A DNA stretch of 64,000 bases from positions 186,001-250,000 of the forward strand of contig AP026127.1 in the NCBI GenBank assembly GCA_030295235.1, read 5' to 3'. Under the pieces are notes generated by a model. That model ran no database searches and had not been told where the DNA came from. It saw nothing but the letters and a program-made list of their open reading frames with translations. This document shows positions 1 to 64,000 of this stretch, one piece after another. Numbering within the stretch: position 1 is the first letter of the stretch; each line of letters starts with the position of its first letter. The position numbers were made by a program, and so were the translations under genes. This DNA is from Fistulifera solaris (lineage: Eukaryota).

Positions 1-315
1 GAAATGGCCCGTCATCATGGGGCGAGCGATCAGTGTTTACTGGAAACGCGCAAAGAGCTATCGCTCATACAAACATCACGGCGCCTCTCGGAACTCGACC
101 AGCCGTGGGGACTGTGGGGATCCATGAGTGATTCGTCGCATTGCTACCAACAACAGCGATGTGGCATTTTGCTCACTTTATGATGACTCAATTCTTTTTC
201 TTCATGCAACAGCCTTTCATATTACTGCTGTGACTACCACACAGCTAATAAAAATAAATATAGACTTATTAAGTTAACTTATGTGGCGTTTCTCCATGTT
301 CATGATCTTCCGTTA

Positions 316-1210
316 TTAATCTTCGGATTCCAGCGATTCACATAGAGTATCCGTATGCTCTGATAGCAAAACCGCAGTGCGTTGAAAATCATGGGCCGCT
401 TGTTGATTCCAAAGCTTGAATATCAGAGAGGGTCGCGACGCCCTTTCCGCCTGTTTGAAAAGGAAAGAACAAAGGAACAATCGATTGAACGAATACAGAC
501 GTCGGATCAACATGCCATCGTCGGCGATCAATTGATCATTTAGATTTTTGACTCTTATCATCTTATTCTTTTCAATAAGCGTTGGAGCCACAGGTAATTA
601 GGATCGACCTGTGTCGGGTACGTGTCAAGCTTGATCGTTGCCGGGCGTTGGCGGTCTTCCACTGCAGCAAAAATAGCCTCGATGTTGGAAGCCCACTGTA
701 CCGCATTGAGCAATTCCAGAGTGTCTAAACTTTTATTTGTGGCCATAGCTCTGATGAGCGGCTTTGCCATGTCATCAGCGACTGTCTCCTCCGTCGTTTC
801 GAAGTTCCATCGTAACTTTCTTAGGTGTTCGGATTTGGCCACCTGGTCGAAAAAGGAAGTTATGAACTGCATGGGATGACTGCTGCTCAAATCTTCCACG
901 TTGGCGCAAAGATTAGTTGCTACAATATCAACCGACGAGATATCCACGTCGAAACCTTCGTCCGCCTGCACGCCAAACGTAAGATGTTCCACCGGCCCTG
1001 CTAAAGCAAGAGGGATCAGATCTCTGGATAAATTAATTGCCAAGCGTAACTTCATCGAAACGATTCAGATGCAAACAAAGACGTCGCAGGAATCCCTCTT
1101 CAACGCAGTCCAATGTCAAGGAGCCAAACATTGACTGGCGTCTCTCAATAAGATTGCAAAATTCAACACCGCCATCATGAAAGGAAACCCTCCTTAACGC
1201 CAAGGGAATA
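316..1210 (-). pseudogene. 5'-truncated, frameshifted copy of the lineage-expanded RNI/LRR-like family
   Basis: ORFs 1033-1344, 558-1055 and 316-591 carry the family motifs FHDGGVEFCNLIERRQSMFGSL and LYSFNR...DFQRTAVLLSEHTDTLCE, also seen in the 36-50 kb array. The N-terminal part is missing. Confidence 0.7.
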
Positions 1211-1249
1211 AGTGTAAACAAAAATTTGTTGCACCCATCAATCAAGCTT

Positions 1250-2315
1250 TCAAGGCGACATATCCCAATTGTAGATCGGATTACTACCAAAAACCTTTTC
1301 AAGCAACTCGACAGCACCGGGAACTCGCTGAAAGCATCGAACACAGTCCCAAACCGTTCTATATATATCCGAAGGATGTTCGTGAATGATTTTTATGGGT
1401 GGTGGCTGATCGATGATGGGTCTCGGACGAATAAGCGCCGGAAGCATGGAGGGATTCTTCCAGTGAATCGTACCCAGCCTACGCTGAATGAGATGTCGAT
1501 CAGCTTCAACGTTGTAGCCGGGACGAACGAGCATTTCCTGAAGGTTGAATTGCACTTCTTGAATTCGATGCCTCGTAACAGAGCTTCATGAGCCGCTACA
1601 ATCCGCTGTTTGATAATGACAAGGGCTACCAAGAAAGGTCGTTCAATCTTGCACAAATCAGCATCCGACATGTTTTGAAATAGCTCCGAGTAGCGACCAG
1701 CGGGGTCTCGAGGATAGATCCACTCGCCTTCTCTCGTGTTGGCGCTGTTAGCATACATTTGTTCAAGAGCCAAAATGACATCTTCGTCCAGCTCTACCCA
1801 GTATCGAATGAACGACAACGCATCATCATCTCGATTCACGCACAGCAGAAAGAACGGAGCCCGCAAAACACGCTCCCAGGTAATCATTGGCCCCCAATCG
1901 GAGATTTTCCAAAATGTAAAAGACGGCCTTTTCCCAGACTTCCTTGACTTCACTTTTCGTGCGCGGCCTCCTAATACCCATCCGCCAAGTCGTAGCTTGC
2001 TTCCATGTACGTTTGTGTGTGCGGTAGATCCCAAAAGTAACCGACTTCGGTTTCAAAGATGTTATCGGTCATGCTGACACCGAGGAGGACAGTTTGTTGT
2101 TGCATAATTTTGGTAAACTTGGCAATTTTCTGGCACGTTTTTCGATGCTTTTGCTTATAATGGTTCTTCTGACAAGCGCTGTCACAGTACCAGGCTGATT
2201 TACATTGTGAACATTTTAACAACTTCGGGGGTTGTTTCCAGCAGTGTAAGCAACACGGTTCTTGTCGTACATGTATATCCTTTCCTTCGTACATCGGAGT
2301 AGTGTCGTCCGTCAT
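1250..2315 (-). pseudogene. MYND zinc-finger protein, disrupted (paralogue of 55792-56907)
   Basis: CLHC...CSQCKSAWYCDSACQKNHYKQKHRKTC is a MYND finger. Downstream pieces (RDDDALSFIRYW, EGEWIYPR, PIYNWD) align with ORF 55792-56718. There is an in-frame TAG at 1971-1973 where the paralogue has Trp, plus several frameshifts. Confidence 0.75.
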
Positions 2316-2729
2316 TTTTCGCAACAGAGGTATGTATGAATTAACAACTTGAATTGATACCTTCGAAAGCACTCGAGAGCTTTTCACGAGCCTCCTCTTC
2401 CGTTTGACTTGGAATGATTTTTGTGTTTGCTATATGTTGTCGCTTACGCGTCTGTACGTTGTACGTCCGTTTTGGGAGAAACGTTAAAATCCCCGCGAGG
2501 TCGCAAAGATGCTACCAAGGCTACAAAGCATTCTATACAGCGACGCAAAATTTTATACGGAGTAATCCACTCTCGTCTCGTAGCAGTTCCCCCCGCAACA
2601 AGGAAAGTCAAAAACATCACCCGATGAACCTATATCGCGTCTGATTGAAAGCTTAGATAAGCGTATCGAAGAACTTGTATTGTCTTAGTCATTCAGTATC
2701 CTTCTTCATTCAGCAGCGCGACAACTAAA

Positions 2730-4224
2730 ATGCCGATTACACCACGCTTTCATCTTTCGCAAGACGAAACTGACATCATTCTACGGATTTCGGTGCCTCA
2801 TTTTCGTGTCTCGAGTGAAACCATTCAAGTCGTCATTACCGATGATTCAATCTTGCATTTTTCCAGTTCACCGTATTTGCTGGTGTTGAATTTTTCACCG
2901 CATCGGTTTGCGGAACAAGCGGACGAAGCTTGCGCCCAATACGAAATCGCGACCAAAGAGCTCGTACTGCGACTCCGGAAAGCGCAAGAACACGAAATGA
3001 TTTGGGACAATCTTCATTTGTTGGGGCAGTTAGTATCACCGAAATCGGCAGTAGGAGCCGAAGCGCCGTGGTTGCAAAAAAGTCGTAGCGAGTACAGAGG
3101 TGGAGGATATTCCGACGGAAGATACGACGAGTGCATTGGATGGTTATGGCTTTATGAATATGTTTCAGAATATTTACGAAACTCTCGCCAGAGAAGAAGC
3201 TTCGTGGTTAGAAGTTCCTTGGAATTCATCAGAGTCTCGAGAAGAGCGTCGGAGGAAACGAATAGTCTCGGAAAACGAATGCTTTGATCAAGAACGCTAC
3301 CTACAAGACTTGGATGTGTCGGATGACTATATCTATCAAAACGCAGTATCTTTCATACCATTTTGGACTGAGACGATTGAACAGCAGCTTGATTCATTAT
3401 CGCTTCAGTCGTCAGCACAGGGTTTCTCCGATCAAGAACAGCAGGACCTTCTGTCGATACCCTATCCCATCCTGCCGCAAACAACAAAGTTTTCGTCTCG
3501 ATCGCTCCTGATGAATCTCCTCGATATTCTATTTGCCTATGTCTATGATCATTTGACCACAGATGGCGAGCCGACCGTCGAGTCCGCGTGGACTGTTACA
3601 AAGCTCAGTGCTTCGTTGTCCTGTCTCGAGGACTGGAGTCATGACACTGTAGAAACAGTTATGATTTCTTCGTGCCGAAGGACTCTCTTGTACCCATACT
3701 TAAGGAACATGGATCTGGCTTGCTTGTGTTGGCAACATGTTTCCAACATCATACCCAGCGTCGATCACATTGTGCGTGCTCTACTCCAATTACGCAACAT
3801 TCTGCTGAAAACAGATCAGTATCACTACTTGTCGAATCAAATCTGGATTGATCCCTACTTGGCATGGATACAACGAGAAAACGATGCCTTGGTGAAAGAT
3901 CTGAGGTATCTGTATTGTACTGTTCAAGAAGTACTGAAAAAATGGAAAGAGGATCCATCTAGTCTCAAAGAAGCATTACAGCTGGGCGTCCTGGAATTGG
4001 AGCAGTCTTTGAATACTTTAGGAGAAAGTGAAGAAGAAGACGACGACGACGATTCTGCTGATTTCGATAGTGGTTCGTCCGGAGAAGATGATGATGACTG
4101 TGGCGGAGAAAGTGAAGTACTTAGTGTGGGAGAGGCAGTTGTTCAGCGTCGGCACGTCTCCGATGCCTTGTTAGATTCGAAAATCAATGAGTCAAAGCTA
4201 TTCATAGTCAAAAATCTACTTTAG
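2730..4224 (+). CDS. SHQ1: H/ACA snoRNP assembly factor SHQ1 (CS domain + SHQ1 domain); 1-nt frameshift at A-run 3076-3081
   Basis: N-terminal MPITPRFHLSQDE...SSPYLLVLNF CS domain; YGF motif; ENECFDQERYLQD; DILFAYVYDHLTTDGEPTVESAWTVTKLSASLS and RRTLLYPYLRN are SHQ1 signatures. Confidence 0.88.
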
Positions 4225-4281
4225 TGAACAATTTCACGGGTTTCGCTGCAAAATAGAATAAGATGGCTCACTTTGGCTCGC

Positions 4282-5487
4282 CTAAGCCGCCGCTGACGTT
4301 GAGTCGTTACTGGTATGATGACGCGGTAGCGAACAGATGATCTCCCCTAATACAGCACTGACAGTGCTTCCGACAGCGCAAGCTAGACTCATCTTTTCAG
4401 CGACAATCAGCGACGAGTGACTCAAATGTGCCCACAGTGCATAGACGATCCAAATATGAAGGACCATGTCAACAAAATCGGTAACAGCCGCCACGCCGAA
4501 GAAAACCTTCGTTTTCTTCTTGTCTTCCTGGCTCATTCGTTTCAAATCTTGCTGGAATAAGTACCACCCAAAGAGCGCTCCTAAAGCAGGCAAGGCGAGC
4601 GATAGCGATCGACCCAACTTTGGTAACAAGCGCTCCACAAAGCGCTCTTCGATTCGTAGTAGACTTCTTTCACCGCTTCGTTCTAGCACATGCTCCGCCA
4701 CGCGCTCTCCATTTCTCTCTACTATCCGTTTCGTCCCGCTTTTAGCAAATCTTTCTATTTTCGTTGCGGCAAATTGTCGTGCTCTTTTCGGAAATAGTTT
4801 TTCCCAACCCCTCTCTGCAACGCGTTCGGCATTTCCTTCCAAAACCCGCTCAATACCCCGTTCGGCAATTCGTTCCGCATTACTCTCTAAAGCTCTTTCG
4901 ATACCACGTTCGGCAATACGTTCAGTCCCGCGTTCCGTGATCCGTTCCACTCCTCGCTCAATGAGCCTTTCGGTGCCTCGCTCAACGGATCGTTCGATAC
5001 CTCTGTGCACAATTCCTTCCGCTCCTCTCTCCGCCACTCGTTCGGCTCCCTGTTCGGCAAACCGATTTCCGCTTCTCTCCAACAACCGCTCTCCGCCGTG
5101 AAATCGTTCCAACAGTGCCGAAATCTGCTCGATACCTCGCTTCCACCATTGTGATTTGCTGACTAGATTTTCTGTGACATGCTGCGCAATCCCCATGGTG
5201 GCCTTTTCTTGTGCTCGATGTTTGACTTGATGCAATGCGGGATGAAGGTGATGATGAGCGTTCGTTTGGTTGCTGTTTGTGAGTGTTGATGATGATTTGT
5301 CATCGTTGCCCGCTCCTTCTTTCAAAGAGATTTCTGGAGTGTAGGGAAAATACGGAGAAATGAAGCATTGGGGACGACCAGCTGCCGACGCCATGCAACA
5401 CAAAGCGAGGTATCGGATTATTGTCGCGGAAAGCCTCATATACAACATTCCACAATGACATCTACGGGTGTCACCTTGCAACTGCAA
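4282..5487 (-). CDS. Membrane protein with 8-aa ERGxERxx repeats, N-terminal signal-like segment and about 3 C-terminal TM helices
   Basis: 401-aa ORF (true start probably a downstream Met) with about 12 tandem ERG(A/I/T/V)ER(I/V)A units and hydrophobic C-terminal segments. Confidence 0.75.
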   Translation of the reverse strand: MQLQGDTRRCHCGMLYMRLSATIIRYLALCCMASAAGRPQCFISPYFPYTPEISLKEGAGNDDKSSSTLTNSNQTNAHHHLHPALHQVKHRAQEKATMGIAQHVTENLVSKSQWWKRGIEQISALLERFHGGERLLERSGNRFAEQGAERVAERGAEGIVHRGIERSVERGTERLIERGVERITERGTERIAERGIERALESNAERIAERGIERVLEGNAERVAERGWEKLFPKRARQFAATKIERFAKSGTKRIVERNGERVAEHVLERSGERSLLRIEERFVERLLPKLGRSLSLALPALGALFGWYLFQQDLKRMSQEDKKKTKVFFGVAAVTDFVDMVLHIWIVYALWAHLSHSSLIVAEKMSLACAVGSTVSAVLGEIICSLPRHHTSNDSTSAAA

Positions 5488-5873
5488 AAGTATCTATCAC
5501 ATCGGGAAGCGGCGAATGCTTTTTTCTTTTTTTTTTACTCACATAAACCTTCACACTCCACGAAATCCACGTTCCAGATGCCTCTATCTTTTTCCTACAT
5601 TTCAGACTATTGTAATGAAAATATTAAACGCTAAAATGTACATGATGCGACTGCACGACGTTTTTTAGATCGGCAACGAACTTTCAAAAAACCGATTCAT
5701 TCGTTTTTGGCGTTTGAGGGAAGCATAGACAAACTTTTTGCCTCTACAAGTACATCGTGCCCTTGAAACAAATTTCTTTTACAGCGTGTTATGCTTGTTG
5801 CTTGTATATCGGTCTTTTACTGACTGTTAGCCTAGGATGTAGAGGCGTAAATGATTTCTATTTCAGGGAAGGT

Positions 5874-5937
5874 CGTTAAAATTCTGCCTCCTGTACACGA
5901 TTCTACGTAGCGTCTACGAAGAGGCAGAATTTTAACG
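5874..5937. repeat. Perfect 17-bp inverted repeat (64-bp hairpin)
   Basis: CGTTAAAATTCTGCCTC (5874-5890) and GAGGCAGAATTTTAACG (5921-5937) are exact reverse complements; the spacer is partly self-complementary. Confidence 0.9.
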
Positions 5938-6433
5938 CCGTTTTTCAACGATCATCTACCTGCATTGTTTTATTATTATCTCCGTAATGCCTACCCTAGT
6001 CACTTGTTGGTGAGTCACGGGTATTTTAGTTTTTGTGAGTACCGTACCAGCGTCCAGCGTACAAGTACCAGGTAAGCTTACCAGTATCGCGCGCTCGAAC
6101 ACGCTGTCACCTGTCACGCTGTGTCACTCCGGGTACGTCAACCTTCTCTGACGTTTGATACTTAACGCAAGAGAACGATCGGAACCGTTCGTTGAGGTTT
6201 ATCTACTTTTTATCCTATAGTATCTTTGAAAATGACTCAAATGCTGCACGTAGCAATCTTGCGTAGCAGCCCGGACACGTAAGATACCCATCATCCGCTT
6301 CCATACGTCACTCGAAATCCACGTGCATCGCGACGACGATCGACGATCGACCCACAAAAGAAGTCTTTTTCTCATCTTCACAATTCCAAAGACCGCTTTT
6401 GTTAGCATCCAATTGCATATAATAAGATTTAAG

Positions 6434-7156
6434 ATGAAGTTCGCTGCCTCCATCCTCGCTCTTGCTGGATCCGCGTCCGCCTTTGCCCCTCAGAAGCTCG
6501 GCAAGACGTCGACGGCTCTCAACTCCGGCCTCAACGGCTGGGTTCCGGACTCGTCCAAGATGGCGTACGGTCTTCCGGGTGCCGTTGCCCCTTTCGAGGA
6601 TGGTTTCGACCCCCTTGGATTGTCGACTGACAAGGACTTGGAAACGATCAAGTACTGGCGTGAGGCTGAGCTTCAGCACGGCCGAACGGCCATGTTGGCC
6701 GTGATTGGCTTCTTGGTCACCGAGGAGCCCATCGAGATTCACCCGCTCTTTGAGGCCAACGAGAAGGACATTGGACCCGCCATTCGTCACTTGGATGAAG
6801 TCCGTGCCGTTTCTCCGTTCTTCTTTGAGATCTTTGCCGTCTTAATTGGTGCCCTCGAGTTGAACCGTGCTTTGACCGGATGGAACTCTCCGTCCGCCAA
6901 GACGGTCGCCGGGTCGGGCACACTCAAGGAAGACTACTTCCCCGGTGACATTGACTTTGATCCTTTGGGACTCAAGCCCAAGAATGCGGAAGAGTTCCTG
7001 GCACTCAACACCAAGGAACTCCAGAACGGTCGCTTGGCCATGCTTGCTGTTGCTGGCTTTGTCGCTCAAGAGCTAACGAACGGAAAGGAGATCTTTGTCA
7101 ACTTGGGTCTAGCACAGGATCGCTTCGATCCTTCTGTCTTGCCCATCCAGTTCTAA
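6434..7156 (+). CDS. Lhcx: Light-harvesting fucoxanthin-chlorophyll a/c protein, Lhcx/LI818-like (resembles Lhcx6_1 type)
   Basis: MKFAASILALAGSASAFAP bipartite presequence; FDPLG, REAELQHGRTAMLA, GPAIRHL, ELNRALTGW, PGDIDFDPLGLKP, TKELQNGRLAMLA. Confidence 0.95.
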   Translation: MKFAASILALAGSASAFAPQKLGKTSTALNSGLNGWVPDSSKMAYGLPGAVAPFEDGFDPLGLSTDKDLETIKYWREAELQHGRTAMLAVIGFLVTEEPIEIHPLFEANEKDIGPAIRHLDEVRAVSPFFFEIFAVLIGALELNRALTGWNSPSAKTVAGSGTLKEDYFPGDIDFDPLGLKPKNAEEFLALNTKELQNGRLAMLAVAGFVAQELTNGKEIFVNLGLAQDRFDPSVLPIQF

Positions 7157-7368
7157 ACACCTTACCGGTACTTGTAATTTACAGAAGCCCTAATTTACGC
7201 TAATACGCTTGTTACAATGATTATACATCTCGGGTTCGTACAATGGCCATCTACGTGTCGTAATTTCACATAAGGCTTGCACGTTGATGATGAACCTATA
7301 TCATATTTGCATCAGCTTCGACGGTTGTAAACGTTGGTCGAGTTGTGGCATTACAGGCGTCGTCTTCT

Positions 7369-8762
7369 CTAGTAAGTTGTCGAACACGATGCTCTTTGAC
7401 AACATCTTTTCAATGAATTGTCTCCTTGGACACCGGTCGGTGCAGTTTTGATGAAGGTTCTTCTGCAGTCGTCAAGTGTGCATTCTCCAGTGTCGAAGAG
7501 AAGAGAACCCCGAGAAAGAGGAGAACGGCTGATACTCTCTCCGCTATCGTCTTCCAAACCACTATCGTAATCCTCCTCCAAAATCAATGAAGGCAATAGG
7601 ACTTGAAGATTCTTTTCATTTTCTTGGCATAAAGACTTGATGGGAGGAGTCATGTACTTCATGAGATATTCTTTCTCGCATCCAAGTCCCAGTGTTTCGC
7701 ATTCAATCGAAAGAAGGCGAGGATGTTGGGCCGCTGCCTTGAGCAGGTGTTGCCAGCGTTCCCCAAGTAAATGATATTCACCAAGTACCAGTTTCACCAA
7801 CCTTCTGTTTCTTTCCAAAACCCGAATTAACGCCAGCGACAACCATTCACTATCGTCTTCATCGATCGCACCGACAATTTCCAGCTGTTGAAGATCGCTT
7901 CTGCCCACAGTTTCGAGCAACAACTCGTAATGCCTTCGTTCGTCACAGGAGTCGCATCCAATCCCACTCAACACCAAGGTGTGCTTAACGCGTCCACTTG
8001 CAACAGCCTTGATCAAATGCTTCAACGGTCGGAGATCTTCAAAGAAGCAGCATTCCAGTGAGAGCTTTTCGACGTTCGGAATACTGGACATCGCGAACCT
8101 TCCATCGAAAACAATGTTGCGAAGACATAGTGTCCGAACACGACCGACAGAGCCCTCGTCGAGTAGACGACACAGCTCATGCCATGAATCTTCGTGAAAG
8201 GGTATACTTTGGTCAAATGAGAGCATTTGATAGGGAGTGAACCTACAACTCGAGCCAACACAAAGGACCCTCCCCCATCGACAAAACGGCATTGCGTGAA
8301 GGAAAGTCGAGTGGAAATATCAGTCGTTGAAAGTGTCCATGCTTGCTGCTTCGTCAACTCATAGTTTTCAAGTTTGTACTCTCTTTGAGGGTTCGTTTGT
8401 AGAATCGATTGTATTTGATGACAAGAGAATGGCAGGTGCATCCTGTAATCAACCTTCTCAGACGATAGCTTCACCATATCGAAGATGTCATCCTGAAGAT
8501 TCAGAACTATGGTGGCAGCATTCGTAGCACTTTCTTCATCTTTGCCGTGCACAAATATCACGAAAGCATGTAAATATTGATTTTCAAAAGCCAGCACAAG
8601 CATAGGATGGTAACCGAAACGGTTGATTATTCGCTTGGAAGCAACGAAAGCCGACCCCTTCATCACCCACAATGGGGATTCGTCGTCGCGCAGACGTAAG
8701 AGGAAGTCACCCAACGTTTCGTTTGCTTCGTCCAGAAATTGGTCCTTCATCATCGTTTGCAT
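7369..8762 (-). CDS. Divergent member of the RNI/LRR-like expanded family (frameshift near 8270-8290)
   Basis: LTKQQAWTLST...LSFTQCRFVDGGGSFV matches the family motif CxFxDGGxAFV. The downstream ORF has LxxLxL-type repeats (VRTLCLRNI, VEKLSLECC, LQQLEI, LVKLVLG). Confidence 0.55.
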
Positions 8763-9292
8763 GTAGCTAGTTAGCGCACATGCGATTGTCGATGAACGAT
8801 CTTTTTGGAAACGATGTGGGGCGAGGGGTACCAGGTAAGAAAAAAAAAAGTGAATGATGTGCGTATTGTTCGCGCCAAACGTCAAGAAGTTAGCCGGAGT
8901 GTCCACATCACAGTAGACTACTTAAGCAGCCTATGTAGTGAGTCCCAGTGTATCCTCCGTAGCAACTCTCCAACCCATAGTCGTTATTCGTTGAGACAAC
9001 CAGGAAATATCTTTCGGAAATTTGGAGGGGCGAAACAAACACTCTTTCATTTTTTCTCTAGAGTTCTCCTCCGAAAGCACCTTTGAACTCATTCATGTCC
9101 AACATCACTCTAGATTAACGATCGCATTGACGTTGATCATTTTGCTAGAGGGAAAATAATCCTCGTCATCCTCCTACCTTCACTCTGACGACGATATCAA
9201 TGGCTTTCACAAAGTAATTTTTTCTCGCCGCTCGGATTGTCCCTTTTGAGTTGTTACGTGGTATTTACAAATAATAAGCTGACACAATAACC

Positions 9293-11147
9293 ATGAAATT
9301 GTTGACAACGAAGGAAGAGAAGGATTACAGGCTCAGGAGCGAAAAGGAGGAAATTCTCTGGCTCTGGTTTTTCTGGGTTTTCCCGGTCTTTTCATTTGCA
9401 CTTTTCGCACGTTACACCGTAACATTTTCGATCGATCCTATTCCAATCTATCCAGGACCTGCTGCGTTCCCTAAAAAGCGTCCTCAGGGATGGAAACGGA
9501 CCTCCATTCTGCCTCCTGAAGAACAGCAACATGAATCAAAACATGCAAGTTCTACTGGGAAAGTATTCTCGTCAAAGAATACAGTCGAGCTTGTTCAACA
9601 AATTGAACGCTTGAAGCAAGACTACGAAATGAACCCTAACAGTCTACCGAGTGCCATCGAATACCTGCAAGTAATGCAATTGTACGTGCAGCAATTCTCT
9701 CCGTCGGCCTACACCGAGCCGTTGATGGATCTCTACGAAAGTATTCAACAAAAGATAAAGCAAGCCATATCTACTGATGCATCTGCTCTCACGCATATAC
9801 AGCTGCTGTGCCAGCTCTATACGGAACAAGGCATTTGGCTATTTCGATACTTGCGTCGAGTCGATGAAGCTATGACTCAATGGAACGAATGTATAAAAAT
9901 CAACCCGACTTGTGTACAAGCCTGGCGAGCAAGGGGGGATGCATGGCGGACTTTGGGAGACGAATTCACCGAAAACGCCGTCTTCAATTACATGCAAGCA
10001 TTGCAGCTTGACCAACCAAAGCTGCCTTCGACAACGCCGTTCATATTGCTTCAGCTTGTGCAATTATTGACGAAAAATGCACCAGAATGGAAATTTGTTG
10101 TCGCTACAGCCGAGAACAATATTCTTACGCTCTCCAACCAATCATTTCCTACAGATTCGCCTCTGGCTAAATACCAGTATGCTACTACAATCCACCGTTT
10201 GAATCTCGTGTTGATGTGGTATCATCTTGTACACGGCAATATTCCCCAAGCAAGGGAGCACCTACAAACTGGTTGTCGGACGAAAGTGGCTGCTTTGCCG
10301 CCTTGGCAAAATGGAGCGGAACTACAAAAGGTACAAAATACTTGTTCTATTTTTAGAAAAGGATTTTGGTCCCAAAAATGGGAAGTTCGACGAATTCACC
10401 TATCTTCATCATGGGTTTTATAGAAAGTGGAGCCACGCTCGTGGAAAGGCACTTGGTAGCATCGCACTCAGACATAATTGACACATCCTATTCAGTATGG
10501 AATCAACGTCTGACAGAAATTCGAGATCTAATAGCATCGGTTTCTCATGCTGATCTACCTTCGGTCGTCCATTCCCTGGCAGAAAGTATCGAGCAGCAAA
10601 TGCTGGGCGGATATTCCGCACGATTTGCCGTTGACTCTTTTGGATGAACTATTACTCCATCGGTTTGTTGCATACCATTTATCCGAATGCACTTATTGTT
10701 CATGTTGTGAGGGATCCCTTGGAGAATCTCGTGGCTGCTTCCATGCATGATTCCTCTACGTTCTCGGACTTTGGATTACATGACTACACGTGCAACTGGA
10801 ATGTTCTAGTAGAACTTTATCGAGCCTATCGTCAAATGATGCGACACTGGGACGACGTACTCCCCGGTCGTGTTATTCACATTCGATACGAAGATTGGAT
10901 ACAAGATCCCAATGGAATGACAGAAATACTACTCAAGCGGATCGGTTTATCATCGAACGGAGTGCCTTTAAAAATTCCTCGTTCTGAAACCGCCGTGCGA
11001 AGTTTTCAGCCTTATGCGGAAGGATTCGGCGATTTATCCGGACTATTGTCTGATCTTGGCGGCTACCAGGTACCGTTCACTTTGAAAAGTCAATATCAAG
11101 AGACGGGCTCGAGTTTTCGTCAAGGGAGGGGACAAGACGAGCTATAG
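9293..11147 (+). CDS. Membrane-anchored TPR + sulfotransferase-fold protein (frameshifts near 10372 and 10640)
   Basis: N-terminal TM segment; TPR-like DEAMTQWNECIKINPTCVQAWRARGD; PIFIMGF..SGATLVE; YPNALIVHVVRDPLEN; HWDDVLPGRVIHIRYED are typical of TPR-sulfotransferase proteins. Confidence 0.8.
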
Positions 11148-11948
11148 CATGCTCTTCAATGACTTGAATAATAGTCGCATTTTTGTATTATTTATCAAAT
11201 TCTCGATCCCGATCCTTGAAAATAGTTTGAGTCGAGGTTACATTAGGCAGAACTATCTCCATACAGCCCGACAGCTTTTCTGTCATGATTTAACACTTCT
11301 TTTGAACCAGACTGCCATCGAACTGCAAGATTAAAAGTTCTTTGTCTTTCCGTCAACTGCAACAACCTAAATCTGATTTACAATGCGTTCTTTCGCTATG
11401 AAGCAGAAGTTTCGGAAAGATTATCGTAAAATTAGGCCCATACTGCGTGTTTACGCTTCCTGTCGTCATGCTGCGCAAATAACAAATACCGATATCGCTC
11501 GCCCTAATAATGGATGCAACTCTCAGTTGAGATCCATTTTCGTCAATTACAACTTGCTTCTCAATCATTAAAAAGAAACGAGAACATGATGTGTGACCCG
11601 AGTCAGAACGTTTGCATTTGATTCATTCGATTATTGTTTTGATGAATAAGACTGAATTCGTAATGGACGCAGCCGCCGGACGCTGGAAGCGTTGAATGTT
11701 TTCTACTGTTTCATGTATCATTGTCGCTTCAATGTCACATACTGTTGCATGGCTCTTGACGGAAGGTTCGCGCGAGACCGCGAGTATCGCTAAAGAATAC
11801 TTTGCATAGTCTACTATACCTGGTATCTCCTCATGTTGATCCTCCATTGTTCGGAACGCTAAGTTCGATCGCTCTCGAGTTCCGCCTTGTACACAGGTTA
11901 TTACTTGGTCCTGTCTAAGGCTTAGGCCTCATCAGCGTCAACGTCTGA

Positions 11949-14900
11949 TCATGAGAAAATTTCAGCCGTTTCGCCAGTTGCAGGAGTGGATTCGAATTCA
12001 TTCCTTTCTGAGTCTTCATCCTCTTTCCCGACCGTTTTATCCTCGGAAGCATCTTCCTCGAAGTTGTCTTGCATGGTGGCTATGTCGGTCAAAAGCACTC
12101 GACGATGCCAAGGCTTGATGTTGCGTTTCCCGGCTTGGATAACAGCTACTGCTTGCTTTTCAGAAGTAAAACCCATTTCCGACCAAGCATTGTCTACTAC
12201 GTCGTCCTCACTCAAGTTGATATTTGAAATAACTTCCGTTCGGTCATCTAAACCTGAACTTCCTGTAGCCGAAGACCGGCGAGGCAGTGAGTCTGGCGTG
12301 TTGACGTAACCACTATCATTTGAGTATCTCCCCGATTCTTCTGCAGTTGCGAACGACACTCGACTGCGTTCTTGAAACGCCATCGAAACAGGATTGTTTG
12401 GTTGAATGTTCAATGAGGCCCCTCTTCTCGTAGACGGTAGTGACGACAGGCTTGCCGTATTTCGAAGCCCGTTATAGTTTTCATTCAATTTCCAAAACTT
12501 GGGTCCAAAGATCAAGCCCAACACGGTAATGTTTTGCAGGAATATGGCACTGACTCGGACAAAGTAGAAGACTTCTGCATTTTCTCGCACCAAAGCACTT
12601 ATCGGAACAGCCACAACAAGTACTTGAAACATAAAGAGCACAACCAAACTGAGTTGCGAGCTTTCGGCAAGGTCGGAATTGATGTCTTTTGTTTGAAAAC
12701 CCAATATAAGTGCGTAAAACAAACACAGCGCATGAAAGATCATGAGAACAAGGAAGAAGTACCAACCCTCATTTCCGCCAGAGCAGCCGCCAACACTGGA
12801 TAGAGAAAACTGCTCGCTATCGTAAAGGAGTACTTCCCGTTGCCATTGCAGTGGTGCGACAAGTTGCCAAGTGATCAATATCGCCAATTCAATGGTTAAC
12901 ATGAAGGCAGCAATGTAAGCAACATCTTGTAATCCAACCTTTTTGCGTAGCATTCGCATGCCTGCTTGGTATATAAGTTTAACGCGTTGAATCTTGGCGA
13001 ACAGTGCGCTGAAAGTTATGACGAAGCCAAGTCCGTAGAACCAGGGCACCGCCATGCAAGCCGCGTCAACTCTTCGAATATCGGGGTTCGGAACTAAGAG
13101 AGCGCCTCCAGCTTCATCTTGTTCATAGCGATAAGCAGTTTCAAAGCCAAGAAAGACGATAGAGAGGCTGCTGAGGAACGTGCCCCCTATCACAATCATA
13201 AGAAATAGAGGTTGTGACACTTTTACCACCCATCGTTCACGATAGTACCATGTCCAAGCAAGGGCGGCTACACACATCACAAACAAGAGGCCAAAGAGAG
13301 TATAACCAACGGCAAGAAGGGCCGATGGGATGTAGTTCATATTTTCATCAGGTCGGTCAGGACACACAGCAAAAAGTTACTTTCGCAGAAAGCATATTGA
13401 GGCAGTGGAACGGCTTCGACAAAATCAGGGCCACTTTGAACCATATGTTCTTGAAAAGATTCTTTTGTGTAAGCCAACCAAGTTAGCAAGTAGATGGGCA
13501 AATTACCCTGTAGAAAAGGCTGCTGATCAATGCCGAACAGTAGCTGTTTCGACTCGATTCCTGCATATACATCGTCGTTCACATCAAAAGTCCCGACAAT
13601 CGTTGACGGGTGTCGCTCCAACACAAGCTTTAGGCCAGGTATTTGGTTGGGACCCATACTCAGCAATCCAACGCCGCTCCAGTCCTCACCCACCGTACTT
13701 TCCACTACTTGTAAATATTGTTCCTGATTATCCGGCGGTACGGCAAAGTGCTCTACAAAGACCACATCTGGTGAATCCGAAGCAGCTATGGCTTCTTTGA
13801 AACCTCGACAGCGCTCGATGAGTGCAGTATTCCCGAAGGCGTGATCGACGCAATAAGCTCGGGTCATCCCCGCGGCAATCATTCGCTCTCCCGCCCCGTA
13901 ACCACCGGCATACTCATCCATACCAATATGATGGGGCAGCCCTAGAGCCTTCGACGACTCCTGCCCAGAGTTGATGCTGATCACTGGTATCCTTAAATCC
14001 AGACATTGCTGAACGGCAATCAGCACGTCATCACTGGGGATGGTAACAAATATCCCATCAATGCCATTGTCGCATAAGTTTCGAATGCGAGCGGCCATTT
14101 GCCGGTACAATAAATTTTGATCGGTGGGTTCGGGGAACCGTTCGATGTCCAATGTGATCTTCATATCATCGGCCGCTTGTTGTGCGGAAGCAAACACCGG
14201 ATCCCAGAAAATATCCCGCATGTGCCCGTGTACCACACCACCCAAACGCAGTGCCGGACGGCTGGTGCACTCGCAAACGCCGGAATGGTCGGTTTGATTC
14301 GTTTGTGCGGTGTCGCCCTCGAGTCCATCATCCACACACACCGGAAACGAAGCCGCCTGACAAACAGTATAGGAATCCGACGGCACATTTTCTATGGTTG
14401 TCAATGTCTTGCCGGCTGTATATTGCTGTTCCACGAGCGGCAATGTCCAAGTCTTTCCAGTTGTAGCATACAAGGCGGCATTAACGACACTGGCCGCCAA
14501 CGCCAAATACTCTTGCGAGCGCCACCCAAAGAGTAATGGATTCTTCGTTGAAACCAGCCTGGAATACACACCCTTGCTGGCAAAGGTGGCCCCTATTTGT
14601 GTATTATTGGACGTACAACTCGTCGCTAGATCCTCCCACAGTTCCTCGGTATGCAGCAACAAATAATCATATTCCGCACAACGTTGCAGATCGGTCAACC
14701 ATTCCACCGTCATGGACGTATTTTGCGCCGCCACTTGTAAGCCTTGAAAATGAGCTTGCGCCACGGGGCTATTACGGTTTGACGCCACAAAAGCCGTGTG
14801 CAACGTGTTTTTGTCAACCGCGTGTTTTAAAAATTGTTGCCCCGATTGCAATCCTACTTGATAGTCGTTATCACCAATCCAACTGATAATAGGACTATCG

Positions 14901-15321
14901 TCATCTTCATTCTTGGGGTTTAAGCCGTGAATGCCAAAGACGGGCAGCTTCCTTGAATTCATGGCCAGCAATGGATGCAATTGAGCGACATTTTGCTCGG
15001 CGCTCTCTTCCGGATTTCGCACAACAATAAGAGCATCGAGACTCTCGTACAATTGTTCCGTATTTTCATCCTGCAAAGAAGCAATTGCACATTCATATCC
15101 TGCGCCGCTTGTTGCAACGCCGGCCACTGGCGCGGAAGACTGTGCGCCACCCCCAATCGGGTCAAACTGCGTTCAATGCACGGATCGCACCGAACGGAAG
15201 GAGAAGGTAAACTCATTCTTCTGGTTGACTGGCGCAGCGCACCTCTTCTTCTATGTATTTCCAAATACACCGTTGGCGGAGCCTTTTTCTCGAAAAAAGG
15301 ACGACAAGGCGAAGAAACCAA
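11949..15321 (-). CDS. Class C (GABA-B/7tm_3-like) GPCR with two tandem type I periplasmic sugar-binding-protein domains; frameshifts near 15078 and 13373; exact start uncertain
   Basis: 7TM motifs VVKVSQPLFL, CMAVPWFYGLGFVITFSALFAKIQRV and FGPKF. PBP motifs HG...DIFWDPV...AQQAADD, GIDGIFVTIP, RIPVISINSG, HIGMDEYAGGYGAG, GNTALIERCRGF, TFD, FGIDQQPFLQG. Adding one T to the T5 run at 13371-13375 fuses the two ORFs. Confidence 0.85.
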
Positions 15322-16098
15322 CGAACTTGCTTGAAGCGCTATCTACAGTATTTAGTTTCGGTACAAATGGCTAGTCTACGAGACTACCAGGTATTTATTT
15401 CTCGTCGCCAAGGTTGCACGCGCCCATGTTCGGCACTTTTGGCCTCCTTTTCCGACTTTTGTGCCAGCAGCGAATGCCAGATGGTGCAAGTGTTCCGTGT
15501 CTGGTGTCTGGTCACCGACTTTGTAGAAAACGTCGTATGTCGTATGCCAAAATAATGTCGGACGTCTTGCTTTGTTCTTCGTTCAAGTTGTGTTAATATA
15601 TTGTATAGAATGTACAATGTACAGTAGTTTTGAAATTGCTGTTCTCTCTATTTTATACTCGGAGCCAGTCAGCATGTAATTTGTAATGACTGCCAGTGAT
15701 GACCGATGACCGATGACCAACTGTACATACTGTACGCTAACAAATTATGAACTCAGAAATGGTTTTTACTTACTATCCACTTACTGTACAAGCTATGACT
15801 GCTTCCAATGACCAAATAATATCACGTTCTGGCTTCACACGCGCACTTGAACGATGACCACGTTGGACTTTTTCCTTTTTTACTCTCTAGCTATCGCGAA
15901 CGGCTCGAGCTTAGGGCTTAGGGGATTCTAAACTCTAGCTAGCTTTAGATCAATTCGGTTTGATCTATTACGGAGCATTGAACCAAACACGAAACGAACA
16001 GCTTTTCCGCACAGGAAGCTCACAACTCACAACCTACAAGCTGACGAGTATCTTCTCCAGATGCGATTGATCCTTTGGACGATTCTTTCATCTAGACA

Positions 16099-18322
16099 CT
16101 ATATATCATTATTACTCATGTTCGCTTGCGCCAAACTATGTATTTCCGCCTGGAGGGCCTCATTGACCCGTTTTACTGTCTCCAGTTGCGACTCTTTTGC
16201 TTCTACGAATTCGGTCAATTCACCAACTAACCGTTCCAGCTCTGCATTCCGCTCGAGCAGCCGCGTTACATCCAAATCCAATCCAGCCATCTTTTGAGCG
16301 TGTTTCGCTTCTTGGTACGCTGTGCGATAGTGTTCCAGTTCGGTGAGCGCCTCTTTCTTTTGCTGCCGTAGCAACGCCACTTCTTGTTGCCGAGCAGCGT
16401 CATCGGCAATCAGTTTTTCCACTTGTCGAATCGTCCGGCCGTTTTTACAAATAACGGCAATTTCTTTTGCAAGCTTTCGTTCTTCTGTTTGAAATGACAT
16501 CTTTCTGCTTTCAGCTTTTGTAGCTTCATGGTGAGCGCCGCGTGTTCCTGTTGATGAGCTTCCACGATAGTCTGTCCTTGCTGGTATTTGTCTTCTAAAG
16601 CTTTGCAATCTGCTTGCACCGTTGCAATCAAGGAGTCCTTTTCCTGAAGCTCCTTTGTTAATTGTTCTAACGCTGATTTTAATTCCACAAGCCTTCGATC
16701 TTGTCGTTCGCTTTCACTCTTTTCTTGCGCTTCCACTTGGCCTTTTAACTGTGCTATTTCCTGTTGAGCATCTTCTAATTTATTCTCCCGGGCGTCGATG
16801 ACTGCTTGTAGGACTGCCTTTTCATTTTGCCATTGCTTATTTTGCTTTTGCAGCTCGACATTTTGACGCTGCAACTCTAGGAGTTGTTGTTGCAGTTGCT
16901 CATTCGGACCGTGCGGGCGCGTATCAAGGGATGTGCTTCTTTGAATTGGAATAGGTGGAATCGGTGATCGGGGAGGAGTAACAGAAGACGTACTAGGTGG
17001 AATCGGTGAACGGGGAGGAGTTGTAGAACGTGTAGTCTCATCGCTTGCAACTTTCGATGTGGAAGTAGGCTCATGGTTTGTATCAAGTGTTTCGGGGAGC
17101 GAAGGCGTGGATGATAGACGGTCAACCGTAGCCGGGTATAAAATCATAGAGGGTTGGCATGAAGAAGCATCGCCATGGTAGTTTGCAATGCCAAATGCAA
17201 TCAAGAAACTTTCTCTTCCTAACCGGTTGAGTGCTTGGCACGATACGATTCCCTCTTGATCCGCTAGCTCATACAACAATGAATGATTTTCTTCGTCATT
17301 CTCGGAAAACGGTAAGTGCAACTGAAAGTCTTTCGGCGCAGCATACGAAGCCAGCGATACATGGGCTCCTTCTAGTTGCTCGTGGACCACTTGCGTCGAA
17401 TGATCCGCTAGTACTTGCTCGACGCGCAGAGCACAACCACTATCGGCCCTGGAAATGGAAAAGCGGAACGTTACATTATTCACCATACATACGCTACTGT
17501 ATCCGGTCGCCTTCTGTGTCGCCTGTCGAATACCCTGAAATAAGGTCGGCACCATTTGTATTTTGGTTTCCGTGTGACATGTTAGCGAGGAAGAGTCGGT
17601 CAAATGAACCACGCATCGGAGAAAATGACCCGCCAAATCCGCGCTCGGTTGAAACGCCGTGTGTATCGCCCCTGGCACTATCCTCCACTCCTCGTCGTCA
17701 GCTTTGGCGTACCACTGGCACGATCGTATAATATCATTCCCCGCCGGTTCGGTTGCGGATTTTCGTATAATGAGCAGCGAAGTGTTGGTAATCTCCTGTG
17801 TAGAGGATTGTTGTAATGATAAAAAGGCTCCAGTATTGCTTTGAAGGAACAAGGAAACGACTCCGAGAGGCTGTTTTTGTTGTTGCTGTTGTTGCTTGTA
17901 TTTATTCACTTGTTTGGACGTTTCGCTGACCACCCGCTTCGTCCAGGATGACAATTCACTCATGGGAGAAAAGGGCAGCGTAATATTTGTTGCTTTCGAA
18001 AGAATAGATGAGTCGTCGCAATCTTTCTTTTCCTCTCCACTTTCTTCGTCTTCCACCACAAGAATTTCATTTTTTTCGACGGTCGATGCACTGTCGTTGT
18101 CGTCTTCGACACATGCAACCGCAGAGGCGCTTGCTGCTTTAGTAAATTCAATATATCTTCCAGAGACCAGTCGTATACTCTAGTATCATTGATTTGATGC
18201 AGAACGTGGGGCAAGGCTGATCCTGGAGAAGATACCAGAGCACCGTGTTCTTCCAAACGAGGCAGCACTACAATTTGTTGCGTTTGCACATCGGTCCAAT
18301 CGCTAAACTCCAGTAATTTCAT
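16099..18322 (-). CDS. Coiled-coil protein with PDZ-like N-terminus, A9/Ig-like domain and Pro/Ser linker (frameshifts near 18070 and 16465)
   Basis: Three overlapping ORFs; the CQWY...IVPGAIHTAFQPSADLAGHFLRC motif resembles AIR9/SCAB-type Ig domains; duplicated TPPRSPIPP; long C-terminal heptad region. Confidence 0.65.
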
Positions 18323-19070
18323 GTTTCAAGTACAGTTCATACGAAGGTCCTCGATTTGCTAGTGGCTGATTGATAAAATTTTGGAATCAAAGTGGAAATG
18401 AGAGACGCTAAATAGATAGAGTCGGTCGTTTCATTTGTTGTGATGCAACGTTTTTTTAACCTTATAGAACGCAGCGCAGAGTTTTCTCATGCGCGTGCGG
18501 AGAGTTGAAGGTGCGTGCAGAAATTATCAACGGAAAAAGGACTGTAAATTGAATTAAGTAAAAATCCGTTGTAAACCATTGTTGTTTTTTAGTTTGATTG
18601 AAATTTGAGTATTTAGCTCCACATTGGCGAGCTACGAGCTTCATTGGCTATCATTGTGAGTTGTGAGTTGGTCGGAAGTCGAAAAAATGTTTTTCCAGCC
18701 ATACGCCTTACCGCTAACCTTACGAAGGCAAACAAAAACCTTCCAAGAAAACGATTAACCTTTACCTGTACAAGTACGGCACCAGTAAAACGAAGTAAAA
18801 TAAGACACCTAGCCAAGTAGGATTACTTATACCTTATACATCCTATCATTCTCAATTCTTAATTAAGAGCCCGATGACGATGGCAACCGTTTACATTACA
18901 CAGCTGAGAGAATATAAAAGCTGGCTATTGGTAATTGGTAAATTACCAAACTCCGAATCCGAACATAATCGGATCATAATATATCATTTCATAATCTTTT
19001 GCGATGTTCCTTGTTCCTTGTTACTTATTAACTGCTCGCTGTTTGCTGCTTGTTTCTTGCCTCCTCTTGT

Positions 19071-20110
19071 TCTGAGCTCTGAGCTCTGAGTTTGGGATTC
19101 GGAGTTCAGAGCTTCGGAGGACGCTGAGAACGATAACCATGCTATTGTAGTCCCTTTACCTTTTACGTTTTACTACTTGCGAAGTATAGTTTGCCAGCCT
19201 GTTGACTGTTGATCGTTGATTTTTATCTTAGATTGAATTCTGAACACTGATCATGATTAGTGGATCAGTGGATCAGTAATCAGTAATCAGAACTGGAATC
19301 AGTAATTCGTAATCCGTAATCCGTGATCCGTGATCACAGACTGATCTCCAATCACCAATACCAACAACCAACACCCACGGTATACCGCTATGACGTATTA
19401 CCAGAACTAAGAACCAAGAACCAAACAACGAACTCCAATGGCCATTACCAATAGCCCCCGTTCTCCGTTCAAGATTAAATCAGTCACAGAAGGGCCGTAG
19501 GTCGTTACTGGTATGATCCAGCATAGTAGCAGCCATTTTTATTATCATTATCAGCTATCAGCAATCAACAATCAACCCAGTCCAGCGTCCAGCGGCTGTG
19601 GGCTTTGTCTTTGTCCGACAACGGCAGCGAACAACAAGAAACAAGAACACATGTTTTCACTTTTCACACAGTTTACAGTTTAGAGTCCAGACTCCAAACT
19701 CCAGACACCAGATTCAGGCTTCAACACCAGCATCCAGATTCCAGTATAGTTCGACGGCCTCTAGAATACCGCAATACCGTACGGTATAATACCAGTATAA
19801 TACCGGTATTCGGGTATTGGGATTTTCGATACCGGTATTTGAAGTTAGTTCAAACAAGACTGGGGCACGTACGACTGGATTCCCGTGATTCCGCGGCAGT
19901 TAACGTGAAGATGCGAGAGCTTTCCCGTCAAGGCGCTGAAACCCAATACGGTATCGATACCGTATGATACCGTACAATACCGTATTCCGGTATCGAAAAT
20001 CCTGATACCGGTATTTGAAGAACTATAGATTCCAGGTTTGTTGTTTGTTGTTCTTGGCTCGTAGTTCGTATGTTATAGAATGTATGGCTATAAGCCGTAT
20101 GCTCAATGCT
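19071..20110. repeat. Intergenic tract of short (mostly 7-nt) tandem duplications and ATACCG/CGGTAT palindromic arrays
   Basis: Examples: TCTGAGC x3, CTGTTGA x2, CGTAATC/CGTGATC x4, AGAACCA, TATCAGC/AATCAAC, TCCAGCG x2, AACAAGA x2; 16-bp inverted repeat 19820-19835/19987-20002. Confidence 0.8.
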
Positions 20111-20451
20111 TATGCTACATGATACATCATAAATCTTATTACCTGGTACTAGAAGGTAAAGTTTGGGATTCTTCTCATTATAATTTGTCGTTGTTCGTTG
20201 TTGTCAAAAGATAGTACGCAATCGAAATAAGATGTGACGTTTTTGATGTCCGATGTCACGATAGAAAAGTGTAGGCATTTTGCTTTTTTCTCCCCTCTCA
20301 CGTCTCACGTCCCTTGACACTTTTTGTTGGGTTTGCGTTTTGCTCATGTTCATTTCTTTCCCTCGACACTCGACAGCAACGAGAGCGTCTTCGACACTTA
20401 CACTAAAAACATAAAGCTTCATTCATTGACAAGAAGCATCCATAAGCGATA

Positions 20452-22701
20452 ATGAGCTCGCAGCACGATGACAAGCTTCTGCCACAGTTGCAAGCAGAGT
20501 TGGCGCAGAAAGAAGATGCTTTACTTGAGAAGAATAGTCTCTGTAAAGATCAGGCCGACAAGATCGATGCGTTGGTCAAGCAGATGGTAGAAATGGAGGA
20601 CAATCTAAATCACAGCTACAACCAGACGTTGGAGTCATTGTACGCCAGTATGGTGCAGATGAGGGAAGAAAAAGAGCATTTGATGCAGCAAATAGAAAGC
20701 CTTGAAGCCCAAATGAAAGCTGCCAAACAAGAGCAGGAAGAGGTTCATCAACGAGCGCTGTATTCGGCAAAAGACTCCAAAGAGATGGGTGCCCTTCGCA
20801 AAAGACTTTCCGAGATGGAGGAGCAACTTGTGGAGTCTGATCAGCAGATGCGTTTGTTGCAGAAATCCGCGGAGAAATCACAGGAAGAAAAGCGTCACCA
20901 CAGGGAGCGGTCGCACGCTTTGCAAGCAGAAGTTCTCAAACTGAAGTATCTGCTCAAAGATAAAGCGAATGCTTTACTTGTGGCAAGAATATCTGTCGAT
21001 AAGAAAGCTCAAAATGCGGCAGTCGCAACGCAGTGGCCTTTCATAAACGCAACTGAAGAACTTCGCACAAGAATTGCGGAGATCGAAAGTCGCTTGAGTG
21101 TATCTAACCGACTTGCGGACTACTTGCAAAAGAAACTTCAGAAGGCCGAAGAGCAATGCGATCACTATGAAGAGCAAAAATTCAAGATGTCTGCCGAGCT
21201 CGCGACCCTCAAGCATCAACTTTTGGAAAAGGCGGATCAGCTAGCCATGTCGAGCCAGACGAACGAAAAGCAGGAATCTGAAATCCAGGATTTGTTCAAG
21301 AAACTCCAAGATGCTCAACTAACGCTCGAATCAAACCGGCGAGATGGCGAGCTCAAGATTCAGCAAGCTGTTGAGGCGGCTAAAGCCGGACAAAGCGAGT
21401 TGCTCCACAAAATCTCGCAGCTCGAGTACCGATGCACAGAATCGCACCGACTTGCCGAGTTCGCACAGAGCAGCTTCAATGATTTAAAAGTAGAAAAGGA
21501 AGAAGGCGAAGCCAAGTGTAATGCTACCATCGCCTATCTGGAATTCAAGCTGAAAGAGGCAACCCGCGTCAGTGAGTTCGCCCAGAACACGTTGCACAAA
21601 AAGAATGACGAAATGAAGCAGCTCGAACTATCTTCGATGGGGGAAAAGAAGCGATTGGAGTTTAAACTGACCGAGGCTTCTCGAATGACTGTCTTCCTAC
21701 AGAACAAACTGCAGGATATGGAACGGAAATCATCCGTCGAAATGGTTGATCTTCAGTTCCGTCTCACGGAAGCTACCCGCGTGGCACAGTTCTTGACGAC
21801 AAACGCCAACCGAATGTCGGAAAACATGCAGACGCAGCGCGACGAAATCCGTTCCTTGGAAGAGCAACTGACGGCAACACGCGACGAGCTTGCAGCTGCC
21901 CAGACCGCCATCCAAGCGAAAGACCAAGCACTGGAATCCCATGGCGCTACCATCAACGAGTTGCAGCAACAAGTTCGAGAACTCGAGAGCCGACTGCTGG
22001 TGTCCCAACAACTTTGTGACTTTCTCAAGACGAATCTCAGTCAGGCGGAGGAGATGAAGAATGTCGCAGAAACGGAGCGCGAGGATGTTGAGAAGCAACT
22101 GAATGTTCTCACAAACCAGCTTTCGGAAAGGAAGATGTTTTCTCGTTTGAACGAAGATCCTTGTGAAGATACCACGAAAAGTATGTCAGAATCGGATCAG
22201 GACTCTTTGACGAGTTCCACTGCCGACGACATGGACATCAGTAGAGATTATGAACGCCAGATTGCCGACTTGGAGTTCCGTTTAACAGAGTCCCAGCGCT
22301 TCTCTAAATTCGTCCAGTCGAAACTGCAAACGTTGGATGCTACGCACCAGCAGCAGGTTGCCCAGCATGAAGCTGAGATTGCTCGCTTGAAGTTCAAGGC
22401 CACCGAAAGCTTACGTATTGCGACGTTCGCACAGGATGCCTTCACGAAAGCCACTCAAGAAAAGCAAGCCATCGAATTAGACCGAGCGGCAGAAAAGGCC
22501 AAAGGGATGTTTCAAATCTCCGAAGCCGATCGCATGATCCATTTTTTGTCGAAAAAGCTGAAAGATACCGAGAGCAAGTATGAAGCTAAAATCAAAGAGC
22601 TGGAATACAACCTGGCCGAGGCCACCGCTCGCACTTCAAATAATGGTAACATATTCAGCGAGACGAGAGAAGCATTGTCCGTCGCGTATCCCCACGCTTG
22701 A
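20452..22701 (+). CDS. Long coiled-coil protein with about 9-10 copies of an LEFRLTEAxRxxxFxQxxL motif
   Basis: Uninterrupted 749-aa ORF rich in E/K/Q/L; the repeated 22-aa motif is visible by eye. Confidence 0.88.
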   Translation: MSSQHDDKLLPQLQAELAQKEDALLEKNSLCKDQADKIDALVKQMVEMEDNLNHSYNQTLESLYASMVQMREEKEHLMQQIESLEAQMKAAKQEQEEVHQRALYSAKDSKEMGALRKRLSEMEEQLVESDQQMRLLQKSAEKSQEEKRHHRERSHALQAEVLKLKYLLKDKANALLVARISVDKKAQNAAVATQWPFINATEELRTRIAEIESRLSVSNRLADYLQKKLQKAEEQCDHYEEQKFKMSAELATLKHQLLEKADQLAMSSQTNEKQESEIQDLFKKLQDAQLTLESNRRDGELKIQQAVEAAKAGQSELLHKISQLEYRCTESHRLAEFAQSSFNDLKVEKEEGEAKCNATIAYLEFKLKEATRVSEFAQNTLHKKNDEMKQLELSSMGEKKRLEFKLTEASRMTVFLQNKLQDMERKSSVEMVDLQFRLTEATRVAQFLTTNANRMSENMQTQRDEIRSLEEQLTATRDELAAAQTAIQAKDQALESHGATINELQQQVRELESRLLVSQQLCDFLKTNLSQAEEMKNVAETEREDVEKQLNVLTNQLSERKMFSRLNEDPCEDTTKSMSESDQDSLTSSTADDMDISRDYERQIADLEFRLTESQRFSKFVQSKLQTLDATHQQQVAQHEAEIARLKFKATESLRIATFAQDAFTKATQEKQAIELDRAAEKAKGMFQISEADRMIHFLSKKLKDTESKYEAKIKELEYNLAEATARTSNNGNIFSETREALSVAYPHA

Positions 22702-23150
22702 GCCGACCGAAACCATCCGTGTTGTGAGCAACTTTTTAAAGATCCGTATTTTCAACAAATAGGCAAATCAAATAAAGCAAAGCAAAGTTTGTTCCTCGTC
22801 ATTATAAGGCAATAACAGGCAACAATAAAATAATAGGTAACGTCGTATTTCCTTTGTATTCGGCGTCGCACGAAAATTTCGAGATGGTGATCGCAAACTA
22901 CGCGAGACCCCAGGCTTTAACCTTAACCCTTATGGCCTACTGGAAATTGCCAACGACGACTTCTTGTGAAAAAATGACGAAAACGCGCTCGCTCGCCAAG
23001 AGTCTAATAATAATAATACAGAGTATTAGACGGCGATGAGCACAAACAAAAGTAACACCCAACGCAATATAAGCACACGTCTTTCTCCTTGCCGCAGATT
23101 TGTGTCAACTAGTCTTCAACATATTTTTGTTTGAACGTTGCGTTACAGAA

Positions 23151-23498
23151 ATGTCCACCCCTTCGGAACCAGCCAACAAATCGAATGATTTGAATCTCAT
23201 GGTTGATGATCTGTTGCAACAAATGGTACGCTTTACCGGTAACTCAAATCCAGTCACATCTCCCATCTCATCTCATCTCATCTCATCATACTGTCAGCAA
23301 ACTCGATTTGATAGTGTCGGACGAACGATCGAAACACGATTGCAAGATATGGATCATCGCATGACGGAACTGGAGACGAGCATTCAAGAGCTCATGGATC
23401 AAGCGGGGCTGAATGGAACCACTCCGAAAAGCAATAATAATAAAAATAATAATAATAATACTAATAACGCGTCGGCAAAAGGAAAGGCGGAAATTTGA
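23151..23498 (+). CDS. HSBP1: Heat shock factor binding protein 1; intron 23226-23297
   Basis: The spliced product DLNLMVDDLLQQM|QTRFDSVGRTIETRLQDMDHRMTELETSIQELMDQAG matches the HSBP1 consensus; 72-nt GTACGC...CAG intron. Confidence 0.9.
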   Translation: MSTPSEPANKSNDLNLMVDDLLQQMVRFTGNSNPVTSPISSHLISSYCQQTRFDSVGRTIETRLQDMDHRMTELETSIQELMDQAGLNGTTPKSNNNKNNNNNTNNASAKGKAEI

Positions 23499-23906
23499 AA
23501 CAAGGGCGATGGAAAACGAATAACGGGGTGATTTGAAAAAAAAAATAGCGGGGCAATGCGTGCCTTTGAAGGCACAGTTTCGTGATTCGTTCACCACACG
23601 TACTAGTTTTAGAATAGGTCATTAATTTTATTAGATTGATTACATTCTACCTACATCTGCACAATAAACGCGTCATCTCGAGCCTGAATACAACGGAAAG
23701 GAAAAGAAGCAGAGTGTCTTGGAACGCACTTGATAATCGGTTTTGCCCGAGAAATAATTGCACTCGATAGTCCTGTCTATATTCTTCCTGAACAAAAAGG
23801 GAAAGGCAAATGGTTACCTTGCGTATCATCGCATCAACAACACGATTCGAGAATGCATTATAAGATAATATCTCACCAAAAACTCCTTCCCTAGCTCAAT
23901 CTTGTT

Positions 23907-25673
23907 TTATAAGGCGTGCTGTTCGAATTCTTCTCGACTCACAAATTCCACTTGCAAGAGACGACGATCAAACCATCGTCCCGCCAAAGCTTGCGCACAC
24001 ATCGTGGCTTCCGAAACGGTCGCAAATTCACAGTAAATTTGACCGCCGGGTTGATCGGCCAGGACCTTGACCTTTTGTAAGGTACCAAATTTGCGTGATT
24101 CGTCTTCAAAATCCAGTTGAATTTCGTGAGCCCAATTGGGTTCGGTTTCCTGATCTTTATCAAACATGTTCGAGACGTGCAAGTACGGAGTTGGGTGATC
24201 CGCGTTTCCGATTGCCTTCGGGTCCGAAGCTAGGTTCGTAGATGGACTCGTGACCGTCGGTATGACCGGCGCAATAGGAAGATTGGAGCGACTTGCCGCG
24301 ACTGCTGCTAAACTAGCCCGGGCTTCGGCTACAGTGCCGCTGGGAGGCTTGGTTGCGGGCAACGAGGAACCGTTGTAAACATTCGTGCCCAACGTCGGCA
24401 TCAGTCCCAAATTGATTTGACCCAATCTTTGATATGCTTGTTGTGCCTTTTGAGACGCGTTGGCCGGAAATTCATCCGACTGTTCTCCGACGCGCTGTGC
24501 CCAGCCTGTTTTCATGCTACGCCCCAGCAACGTCTGCCCCGACATGGTTTGAATGGCAAGATACGCCGCCGAAGCATCTCCGAACGACAAGAACGCAAAT
24601 CCTTTCGAGATCCCGCTCGACGTCTGCAACGCCACTTTTTGCAACGACCCAAACGGTTCAAAAAGTGCCATCAACTGCTCTTGCGTCACGGCAGGGTCCA
24701 AATTACCAACGTACACGCGCTGCACGTTGGCACTAATGACCGCCGCATCCACAATCAGTGGCTTCGGGGCACTGTAATTCTTTTCCGCTTCACTCGCCTT
24801 GACAAGAATCGGGAATCGCTGAAAATCCGGTGGTTGACCCGACAACGCCACCGCCTTCGGGACATCTTCCAGATGACGCAACTCGACGTAGGCACAGCCT
24901 TTGTGACGACCGGTCTTTTTGTCACGCAACATACTGATATCAACGATGCGGATTCCTTGCTGTTTCAAATAGTGTTTAATGTCGCGTTCGGTCGTGCGCA
25001 TGATGAGTTGATTGATGAAAATCGTGCGCTGATCCTTGGTGAACTCGCTGTTGGCTTCTCGGGAACCCGAAGACAGAATGGAGGAGCGAGACGAAGTGGA
25101 AGATGCCCTGGACAATCCAGACGATGACGAGCGGGACGATCGACTCGAAGACGAATGACTACGACTCGATGACGATGAGCTCGTCGAAGAAGCATCACTG
25201 GACTCTACCGACGATCGAGATCGACTTCGCGACCGACGGGTTCGTCCGAACGGATCCATGTCGCCGGGCAGAGGGCGAGCGGGTCTGCGGTTGTACGGAG
25301 GCGGCGGTCCATGCGAGTAAGGAGGGCCGTAACGAGGACCGTACGGAGGCGGTCCTCGCGGGGAATGACGATCCTCGTGTCGCGCATAGCGTCGATCGTC
25401 CTCGAATCGTCTCCGGTCGTCACGATGATGACGATGATAATCGCGATCATCGCGATGGCGATGGTGATGACGACGATCGGGACGCCGCAAATCATGATGA
25501 CGGCTACTATTATGATGAGGCGGCTTTTTATGCGAATCGTCAGGGTCACTGGATAGACTGCGACGCCGTTCCTCCTGACGCGATTTCAATCGATTGCGTA
25601 AATGGTGTTCCTGCTTCCGTGACGTCAATCGATCCCGCAATTGCTGCTCTTTTTCCTTCAGTTCCTCTGACAT
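23907..25673 (-). CDS. RBM39: Splicing factor RBM39/CAPER-like (RS region, 2 RRM + UHM)
   Basis: R/S/H-rich N-terminus; KDQRTIFINQL...HKGCAYVEL; VKASEAEKN; RVYVGNL...SKGFAFLSF; NMFD...W...LAGRWFDRR UHM. Confidence 0.9.
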   Translation of the reverse strand: MSEELKEKEQQLRDRLTSRKQEHHLRNRLKSRQEERRRSLSSDPDDSHKKPPHHNSSRHHDLRRPDRRHHHRHRDDRDYHRHHRDDRRRFEDDRRYARHEDRHSPRGPPPYGPRYGPPYSHGPPPPYNRRPARPLPGDMDPFGRTRRSRSRSRSSVESSDASSTSSSSSSRSHSSSSRSSRSSSSGLSRASSTSSRSSILSSGSREANSEFTKDQRTIFINQLIMRTTERDIKHYLKQQGIRIVDISMLRDKKTGRHKGCAYVELRHLEDVPKAVALSGQPPDFQRFPILVKASEAEKNYSAPKPLIVDAAVISANVQRVYVGNLDPAVTQEQLMALFEPFGSLQKVALQTSSGISKGFAFLSFGDASAAYLAIQTMSGQTLLGRSMKTGWAQRVGEQSDEFPANASQKAQQAYQRLGQINLGLMPTLGTNVYNGSSLPATKPPSGTVAEARASLAAVAASRSNLPIAPVIPTVTSPSTNLASDPKAIGNADHPTPYLHVSNMFDKDQETEPNWAHEIQLDFEDESRKFGTLQKVKVLADQPGGQIYCEFATVSEATMCAQALAGRWFDRRLLQVEFVSREEFEQHAL

Positions 25674-26179
25674 GATTGATAAGATCGTTTAGCTCTTCAA
25701 ATACACACAAAAAGTAATAAGTAATGTACCTAGGTCCTTTTGTTGCAAATGCAAAAAAAATGCAGACAGCGTGTGTGCGGACCGCGACAGCGCGAAAATA
25801 AAAACACGAACGACCAAGCAAGCGAACGACGACTGCTGCGCGGGGGGTTGAAGTACAGACGGCATTGCAATTCGTGACTTGACAAGTCTTGCTCTAGCTA
25901 CGATTATTTGTCTTTAGTTATGTAAGCCGCAGACCCCTGAAATTTTCTCGTTATTGCCAATATGGTTTGCTATCTTAATTTTTTTGTTTTGAGTTTTCTT
26001 TTACCATATGCCTTTTTTTAGTTTGCAATTGTTATAGTTTCGCGATATCGTCAGACAAGGGACAAGGGAAATGAAGCAAATTCGGAAAACGCGGCAGAAC
26101 CAACCTGCCAAATGATTGCGCCGAGGCAAGCATCGAACGAAATTGTATAGCATATAATCTTACCTTGCACATCTGTTGC

Positions 26180-26803
26180 TTAATAGGGATGATATCCACG
26201 GCCTCGACCTCGTCCCCGTCCTCGACCTCGAAAGCCACCCCGACCGCGGCCTCGTCCTCCGCCCAATTGAAATGCCGGTACATTCACGCGTTTGTGTGTC
26301 ACTTTCAGTTGTCGTCCTTTGAATTCCGATCCATCCATCTTGACCGCGTTTTCGACGGCCGCTTCATTTTGAAATTCCAAGTACGCGAAACCTGCACAAC
26401 AAACATAAAATCATTATTCTTTGTGTTCCATCTACTACCAAAAACATTTTAAGGCCTTACCTTTAGGTCGTCCCGTATATTTATCACACACAATCGTCAC
26501 TCGTTCTACCGTTCCGCATGCATCAAAGTGCTTTAACAATTCTTCCGGTGTCGCGGAATAATCGACTTGACCGACATAGATGCTGCAATTGTCACGAGCG
26601 GGTTTGTTGTCGGCCGATTTGGACACCGTCTTATTGTTCTTATTGTTGTCTTCTTGTTCGAGAGCTTCTGTTTCTTTGGTGATACGAGCGGCTTCTTCTT
26701 CCATGCGAGCAATTTCGGCTTGTAATTTTTCCAAGTCTTCTTCATCGTCTTCCTCGTCCTCCTCCAAATTCGTAGTGGGATCTTCTTCTTCGTCTTGCGG
26801 CAT
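26180..26803 (-). CDS. PABPN1: Nuclear poly(A)-binding protein 2; intron 26392-26460
   Basis: Acidic coiled coil (RMEEEAA); [19 protein letters not shown]...[29 protein letters not shown]-rich tail ending YHPY; GTAAG...CAG intron. Confidence 0.93.
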
Positions 26804-27287
26804 TGTTGTGTATTTCGCTAGTTCTTTGAAGTAAAAGAAGAGTGCGGTGAAAGACTCGTGCAGAACCTACTGAATTGACTGGTTCCGATGTCCGATGATA
26901 AACATCAATGCGTTCACCTCGGCGTTTTTGCTGCGTCTTTTATTTGTTGCGGGCGCGGATACCGGTCGACGGATGCACCAAAAATATACAAACGCTAAGA
27001 CTAGAACACGTTTTTTTATCATGTGCTTCCACTTGGAAACTCCACAGCCAAAACGCAAAGGAGGACAGACGCTCGGCCGACAACTTCAACTTCTTTGCGG
27101 TTTCGTTGATGCGCGGAGATTTTGCCTGTTTGGATGATGATGGATGTTGCCATTGCTATAAAGAAACTATTACTTCATTCTTGCATCGGATTTCGTAGTT
27201 CTAGAAGAGAAAAAATCTTTCGTGTGACGCATCATTTGTTTTCCGATTAGAAATTCGAGACTGCAGACAAATCTTACCTGTAGAAAC

Positions 27288-28691
27288 ATGAGAACGATTC
27301 CCCGCATCGCTCTCGGCATCTTCCTTGCCGGAAATACTCACGCATGGGTGACACCGCGCGTCATGGTATCGCCGGTCAAATCACCGGCCACACAACTCTC
27401 CATGGGTCCCAATGAATTCATGTCCGCCCTGACCGATGCCGCCACGACGACATCATCGATGCAGGACTATTTTTCGTCGTCCACCGTCTTTCTCGCCGAT
27501 GGTGAAGCGACGGGATGGTGGGGTAGTTTCATCAATATTTTCAAAATTGGATTAGAAGCCGTCCATTCGACCATCAATCCATTGTTGCAAAGCATGGGTG
27601 TCGAATACACGTGGGGTATTTCGATTGCCGTCTTTACATTCTGTACGTACTGATTTGTCCGGTGTCGACGTATCATCAAAGCTTATACTTTGTTTCTCAC
27701 CTTTGCATTACCAATCTATTCTTCCTTCTCTAGTATGTCGTTTGGCTCTCGTCCCGCTTTCCATTCAACAGTCCCAAAGCGCCGAATACATGAAGTTGTT
27801 GCGTCCGTACACGGCACAGATCAAAGAACGACTCAAGGACAATCAAGACGCTCAAAATCGGGCCATTGGAAAACTGTACGAGGATGCCAAACAAAATCCA
27901 TTGGCTGGATGCTTTGTATCGTTGGCGCAATTACCGATTTTCTTGGGACTCTATCGCGGCGTGCGCATGTTGGCGGTCGAAGGAGAATTGCAAGAACCCT
28001 TTCTGTGGATTCCTTCCTTGGAAGGACCGGTCAGTGCACCTGATTTCCGTGGCCTCGATTGGTTGTTAAAAGGATGGGACTTTTCGGCCAATGGACCGGT
28101 TCCGCCATTGGGTTGGGAAACGACGCTGGCCTTTTGCTCATGCCAGTGATATTGGTCGTATTGCAAGGCTTGACGATGCGTGTTTTGACACCTGCACCCG
28201 ACAGCAACATGTCCGAGGAAGAGAAGCAAACGTTTGAACAAACACAAAACATTATGAAATTCTTGCCGCTTATGATTGGTTTCTTCTCGACACAAGTTCC
28301 GGCGGGTTTGACGATTTATTGGTTCATGTCCAACTTGTTCACGCTCAGTCAGTCTCTTGCCGTTCGAGCGTACTTTGCAGCAAATCCACCGAAAATTGAA
28401 TTGCCGGAATATTGGGAGAATCTCGACAGCCAAAAGGACTTCAAAGACATGACACCGGAAGAACGAAAACAAGCCATGGAAGCTGGCATTCGTGTGGGGC
28501 CGACCATGGATGAATTGGCCGATGAAGCTCGATTTCATGTGCACATTGAGCGACGTCCGTTCCGGGAAGAAACCAAAGCATGGAAAGAGAGGGCTGCTAA
28601 TGCACAAATACCGAAAGAACTGGCTAGCTGGGCTGCAGCGTCGTCGAGTAATGTGCTAATGGAGTCGAAGGTGCAACAAGAGGCAAGCTGA
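27288..28691 (+). CDS. ALB3: Plastid ALB3 (YidC/Oxa1 family) membrane insertase; intron 27643-27733; 1-nt frameshift at T-run 28132-28135
   Basis: Bipartite presequence (THA-WVTP); WGISIAVFT; NPLAGCFVSLAQLPIFLGLYR; FLWIPSLEGPV; KFLPLMIGFFS..VPAGLTIYWF. Confidence 0.92.
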
Positions 28692-29349
28692 ATGGACGAA
28701 CAACTGAATGAATAAAAAAATTTTCTAAAAAAAAAAATAATGAACCTGATAATGATGGTCTACCCGTCGCTCGTCGTATGTTGTACAATACGTCTACGAG
28801 TTACTACAAGTACGTACCGTACCTAGAATTTCCATTTCGCAGTTCGCATTTGAGCTCTTGATTCATTAAGCCCCATAGGAATGCACTAGACATTGTACTC
28901 TGTTGACAAGAAAACGAAGACGAAGCTTTTGACTAATAAAGCAACACAGAACACAGAAGGTAAGAGGCAAAACGGCAAAACCGTATTCTGTGCATTCTTC
29001 ATTCCCATTCCCGAAGTTGGTGGCATCTCCGTGGCATCATTCTTCATTCCGGTGCAATGACGTTGGAAAACGACTCGAGACTGCAAAGTCGAAAAATTGA
29101 TGTTTGTCCCTTCTTCAGGACTGCTAGTGCATCCCCGAGTTGTTCGCATTATCTGTCATTCCTCAATTTACGCATTCCTAGGCCGCAATTTTCCTTGATA
29201 GCACACTGCAGAGCATTGAATTCTCGTTGCTTTGATTAAATCACAAATAGCTTAAACGAAAAATGAATGTTTATGTACTAAAATAGCATAAAATTTCTTG
29301 TAGCATTGTCGTTCGGCGGCTAAGGAAACATGGCAGGACTGTTGTCTCT

Positions 29350-29847
29350 TTAATTGATGTATGAGTATCCGAAGGGGGTAATATCGCACTTCCCTTCGAG
29401 ACAGCGTTGCATGTGATTGAAAAATTCAACGCCTAGAAGCGCCTCCAGTCTTGTTTCAATGGCGTTCTTGAGGGGCACGAAGCGCCCGTCGCCTTGACGG
29501 TTGTTTTGAACACATCGTTGAATGACTTGTTTGGTCTTCTCGAGAAGCTCGATATTATACGAGCGTTCCAAGTACAGCAAGATCATCTTGATCAAGAGAA
29601 GAAACTTTTCGCGCTCGGTAATCATTCTTCGTCTGCGCTGCTGATGTCCAAGAGGAGACCGCATCGATGGCATGGGGTCCGCGAAGGTCGACTGCACGAG
29701 TGGCGGTGCGGCCACCGATTGTGGAGGAAAAAGGAGCTGAGGATCGATAGTCATGAACGATAAGTTAGGAAAGGTTGAATACATTGGAGTGGCTTGCTCA
29801 ATGGTGCTGCGTGTGGGTGTAATTCGGCACATGGGTGAAAAGATCAT
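29350..29847 (-). CDS. Hypothetical protein with a small helical domain (EREKFLLLIK...)
   Basis: 165-aa ORF with a low-complexity N-terminus and an amphipathic helical C-terminal domain of a kind I recall from other diatom hypothetical proteins. Confidence 0.65.
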   Translation of the reverse strand: MIFSPMCRITPTRSTIEQATPMYSTFPNLSFMTIDPQLLFPPQSVAAPPLVQSTFADPMPSMRSPLGHQQRRRRMITEREKFLLLIKMILLYLERSYNIELLEKTKQVIQRCVQNNRQGDGRFVPLKNAIETRLEALLGVEFFNHMQRCLEGKCDITPFGYSYIN

Positions 29848-30449
29848 GTTCTGGTGGAATGGATTTGTGAGGGGAGGATTGTCGAGAGAAATTGGCCGTA
29901 ATCCGAAGTCGCCCCACCAACCACCAATAGTGTGCTCGGTTTTGTTATAAAGAGCAAAAGGTACTATGGTCTACAAAGTGCAGTGCTTGTTCAATATTCG
30001 GATTTGGGGTACAAACGAGAAGAGTGAAGAGCCCCCTTCCGAACCACATCAGTTTTCTATACTGTGGAGTGACATTTCCGATCCCAGTTTCGTTTTATTG
30101 ACAACTTGTTCGCATTTCGTACGTGGAACTTGGAATAACGAACGAACAAGTACGTAGTAGTGAAATGACGTTCGTCGTTCGTCGTAGACTACAATTCCCT
30201 CGTAGTATGTGCCATACGACTCAAAAATTATGAGTCCCTTACCATTCATGACACAGTTTTGTGAGTCATGAATTGAATCTTCAACGCGATGACGCTTTCG
30301 TCGCCGCACGGAAACAACGCCATTTGGCGGCGGAGCGTTGACTTTATAAACAACGGATTATAGCTATACAATCACCTTATTCAGTCCTCTTGCTGCGCTG
30401 TCGAAGCCAATTCTAATGAGAGTAATTTGACGGGGAAGAGGCTCTCAAG

Positions 30450-31112
30450 ATGGCAAAGCGAACGTTCTTAGTCTTAATTCTATCGGTGGCATCATCGATG
30501 CTAGCGACTACTGCACTCAACGAGGACGCAGATTTTGTCGGATATATGGAAAATTTGGAGCAAATGGAAAGAGAGCGGGAACGTATAAATAAAATGTTGG
30601 AAGAGCATGAGGTATGTTCGAAGTTTTCAAAGAATGCTACGCTGTCGTCGTACGTTTATCTGTTTGGAATAGCGCTCACGCTCTAACCTTACGGATTATT
30701 TTAGTTATGGCGACAAACAACATGGGGAGGATATGCCGTGCGTCAAGTTCAAGCTCTAGGGAAGCATTTCGAACCCTTCTTTCTCGCAGTGAGTGACGCC
30801 ATGAATAGTGAAGGTTCGGAACCAACTCGACTTCTAATCCTAATTACGATTCGAATTATTGTGATTTCCATATGCATTGGGATGGTTTATGCGGTCGGCT
30901 CAATCATCAACATGATTACTGGAAAAGAAATCATAATCGAAGAAACGGTCGTAGTAGACGATGCCCCATCCAAGTTGAATGAAGCGCACAAAAAGGAGGA
31001 GAAGCGTCGAGGAGCCCGTCAAAAGAAAAAAGTCAAACTAAGAAGAATGCTACACATCGTATCGGCTGAGAGCTGCACGCGATTTCCTGCTAAAATTTTT
31101 TGGTCGTTATAA
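30450..31112 (+). CDS. Small signal-peptide membrane protein; intron 30612-30704
   Basis: Hydrophobic N-terminus; GTATG...CTAAC...TAG intron joins exon 1 in frame to ORF 30738-31112 (LWRQTTWGGYAVRQV); internal TM segment. Confidence 0.7.
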
Positions 31113-31831
31113 GTTATCATCGTAAATGTTCACTTATCAACATACTTACTTGCCCACCGAGTCGATCTCACGCAGCAGAACATTTGGACCATTGCTTTCG
31201 TCAATCCACCCATCCTTAGTTTTGTAATGGATAGCCTTCCAGCGCGCTCTTTTTTCGCCGTACGTCCGCGAGCACCTCCTCTGTGGATTTCGTCGCCAGG
31301 TTCGTGAGCTAGATAGCGAGGATAGCGACGACGATGCGCAACTCCTCGCAGAATGCGCAGGAAAGATCGTAGCTTTTTCGACCTGCACCAGCCTCAGCCT
31401 TGCTTGCCGAACGGCTCTTGGAAGAGCGACTTGCCATTTGGAATTTGTCTAATGCTCTTCGCGCTGAACGACGCTAAAGTGTAAAAAAGCTTATCTTACA
31501 GCTTATAGTTCATGCAGGTAACATTTCATTTTTCGTAGTTGAGCGTTGTATTGCATCATATCAGGTAATCTCGTTGGTAGAGACCGGCATGACGCCGCTC
31601 GCGTAGTTTGGAGCCCAGTAGAAAAAATGCCTTGTGTGGGGCCGTAGTAAACGGAACAGATGTGGGACTGGTTGCTATGACGTCATGCGTGAATGAACAG
31701 GTTCTGAGCTCAACCAAAACCGAACGAGCCATTCAAAAAGATTGCCCGTCGTTGTCGATATTTTTTTCTTCTTTGGGAAACCACTGTATTACAACGAATG
31801 TATTACCCACTCGAAATACAACGCAGCAACT

Positions 31832-34800
31832 ATGGTCCGCAAACGTTTAGATGATCGTCTTCGTAATCTATTGGAGCGCTCCATGGTCACCCGCCAAAGA
31901 TCCATGCTGGTTTTGGTAGGAGACTATGGCAAAGATCAAATACCCAATCTACATCGCATTCTATCACAAAGCAGCATGCAAAATCCGAGCGTCCTTTGGT
32001 GTTACAAGAAAGATTTAGGATTTAGCACGCATCAACAAAAGCGCATGAAGAAATTGAAGAAACAAGCGCAGCGCGGTCTTCTCAATGACACCGAACAGGC
32101 CTTTGATCTCTTTGTCAAGCAAGCGCCGATTACTTGGTGTTATTACAAAGACAGTCATCGCGTACTGGGAACGACTGTTAAATTGCTTGTTTTGCAAGAC
32201 TTCGAGGCGCTCACACCGAACCTTATGGCCCGAACCATTGAAACTGTCAGCGGCGGGGGTCTCGTCGTCTTTTTGCTAAAAACGGTCAACAGTTTGAAGC
32301 AGTTGTATCAAATGTCGATGGATGTGCACAGTCGCTATCGAACCGAGTCACAAGCTGATTTGCAGCCACGCTTCAACGAACGATTTCTCCTCAGTCTGGC
32401 CGACAATCCTGCATGCTTGGTGTGTGATGACGAATTGAATGTCTTGCCGTTGAGTGGCAAGACATTGAAGCAATTGAGTCAAAAATCGTACGCCAAGGGC
32501 GACGCTGGACAGGTTATTCTAGAGGATACACCAGAAGACGAAGAGCTGAGAAGTTTGCAAGAGTCGCTTGCTGATACACCGCACATTGGCGTTTTGGTAG
32601 GGCAGACCAAAACAATGGACCAAGCCCAGGCCGTTTTGCAGTTTTTGGATGCTTGTACCGAAAAGCAATTGCGAAGAACGTTAGCTATGACTGCAGCTCG
32701 AGGACGTGGTAAATCTGCGGCAATGGGACTGAGTTTGGCAGGGGCCTTGGCGTTGGGGTACTCTACAATTGCGGTAACTGCACCAGAACCAGAAAATCTT
32801 GTCGCCGTTTTCAACTTTGTGATTCAAGGATTGAATGAGCTGAAGTACCAAGAACACATCGACTACAACGTCGTTTACAATCAAGCATCGGGTCGCGATG
32901 AAATCAAATGCGTTTTGTCGATACAGCTACACAGAACCCATCGCCAGATGATTCAGTACGTCCCACCGTCCGCCGTCGACCAATTTAAAAGTGCGGAGAT
33001 TATAGCTATTGACGAAGCGGCAGCGATCCCTTTACCGATTGTGAAGTCTCTGCTTCCAGTTGAAGGATGAGCGTTTGGTGTGGTTGAGTTCAACTATTAA
33101 TGGGTACGAAGGTACAGGGCGAGCCCTCAGCTTGAAGTTAATACACGAGTTGAGGGAGCAAAGCAAAAGCAACGCGGCGCAGGCTGCAGCAAACGCGATA
33201 GTCGGACCGAAAAGAGGAAAAGGCGAAGCCAAGGTTCATGAGCAACGATGGGCTGCGGCGGCACAAGCTGCCTCAGATCAACCCGCAGGTTCTCTCGTTG
33301 AGATCGAATTGACAACTCCTATCCGATACGCGCCGGGAGATTATGTAGAGAAGTGGCTGAATAAATTGCTGTGTCTCGAATCGACAGCTGGAAGTCTCAA
33401 ATTAAGTGGCGGGGCGCCAGCACCAGATCATTGCGAGCTGTATAGTGTTGATCGAGATGCACTTTTCTCCTATCACAAATTGTCCGAGGCATTTTTACAA
33501 AAGATCATGGGACTGTATACAAGCGCTCACTACAAGAATACGCCGAATGATTTGCAATTGCTCAGTGATGCTCCTGCTCATGCACTGTTTGTACTACTTT
33601 CTCCAAATGCGGAAAAGGATTCTGATTCGCTTCCCGATGTCCTCGCTGTTATTCAAGTGGCTATGGAAGGACAGATATCACGCAAGGCGGTCGAGGCTCA
33701 ATTGGCTCGTGGACATCGCAGTGCCGGTGATTTGATCCCCTGGACTCTCGCTCAACAGTTTGGAGATTCCAAATTCGCTCAGTTGAGTGGTGCACGAATA
33801 GTGCGCATAGCCACCATCCTTCTGTGCAAGGAATGGGATACGGAACACACGCCATGAACTTGCTGTATCGCTTTTATAATGGTGAAATGATTTCGTTGGC
33901 AAATCATGTGGAAGATGATAGTGAGGATGGCGGCGATGATGCTTCGATGGACGAAGATGAAAGCGACGACGAAACAGGAGCTGTTGAGACAAGTGGCTTA
34001 CAACAGGAAAGGCTAAAGCCTCGGAAGGAAATCCCACCCTTACTTCTGCCACTGACCGAGATTGATGCGCCGCGATTGGACTGGATCGGCACTTCGTTTG
34101 GCCTGACGTTACAGCTTCATAAATTCTGGACGAGGGCGGGCATGCGATTGCTGTACTTGCGTCAAACTCAGAACGAGCTTACTGGCGAACACTCCGCAAT
34201 TATGGTTCGTACTCTTTCCAAGCGCACTGGCTTCGACGATTCCTGGCTCGACGCATTTTCCAGTGACACCCGGCGCCGTATGATTTCATTGTTGGGAGGA
34301 TCTTTTCGCGATATTGAAGTTCGACTGGCACTTTCTTTGCTGGAAAACTTTGGTCGTACCCAAGGGACGAAGAAATCGATTCAAGAGCGTGCGGGTGCGT
34401 TCGGCGGAAAAATTTCTATTCAAGAACTAGACTTACTTTTGACACCACATGATCTGAAACGTTTGGAGCTCTATGGAAGAAATCTATGCGATCATCATTT
34501 GGTTACCGATTTGCTTCCAACTCTGGCTCGTCTCTATTTCTCTGAGCGATTTGGATCTGATTTCGCACTTTCGGGAGTACAGGCGGCTCTGCTTTGCGGC
34601 ACAGGCCTGCAGGCCAAGTCCGTGGAGCAATTGAGCAACGAGCTTGGTCTACCGGTTAACCAAGCATTGGCCATGTTTAACAAGGCTATCCGAAAGCTCT
34701 CCATCACTTTAAATGGCATTGCACTCGAGCAAGAGAAAGAAGATATTTTGAAGAAGCAAGAGGTGGCTGCCGGAACAACCGAGCGACTGCGTGATGTGGC

Positions 34801-35131
34801 ACGGCAAACGCTCGAGGAAGACTTGTCCGACGGCGCCGACGAAGCTCTGGATGCTCTCAACGCTTCGAACAATCTTCCTCCTGAGATTTCGCAAGATCCC
34901 GAATTGATGCAATATGCGATTAAGGGTTCCACGAAACAATGGGAGAAAGCTTTGGACGGTAAAGACGTCAAGGATGGAACAGTCGTAATACAATCGGTGC
35001 GCGAGAAACGCAAGATATCCGATGATGACGTTGAAAAGGAGGCGTCGAAGGACAAGCTTTTGAAAGACAAGGGCAAGAAGAAAGATTCAGGTAACAAGAA
35101 CAAGAAGAAAAACAAGCGGGCTAAAAACTAA
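31832..35131 (+). CDS. NAT10: RNA cytidine acetyltransferase NAT10/Kre33 (frameshifts near 33060 and 33813)
   Basis: MVRKRLDDR, VLWCYKKDLGFSTH, LQDFEALTPNLMARTIETVSGGG, Walker A TAARGRGKSAA, IDEAAAIP, SSTINGYEGTGR, HYKNTPNDLQLLSDAP. Restoring one C gives RIATHPSVQGMGYG. Confidence 0.96.
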
Positions 35132-35604
35132 GGGAGTAGTTCTACATTGTGTGAGTAGGAAAAATGCAATAGCTAGTAGTTAGTGGGAGTGCGCTATTTG
35201 GAAAAATAGTTTTACCGGTTTGTCAAGTGATATATCGCTTGTCGTCGACCTTATCTCATGTTTCTTCTTTCGCCAGAGAAATTGATGAGAAAGAGGTGTA
35301 CCTAGACTCATTTTTTACAAGATGTTGCGTGTCGACCGTATTCGTGACTCGAAAAGCCCGTGTTTTATTTCCGGGCTCAGATATACTACTTCCTGCAGTA
35401 CAGTGCGTTCTTATGACGTCACGAGGTGTCACCTTCGCGCCGAAACAGAACAAAAAGCAAACCGAAGCTCGATCGACTATGATGAGAGGCATTCTAATAA
35501 AACTTGAAATCGACGGTGAAAGATTCTTTCTCTCGTTTTCTTTACACTGTCTTCGTTATTGCTTTAGCCGCTCGAGATTAAAAGGATCATTCATTACTGC
35601 GAAA

Positions 35605-36539
35605 ATGATTCCTGTTGAAGATATATTGAAGAGTGAAAGCCAAGAGCTCATCGTGCGATTCTTCAAGGATCGTCGCGTCGACGACGTTCGCGTATGTGGT
35701 TACAGTCATCCCCTTCTCTTCGCAGCTCGAGAAGGCCTCTACCAACTCGCTTTTGTTTTGGTCAACAATGGAGCAGATGTTGATGTCTGTGACATGGCCG
35801 GTAGTACGCCCCTCTGTCATGCCGTCTTCCGAAAGAACACGGCCCTTGCAGAATTGTTGTTGCGTCACGGAGCCGATGTCGATCACTCCAACTGGAAGGG
35901 AAAATCGCCGCTGTACTTGGCGATTCTCAACAATGATCCCGAAATGGTCGAGTTGCTGTTGCGTTACAACGCAAACATGAATCAAATTGTGAATTGGTGG
36001 TTAGGGAAGTGTCAAGTCAACGACGTGGACGGTCCGTTGATCTTTTCGCTCTCGATAGTCGACGGAGTAAGGCCGCTCGAGCCATGCTGCAAAGTCCGAA
36101 GCTGGATGTCACAGTTCGGGATTCGTTAGATCGCACGCTACTGATGCGAGCCATGGGCTCCGCGATCCCTGTGGACGTGTTTGAACTAATATTACGGAAC
36201 CCAAAGACGGATGTGGAAGCACTCGACATGGACCACGAGTTTCCCTTACAGACTGCGGTGTATCGCAATCAAGTCGACCGTGTGCGATTACTCCTGGATC
36301 GGGGTGCGAATCCGTTTCGGAGCCTCGGTGGCATATCGGTATTCGAGTTTACGTGTCAGCAATCCAGTCTGTCGATGGTGTACGAAATGGTACGATCGAG
36401 ACCGCAGCAGTGGGTTTTACACGAGAAATATACGGTGGAATCATCAAAAGTACGTACGACATGCTTTCATCCGATTGCCGTCGTCAGTGTGGCTCTCGTC
36501 GGCGCGGGCTTGACACTTGTGCAACGATTTCGGGAGTGA
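35605..36539 (+). CDS. Ankyrin-repeat protein with C-terminal hydrophobic tail (frameshift near 36050-36070)
   Basis: GSTPLCHAV...LLLRHGADVD, GKSPLYLAI...LLLRYNANMN, DRTLLMRA, FPLQTAV...LLLDRGANP. Confidence 0.85.
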
Positions 36540-37694
36540 GATTGGAGGTTGCCTACTTTGTTGGTTTAACAGATCCAAAAGAAAATGAGGTTACAATCAA
36601 CATCAGCTCTTTTCACTTCACTGTGATTTTAGCGCTGCTAATTTGCAATGTTTGATACATCTGTTCGATGTAGACCCTTATATGGAAATAAACTTTTACG
36701 GCTTGACACTGAGTGCGGAGCAAGGTACTTTTCTGGCGACACGACCTCATCCCGCTCGAATAGACTTCATCTCTTGCTCATTTGATGATGGAGGACTTGC
36801 GTTTGTAGAGGCGCTTGAAAAACGTCAATCCTCGTTGGGTTCTCTGACGTTGAGCGGGGATATCTTGCTCAATGAAGATCACATGAAACGACTTCTAAAA
36901 GTTCCCACAATAGACCATTTAAGTCTATCCATGCCAGATTATAAGGATCTAGGCCTTCTTCCTTTTTCAGCGCCAGTAAATTCCCTTTACTATGAAACGA
37001 AATTGACATCCTTGCTGAATGCTGACTTCACAGCATTGCATATCGCAACCAAAAAACTTGTTTTGCGTATCCAATCTGAAGATAGAACCTATCCAACTGA
37101 AGCTTCTCTGTCCTTGTTGCGACGAGTGGCTGAGTTGGGTCATTTTGTGGAGCTGGGATTTGACCTTGACCATTGGGGCTCGCTAGTACGATGGCGTCGG
37201 TTCCCGATTGCATCGCACAAGAACTTATCCGTGCTGCGCTTGCCAATTCCCACTTAAAGTTTCTTTCTTTGAATGATCCGTCATGGGACCTCAAAACATT
37301 GTTTGCGGGTTTGAAAGAACACAAAGAACTTCGTACAATCGGGTTGATGGTGGGCGACGAAGCTTTTGGACCGCATTATTGCTATCTTCGAGAATTACTC
37401 TATACAGATGGCTCAACAATTAAAGTCCTCTACTCTCTCAACCGTTTCTATCGAGGCTCGGTCAATCTAGTGGCGGAGTCACCCAAGGAGCGAGCATCGT
37501 TGGTGAAAACGGCCTTCATGAAGAGTGCATTTAGCAACTTTCAGCGGTCGGCCCTTTGTCGGCACACCACGTCGATGTATTGTGTGAACTTGTGCAGGAT
37601 GCACAGCTGGACGAACTCAATGGAGTTGATTTTGCTTCACGGAAACGACCGCGGCCGCCTTGTGCTGACGAACAAACCTCAGACGAGCTACTAA
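36540..37694 (+). pseudogene. RNI/LRR-like family copy, 5'-truncated, with frameshifts and an internal deletion
   Basis: Starts at EVAYFVGLTDPK immediately after the ankyrin stop; contains CSFDDGGLAFVEALEKRQS, LGHFVEL and LYSLNRFYRGS; lacks the segment between LRELL and YTDG found in the other copies. Confidence 0.75.
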
Positions 37695-38013
37695 ACATGT
37701 AGTATCACTTGATCCTTAGCTCTTCATTTAACAGAAGATTAGACCCTTGCTTCGTTACCGACGATAAGGACAGAGCAAACATTGAGACTTTGATAAGCGA
37801 GGCCCAAAGCATTACGGAGTATATTTTTTATTTTTGGAGTGGCTCCTAGCTCCAGTACCGGTACGATACGTTGTGCAGTGGCCAGCGCATTGCTGGGCGC
37901 GCGTCGTTTGATTGCTTTTTACGTATACTCCGTAGTATTTTTTTCACTTTTTCATTGCGTTTGAAGCGGTTCCTTCCTTATAAGATTATCTTTTCTTTCT
38001 TCCTTTACTAAAC

Positions 38014-39595
38014 ATGTCGACCGAGCATGACGACGACGACGACTCCTTGTTTGCAGTTATTCGGTCCTCCCGTCGCAAGCCCGAGCAAGTGGCTCGATGG
38101 CACCATGCCGGAGAAGTGCCCACCTACAAACTCCTTCGAGATCCTTACAGTCTTTCGGAGCTGAATGGATACGATCACTGTCTCGCCTTCTGGCGTGAAA
38201 ATGAGACTCTAACGTACATACTTCCGCGTGGTGTCCACGACTGGCCAATTTTCGATGATAATCAAAAGCTCTTTCGTTAGAATTTGATGAATCTCATCAA
38301 AGCGGAACAATATACATAGTGGGTAGAAGTGACAAAGCGCTTGCCGACACGACGGCATTTGTGATGGGAATAGAGAAACCTGCAGAGGCTAGCACCTATT
38401 TGTACATTTGCCCTTACAGAGAGCCTGCATATACTTATCCTGCTCTTGGATCTCAGTGCCTAACACGGATATTTGATAAAGCTCCTTCACGTCAAGTGAA
38501 AATCGCCGGTTTCACTCTAAGTGCAGGGCAAACTATGTTCCTGGCCACGAGACCCCATCCTGTACATTTATCATTGTGTTACTGCAAAATTGAAGATGAG
38601 GGGACGGCATTTGTAAATGCACTTGAAAACCGCAAATCGTTATTTGGGTCGTTGGATATAAAATGGTGCCAAACGTTTCACTATGACAATTTAAGACGCA
38701 TCTTACAAGTCGACACCTTGAATCATTTGGAGTTTCCTTTATTAATGAACCCTGGTAAACTTTCGCTCCTTCCTTTTTCTGCACAAGTGGTATCTCTACA
38801 ACATGAAATACATTCCTCGTCGCTGGTGAATGCAGATCTACTTTCTCTGAACATTGTCGCCAAAAACTAATTCTCAGTCTCTTTCTCGATCATAATGACG
38901 GGTTTCTTCACACAAAAGCCGTCCTTTCCTTTCTCCGGTACCTGGGTGAATTGGGACATTTTGTGAAGTTGGGGTTAAGATTTTTTCTTTATGACGGTGT
39001 GGGAACGCCGTTACCGGAATGCGTTCTGCATGAAATAATAAGCACCGCATTGGCAAATAAAAATTTACAAGTCCTTGATCTGGTTAATGACAATAAAGTG
39101 TTGAATTTGGAGCCGCACTTGGAGTCACTTTTCAGTCGCTTGAATGATCACCAGGGACTACGTACAATTAAAGTAATGGTTCGCGATGAAGCATTTGGTC
39201 CGGATTTTTCTCTACTTCGAGTTGTTCTTGAACAGAATAGAAATTTGACAGTGGTCGATGAAGCTGATGCTATCTATGGTGATGAACTCATTGATTCATT
39301 ATACGGTCTTAACTACTTTTATCAAGGTTCGGCTGAGCTTGCGATTGAGCCATCACCAGAACGATCGACGTTGGTGGCGACCGCCCTCGCGGAGAGTGCC
39401 TCTAACAATTTTCAACGCTCTTCTCTTCTTTTATCCGATCACGTGGATGTCTTGTGTGAAATAATCTGGCACGCAGATCTAGATGTGCGCGGCAGAGAGG
39501 GGCCGTCACCGCAACCCAAACAGGGAAACCTTTCGCGACGGAGATCAAGAGAACAATCACCTCGCACTGCAAAGCGTGTATCGAGACGAGAATGA
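38014..39595 (+). CDS. RNI/LRR-like family copy (two breaks at A-runs near 38266 and 38864; probably intact)
   Basis: PEQVARW...PTYKLLRDP...FWRENETLTYI through FQRSSLLLSDHVDVLCE; both breaks are repaired by adding one A to a homopolymer. Confidence 0.75.
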
Positions 39596-40396
39596 TGACA
39601 CCACAATCTACTTCTAGCAACCTTTCTGTTATACTGTCAGTGCTGTTGTGAATGCCCTTCGTTCTTTGGGTGCGAAATTGACCTGCTCTCGCGCGTGACA
39701 CGAGACGCAACAAATTGGAATCAACTTGATCGTGGCTAATTTCTTGGTTGGAGCTCCCGATGGTTTGACTTGATTTGAGCATGATGAAGCAGCACGCTCC
39801 TCGTCCGCTCCAAAAAGTTTCATCACATCACCGTGAAGTCTTCCATCAACTTCGTAAGCCTCTTCTCTTTTCTTTCTTTCGGTCGCAAGAGACTAAGTGT
39901 GACGAAAATTATTTTTAAATTTCATCAAGATACTTGCACATTTATAACGACGCTTATAGTGCACCCTTTACATAACGTAAGAGACATGGGCAAGAGAGCG
40001 CATCAATTAATTTCACTTGTTTATACATAGATTTATCAGTCGTGACGGGACTGATTTTTTGTCTGTCTGGAATCCGTTTGCAGCGCAAACACGATCACAG
40101 TTCGATTTTCTTCGCGGTTCATTCTTCATTACAAAGTATTTATCAATAAGATGCCACGTATGCTTTGTACGTTACTATGATGACTATGATTGTAGCCCCT
40201 TCGGGATTAGACTACCGGGGGAGGGAGAGGCCGAGGCGCAAAAAAATGCTACATGCGATCTTCTTTCGAAACAGAAGATTTACTCTTCTCTCTGTCCTTG
40301 CTTTGATCACAATACGCTAGCTACCCTTCGTTGCAATCCTTTGCACGCCCTTCTACTTCTCATTCGCTTCGTAGTTTTCGTTGCTTACCGATCAAG

Positions 40397-41954
40397 ATGG
40401 GAAAGAAGTCAAAGAAGAAGTCGAAAACGAGTAAAAAGCGAGGTCCTTTATTCGAGGAGATTGCCTCTTGTACGCCCGAGCAAGTGGCTTGCTGGGTGAA
40501 CGTGGAAAGCGCTCCTACGTACAGGCTTTTGCGGAGACCCGTCAATCTCGATGAGCTGAATCCGTATGGACGCCCGTTAGCAATTTGGCGGGAGAACGAG
40601 ACCCTTACGTATATCTCCCCGCGCGGTACAGACTGCAAGCCGAAACGTCGCGGGCATAGCTTACTTCTAAAGTATTTTGGCTTGGGTATGGATATTTACA
40701 TCGTCGGCAATACAGAAGACGCGGTAGCCGAAACAGCCGCTTTACTCATGAGCTTGGAGGAACCGACAGAGGATAGCATGTCAGCTGAGCTTTTCATCGG
40801 TTCGGGTCATATTATACCCGTCGATTTTCAAGCTGCTGGGTCCCAGTGTCTAGCGCACATGCTTGACGCTGACCCGGACCGTTTCGTACGCCTTTTTAAT
40901 CTAAAGCTGAATGTAGAGCAGTCCGCAGTCCTGGCGACAGCATCTCATACTATTGAACTGGAATTGAGTCGATGCCGGTTTGAGGATGGGGGCACTACCT
41001 TTGTCGACAAACTTGAGGAGCGTGCGTCCGATTTTGGCTCACTGTTTTTCGAAGAAGAAATTTTTCTAAGTGACGAGAATTTGAAGCGTCTCCTCGCAGT
41101 TGACAGGATCGGGTCCTTGTTTCTACCTTTATTGGATAATGACGAGCTTGCTTTAGCGGCTTTTTCTGCAAGAGCGAAGTTTCTTGACTACGACATTTCT
41201 TCGACGCAACTAGGGAAAGCCACCTTTGCTTTTTTTCGACGTTGTGACTACCCAACTCTCGCTTCGGATCAAACACGACGGTCATACTTTTCCAACTGAT
41301 GTAATGGTTCCTTTTTGGCGGCGCATTGCTGCCTTGGGACATTTTGTGCACATGAGTATACAAATCGAATTGGATGCTAATGCGCATCATGTAGTGGTTC
41401 CCGCTTGCATTCTACAAGAAATTCTCCGCGCCGTGGTCGCGAATCGTAACTTGGAGTGCCTCGCTTTGTTTGATAGGGACTCTCAAGTGTATTTGGAGCC
41501 ACACTTGGCTACGTTGTTCGACGGTTTGAAAGATCATCAACGACTCCGTAGTCTCAGACTATTTGTCGAAGAAACAGAGTCGTTCGGTCCTAATTTTTCT
41601 TTTCTTCGGCAATTTCTTTCTCACAACAAACACATTAGGGTGACCGATGAAGACGGAAATTACTATACAGATGGGAAAATCATCGAAGAGATCTATTCTT
41701 TGAACGCTTTCTATCGCGATTCGGCAAAACTTGCAGTTCAGCCAGCACCGGAGCGACCGCTACTCGTAGTGACCGCCCTGATGAGGAGTGCCTCGAAAGA
41801 TATAAAGCGTTCTGCTCTATTGTTGACGGATCATGTTGATGTGTTGCGTGAACTGGTTCAGTTTGCAATTCTCGGTGGTGGAGAGAGTTTCTCTTTGCAA
41901 GCTCTTGGAGATGACATTCTGAAGCGCAAACTCAACCGAAAGACTCGAAAGTGA
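40397..41954 (+). CDS. RNI/LRR-like family copy with Lys-rich N-terminus (break near T-run 41230)
   Basis: MGKKSKKKSK..., CTPEQVACW, IWRENETLTYISPR, CRFEDGGTTFV, LGHFV, RSALLLTDHVDVL. Confidence 0.78.
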
Positions 41955-42380
41955 CGACAACGTAACGCGAATCGAAAGTAAGGAGCCCGACGATTTCCAT
42001 ATAATGTTACGCCGTAGTATGATTTAGTTTTAGTTTCTACTTTACTTTCTATAATGATAATAATGCCGATCGCTTGACGTCTCAACCAAAACATATCACA
42101 AGGTAACATTATTCTGGCGCCGGTCAGAATTGCTCTGCCTTCGGTTAGCGTCGAGATCTTGTAGAGTTGCTCTAGTGCGCGAGGTGAAATAAAAAATACG
42201 GAGTTCCGTGTCATGCATAGTTTAGTACCGGTAAGATTTTGTGAAGAGATTATTTCAATTCGCGTTTCGTTGCTGCGATAGCGACGAAGACGAAAGATAT
42301 CGCTTTCACATTCGTCATTGCATTTTTATGTATCTCAATTGAGGGTTTCAAGTTGCATTATTCTTCTCTTTCTCAAGACG

Positions 42381-43760
42381 ATGTCGTCCGATAACAGCTC
42401 CCCATTAGTCGAAGAGATCCCCGCCTCCTTATGCACGTCTGAACAAGTAGTTAACTGGTCCGAATATGGATTGCGCGATCCTGTCGATCTGGACGAGCTC
42501 CTTGACTACAAACACGGCCTGGCTATTTGTCACGAAAACGAGACTATCACGTGTATCTCACCACGCGGCTATGGTGAAATACCTCTATTAAATGGTGACC
42601 GGGATTCCTTATTGCTCGAATTCGGTGAAACAAATCCATCGATGGAAATTGTCGGAGAGACGGACGAAGATATCGTAAAAAACTGCTGAAGGCAGGCGGT
42701 AATTTCGCAACGCGCCTCGGACTCGATGGCTGTGATTTTCGCGGCGCTGGAACCCAAATTTTGTCTCGTATGTTTGACGTTTGCCCTTTTCGGAAAGTGG
42801 AGTTCTCCAACATAGAACTAAACGCTGCGCAAACTACCATTCTGGCTAAAAGATTTCATTCGATCCTGCAGCTTTGACGATGGGGGAACTGCTTTCATGG
42901 ACGCTCTTGAGAGCTGTCAATCAATACTGGGCTCATTGTTGTTCTAGAGCCCTCCGTTGAATGACGAGAACATGAGGCGCTTGCTACAAATCAATACCAT
43001 AGATCACTTGTTTATATCGTTGTGGCGTGCAGAAGAGCTCGCTCTCCTTCCGTTTACCGCTCAGGTGGAGTCGCTCAGCTATGAATTTTCCGCGTCATCG
43101 CTTTCGGAAGCCGATGTGCAGTCTCTGCATATTGTAGCCAGGAAATTTTCTTTTGTTTTACAACAAGAAAGAGACGAGAGGACTTTCCCGACAGAAGCTG
43201 CGATCCTTTTCCTCTCGCGCCTGGCTGAACTAAGGCATTTCGTTGAGCTGATGGTTGGTTTTCGCTGGCCTGGTCAACGCAGAATTTCACGGGTTCCTCA
43301 ACCTGTTGTGCATGAAGTAATTCGCGTTGCTCTTGCAAATTTCAAATTAATGGTCTTTGATCTGAGTGACGACCATTTGGACTGGGGAATGGACCTAGAA
43401 ACGCTGTGCAACGGCTTGAAAGACCACAAGAATTGCGTGCATTAAAAGTGTATGTCCGTGATGGCGCGTTTGGTCCAAATTACTCTCACCTTCGACAGTT
43501 TTTATCGCAAAAACGGAATATCACAGTAATGAATGGAAGGGGTACGATCTATTCCGACGGAAATCATGTTGACAAGCTATATTCGCTAAATGCTTTTTTT
43601 TCGGGGCTCGGCGGATCCGTCAGTAAAGCCATCACCTGAGAGACCGTTGCTGTTTGCCACTGCTTTGTTGGAGAGTGCCTGGAGTGACTTTCAGCGCTCT
43701 GCTCTATTGTTAACAGACCATGCTGATGTATTGTTGGAGACGTTGCAATGTGCCCATTAG
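42381..43760 (+). pseudogene. Decayed RNI/LRR-like family copy
   Basis: Family motifs persist across four or more fragments, with in-frame stops, frameshifts and deletions (e.g. the PTYRL segment is missing). Confidence 0.75.
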
Positions 43761-43779
43761 CTTAAGAGAAGTTTTAGTC

Positions 43780-44000
43780 TTGCAATTCAGCCACTCGAGG
43801 AGCGACCTTTGCTAAAGTGGCAACATCCTTGGTGAAGAGTGCACTTGACGAATTTTCAGCGCTTTTTGCTGCTCGCGCGCCATGCTGATGTATTGTGCAG
43901 ACTAACTCAGGATGCTGAACGGGATGCAATGACGAATTCACTGAAACGGATGCGCGATTGTACGTGACGCGACGTCGGCGTGACGCGAAACGAAAGTATA
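43780..44000 (+). pseudogene. Isolated C-terminal fragment of the RNI/LRR-like family
   Basis: GAGCGACCTTTGCT...AAGAGTGCA...TTTCAGCGCT...CATGCTGATGTATTG repeats the family C-terminus. It ends in CGTGACGCGAAACGAAAGTA, similar to CGTAACGCGAATCGAAAGTA at 41961. Confidence 0.65.
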
Positions 44001-44503
44001 CGCTTGTGACCATCGTCTATCGAAACTTCTATGCAGTTCACCTAATTATCATGAAAGCTGTTGTCATAGAGAACAGACGTCTACTGTAATCATGTGTGAA
44101 AGGTATCCGCGGAGGTGAACTAAACACTAAACGTGTAGAAAGAATAGTAAGGGTAACTCAGCCTTAAACTTACGACTCTCGAGTAACGAGGCCATGGACA
44201 AGATTCGGTAGTCTGATACGTTATCCAGACACGTTCCTGAATCCAGATGTTGAGCTTTGGCGATTCGAAATACTGGTAGAGCCTAGAGTACACCACTTCA
44301 AAAACTGTGAATGATCTTAGGTCTTAGGGGCGAACGCGGACTAGTTTTGCCGTGGGCCGTGGTTCACGAACTGGTACCCTTTAACCTTAAAAAGAATGAG
44401 GGAAGTCTCGCATTTTTTTTATAAAACGCAGCAGCAGCAGCGCCGCATTTATTTTCTCAAAAGACAAATCATTTATTCCTTTTGCTTCTCTTGCGCTAGG
44501 ATC

Positions 44504-46060
44504 ATGGAAAACGAAAGCCGAGGACCTTTGCTGGTAGAAATTCCATCTGCCGACTGCAAGCCTGAGCAAGTGGCGCGCTGGAATCAAGGGAGAGAAACGC
44601 CCACGTTCCGGCTCCTTCGTGATCCTATGAATTTGGAAGAGCTGAATGAATTGGAAAGTTGCGTGGCGATCTGGCGAGACAACGAGACTTTGACATACGT
44701 CGCGCCGAAAAATCTGTTTGGTCGTTCATTATTCGAAGCTAAGGAAGACTCCTTGTTCATTCCATTCTATGACATCGAGTTGAAATTAGAAATTGTCGGT
44801 AAAGCGGACTATGCCATTGCAGAAACAGCTGCGTATTTCGTGGGTTTGACAGACTCAACAAAGACAAGCGCTTCACAAGTCGCCCTTTACTACAACAGTC
44901 TGAAAAATAATGAGCTCGATTTTATAGCTGCTGGATCACACTGTTTTTCTCAGGTGTTAAGGCTCCCATCAAGTGAATTATCACTCTTTAATTTGACACT
45001 GAGCCCATCGCAATCCGAAACGTTGGCGGAAGAATCTCATCCTGTGCAAGTGAGTTTTCTCAACTGTGTCCTTGAAGATGGTGGAACCTCGTTAATTAAT
45101 GCGCTTGAACACCGTCAATCTAAATTCGGTTCTCTGGGGATTGATGAGAGAACGACGTTAACAGATGAGAATCTAGACCGGCTCTTACAGTTGGATGTTA
45201 TAGACCATCTATCTCTACCCTTGTTGGATCCTGAGGAACGCGCTCTTCGTGCTTTTGCCGTTCAGGTAGAGTCTTTGAAGTACGCGATATGGTTGCCGAC
45301 GCTGTTGAAAGCGGATTTTCAGTCGTTTCAGGTTGTGGCGAAAAAACTCGATTTGAATATCGAATATGGAGGCGAGACAATTCCAACTGAAGCGACGCTT
45401 TCATTTTTGCAGCGCTTGGCTACTTTGGGTCATTTTGAGGAGCTAAGACTAGCTTTCTATTTGGACGGGGACACGGTAGCACCCGAATGTTTATACGAAG
45501 CAATTATGCACGTAGCGCTCGCAAACTCTAACTTGAAAGTCCTTGACTTGACCGATTCTTATTTGGATTGGGGATTGCGCATGGAAATGGTGTTCGAGTC
45601 CCTGCAAGATCACAAAGGACTTTCTCAAATCAAAGTATCTGTAGAAGATGAAGAGCACACGTTCGGTCCCGATTTCGTCTTTCTTCGACAGTTCTTGAGT
45701 CGCAACAGAAACGTCATTGTTACAGATGCGAGTGGGTGCGTCTTTACAGACGAGGAATCCATTGACGAGCTTTACGCCCTAAACCGTTTCTATCAAGGCT
45801 CGTCTGCTTTATTGATGGATCCACCTTTGGAGCGACTATCGTTGGTCGCGACTACTTTGCTAGAAGCCGCTTTAAGCGATTTCCAGCGCTCAGCTCTCTT
45901 GTTTTCAAATCATGTTGATTTATTGTGTCAGATCGTCCAAGCTGCAGGGCTAGATGATGCCGATGGACCAATTTTCGATACGCAACCTCCTCAGAGTGAC
46001 GTTTCGAAACGGACACGAGAAACTCAGTTTCTCGAACGAAGTGCAAAGCAGAAAATTTGA
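44504..46060 (+). CDS. RNI/LRR-like family copy, intact
   Basis: Single uninterrupted ORF with all family motifs. Confidence 0.85.
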   Translation: MENESRGPLLVEIPSADCKPEQVARWNQGRETPTFRLLRDPMNLEELNELESCVAIWRDNETLTYVAPKNLFGRSLFEAKEDSLFIPFYDIELKLEIVGKADYAIAETAAYFVGLTDSTKTSASQVALYYNSLKNNELDFIAAGSHCFSQVLRLPSSELSLFNLTLSPSQSETLAEESHPVQVSFLNCVLEDGGTSLINALEHRQSKFGSLGIDERTTLTDENLDRLLQLDVIDHLSLPLLDPEERALRAFAVQVESLKYAIWLPTLLKADFQSFQVVAKKLDLNIEYGGETIPTEATLSFLQRLATLGHFEELRLAFYLDGDTVAPECLYEAIMHVALANSNLKVLDLTDSYLDWGLRMEMVFESLQDHKGLSQIKVSVEDEEHTFGPDFVFLRQFLSRNRNVIVTDASGCVFTDEESIDELYALNRFYQGSSALLMDPPLERLSLVATTLLEAALSDFQRSALLFSNHVDLLCQIVQAAGLDDADGPIFDTQPPQSDVSKRTRETQFLERSAKQKI

Positions 46061-46472
46061 TTATCCTTTGCTCGAATGAATGAATTTGATATTTGTGTTT
46101 TTAAAGATTGACTTTTTAGAAGATTGTGATGAATTAAAGAAAGGCTTCGCCCTTTAACAGCCGATTCCTCGTAGTTTCTTTGCATGAGCGTTCCCCAAGC
46201 GAGTATATCCTCAATAGTTGTGGCGCTTGCTCTGATGAAGCTCTTACAATGAGTGCATGACACAATCGTTTCGGAAAACGGTATTCAAATCAGTCTTCGT
46301 CCCATTTCAAGAACTAATTGAGACTTTGACAAAGGGAATTAACTTCCTCCAATCGAATTGTGTACCATGTTGTGACTCTTTGCAAATCTTCCTCCGTCGG
46401 CCGTCCGTGATACACACTGCTAGGCGAACGTAGCATGCAAGCAAAGTTGCATCCTTTCTGATGCACAGCGCA

Positions 46473-47246
46473 TCAAAGTGTCATTTGCCACGAAACGTCG
46501 GTTCCGATTTGTGCAATCGACAAGACCGTTCCGCGGGGCGAAATCCCTTCACAAGCCACTCGTACTTGTTCCGTCAACGAGTCTGAGTCGGATGATGAGC
46601 GCCATTGACGAAGAATATCGGCACTGTGCCTTCCGATCGCCACGACTGGTTGATCCGGCTCCATGATGCCACCCGATGGCTCGATCGCACACAGCTGCTT
46701 CTGTTCAATAAGAATACTTTGCACACCCAACGGACGTCCCCAGCGCTCCAACTCGAGCCATCGCGTGTGTTGCCATGGGTTGGAATCGTCGGGAATTCCC
46801 CAAAAGACGGCCCGATACAACGACGACAAGCGTTGTGCCCATCCGGCACCCGACGATCCGTACCGCACTTGCATCTGCAGATGCAGTTGCCTCAATTTGT
46901 CAATCAACCACCGCGCATCGGCTTGAACGCCGCTGCACAACAAGAAGGTATTCGGTGTGATGGTATGGACTACGGCTAGAGGACGTTGACGTCGATGCGG
47001 CGATGTGGTGGCCACGGAAACGATGTGAATGGTTTCGTTCGCGTGTTTCACCGCCAATATCAAAGTTCCGTGTTGCAACGCCGCTTGTTTCGCGTGCTGC
47101 AATTGTTTCGACTGCCCATTTTCGTCAAGTGCACGAATCGATTCGTATCGGGATGGCGTTGTCGCAGCACTGGATGATGCCGATGCTAAGGCGAGGAGGA
47201 GCAGAAAGCATTGCAGAAGAAAGATAGAGGCGCAAGCTATTTTCAT
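46473..47246 (-). CDS. Divergent 20S proteasome alpha-subunit-like protein with N-terminal signal peptide
   Basis: SRYESIRALDENGQSKQLQHAKQAALQHGTLILAVK resembles the alpha-subunit N-terminal signature; SGVQADARWL, GRPLGV, IEPSG, AIGRHS are Ntn-fold motifs. Confidence 0.72.
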   Translation of the reverse strand: MKIACASIFLLQCFLLLLALASASSSAATTPSRYESIRALDENGQSKQLQHAKQAALQHGTLILAVKHANETIHIVSVATTSPHRRQRPLAVVHTITPNTFLLCSGVQADARWLIDKLRQLHLQMQVRYGSSGAGWAQRLSSLYRAVFWGIPDDSNPWQHTRWLELERWGRPLGVQSILIEQKQLCAIEPSGGIMEPDQPVVAIGRHSADILRQWRSSSDSDSLTEQVRVACEGISPRGTVLSIAQIGTDVSWQMTL

Positions 47247-48463
47247 GGTCTTTTTTCTCTGTGTATACTTCCGTCGCTGAACAAAGTTCTACTATCCTAA
47301 TCAATTGAAGAAACGAATCAATTTGCAGCTTGTATACAACAAAACAAACTTGTTGTGATTTTGCTTGATGCGATTGCGATAAAATGGCGCAAAATCCTCA
47401 TGACGGCAAACGCGGGTTGCGCTGCGTCATCTTTTTTCATTTTTTATATAGAATTGTCATGCCATAGCGGTACCTGAACTATAGTTACAAAGTGTGTCAG
47501 ACGTTTCGTTGTATTTGGCCTACGTTATTATTTTAGTTCTTGTTGCAATGCAAAAATCGATCAATCATTTGAATCGGTCGTTCCTCTGGAGGACTAAACA
47601 CCTAATAGCAGTATCTTATGCATCAGCTATTGGGTGTATTAAATTTTAATTTCTCGGAAAACCTCCCGGAAATCCATGGAGGGCTGAAAGATATTGTCCC
47701 CATAGATTGTCGACAAGCGGAAACACACGACAATCAATTTTCGCACTTCGTTGAGTTCGACCATGAATCTAAACGGGTTCGACGTTCGTCTCGCTAGAGT
47801 CATGCGCAACCAAACGATTAACACCTTGATAGACGTTGCAGTAGTTCCGGGCATTTTACGGGATGAGAACTTAAACATTCTTATGCCGCTACGGCAAAGG
47901 AAGTTCTACTATTTTTGAATGCAACACGGTGATGATTCATTCGAGAGCCAACGACTTCTCTCTAGCCTATCGCATTGCGTGGCGAACCTGTCCATGACTT
48001 CGTTTTCGACCCATCTCCTAAAGTTGATCGATGCATCAATGCAGAGAGGAATCGATCCGCTTGCGTCTTAATACTGGTCGGCGACCCCGGTGTCGGCCGG
48101 GAGGCGCCAGAGGCGTCTTCCTTGAATTATGCCATCGACTGGATTCCTGTTCGACGACTTCGAAGCTGGAATGTAAATTAGCTGACAACGACGACCTTGG
48201 AGGTCGCCCTTTGGCTGGTGCATTTAGCGAGAATGCGGGCAGGCGATACAAGTCAGATCATTTGATTGGATATCAGAAAAAGGTTTTCTCTATTATGCTC
48301 ACGAAAATTCCGAGATGCTTCTTTGGAATTCGGATTAACTGTCGGCGAAATGTGCCTTTGCATCAAAACCGGAAGCGCCGTGATTTTACGAGGAACTTCG
48401 TGTCGTACGACTTTTCTGCACCGTCATTATTTCTCTTCGATCGATGCTGTACATTTCACGATA

Positions 48464-49945
48464 ATGTCAGACGCGATGCAGGACACTAGCCTCTTGTTTG
48501 GTGTGATTCCACCCTCCCTTTGCACACCAGAGCAAGTTGCTACTTGGGATGACGGGAAGGTATTGCACACGTACAAGCTACTTCGAACACCAGTAAATTG
48601 GGGAGAAATCATCCAGTACGGTAACGCCGCTATGGCTATATGGCGGGATAACGGCACCCTTACTTATATTGCCCCGTGCAATGGCGACACCCACTTTCCG
48701 GAATCAAACGAAAGCAAGCCTTCCTTGTGGTTCTACTTAAACCACCTCAAGCTGGACATAACCGGTAATACAGAAAAAGATGTTGCGGAAACGGCTGCAT
48801 TCTTTCTTCAATTGGAGGAACCTACGGGGCAGACCTCTATATTGGACATAACTGGTCACACGCCTGATGATTTTGATTTCCGTGCTGTTGATGTGCAGTG
48901 CTTAGCACATATCTTTGAAGTGGCCCCATTGCGGTGTGTGCGGTTTTGTTGCTTAACACTGAGTGCCGAACAGTCTCGTGTTCTCGCAACAAGACCGCAT
49001 GCCGTGGAGTTGGCATTTTGTGGGTGTTTGTTTGATGATCATGGCGATGCATTTGTGGATGCTTTACTGAGTCGTCAGTCTTTGTTCGGTTCATTGGAAA
49101 TAGAGGACAATGATTTGCTGAGTGACAACAACCTAAAGCGACTTTTGCAAGCTGACGTGCTGAATTATTTGGGCTTACAAAGCTTGAAGAACGAACTCCT
49201 GTTTCTTCCTTTGCCGGCTCGAGTGGATTCTCTTGATTATAGGATGTCGTCAAAATCCCTGATGGAAGATGATTTTCAGCATGCATTCATTGCAGCAAAG
49301 AAGCTATCACTAGTTATTGATCATGATGGACAACAATTTCCGACTGAAGCCTTGATATCCTTTCTGCAGCGTGTGGCTGCTTTGGGTCATTTTGTTTCGC
49401 TGCGATTCTTAGTCATCATGCCAAATCGGTTCATAGCGATTCCAGTCTGTATTGCACACGAACTGATACACGCTACCCTTGCCAATCCTAACTTGGAGGT
49501 TCTTGATTTGTCGTTCTGTAACTGGGACTGGGAACCCCACTTCGAGATACTTTTCGAGGGTATCAAAGATCACAAACAACTCTGCTCTTTGCATCTATGT
49601 GCTCGCAAACCAGCGACTTCGTTCGGGTCTGACTTTTGTCATCTTCGTAAATTGCTTTCCGTTAACCGGAAAATCATTGTTTGGGATGAAAGAGAAAACC
49701 CTTTTTCAGATGGTTCGTCGATTGACGCACTCTACGAACTGAACCGCTTTTATCGTGGTTCGGCGGGACTCGTGGCCGAGTCTCCAGCGGAGCGACAGCT
49801 GCTGCTAGCGTCGGCCTTGATGGAGAACGCGGCCGACAACCTTCAGTGCTCTGCGCTTTTGTTATTTGACCACTTGGATGTGTTGTTTGATCTACTGCAG
49901 TTTGCGCACTTGAACGAACTGTTCGGAGACAATCTTCGATTGTAG
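48464..49945 (+). CDS. RNI/LRR-like family copy, intact
   Basis: Uninterrupted ORF: CTPEQVATW, IWRDNGTLTYIAP, FDDHGDAFVDALLSRQSLFGSL, LGHFVSL, LYELNRFYRGSA. Confidence 0.85.
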   Translation: MSDAMQDTSLLFGVIPPSLCTPEQVATWDDGKVLHTYKLLRTPVNWGEIIQYGNAAMAIWRDNGTLTYIAPCNGDTHFPESNESKPSLWFYLNHLKLDITGNTEKDVAETAAFFLQLEEPTGQTSILDITGHTPDDFDFRAVDVQCLAHIFEVAPLRCVRFCCLTLSAEQSRVLATRPHAVELAFCGCLFDDHGDAFVDALLSRQSLFGSLEIEDNDLLSDNNLKRLLQADVLNYLGLQSLKNELLFLPLPARVDSLDYRMSSKSLMEDDFQHAFIAAKKLSLVIDHDGQQFPTEALISFLQRVAALGHFVSLRFLVIMPNRFIAIPVCIAHELIHATLANPNLEVLDLSFCNWDWEPHFEILFEGIKDHKQLCSLHLCARKPATSFGSDFCHLRKLLSVNRKIIVWDERENPFSDGSSIDALYELNRFYRGSAGLVAESPAERQLLLASALMENAADNLQCSALLLFDHLDVLFDLLQFAHLNELFGDNLRL

Positions 49946-50351
49946 CGTGATTCTTTCGAAATCAGTAAACTGACTACACTAAGGTGCATTTACATATAGT
50001 TTACTTGAATTAGGCTAGCTAGCTGTTCTTAGCTATCTGATATAGAGGGGAAAGAAACCGTACAAACCTTTAGCTAAGGTTTTGCAAACATCCGAAACCG
50101 CTTCGACTTCGGCGACAAAAATGGCTCGACGGACCGGTATACGTTATAATAGATACGGATATTCATTGACGTTTCGTTTCTATGAGTATGGTCCTGTGCA
50201 CGCGCTCTAAAAGCATTTTCGTTTTGTTTTGCCTTTATTACTACGAAAAATATCATTTGATTATTGCTGTCTGTTATTTCGTATGACGGTCTTGCCTTTC
50301 TGTGTGCTAACAAGCAAGCAAGCAAGCAAGCAAAGAAACAAGCAAGCCGCA

Positions 50352-51295
50352 ATGTTATCTCGCGCTCAAACCCGTATTCTGAGCCGCACGAGAATGCTCT
50401 CAACATCCTCATTACGTCACTCTCTCGTCGTTCCTGTCGAACTCGTCAGTGACACCATGTGACCCAACGGTACGCATTTGTACATTGAAGCTTTCTCTTT
50501 CTCTCCTGTTTTCGTGATCTCACTTTCCATTCTGTTGTATCAGGCTACATCGGCAAGAAGCACTTGCAAACCGCCATTCAAACCGTCTTGGATGCACCTC
50601 TCCATCCGGACCGCCCTTTGGCGTTTGCCGTCCTCCGCGTCCCCTTCTTTCTCGAACCACAGTACGATGAAACCAAGCCTTTCATTGAAACAAATCGCGA
50701 ACGCCTCCTCACCAAATGGGGAGCACAATGGCCCCGGCAAAAGCAAACACACAACCTCAAAGGCCGCGGCATCCAAGCCGGGATACCGCATTTCAATTTA
50801 GATCGCTTGGCCTCCAATACCATGGCGTCGCATCGGTTGATTCAATATTTGGGAAAGACGTACGGATTGGATGTTTCCGAAGCGATTTATGATGTTTTGA
50901 ATGTGTATTATTTCGTCGATGGACATTCGTTGAACGATCATCCGCGTCTGGCTCAAGTCGTTGCCGACGCCTTGTCGAATTTATTTGCAAAACGCGCCAT
51001 GCCAGCTCCTACATCAAAAGAATTGCTGGATTTCTTGTCGAGTCAACAGGGCCGCAAAGAAATTCAGGCGGCAACGGCAGCTTTGCAGCAACTGGGAATT
51101 CATAGCATTCCCAAATTCATCATTGAAGGGCAAACGGTGGTGGATGGTGCCGCTTTACCGGATGTCTTTGTACAAGTCTTTCGAGAAATAGAAGAGCGAG
51201 GAACAATAGCGGGAGGTCCCTTGTTTCGAGAAATCTTGGGTGTCTCGACCGAGACCATTGCCCGGGCCAGTCATCATCGTCAATGTGATGTCTAG
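50352..51295 (+). CDS. DsbA/FrnE-like thioredoxin-fold selenoprotein (UGA=Sec at 50460-50462), intron 50470-50543, mitochondrial-type presequence
   Basis: The spliced frame gives VELVSDTM-U-PNG|YIGKKHLQTA, matching FrnE SDxxCPWCYIGKRRL. Other motifs: PFFLEP, NTMASHRLI, GIHSIPKFIIEG...VDGA. A SECIS-like hairpin lies downstream. Confidence 0.85.
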
Positions 51296-51405
51296 TCAAA
51301 TTCGAGAAGGAGGACGAGCGACAAATGCTGCCACTTTGAATAGAATATGTGGGTGAAAAAGGACGACATTGAGATCTATAATTGGAATGGATTCCCGGCC
51401 GTAAC

Positions 51406-51475
51406 GGAGATTCTTACTGAGAATGACGAGCCCAGTTACGTCCTTCATGAACGGGTTCTGATAGTCAGACAATCC
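51406..51475 (+). promoter_or_regulatory. Eukaryotic SECIS-like element in 3' UTR
   Basis: ATGAC (51423) / TGAT (51459) core; helix II GAGCCC/GGGTTC + GTT/AAC + CGT/ATG; loop CCTTC; helix I CTGA/TCAG and GATT/AATC. Confidence 0.75.
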
Positions 51476-51944
51476 AACGTTGCTGTCGGGTCGATGTTTT
51501 GTCCATAAAAGCTAGATAGAAAAGATATGGAATAATAACTTTGTTAAGTTGAATGCGTTTTGATTTGAATTACCAGCACCTATATTATTAAGCCGAGCAC
51601 GAATCACTTTAGTCCCGTTCGGAAATTCGGCCGAGTACTGTTGGACCTATACTATCAAAAGAACGGTCGTCTGTACGTACGTACCTACGAAAGGCGGAGG
51701 AGAAAATTCGGGCGCGAGATTCAACTGCAACGAACGTCAATCGGAATAGTGAATCATCAACAAGGAGTCAATCCTATTGATGTCATTGATGATAGAGAGA
51801 TTCATCACACGAAATAGAAGCGTGTTGTGGGTGAAAGTTTAATTCGACAACGAGCTTTTGTTGTAGAAAAGCAAACGAGAGAGAGCTCCTAAACTCGTTC
51901 GAAATCGCCTCAGACGCACACTTATTCGCACTTTTATACGAGTA

Positions 51945-54900
51945 TTGATTGCACTAACATGCCTTCCCGCAAACGATCACCCTCTTTTGTGGAAGAATCG
52001 AAAGAAGAAGAAACTCCGGCACAACGACTCCTGGCGGCCCTTTTATGGCAGCACTTTCAACGCACAGGTAAGTGAAAATACCCGTCTTACTGCTCAAAAC
52101 ATTACGAAACGAAACACTGATCATTGCTTAGGTCAATCGGCATTGCATACGGCAATTGCGACGGGAGATTTGGCCTTGGCGGCGGCGTTGCTGGAACGAT
52201 GTCCAACGAAGGAGATTCTGATGACACCCGATGCCGAATCGTTGTATACACCTTTGCACGAAGCGATTTATCAACGGCAGTTGAGTTTTGTGTTGCTGCT
52301 CTTACGGACGCCCTCAAAACTACGACGACCCATGGCATTGTTGCAAAATGATGAAACGAATGATTTGCAGTTTATGACAATGGCGGTGGATGCCGAAGGG
52401 CTCACGCCGGCTTGTCTACTCAAACAACTGCAACGCACCGAATTGCAAGCATGTCGTCAACAATTACTGTACGAACCGCGGATTGTAGGATCCTCTGTAT
52501 TGGGAGGACGACAATTTCGGAGTTCCAGTTTTGATTCGTTACAGGCGGAACAGGATGAATTGCATGAACTGGGACAACATTTAGACGCCTTGCGAACGCA
52601 TGATGAAGAAGAAGACGAGCCTATGGCAAGGTACGGATGTGAAGTGCTGACATTCGGAAGAGCCCATCATTGTGCTTTGGGTACAGACTCGTCGGTCGAT
52701 GGTCGTCCTCAACGAGTTCAGTACTTTGCACAAGATTGTGTGGAGCATCACGGAGGAGCGGTGGGTGTGAGTGGTGCTCCTCATCACACGGTGGTGGTTA
52801 CGGCGTCGGGGCAGTTGTATGCCTTTGGCTTGGGCAAAGGAGGACGTCTGGGAACCGGAGATGAAGCACCATGTTCCGTTCCCACGCGTGTCATGGGAGC
52901 CTTGTCGCAACGACATGTCATAGCCGCGGCGGCCGCCGACAATCATACCGTGGCGGTGTGTCGGGATGGGAGTGTCTTTGCGTGGGGCTCGAGCCGATTC
53001 GGACAAATTGGTTCCGGCGGCGATAGTAGTCCGCGTTGTTCACCACGGCGTGTGGATGATTTGAAAGGAATCGTGTGTGTCAGTGTAGCAGCAGGTGAGA
53101 AGCATTCGGTGGCGTTGTCACAGCGTGGGGAAGTCTATGTATGGGGTGATAATACCAACGGTCAATTGGGGATCAGCCGTCGGAACGGCACGCATCGTGT
53201 GCAACGCGTTGAGGCTTTATGGAATTCCAAGAAGATTGCAATTTCAATTGCCGCGTCGTCTCATGCTACACTAGTCTTGACGAAACCAACCGGGACGAAT
53301 CTTCCTGTCAATACAGTGTTTTCGTGGGGACACGGCAGTCACGTTCCTAGCAAGGTGCATTTCGAGCAATGCAACGAGAGTCGCGCCAAAATGGTACAGC
53401 CGGTAGCCATTGCCTGCGCGCGCTATCACAATGTTGTGATCACGGCGGATGGTCTTGTTTATACATGGGGACTACACGCCGACCCCTTGGGCAAGCGGTC
53501 GAATTCACACACAACACAGCCTAGTCTCGTCACTGGGATGTTACCACGGAACGGCGGAGGCGTGGCGGTAGCCGTGTCAGCGTCCGAGAATCATACGGCC
53601 ATTGTTACCGATACGGGTGAGCTGTTTACATGGGGTGCAACGTATGGCAAGAATATTCTTGGTCACGAAGGTGTCAACTGGCAACCGGATCCGAAGCGCG
53701 TGCCCGGCGTCTGTCGAGTGTTTGCGGTAGCGGCTGCTAAAGAGCACACAATCCTGCTCATGGGGGCATCCTTCCCAACGATCAAGCCGGTACCGACTCT
53801 TGGCTCTCTTGGAAGTGTAGCCGCTAGGCGGCTTGCGGAGCACGTTGATTTGTTCAATGTTCTACCAGTTTTGATTGTTGCCAATCGGATTCAGGATGAA
53901 TATCTCCGCGATTATTGCTTGAAATTTATTCATCGAAATTTAGATGGAGTCTTAAATGTTTGCCAAAAGCGGGTTGCAGATCAGTATCTTACGGAAGAAC
54001 TACATGGCGCTTCCATTGAATTTTGTGACGAAGGATCTTTTCACCCCTTGCTGCTTTCAACGCTGGTTGGTTTTCAGGTAAAGGAAACACGCTCTGTACG
54101 ACAGGATTTGCTTTCTCAAACAGACGAATGGCTCGATTATTGCAACAAATTGCTGAGCACCAATCCATATGCGGCCCGAATTGTTGCGAAATACGAGGTC
54201 ACGAAACAAACTAAAGGTATCCTACAGAGAGCACAACTACAAATGGTAAACGAGGAACGTTCTTCGGCTTCTGAAAGGTGCCTTGAGCTCGTCAACAAGA
54301 TGGATCTATCCACTAAATCACAAGCGGAAGTTACCATGAGTTCTTTATCACGAGAAGCGCGACTGATCAAAAAGCGTCTCGGTCAGATAGCCAAACTAGA
54401 GATGAAAAACAGTTCTCTGACAGAGGAAGAGCGAGAGAAGGTATCACGAAAGCTACAGCTGGAGTCGGACCTCCTAGCTGTGGAGCCTGCTATGGAAACC
54501 GTTCGTCTCACTCTTGAACGCATGATAATTGAGCAGCAACGAGAGGAAGCAGCGAAGGTAGAGAAAACAGTGCGAAGAAGTTGTCGCAACTATTCAATTA
54601 GAGGCTCCGGTGAAATCAGCGACCAGCTATAGATGCGAAATATGCCAGATCAACTGCTCGGATGTCATAAACTATGAACTACATTTGAACGGTCGAAAGC
54701 ATCGAAACAAAGTAGCACAGAAAGCGGAGGACGAACAAAGAGAAACTGCAGAAGCTGTCATGAAACAGAGTTTGATCCAGAAAGTACGAGATCCGATAAT
54801 TAACCAGCCTGTTATTGAGCCCCCTCGACGAGGACCTCCAGATTCTTGGAACTCGAAGAAATCAAACTCTTTGCCGAAGTTCAACTTACCTCCTCCGCCG

Positions 54901-55496
54901 CACGCTGTACTGAACACGATCACACCATTGAATTCCCAGCTCGGTCCTAGTGCGACTTCTCCATCAAAATCGTCTCCATCACTTCGCGATATCATGGCGG
55001 AAGAGCAAAAATTGCTGCTAAGAAGGCACCGCCTGCTGCAAGAATGAAACCGCCCAAGAAATTACCCGATTTCCAGCCGCCGTGGGCCTCAGCTCCTGTC
55101 GTTCAAGTTCAACCACCCCGAATGATTGCTGCTGCTTCGACTTCCAGTCCGTATTCTCTAGGTGACTTTTTGACACCCACCAAGCCCACACAAACGACTA
55201 AGCCTTCAACTTGGGTTTCTCCTAACCCCATGTCAGTAAAGTCGGATGCATGCGTCCGATTTCGAGACATACAGCAGCAAGAAGAGGCACTGAAAGCAAA
55301 TGCAGTTCAGACGTTTGGTTCAGCTGGGAAATGGTTTGTGCAGCACCGTGATCGAGCTGGGTCCTTTCGTGAGATTGAAGAAGCTGAAGCGAGGGAAAAG
55401 GAGCACCGTCAACTGGTCGAAGAGCAACTCGAAATAGAACGGCAGATCAAAGACGAGCAACTACGACTGCAAAAAAAAGAAACAAGTCGACGGTAG
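51945..55496 (+). CDS. Ankyrin + RCC1-repeat + BACK-like + U1-type C2H2 zinc-finger protein (IBTK-like architecture); frameshifts near 54600 and 55030; start uncertain
   Basis: GQSALHTAI and ESLYTPLHEAIY ankyrins; multiple RCC1 repeats (GQLYAFGLGKGGRLGTG, VFAWGSSRFGQIG, VYVWGDNTNGQLG); LRDYCLKFIHRNLD; CEICQINC...HLNGRKH; SLRDIMAEE and FRDIQQQE motifs. Confidence 0.85.
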
Positions 55497-55791
55497 GAGA
55501 CGAGGAAAAAGAAGCGTCAAAATCGACGAAAGGCAATCAGAAGCAGAAAAAATGAATGTTGAATACTGTGTATGTATGTAAACTTGTACAGTAAAAAGGA
55601 CGTCGTTCTTAATTTTAGAAATCTCGACTATAACTATCGGTTATTTTTCGGCATTCGCGTCCCCTTTCACTAGCCGAATCTTTTCCACGACTGACAACTA
55701 GGTACCTTCATCCCGGAAAAGTCACAAGACAACTATTCTCGCTCCTTACTCTATACTTCGGAAACGTGACTAACTCGCCGTCCCTTCTTGA

Positions 55792-56907
55792 TCATCTTAC
55801 GTCCCAATTGTAGACGGGTGAGCTACCAAAACGATCTTTGAGAATTTCTAATGCGCCTGGAATCTCAGTAAAGGACTTTTGACATTCCATAAGAATTTTC
55901 ACAACTTCAGAAGGATGACCGGGGGTGAAGTCGGAGGGTGGGAACATCGTTAGGGGCATTGGATTGATGAAAGCAGGGAGCATCGAAGGATTTCGAAGAT
56001 GAATGGCATCAAACAACTCGTGGATCTGTTCTCTTTGACGATCAATGTTGATATCTTTACGGGTAAGCATTCCTTCGATCAGAGATTGAACTTCTTTAAT
56101 ACGCTGACCAGATTTTCCTTCGAGTGCTACTTTCACACAATGCACAGCAGAGTCGTGGGCCGCGACAATCCGGAGCTTGATTATAACAAAAGCTACCAGA
56201 AAGGGCAAAACCAATGATTGCATATCTCGACCTGCAATCAATGGGAGCGGATCCAAATATCTGCAATCTTTTTCGCGAGGATAGATCCAGTCACCTTCTC
56301 TACTGTGAAGGTGCCTCTCGAAAATCGTCTCTGGATTCGAATCCACAACTTCATTGATCTTCAGCCAGTACTGACAGAACGAAAAAGCATCATCATCACG
56401 ATTGAGAGCGATTAAAAGGAACGGCACTTGGTAACGAGCCCCCATTTGGTCGTTTGCACCCAATCGCATATGCTCCAAGAAGAGATCAAGTACTTTCTCC
56501 CAAACTTGTTTAACGTTGCTATCGAAGGCAGCACCCCAGAACGCAGTGGCCGCATCGTACGTCGTTTCCATATAAGTTTGTGCTTCCGGTAAGTTCCAGA
56601 AAAGTCCAGCATTCGTCACAAACAGATCTTCGAAGGGCGCGGAACTGAGAAAGAGGAGCTCCTCTTGTCGAACCTTTTTATTAATATCCGCAATGGCCTT
56701 ACACACCTCACGATGCATAGTAACGTAATGCTTCTTTTGACAGGTTGCGCTGCAGTACCAGGCAACATGACAGCGTGAACATCGTTAAATTTTCGTCGGT
56801 CGAATACTGCACAGTAAGCAAACGGGCTCTTTCAGTAAAAATGTATTTTTGCCTTCGTACATGGGAGCTTTATCGGCCTTTTCCTCTGCTTCAACCCAAT
56901 GAGACAT
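55792..56907 (-). pseudogene. MYND zinc-finger protein with in-frame TAA inside the finger
   Basis: PMYEGK...CLLC...KI*RCSRCHVAWYCSATCQKKHYVTMHREVC continues in frame into the 308-aa ORF; TAA at 56785-56787. Confidence 0.7.
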
Positions 56908-57288
56908 CTTCGTTCTTCTTTCGTAATAGGAGTGGCTCTTCAAAGGTATCTGAATGGTTTTCGGTAAAATAATACTCCGAGTAAAGCATAACGATGTTGA
57001 ATAACCCGTGAGTAAACGAGTCATGAACCAACGGGAAAGTCTCGTTTACACGAGTTCTACTATAGGGAATTGAGTAGCGAACAGCGATCAAACTATTCTC
57101 CGAAACTCGTTCCCGATATGGCTAACTGCAGTGGAAAAGCATCCAAATATACTGACAAGACCTATACAGCTGACGTTGCCATTTTATTACGGAGTATCTT
57201 ACATGTTGAAATGCGACATCTTTGAAGTGAAAAGATCACGAACAATAGAATACGATAGCCTTATAAGATTAGCATCTAGTTTTATCAC

Positions 57289-57357
57289 CAGCAATCCGTT
57301 TGCAGCAATCCGTTTGCACACAACTCTGATCCGTTCAGGCCTCTGATCCGTTCAGCC
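57289..57357. repeat. Paired tandem duplications (14 nt x2 and 17 nt x2) sharing ATCCGTT
   Basis: CAGCAATCCGTTTG x2, then CTCTGATCCGTTCAG(G/C)C x2. Confidence 0.85.
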
Positions 57358-57702
57358 CAATCCTCCGACGGTCCCGACATCGGTGGATTTCAACATAACG
57401 AGATGAACGAACAACAATAAGATCTCGTGCAAGAGAAGCGAGCGATGGACAGACGCCAGTTACTGCTAACTGCTACATCGAAATCTTTTTTTATTTTCGG
57501 CTTTCCCACAAAGCATCAGCTTATGCCAATCTAGAATAATGAATAACTATTTAATCTTTGAAAGAAGAGTTTTAAGCTTCAAACAAGGGGTCCAGCTTTT
57601 GCGCTCAGCCCAACATGGAAAGCGTTAGCAACTTTCACATCTTCCTAGAAAGAAGGATCCGGTTGAATACTTATGCGTATCGTCAACCTTGTTCGCGAGA
57701 AC

Positions 57703-58404
57703 TTAAGAGCTGTGATTATCGATCATGTTGTCGGTACCCAAGTTTTCCTCTAATAGCTGTATCAAGCTTTTCACAACAGTCAACGAAGTGGATACTTCTC
57801 GCGAAAAGTCGCCTGTCAACTCTCCGACCTCCAGTTCCCGAAGAAGTTCAACAGCAGACTCAATTCGGCGTGTTTCAAGAACAACTTTTTTCATCGGCGG
57901 CGCCGGTTTGAATTTCAATTAGTGGTCCAAAAAGTTCTGTAATCGTTGTCGACTTTCTTCTAACCGATGCTTCTGGCCCTGTGGCCAAGTCACTTGATGG
58001 GAAAGGACCAGCGATCGCACATCATGCTTCCATGCGTTGCTGATGGTACTCGGAGGGGCGACACCGTACTGTGAGCTGACGTAGTAGAAGTATAAAAGGC
58101 TCTTTTCGCTGCCCTTTGTACAGCGTCTGCGATAAATACCGATTTCATTTGGCGGCGCAGTGTCTACATTTGCCGTGGCAGGATCATACTTTATCTCCTT
58201 GTTCACTAATCCAGGGGTAAGAAGCAGTGCTTGCGTATCGGATAAATGAAAAGTTTTGGTGAGAATGGTCGCAATATCATCAGCCGTGTACCATCCATCA
58301 CAAAACTCCGGCAAATGACGGATGCACCCAATAGCATGTACAACAGGCGACACGGGTGGAAGCGACTCAGTTGCCTTCTGGGATGATCGTGTATTTATAT
58401 GCAT
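57703..58404 (-). pseudogene. Unidentified degraded coding relic
   Basis: ORFs 57919-58509 and 57703-57918 are in the same frame, separated by one TAA; no family recognised. Confidence 0.35.
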
Positions 58405-58624
58405 GTTGCTTGAAATTTTTACCAGGCGACTTTGTAAAAAAATCCGATTGTGACTATTGAAATTTGAGGTTAAAACAAATGATTGTCGGTACACCAAAAC
58501 CGGTGCCACAAGACCTCAGCTTGTACGAAAACCATTTCCCAATCCTGTAAATGGATCGGTTGAAAATGACAACTGTCCGCACGCCTGTACCCCTGACTCT
58601 CTAGCCCAAAGCGTTCCTCGTTAT

Positions 58625-58835
58625 TCATGACATATCCCAATTGTAGACCGGCGAGCTACCATATCGTTCTTTGAGCATCTCGACTGCGCCTGGGATATGA
58701 TGAAAGCAAATAAAACAGTCTATCAGAATCCTCCATGCTTCGGTGGGGTGACCCGGTGCGGAGCGCGGGGGCGGAGGCTGCTTCATACAAATGGACTCGT
58801 CCAGAAATTCGGATTTTTGCCTTCGTACATGGGCG
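58625..58835 (-). pseudogene. Internally deleted third MYND-family copy
   Basis: CCCATGTACGAAGGCAAAAAT (PMYEGKN, family N-terminus) is joined within about 50 nt to the C-terminal PGHPTE...IPGAVEMLKERYGSSPVYNWDMS. Confidence 0.75.
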
Positions 58836-59393
58836 ATTGATCGGTCGGTCTTATCGTTGGAATCCGACGAGCTGTCTTCATGTTTCTTTCTTCCTTTCGA
58901 ATTAAATATTTTACTTCTCACTTTCTTGTGTCCTGTTGAGTGAACATTGTTTGCTGTAATAAGATCGTCGCCCCATGAGCGTCGCCCCGTCGCCCTGCGT
59001 CGCCATTCGCCATGGTCGTTCGTCGCGATCTTTGCCGCTGACATAAAAACGCCAGATCGTTGCCAACGGGGATATATAAATAAGTACCAAACGTAAAGCT
59101 TCCGTTGTATGTTACATTGGTAAAGTCTCTGCACCGTTACGACACCCGTCACATAAGCGGAATTGCGTCACACTGTCACAAGTCGTCACAACGTCCACAA
59201 CCGAGGAATAACACGCCTCCACCACAACATCAACATCGTCAGCGACCCCACCACTTTCACAAAAGTAACATCACGACAAGACCATGAACGACAGCACAGT
59301 ACCAGGTAGTTCATAGTTCTGTCATAATGCTCCGAACAGAAAGGAATATTCATTGCGATTGAATTTAAGTAGCGGAAACGATCGGCTTCACAA

Positions 59394-60419
59394 ATGAGAG
59401 GTCACTGGCTTTTATTTTGGCTTCTTCGGCATGTTCCGATTTCATCGGCGTTTTCGCCGGTCGGAACCACACTCGATAGACCTTACGGCAAGAGCATTCG
59501 AGCTTCTTCCAGCAGCTCACAACTCTTCGCTTACGAAACGGAAATCGGTTGTGCGACAATTGCATTTGCCTCGTCACACATTGCCATGTCGGCGATTCGT
59601 AACGATTTGATCGATCGCATCGGTGATGCTGCCTACCAACTCAATTGGGTGAATACTGGATGGAAATTACCCGATGTTTGGCCCGGTGATGAAGCCGGAC
59701 AAGAAATCTTTCCAACCAAAGAGATTGCCGGTCGTCAACTCTACCGTATTTTGTACACAATCGTATCCTTTTCGACGTTGGGGACAGGGTTTGCTTATTA
59801 CTTGAATGCTTTGGCGGAAGAACCGTTAACGATGCTTCCGAATGACGAAGATGTTGCATTAAACTATGTCATTGCTTCACTGGCGTCGGGAATTTCTCTC
59901 GCGTCTCTTGTTAACCCATCTCCTCTATCGTTGGTCCCCGTGTATGAACCAGGCAACAACACGAACGTCGACCGTCGCTCCGCATCGATTCGTCGCAACG
60001 ATTCCAAGAAGCTGCAGGCATACGGACTCACACGCATAACACGACATCCTTTGATCCTCCCCGTCGTCCCGTGGGGTTTCGCCACGGCCATGATCATGGG
60101 AGGACACGTTCGCGATTATTTATTGTTTGGTGTTCTCTCTCTTTACGCCATTGCGGGCTGTGCTGCTCAAGACTTGCGAGTCATTCGCGAAGAAGGTTCC
60201 GTGGGAACCGTCTTTACTCCCGAACAATCATCTTTGCAAGAATTCTTTCAACAAACGTCTTTTATACCCTTCCAAGCGGTTCTCCAGTCGCGCCAGTCGA
60301 TGGATGACATCCTCCAGGAAGTGCCGTGGTGGGCGCTGGTAGTTGGAACGGCCGTTGGTTATCAAATTCAAGAATCTTTCATATCGTTTTTGGTGGGGAA
60401 TGTGGGTAGAACCTTGTAA
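59394..60419 (+). CDS. Plastid-targeted NnrU-family membrane protein (Z-ISO / zeta-carotene isomerase-like)
   Basis: SSA-FSP presequence; SHIAMSAIR, RQLYRILY, GLTRITRHP, TSFIPFQAVL are NnrU/Z-ISO-type motifs. Confidence 0.78.
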   Translation: MRGHWLLFWLLRHVPISSAFSPVGTTLDRPYGKSIRASSSSSQLFAYETEIGCATIAFASSHIAMSAIRNDLIDRIGDAAYQLNWVNTGWKLPDVWPGDEAGQEIFPTKEIAGRQLYRILYTIVSFSTLGTGFAYYLNALAEEPLTMLPNDEDVALNYVIASLASGISLASLVNPSPLSLVPVYEPGNNTNVDRRSASIRRNDSKKLQAYGLTRITRHPLILPVVPWGFATAMIMGGHVRDYLLFGVLSLYAIAGCAAQDLRVIREEGSVGTVFTPEQSSLQEFFQQTSFIPFQAVLQSRQSMDDILQEVPWWALVVGTAVGYQIQESFISFLVGNVGRTL

Positions 60420-61387
60420 AAAGCGTGGGCTCCCACTGCGATTTTTGAAGTCGAGGGATCTCGCGCGATGCCGTTGGGTCGGTGCTGATTTGCGATGTGA
60501 AACAATGATTCATTCGGCAGTCTGGGCAGGATGGCGCGATGATTTAATCTTCATATGTCATCGCGCCTGGAAGTATTGGCACTTATTGAATTCCATTCAA
60601 CGACTTTAGTATCCCCAGAAGTTTGGTCACATTTTTAAGCCACTTGCGTGTGAAGGGGAAATGCCTTTCGGCTAGACGAAAGGCATCATTCGAACTTTGG
60701 GAGTTTTCAAACATATTTCATGGTTTCTTTGAAGCGACCTGAAAAGGAACACGCGGCACTGAAGGACGCAACTGCGTGGCAATGATCGTCGAAAGATGGA
60801 TTGGTAGATCAAGTAAGTAGTGACTTGATTTACCGCAGTAGATCGATCCTCGGAACTCGGCTTATTTGAAACAATAATATCTAAAGAATGCATGAAATTC
60901 CATGGGTCTCGCTTCTAAAGCTAGAGATACTTATAAACTAGTCTCGTGTAAAGTAAACTCTCATCTCTCACAAACGATTTAGCCGCTAAGACATCGGCTT
61001 ACTACTTAATTTCGTATAGCACCGCGACGAAAAAGCAAAGGCGCTGTTTTGACAACGCACAACTTCATTCCTGATGTCAAATGCCGAAGTGCGAAAGTGT
61101 GATCAAAAACAGATGCAGGCATCCAATTCAACAATGCTCCTGCTGCCTACACTTGTCTGTACAAAAACTATGTCGCGAAGCGCGGTCGGCAGAGGCGGTC
61201 GACCGCTCCGACAGAGAAAACGTATCTTCGGGGGCGCGAACTTCTCGCTCGTCGACCGGCGTAGGGTCTCGCGATAAAACATTCTGCCGTCTTGTCATTC
61301 ATCTCTCCAGGAACAAAGAGAGCTTTCTTTTACAAATATTCCCGTCGCTCTTCTTCTCATAAGAGCTCTTTGTACTAGACTTGAAAA

Positions 61388-64000
61388 ATGGCTCCCACGA
61401 AAGGACGACAGAACAACAGCAACAAGGGCAAAAGCAATAACAAGCCAACGCCAGTCCCGCGAATCCCCGCCGCAACACACGGCAAACAGCGCATGAAACT
61501 TCAAGAAACTGTGAAACATACTGGCGTAGGATATCATCAAAAGTACAAGGAAGCGACGTTGCGCTTTCATAATTGGATGACCCAAGTCGCGTGTCCCGGG
61601 CTCCGCATGTCGGCGGTCGACGACTATCGCAGAGGCGTCGATTTTATTGTGAATCAGAATATGAAGTCGTACACGGCAGAGGATGGCACTAATCTAGATT
61701 CCCTCATCGTGGCTCCCCCCTGAGATCATGGCGAGCTTGACCTTAAGCATTCGTTTGCGGGAGCGGGTAACGACACGAATGTTTGGGTCGAAAGACGGAG
61801 GCGATCTCGGACACCGTTACATCATTGATGTGTTGGAGTACTGTCGATGCGCATTGCGGTTCGGGAATCGTATTGCGGCTGTTTGCAAAGCGAAGAACGA
61901 AGGCGACGGTGAAGAACAGGTGGCGATAGGCGGCCGGTTTCATGCGTTGACGCTCGACGATGATGAGGAAGAGGAAGAAGACGTTGACTGGGCCGATATT
62001 GATCGCGACATCAAGGGCGGAAACTTGCCGCAATACGGAGGTGTCAAAGCAGAAGAAGCGATCGATATTTTTGAGGCTCTTCTAAAAGGTGACGACTCGT
62101 TTCAAGCCATGGCTCTATTGGATCTCATGGAAGACTTGATGGAGGTCATTCACGATCAGTACGTCGTTTTGAAAGAGCGCTTGAGAGGGCTCACTCGTCA
62201 AGACTCGAGTTGTATGCAGGTACTGATGGAAAGTGCCGTGGTGGCGAATTCGGCTATCGAATGTGTACAGCGTGCGGAGAATGAAATGATGATCGACCAT
62301 CCCCACCTTTCGTCGTTTTCGCATGTCCTTACACTCGTATTTCTAGCGCAATTCATTGCCAAGATCAACAAGAGGATTGCAAAGACGAAGCTACAGGCCA
62401 ATCCCCACATGGCGCTCGATTTTGTGGCAGAAGTGTTTGAGCACGCAATTTTGAATGGGACGTACAAGAACGATCTTAATGGCATCGTCAAGCGCTTTGT
62501 GAAGAAATCGGGTCTAACAACAGACGTTGTGCAGCATTATGGGGAGATCATTCAAAATATCATTTGGACGGAGACCCCTACACAGTTCGAACAACGGATG
62601 CAACCGGACTTTATGGCTGCCAATGCTGCCATTGGAAGGAAAACCGCACATGTGGCTATCTCAATATGTATACATCGGCGGTGATAGTTGCCTTCTGAAC
62701 ACTCACAAGATTGTTCGGATGACGATGTATTCCCTCAAAAAAGAGAAAGGGAGAATGGGTGTCGCAGAGGCAGATTGGTTCGGAAAGCCGTTCGACGAAA
62801 ACAAACGTCCTGCTCGTCGTATTCTCGGTGATCTTGATGAGCCGTTCATGAATGCCATTATTCCGGAGCTCGCAGCGATTTGTAGAATCGCGCCATTTGA
62901 AACTTTGCCGAACCGGTCGCATTTGATTACAGTGATAGACCTGCTCCAACGTCAGGCAAAAGGCGACCCTACAAAACCGCTGCCTGTAGCTCTGACCTTC
63001 GGTCTACATGCTGTCCTTACGTCTATCTATGTTTTACAAGGCCAAGATGATTTGGCCCGTCTTGCCGCGAAATCAAAGCGGTCGTTTGATATGCTGTTCG
63101 AGCAACTCGAAGCGGTGGCGGATTGCAATAAAACACCAGGAAACTTTCCTAGATTTTACGAAAAGGTAAATGCCTTCATTGAAATCTCAGATTTTGCAAA
63201 GTCAATTTTTGCAGTCGAAGATGGTGACGTGGGGAAGGAAGAGGAACTCAAGAAAGCTACGATGATCGCGTTTTGGAATCCAGTCGTTGCAGGCGAATAC
63301 ATGTTGTACGCGACGTACATATGTTCAGTTAAATTGGGATCAGCAACTGTGGATTCGTCAGGGCAGTTGAAGTTCGCACTTCATTTACACAACGGCCTAA
63401 AGTTCCATGACCCAACGATAGACGTTCCATTCTTGCGGGCTGTGGATACAATTTTCAAAAATACGAAAGGAGTTTGGGTTGGTGGACGTCCAGACAAGGG
63501 GTCCTGTTACAAGGCCTTCTGGATGTCATTTGGAATGAGCGCCAATCAAGCTGCTCGTTTAGCCAACTCTGGACATTCCGACAATAAGGGTGTTTTCTTG
63601 AACGATTCGTCTAGATATTGGGTGCATGATACGAGGTAAGACGATTTGAATTGTATATTGCAAGAAAGGATTGCTTACCATTATGCCATCATGCTACGCT
63701 ACGCAGAGAGTTCGTAATTCATCCCGAAAATTTTAGTTCCTCGTATCGACGACTTGTTCTCCAAGATTTGGGTAGTGGGAACGTCAGTTCCTCAGCATCT
63801 GGAAAGCACAACAGCTTTTTAACTGACTTCATATCCAAAATCAGTGAAACTCATAAAGCTATGGACGACGATAAAGATGTTCTTCCGTTGAATTTCTCTG
63901 CCGTTGGGGCAATCTTGCTGGAGTTTGTCAACGCTCTAGCCGACCACATGGGCTGGTCGGCTGGTATCCAAGATTGTCTTCGTAACACTCGTGGGCTCCG
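61388..64000 (+). CDS. DUF6604-like N-terminal domain protein, runs off window (frameshifts at C-run near 61720 and near 62640; probable intron from 63635)
   Basis: YHQKYKEATLRFHNWM...IRLRERVT...GHRYIIDVLE...RFHALTL resembles DUF6604; consecutive long ORFs. Confidence 0.65.

Follow-up and report, generated by a model that had tools for sequence, protein, structure and literature searches.

A C-terminal Cys pair, as in FrnE of D. radiodurans, is a feature of the FrnE family, in addition to the two redox Cys residues of the motif S-D-x-x-C-P-W-C-Y-I-G-K. FrnE (PDB entry 5cnw) and SCO1869 (3gl5), both cytosolic DsbA-like disulfide oxidoreductases, are the closest described proteins to the gene product analysed here. 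A second point of reference is the family of DsbA-like/FrnE selenoproteins, which is known from bacteria as well as eukaryotes, belongs to the same Pfam family and carries selenocysteine (Sec, U) at the first position of the redox motif.

Eukaryotic DsbA-like selenoproteins have a SECIS element in the 3′ untranslated region (3′UTR) and are routinely mis-annotated; the family is treated in five papers (PMC1088965, PMC2874816, PMC3473315, PMC6627142, PMC7539508). UxxC proteins of this type were described from the Sargasso Sea (PMC1088965), further members from Micromonas, Ciona and amphioxus (PMC2874816) and from marine invertebrates (PMC3473315), and a Sec-containing FrnE from Mamiellophyceae (PMC6627142). 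In algae, DSBA is listed among the most widely distributed Sec families (PMC7539508). The statement in a preliminary description of our locus that DsbA-like selenoproteins are known in algae is thus borne out by PMC7539508, PMC2874816 and PMC6627142. Diatoms possess tRNA-Sec and selenoproteins, and the list of 16 selenoproteins given for T. pseudonana in 2007 contains no DsbA (PMC2375036). Published members of the family are given the motif UxxC: in a table of PMC1088965, in the legend to Figure 11 of PMC2874816 and for form 1 of the prokaryotic DsbA-like proteins in the table of a 2026 review (PMC13188914). That table gives DxxUP for form 2 and assigns UxxG only to other families, namely arsenite methyltransferase and rhodanese (PMC13188914). 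Selenoproteins of the DsbA/FrnE type are well catalogued in algae, and only a UxxG active site looks undescribed: we found no description of a DsbA-fold selenoprotein with UxxG in diatoms in the literature searched.

The gene described here lies on the forward strand of a 64,000-nucleotide stretch of DNA from Fistulifera solaris, the whole of which we call the window. Its product shares with FrnE and SCO1869 the first strand, the motif S-D-x-x-[C/U]-P-x-x-Y-I-G-K and the cis-Pro region G-[IV]-P-x-F. It differs from FrnE in having U-P-N-G in place of CPWC, in lacking a conserved C-terminal Cys pair, in an insertion (K-W-G-G ... H-D-L-K-G-R-G) and a G-S-H tail, in being eukaryotic, and in its putative presequence and the proposed recoding of TGA. 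From the published DsbA-like selenoproteins it is set apart by UxxG instead of UxxC; by table motif alone, the prokaryotic form 2 (PF01323), whose motif is written as DxxUP with no second Cys, resembles the S-D-T-[LM]-U-P found here (PMC13188914). We consider it very likely that this locus is a two-exon diatom nuclear gene for a DsbA/FrnE-type selenoprotein of about 289 residues, in which UGA is recoded with the help of a SECIS element in the 3′UTR and which would act through a single selenol, most likely in the mitochondrion.

Gene structure and the N-terminal extension

The gene model spans positions 50352 to 51295 of the window. Joining 50352-50469 to 50544-51295 by script gave a coding sequence whose length is divisible by three and which encodes 289 residues before the TAG at 51293-51295, with the TGA at 50460-50462 as its sole internal stop. 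The preliminary description had read through this TGA and removed a segment GTACGC...CAG (50470-50543) to reach the frame of a 243-aa ORF, and the joined sequence confirms that reading. In the ORF listing, the 243-aa ORF occupies 50564-51295, and a second ORF (50229-50462) terminates at the TGA.

The coding part of exon 1 (50352-50469) follows a leader rich in (CAAG)n and comprises the ATG at 50352-50354, 36 sense codons up to the TGA, and then CCC AAC G. It encodes a putative basic, Ser/Thr-rich presequence of about 24 residues (50352-50423), the first β-strand, the presumed Sec codon, Pro, Asn and the first base of a Gly codon. After the 74-nt intron (50470-50543), exon 2 (50544-51295) resumes with GC TAC ATC GGC AAG AAG and stays open to the TAG, covering the remainder of the DsbA/FrnE-like thioredoxin-fold domain. 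Contigs of X1, the single public run found to contain this stretch, match the window letter for letter over 50350-50866, TGA included (0 differences), and are unspliced without joints; because they may derive from the source sample, they do not count as independent support, nor do they bear on splicing or expression.

For comparison, exon 2 was used in a search that returned 499 homologues, of which those with names all come from diatoms, both centric and pennate (Cyclotella, Thalassiosira, Cylindrotheca, Entomoneis, Amphora, Nitzschia). JGI metagenome contigs were then scanned with an alignment of homologous proteins, which yielded 80 related loci, mostly on intron-less contigs of 1-1.4 kb.

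The start codon is one of two candidates. A second in-frame ATG at 50283-50285, residue 19 of ORF 50229-50462, lies 69 nt upstream of the ATG at 50352 and would add 23 residues. The N-termini of orthologues look like the protein that starts at 50352. Its first 24 residues contain 5 Arg/Lys, 0 Asp/Glu and 9 Ser/Thr, in agreement with the earlier remark that the N-terminus is Arg/Ser-rich and acid-free. Among 43 distinct orthologue N-termini, taken upstream of the first strand, the median length is 35 residues, and the medians for basic, acidic and Ser/Thr residues are 5, 0 and 10; the first 20 residues are acid-free in 40 of the 43, and a hydrophobic core resembling that of a signal peptide occurs in only one. 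Judged by its sequence, such a composition fits matrix-targeting peptides and not the ER or plastid signals of diatoms, and it makes a mitochondrial location probable.

The same selenoprotein could also be cytosolic or peroxisomal, or be directed elsewhere by the longer N-terminus starting at 50283. That ATG adds a mildly hydrophobic start, and bacterial FrnE and DsbM are cytosolic according to the titles of their PDB entries. Against this stand the 43 orthologue N-termini, which have the composition of matrix presequences and only once the hydrophobic core needed for a diatom ER or plastid signal, and, as a weak analogy, the PDB title of the structural relative GST kappa, which calls it mitochondrial. 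We regard a location outside the mitochondrion as rather unlikely, though it is the most serious competitor to the reading preferred here.

Fold, family and the U-P-N-G motif

The assignment to the DsbA/FrnE group is based on profiles, sequence matches and a predicted structure. Against the Pfam family DSBA (PF01323; cut-off 25.6), the full-length orthologue L025, which shares about 68% identity with the window's protein, scored 37.8 bits when the U encoded by its TGA was entered as C, and matched profile positions 2-186 of 191. Exon 2 of the window alone reached 24.2 bits, slightly under the cut-off, since exon 1 holds the first strand and the motif. Neither the Sec nor the Cys orthologue matched an NCBIfam family. 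With phmmer, the best sequence matches in the PDB were FrnE (5cnw, E 1.6e-7) and SCO1869 (3gl5, E 1.2e-6). The alignment to FrnE puts the TGA-encoded residue on the first Cys of CPWC and Gly on the second, which confirms what had been claimed from the sequence alone, that the TGA occupies the column of the nucleophilic Cys in the FrnE/DsbA motif. The flanking S-D and Y-I-G-K of the FrnE motif are retained.

An AlphaFold model, computed from an alignment of 53 sequences for an orthologue with about 68% identity to the window's protein, has a pLDDT of 89.4 and a pTM of 0.84. It predicts a thioredoxin fold with an inserted helical domain, of the DsbA/FrnE type. Foldseek placed FrnE first (target-normalised TM 0.83) and SCO1869 second (0.78), followed by DsbM, YjbH, GST kappa and HCCA isomerase; 28 PDB chains matched at E ≤ 0.001, and among the matches listed nearly all are DsbA-type, with FrnE leading. 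The 53-sequence alignment also shows features conserved specifically in this clade, namely the insertion K-W-G-G ... H-D-L-K-G-R-G and a C-terminal G-S-H tail without Cys, which stands where FrnE has its C-terminal Cys pair.

U-P-N-G is invariant in the 76 of 76 loci that the motif pattern matched, mostly on intron-less contigs and with Cys for Sec in a single case. The window's intron (GTACGC...TATCAG, GT-AG, phase 1) splits the Gly codon of the motif (G|GC). At the identical position, likewise in phase 1 within G|GN, five genomic loci (L050, L055, L063, L066 and L068) carry GT-AG introns that are 81-99 nt long. In most loci, which lack an intron, TGA CCN AAY GGN TAY ATH GGN is read without interruption, and both the Gly and the motif as a whole are therefore independent of the choice of splice sites. 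Other splice choices, in which the TGA would be lost or the fourth motif position would become Cys, were considered and rejected: by eye none keeps the frame, and the intron-less loci settle the matter. The earlier suggestion that the resolving Cys is replaced by Gly through an intron-split codon thus holds well beyond the window, with P-N-G in all 76 pattern-matched loci and UxxG never exchanged for UxxC.

Within the 53 aligned sequences, no column besides that of Sec carries an invariant or near-invariant Cys. This bears directly on whether the protein could be a selenoprotein of the classical two-residue kind, in which a resolving Cys comes from elsewhere in the chain or from a second subunit. 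FrnE of D. radiodurans does have additional C-terminal Cys residues, one of which is changed in the structure entry of its C239S mutant, and some orthologues carry scattered Cys residues. With no second near-invariant Cys column, a Ser-His tail devoid of Cys and an invariant Gly at the second position of the motif, we consider such a mechanism quite improbable.

The TGA column and a SECIS-like element

The pairing of Sec and Cys at one column is the usual signature of a selenoprotein. Among the 80 loci, the codon at the Sec column is TGA in 75, TGT (Cys) in one (L012) and TGG in none; the remaining four were missed by the motif pattern. In two of these, L067 (whose 5′ end is cut) and L073, TGA likewise precedes P-N-G. 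L072 lacks its 5′ end, and in L079 an intron apparently interrupts the sequence ahead of the motif. The peptide flanks are conserved with synonymous codon variation, with L-V-[IV]-P-[IV]-E-L-[IV]-S-D-T-[LM] before the TGA and P-N-G-[YFM]-I-G-K-[KR] after it, and the first strand and motif are kept in 76 of the 80 loci. That 75 of 80 loci should share this in-frame TGA, flanked on either side by conserved coding sequence, is far beyond chance, and these loci provide the strongest evidence for recoding.

An exhaustive HMMER search separated the relatives into two tiers. The close ones nearly all begin directly after the motif, which is consistent with a TGA in their genes too, and the distant ones (27-40% identity) span it. 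Of 37 distant relatives fetched, 35 have CxxC (26 CPWC, 7 CPFC, 1 CPYC and 1 CIWC), and the other two are truncated models of the diatom type. Cys homologues at the Sec column are thus provided by these 35 proteins and by the TGT locus L012, whose product (P0077) was the only Cys form found when the N-terminal region alone was compared with 5.8 billion proteins. Four proteins in that comparison carry W at the column (P0013, P0119, P0270 and P0276). Since none of the 80 loci has TGG, the W, which is known from the protein records alone, is best read as the work of prokaryote-style gene callers using a table in which TGA encodes Trp.

Other gene models fail at the same point. Most database models of homologues start just past the motif; some start with M-T-Q-R-Y-V, which corresponds to a GTG start inside the TGA region, and read on into the intron; one Amphora model splices around the motif; and two pass directly through it with W at the Sec column. 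Two transcriptome-derived proteins (P0046 and P0051) begin with M-T-Q and then follow the main frame. We considered a frameshift for these and attribute it to an error-correcting ORF prediction that presumably bridged the stop. The protein called in the window itself (P0038) has an internal Met start and 157 residues, and the prediction that standard gene callers would truncate this gene proved correct. Altogether, nearly every database entry examined is mis-called, be it truncated after the TGA, started in the intron, spliced round the motif or given a Trp.

In the 3′UTR of the window's gene, a SECIS-like element (51417-51468) lies 127 nt downstream of the stop codon. It was found with our own scan pattern (ATGA, a closed hairpin, GA) and consists of an ATGA (51423-51426), a stem-loop (51427-51459) and a (T)GA (51459-51461), enclosed by an outer stem in which CTGA (51417-51420) pairs with TCAG (51465-51468). 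Nearly every orthologue 3′UTR of sufficient length contains such an element in the form GA-ATGA-[CTA]-R-G ... C-Y-T-GA, 25-170 nt and mostly 50-125 nt after the stop. We counted it in the first 300 nt of de-duplicated 3′UTRs of at least 180 nt (n = 51): it is present in 47 of the 51, compared with one of 51 reverse complements and 5-12 of 51 in five rounds of shuffling, which is a rough control because the shuffles are local single-letter swaps.

The 29 candidate elements that align cleanly at both ends show compensatory changes in all seven base pairs adjoining the ATGA/GA core, and the three pairs nearest the core are never broken in the 29 sequences. Paired cells make up 87.2% of the alignment, compared with 58.2% after shuffling (0 of 500 shuffles reach 87.2%) and 31-56% with the partner column slid. 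Because the candidates had been selected for their ability to fold, part of this pairing is built in, and the covariation and the control on the reverse strand give a fairer picture.

Taken by itself, the element of the window gives a weak signal. Its fold has a z-score of -1.74, and 10 of 200 shuffles fold as well. A covariance model built from the 29 orthologue elements, with the window excluded, placed 51411-51473 at rank 2 of 8 (12.8 bits, E 2.7 for both strands, 128 kb), behind a match without ATGA; with only 0.419 bits of information per position, the model does not single out the element at the scale of the window. Rescaled by our own arithmetic to the few hundred bases of a 3′UTR, such a match would be unlikely to arise by chance (~0.006), but as a single match it is weak. 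One of the model's matches, at 29103-29171 on the reverse strand, was taken as chance; the ORFs upstream of it contain no obvious interrupted redox motif. In 50200-52200, as in 20 orthologue loci, the Rfam SECIS models gave no match with an E value of 10 or lower. Textbook SECIS elements carry unpaired AA at the apex. These are absent from the window's element and from several of the orthologue elements, and their absence may explain why Rfam is blind to them.

Two readings of the TGA without Sec have to be weighed against these data. In the first, UGA is read through as an ordinary amino acid, by near-cognate decoding as Trp or Cys or through a local change of the code, as the W in P0013, P0119, P0270 and P0276 would suggest. 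It would have to be reconciled with the lack of TGG at all 80 loci, with the conserved ATGA/GA kink-turn element in the 3′UTRs and with a column that is the redox Cys in the distant relatives and Cys in the orthologue L012, which makes it very improbable. Still less credible is that the TGA is a true stop and exon 1 a short upstream ORF or the gene a pseudogene, with the DsbA-like part either untranslated or begun at a different start: gene callers do treat the TGA as a stop, P0038 does begin at an internal Met and Rfam does find no SECIS, but the first in-frame ATG of exon 2 lies so deep inside the fold that a product begun there would lack the first strand and the active-site helix, among other parts, the peptide upstream of the TGA is kept in frame with synonymous changes in 76 of 80 loci and aligns to the first strand and motif of FrnE, and a pseudogene would not retain the TGA, U-P-N-G and the 3′UTR element across centric and pennate diatoms. 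We therefore have little doubt, from the pattern of conservation, that the gene encodes a genuine selenoprotein with a U-P-N-G active site, into which Sec would be inserted at 50460-50462. What the preliminary description read from the sequence is thus largely upheld.

Proposed mechanism and its meaning

On this reading, the UGA at 50460-50462 would be recoded to Sec with the aid of the kink-turn SECIS element at 51417-51468. Of the two Cys residues of CPWC, the N-terminal, nucleophilic one would be replaced by Sec and the second, resolving one by Gly. With no other conserved Cys in the protein, an intramolecular selenenylsulfide would not be possible, and an external thiol would have to recycle the enzyme. 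We propose that the selenolate attacks an oxidised substrate, either a hydroperoxide or a protein that is glutathionylated or disulfide-bonded. A Se-S bond with glutathione would then form, either directly or by way of a selenenic acid that is captured by glutathione, and a second glutathione would regenerate the selenol. The short basic, acid-free N-terminal extension would most likely direct the protein to the mitochondrion.

A monothiol route of this kind is used by glutaredoxins and, in chemical terms, by glutathione peroxidases. GST kappa (mitochondrial), HCCA isomerase and DsbM, which have the same fold as the diatom protein (Foldseek E 1e-4 to 1e-6) at only 12-16% identity in the structural alignments, work with glutathione through a single active-site residue or none and serve as the model for the proposed mechanism. 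PDB entry titles show that DsbM and FrnE were crystallised with GSH. GST kappa is not known to use a Cys or Sec nucleophile. Because several structural relatives are glutathione enzymes, a monoselenol recycled by glutathione is the most economical reading, whether the enzyme is a peroxidase or a deglutathionylase/thiol transferase. By this analogy, we hold the dependence on glutathione only tentatively, at somewhat less than even chances. More speculative, and rather doubtful in its full form, is the idea that diatoms turned a dithiol FrnE-type oxidoreductase into a mitochondrial single-Sec enzyme without a resolving Cys, whose glutathione-recycled selenol would act as a peroxidase or deglutathionylase and form a catalytic class of its own within the DsbA fold. 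If true, another scaffold would offer a second way to GPx-like chemistry, one not previously described as such.

The conserved single-Sec active site apparently extends throughout the diatoms. Where the fold elsewhere keeps CxxC, as in 35 of the 37 distant relatives, the diatom protein has an invariant U-P-N-G. This suggests that the two-residue mechanism of disulfide exchange has been given up, and makes the protein a testable case for a monoselenol mechanism on a DsbA scaffold. The Cys orthologue L012, which retains the element in its 3′UTR, offers a small natural example of a conversion from Sec to Cys. Much of marine primary production is due to diatoms. As a consequence of the mis-calling described above, their selenoproteomes, and the estimates of selenium demand built on them, may miss this gene.

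Start region and 5' surroundings of the gene

The proposed start codon of the selenoprotein gene (window 50352, + strand) is immediately preceded by a short (CAAG)n-like repeat (50310-50349), and the interval 50250-50349 was left out as a repeat when reads were placed on the window. An alternative in-frame ATG is present at 50283-50285, 69 nt 5' of the proposed start. Initiation at this codon would add 23 residues, an extension that lacks acidic residues and starts out mildly hydrophobic. Further upstream, the mechanical ORF list contains a long ORF on the + strand (48266-49945; 559 aa from a TTG start), which ends about 400 nt upstream of the selenoprotein gene.

Conserved protein features and a further SECIS-model match

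Based on the orthologue protein alignment A3 and exon 2 of the window gene, we identified an invariant Ser-His within a G-S-H tail close to the C-terminus. The orthologues and exon 2 also share a conserved insertion, K-W-G-G ... Q-K ... H-D-L-K-G-R-G, which is absent from FrnE. The Ser-His pair or this insertion might contribute to the active site.

The third-ranked match of the SECIS covariance model in the window (29103-29171, – strand; 11.6 bits, E 4.4) has both ATGA and TGA in place. It is probably a chance match, since no redox motif interrupted by TGA is evident in the ORFs upstream of it on the – strand (e.g. 29350-29970).

Deviations at the Sec column

TGT (Cys) at the Sec column was found in only one of the 80 related metagenome loci, L012 (codon at L012:2118-2120). 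This Cys orthologue retains the ATGA/GA 3'UTR element (L012:2984-3060), and its apparent closest relative, L015, has TGA at the Sec column. Either Sec appears to have been replaced by Cys recently in L012, with the SECIS persisting as a remnant, or the TGT is an error of base calling.

Two transcriptome-derived homologous peptides, P0046 and P0051, start with M-T-Q, which is what the +2 frame reads across the TGA, and switch to the main frame after that. Such a switch requires one base fewer than seen in the loci and is likely the frameshift "correction" of an ORF predictor bridging the stop codon.

At the Sec column, four homologous database proteins (P0013, P0119, P0270 and P0276) have Trp, whereas TGG is absent from this position in all 80 loci. 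The Trp residues presumably stem from prokaryote-style gene calling on eukaryotic contigs with a translation table that reads TGA as Trp. Trp at known Cys positions in such collections could serve as a general screen for eukaryotic selenoproteins.
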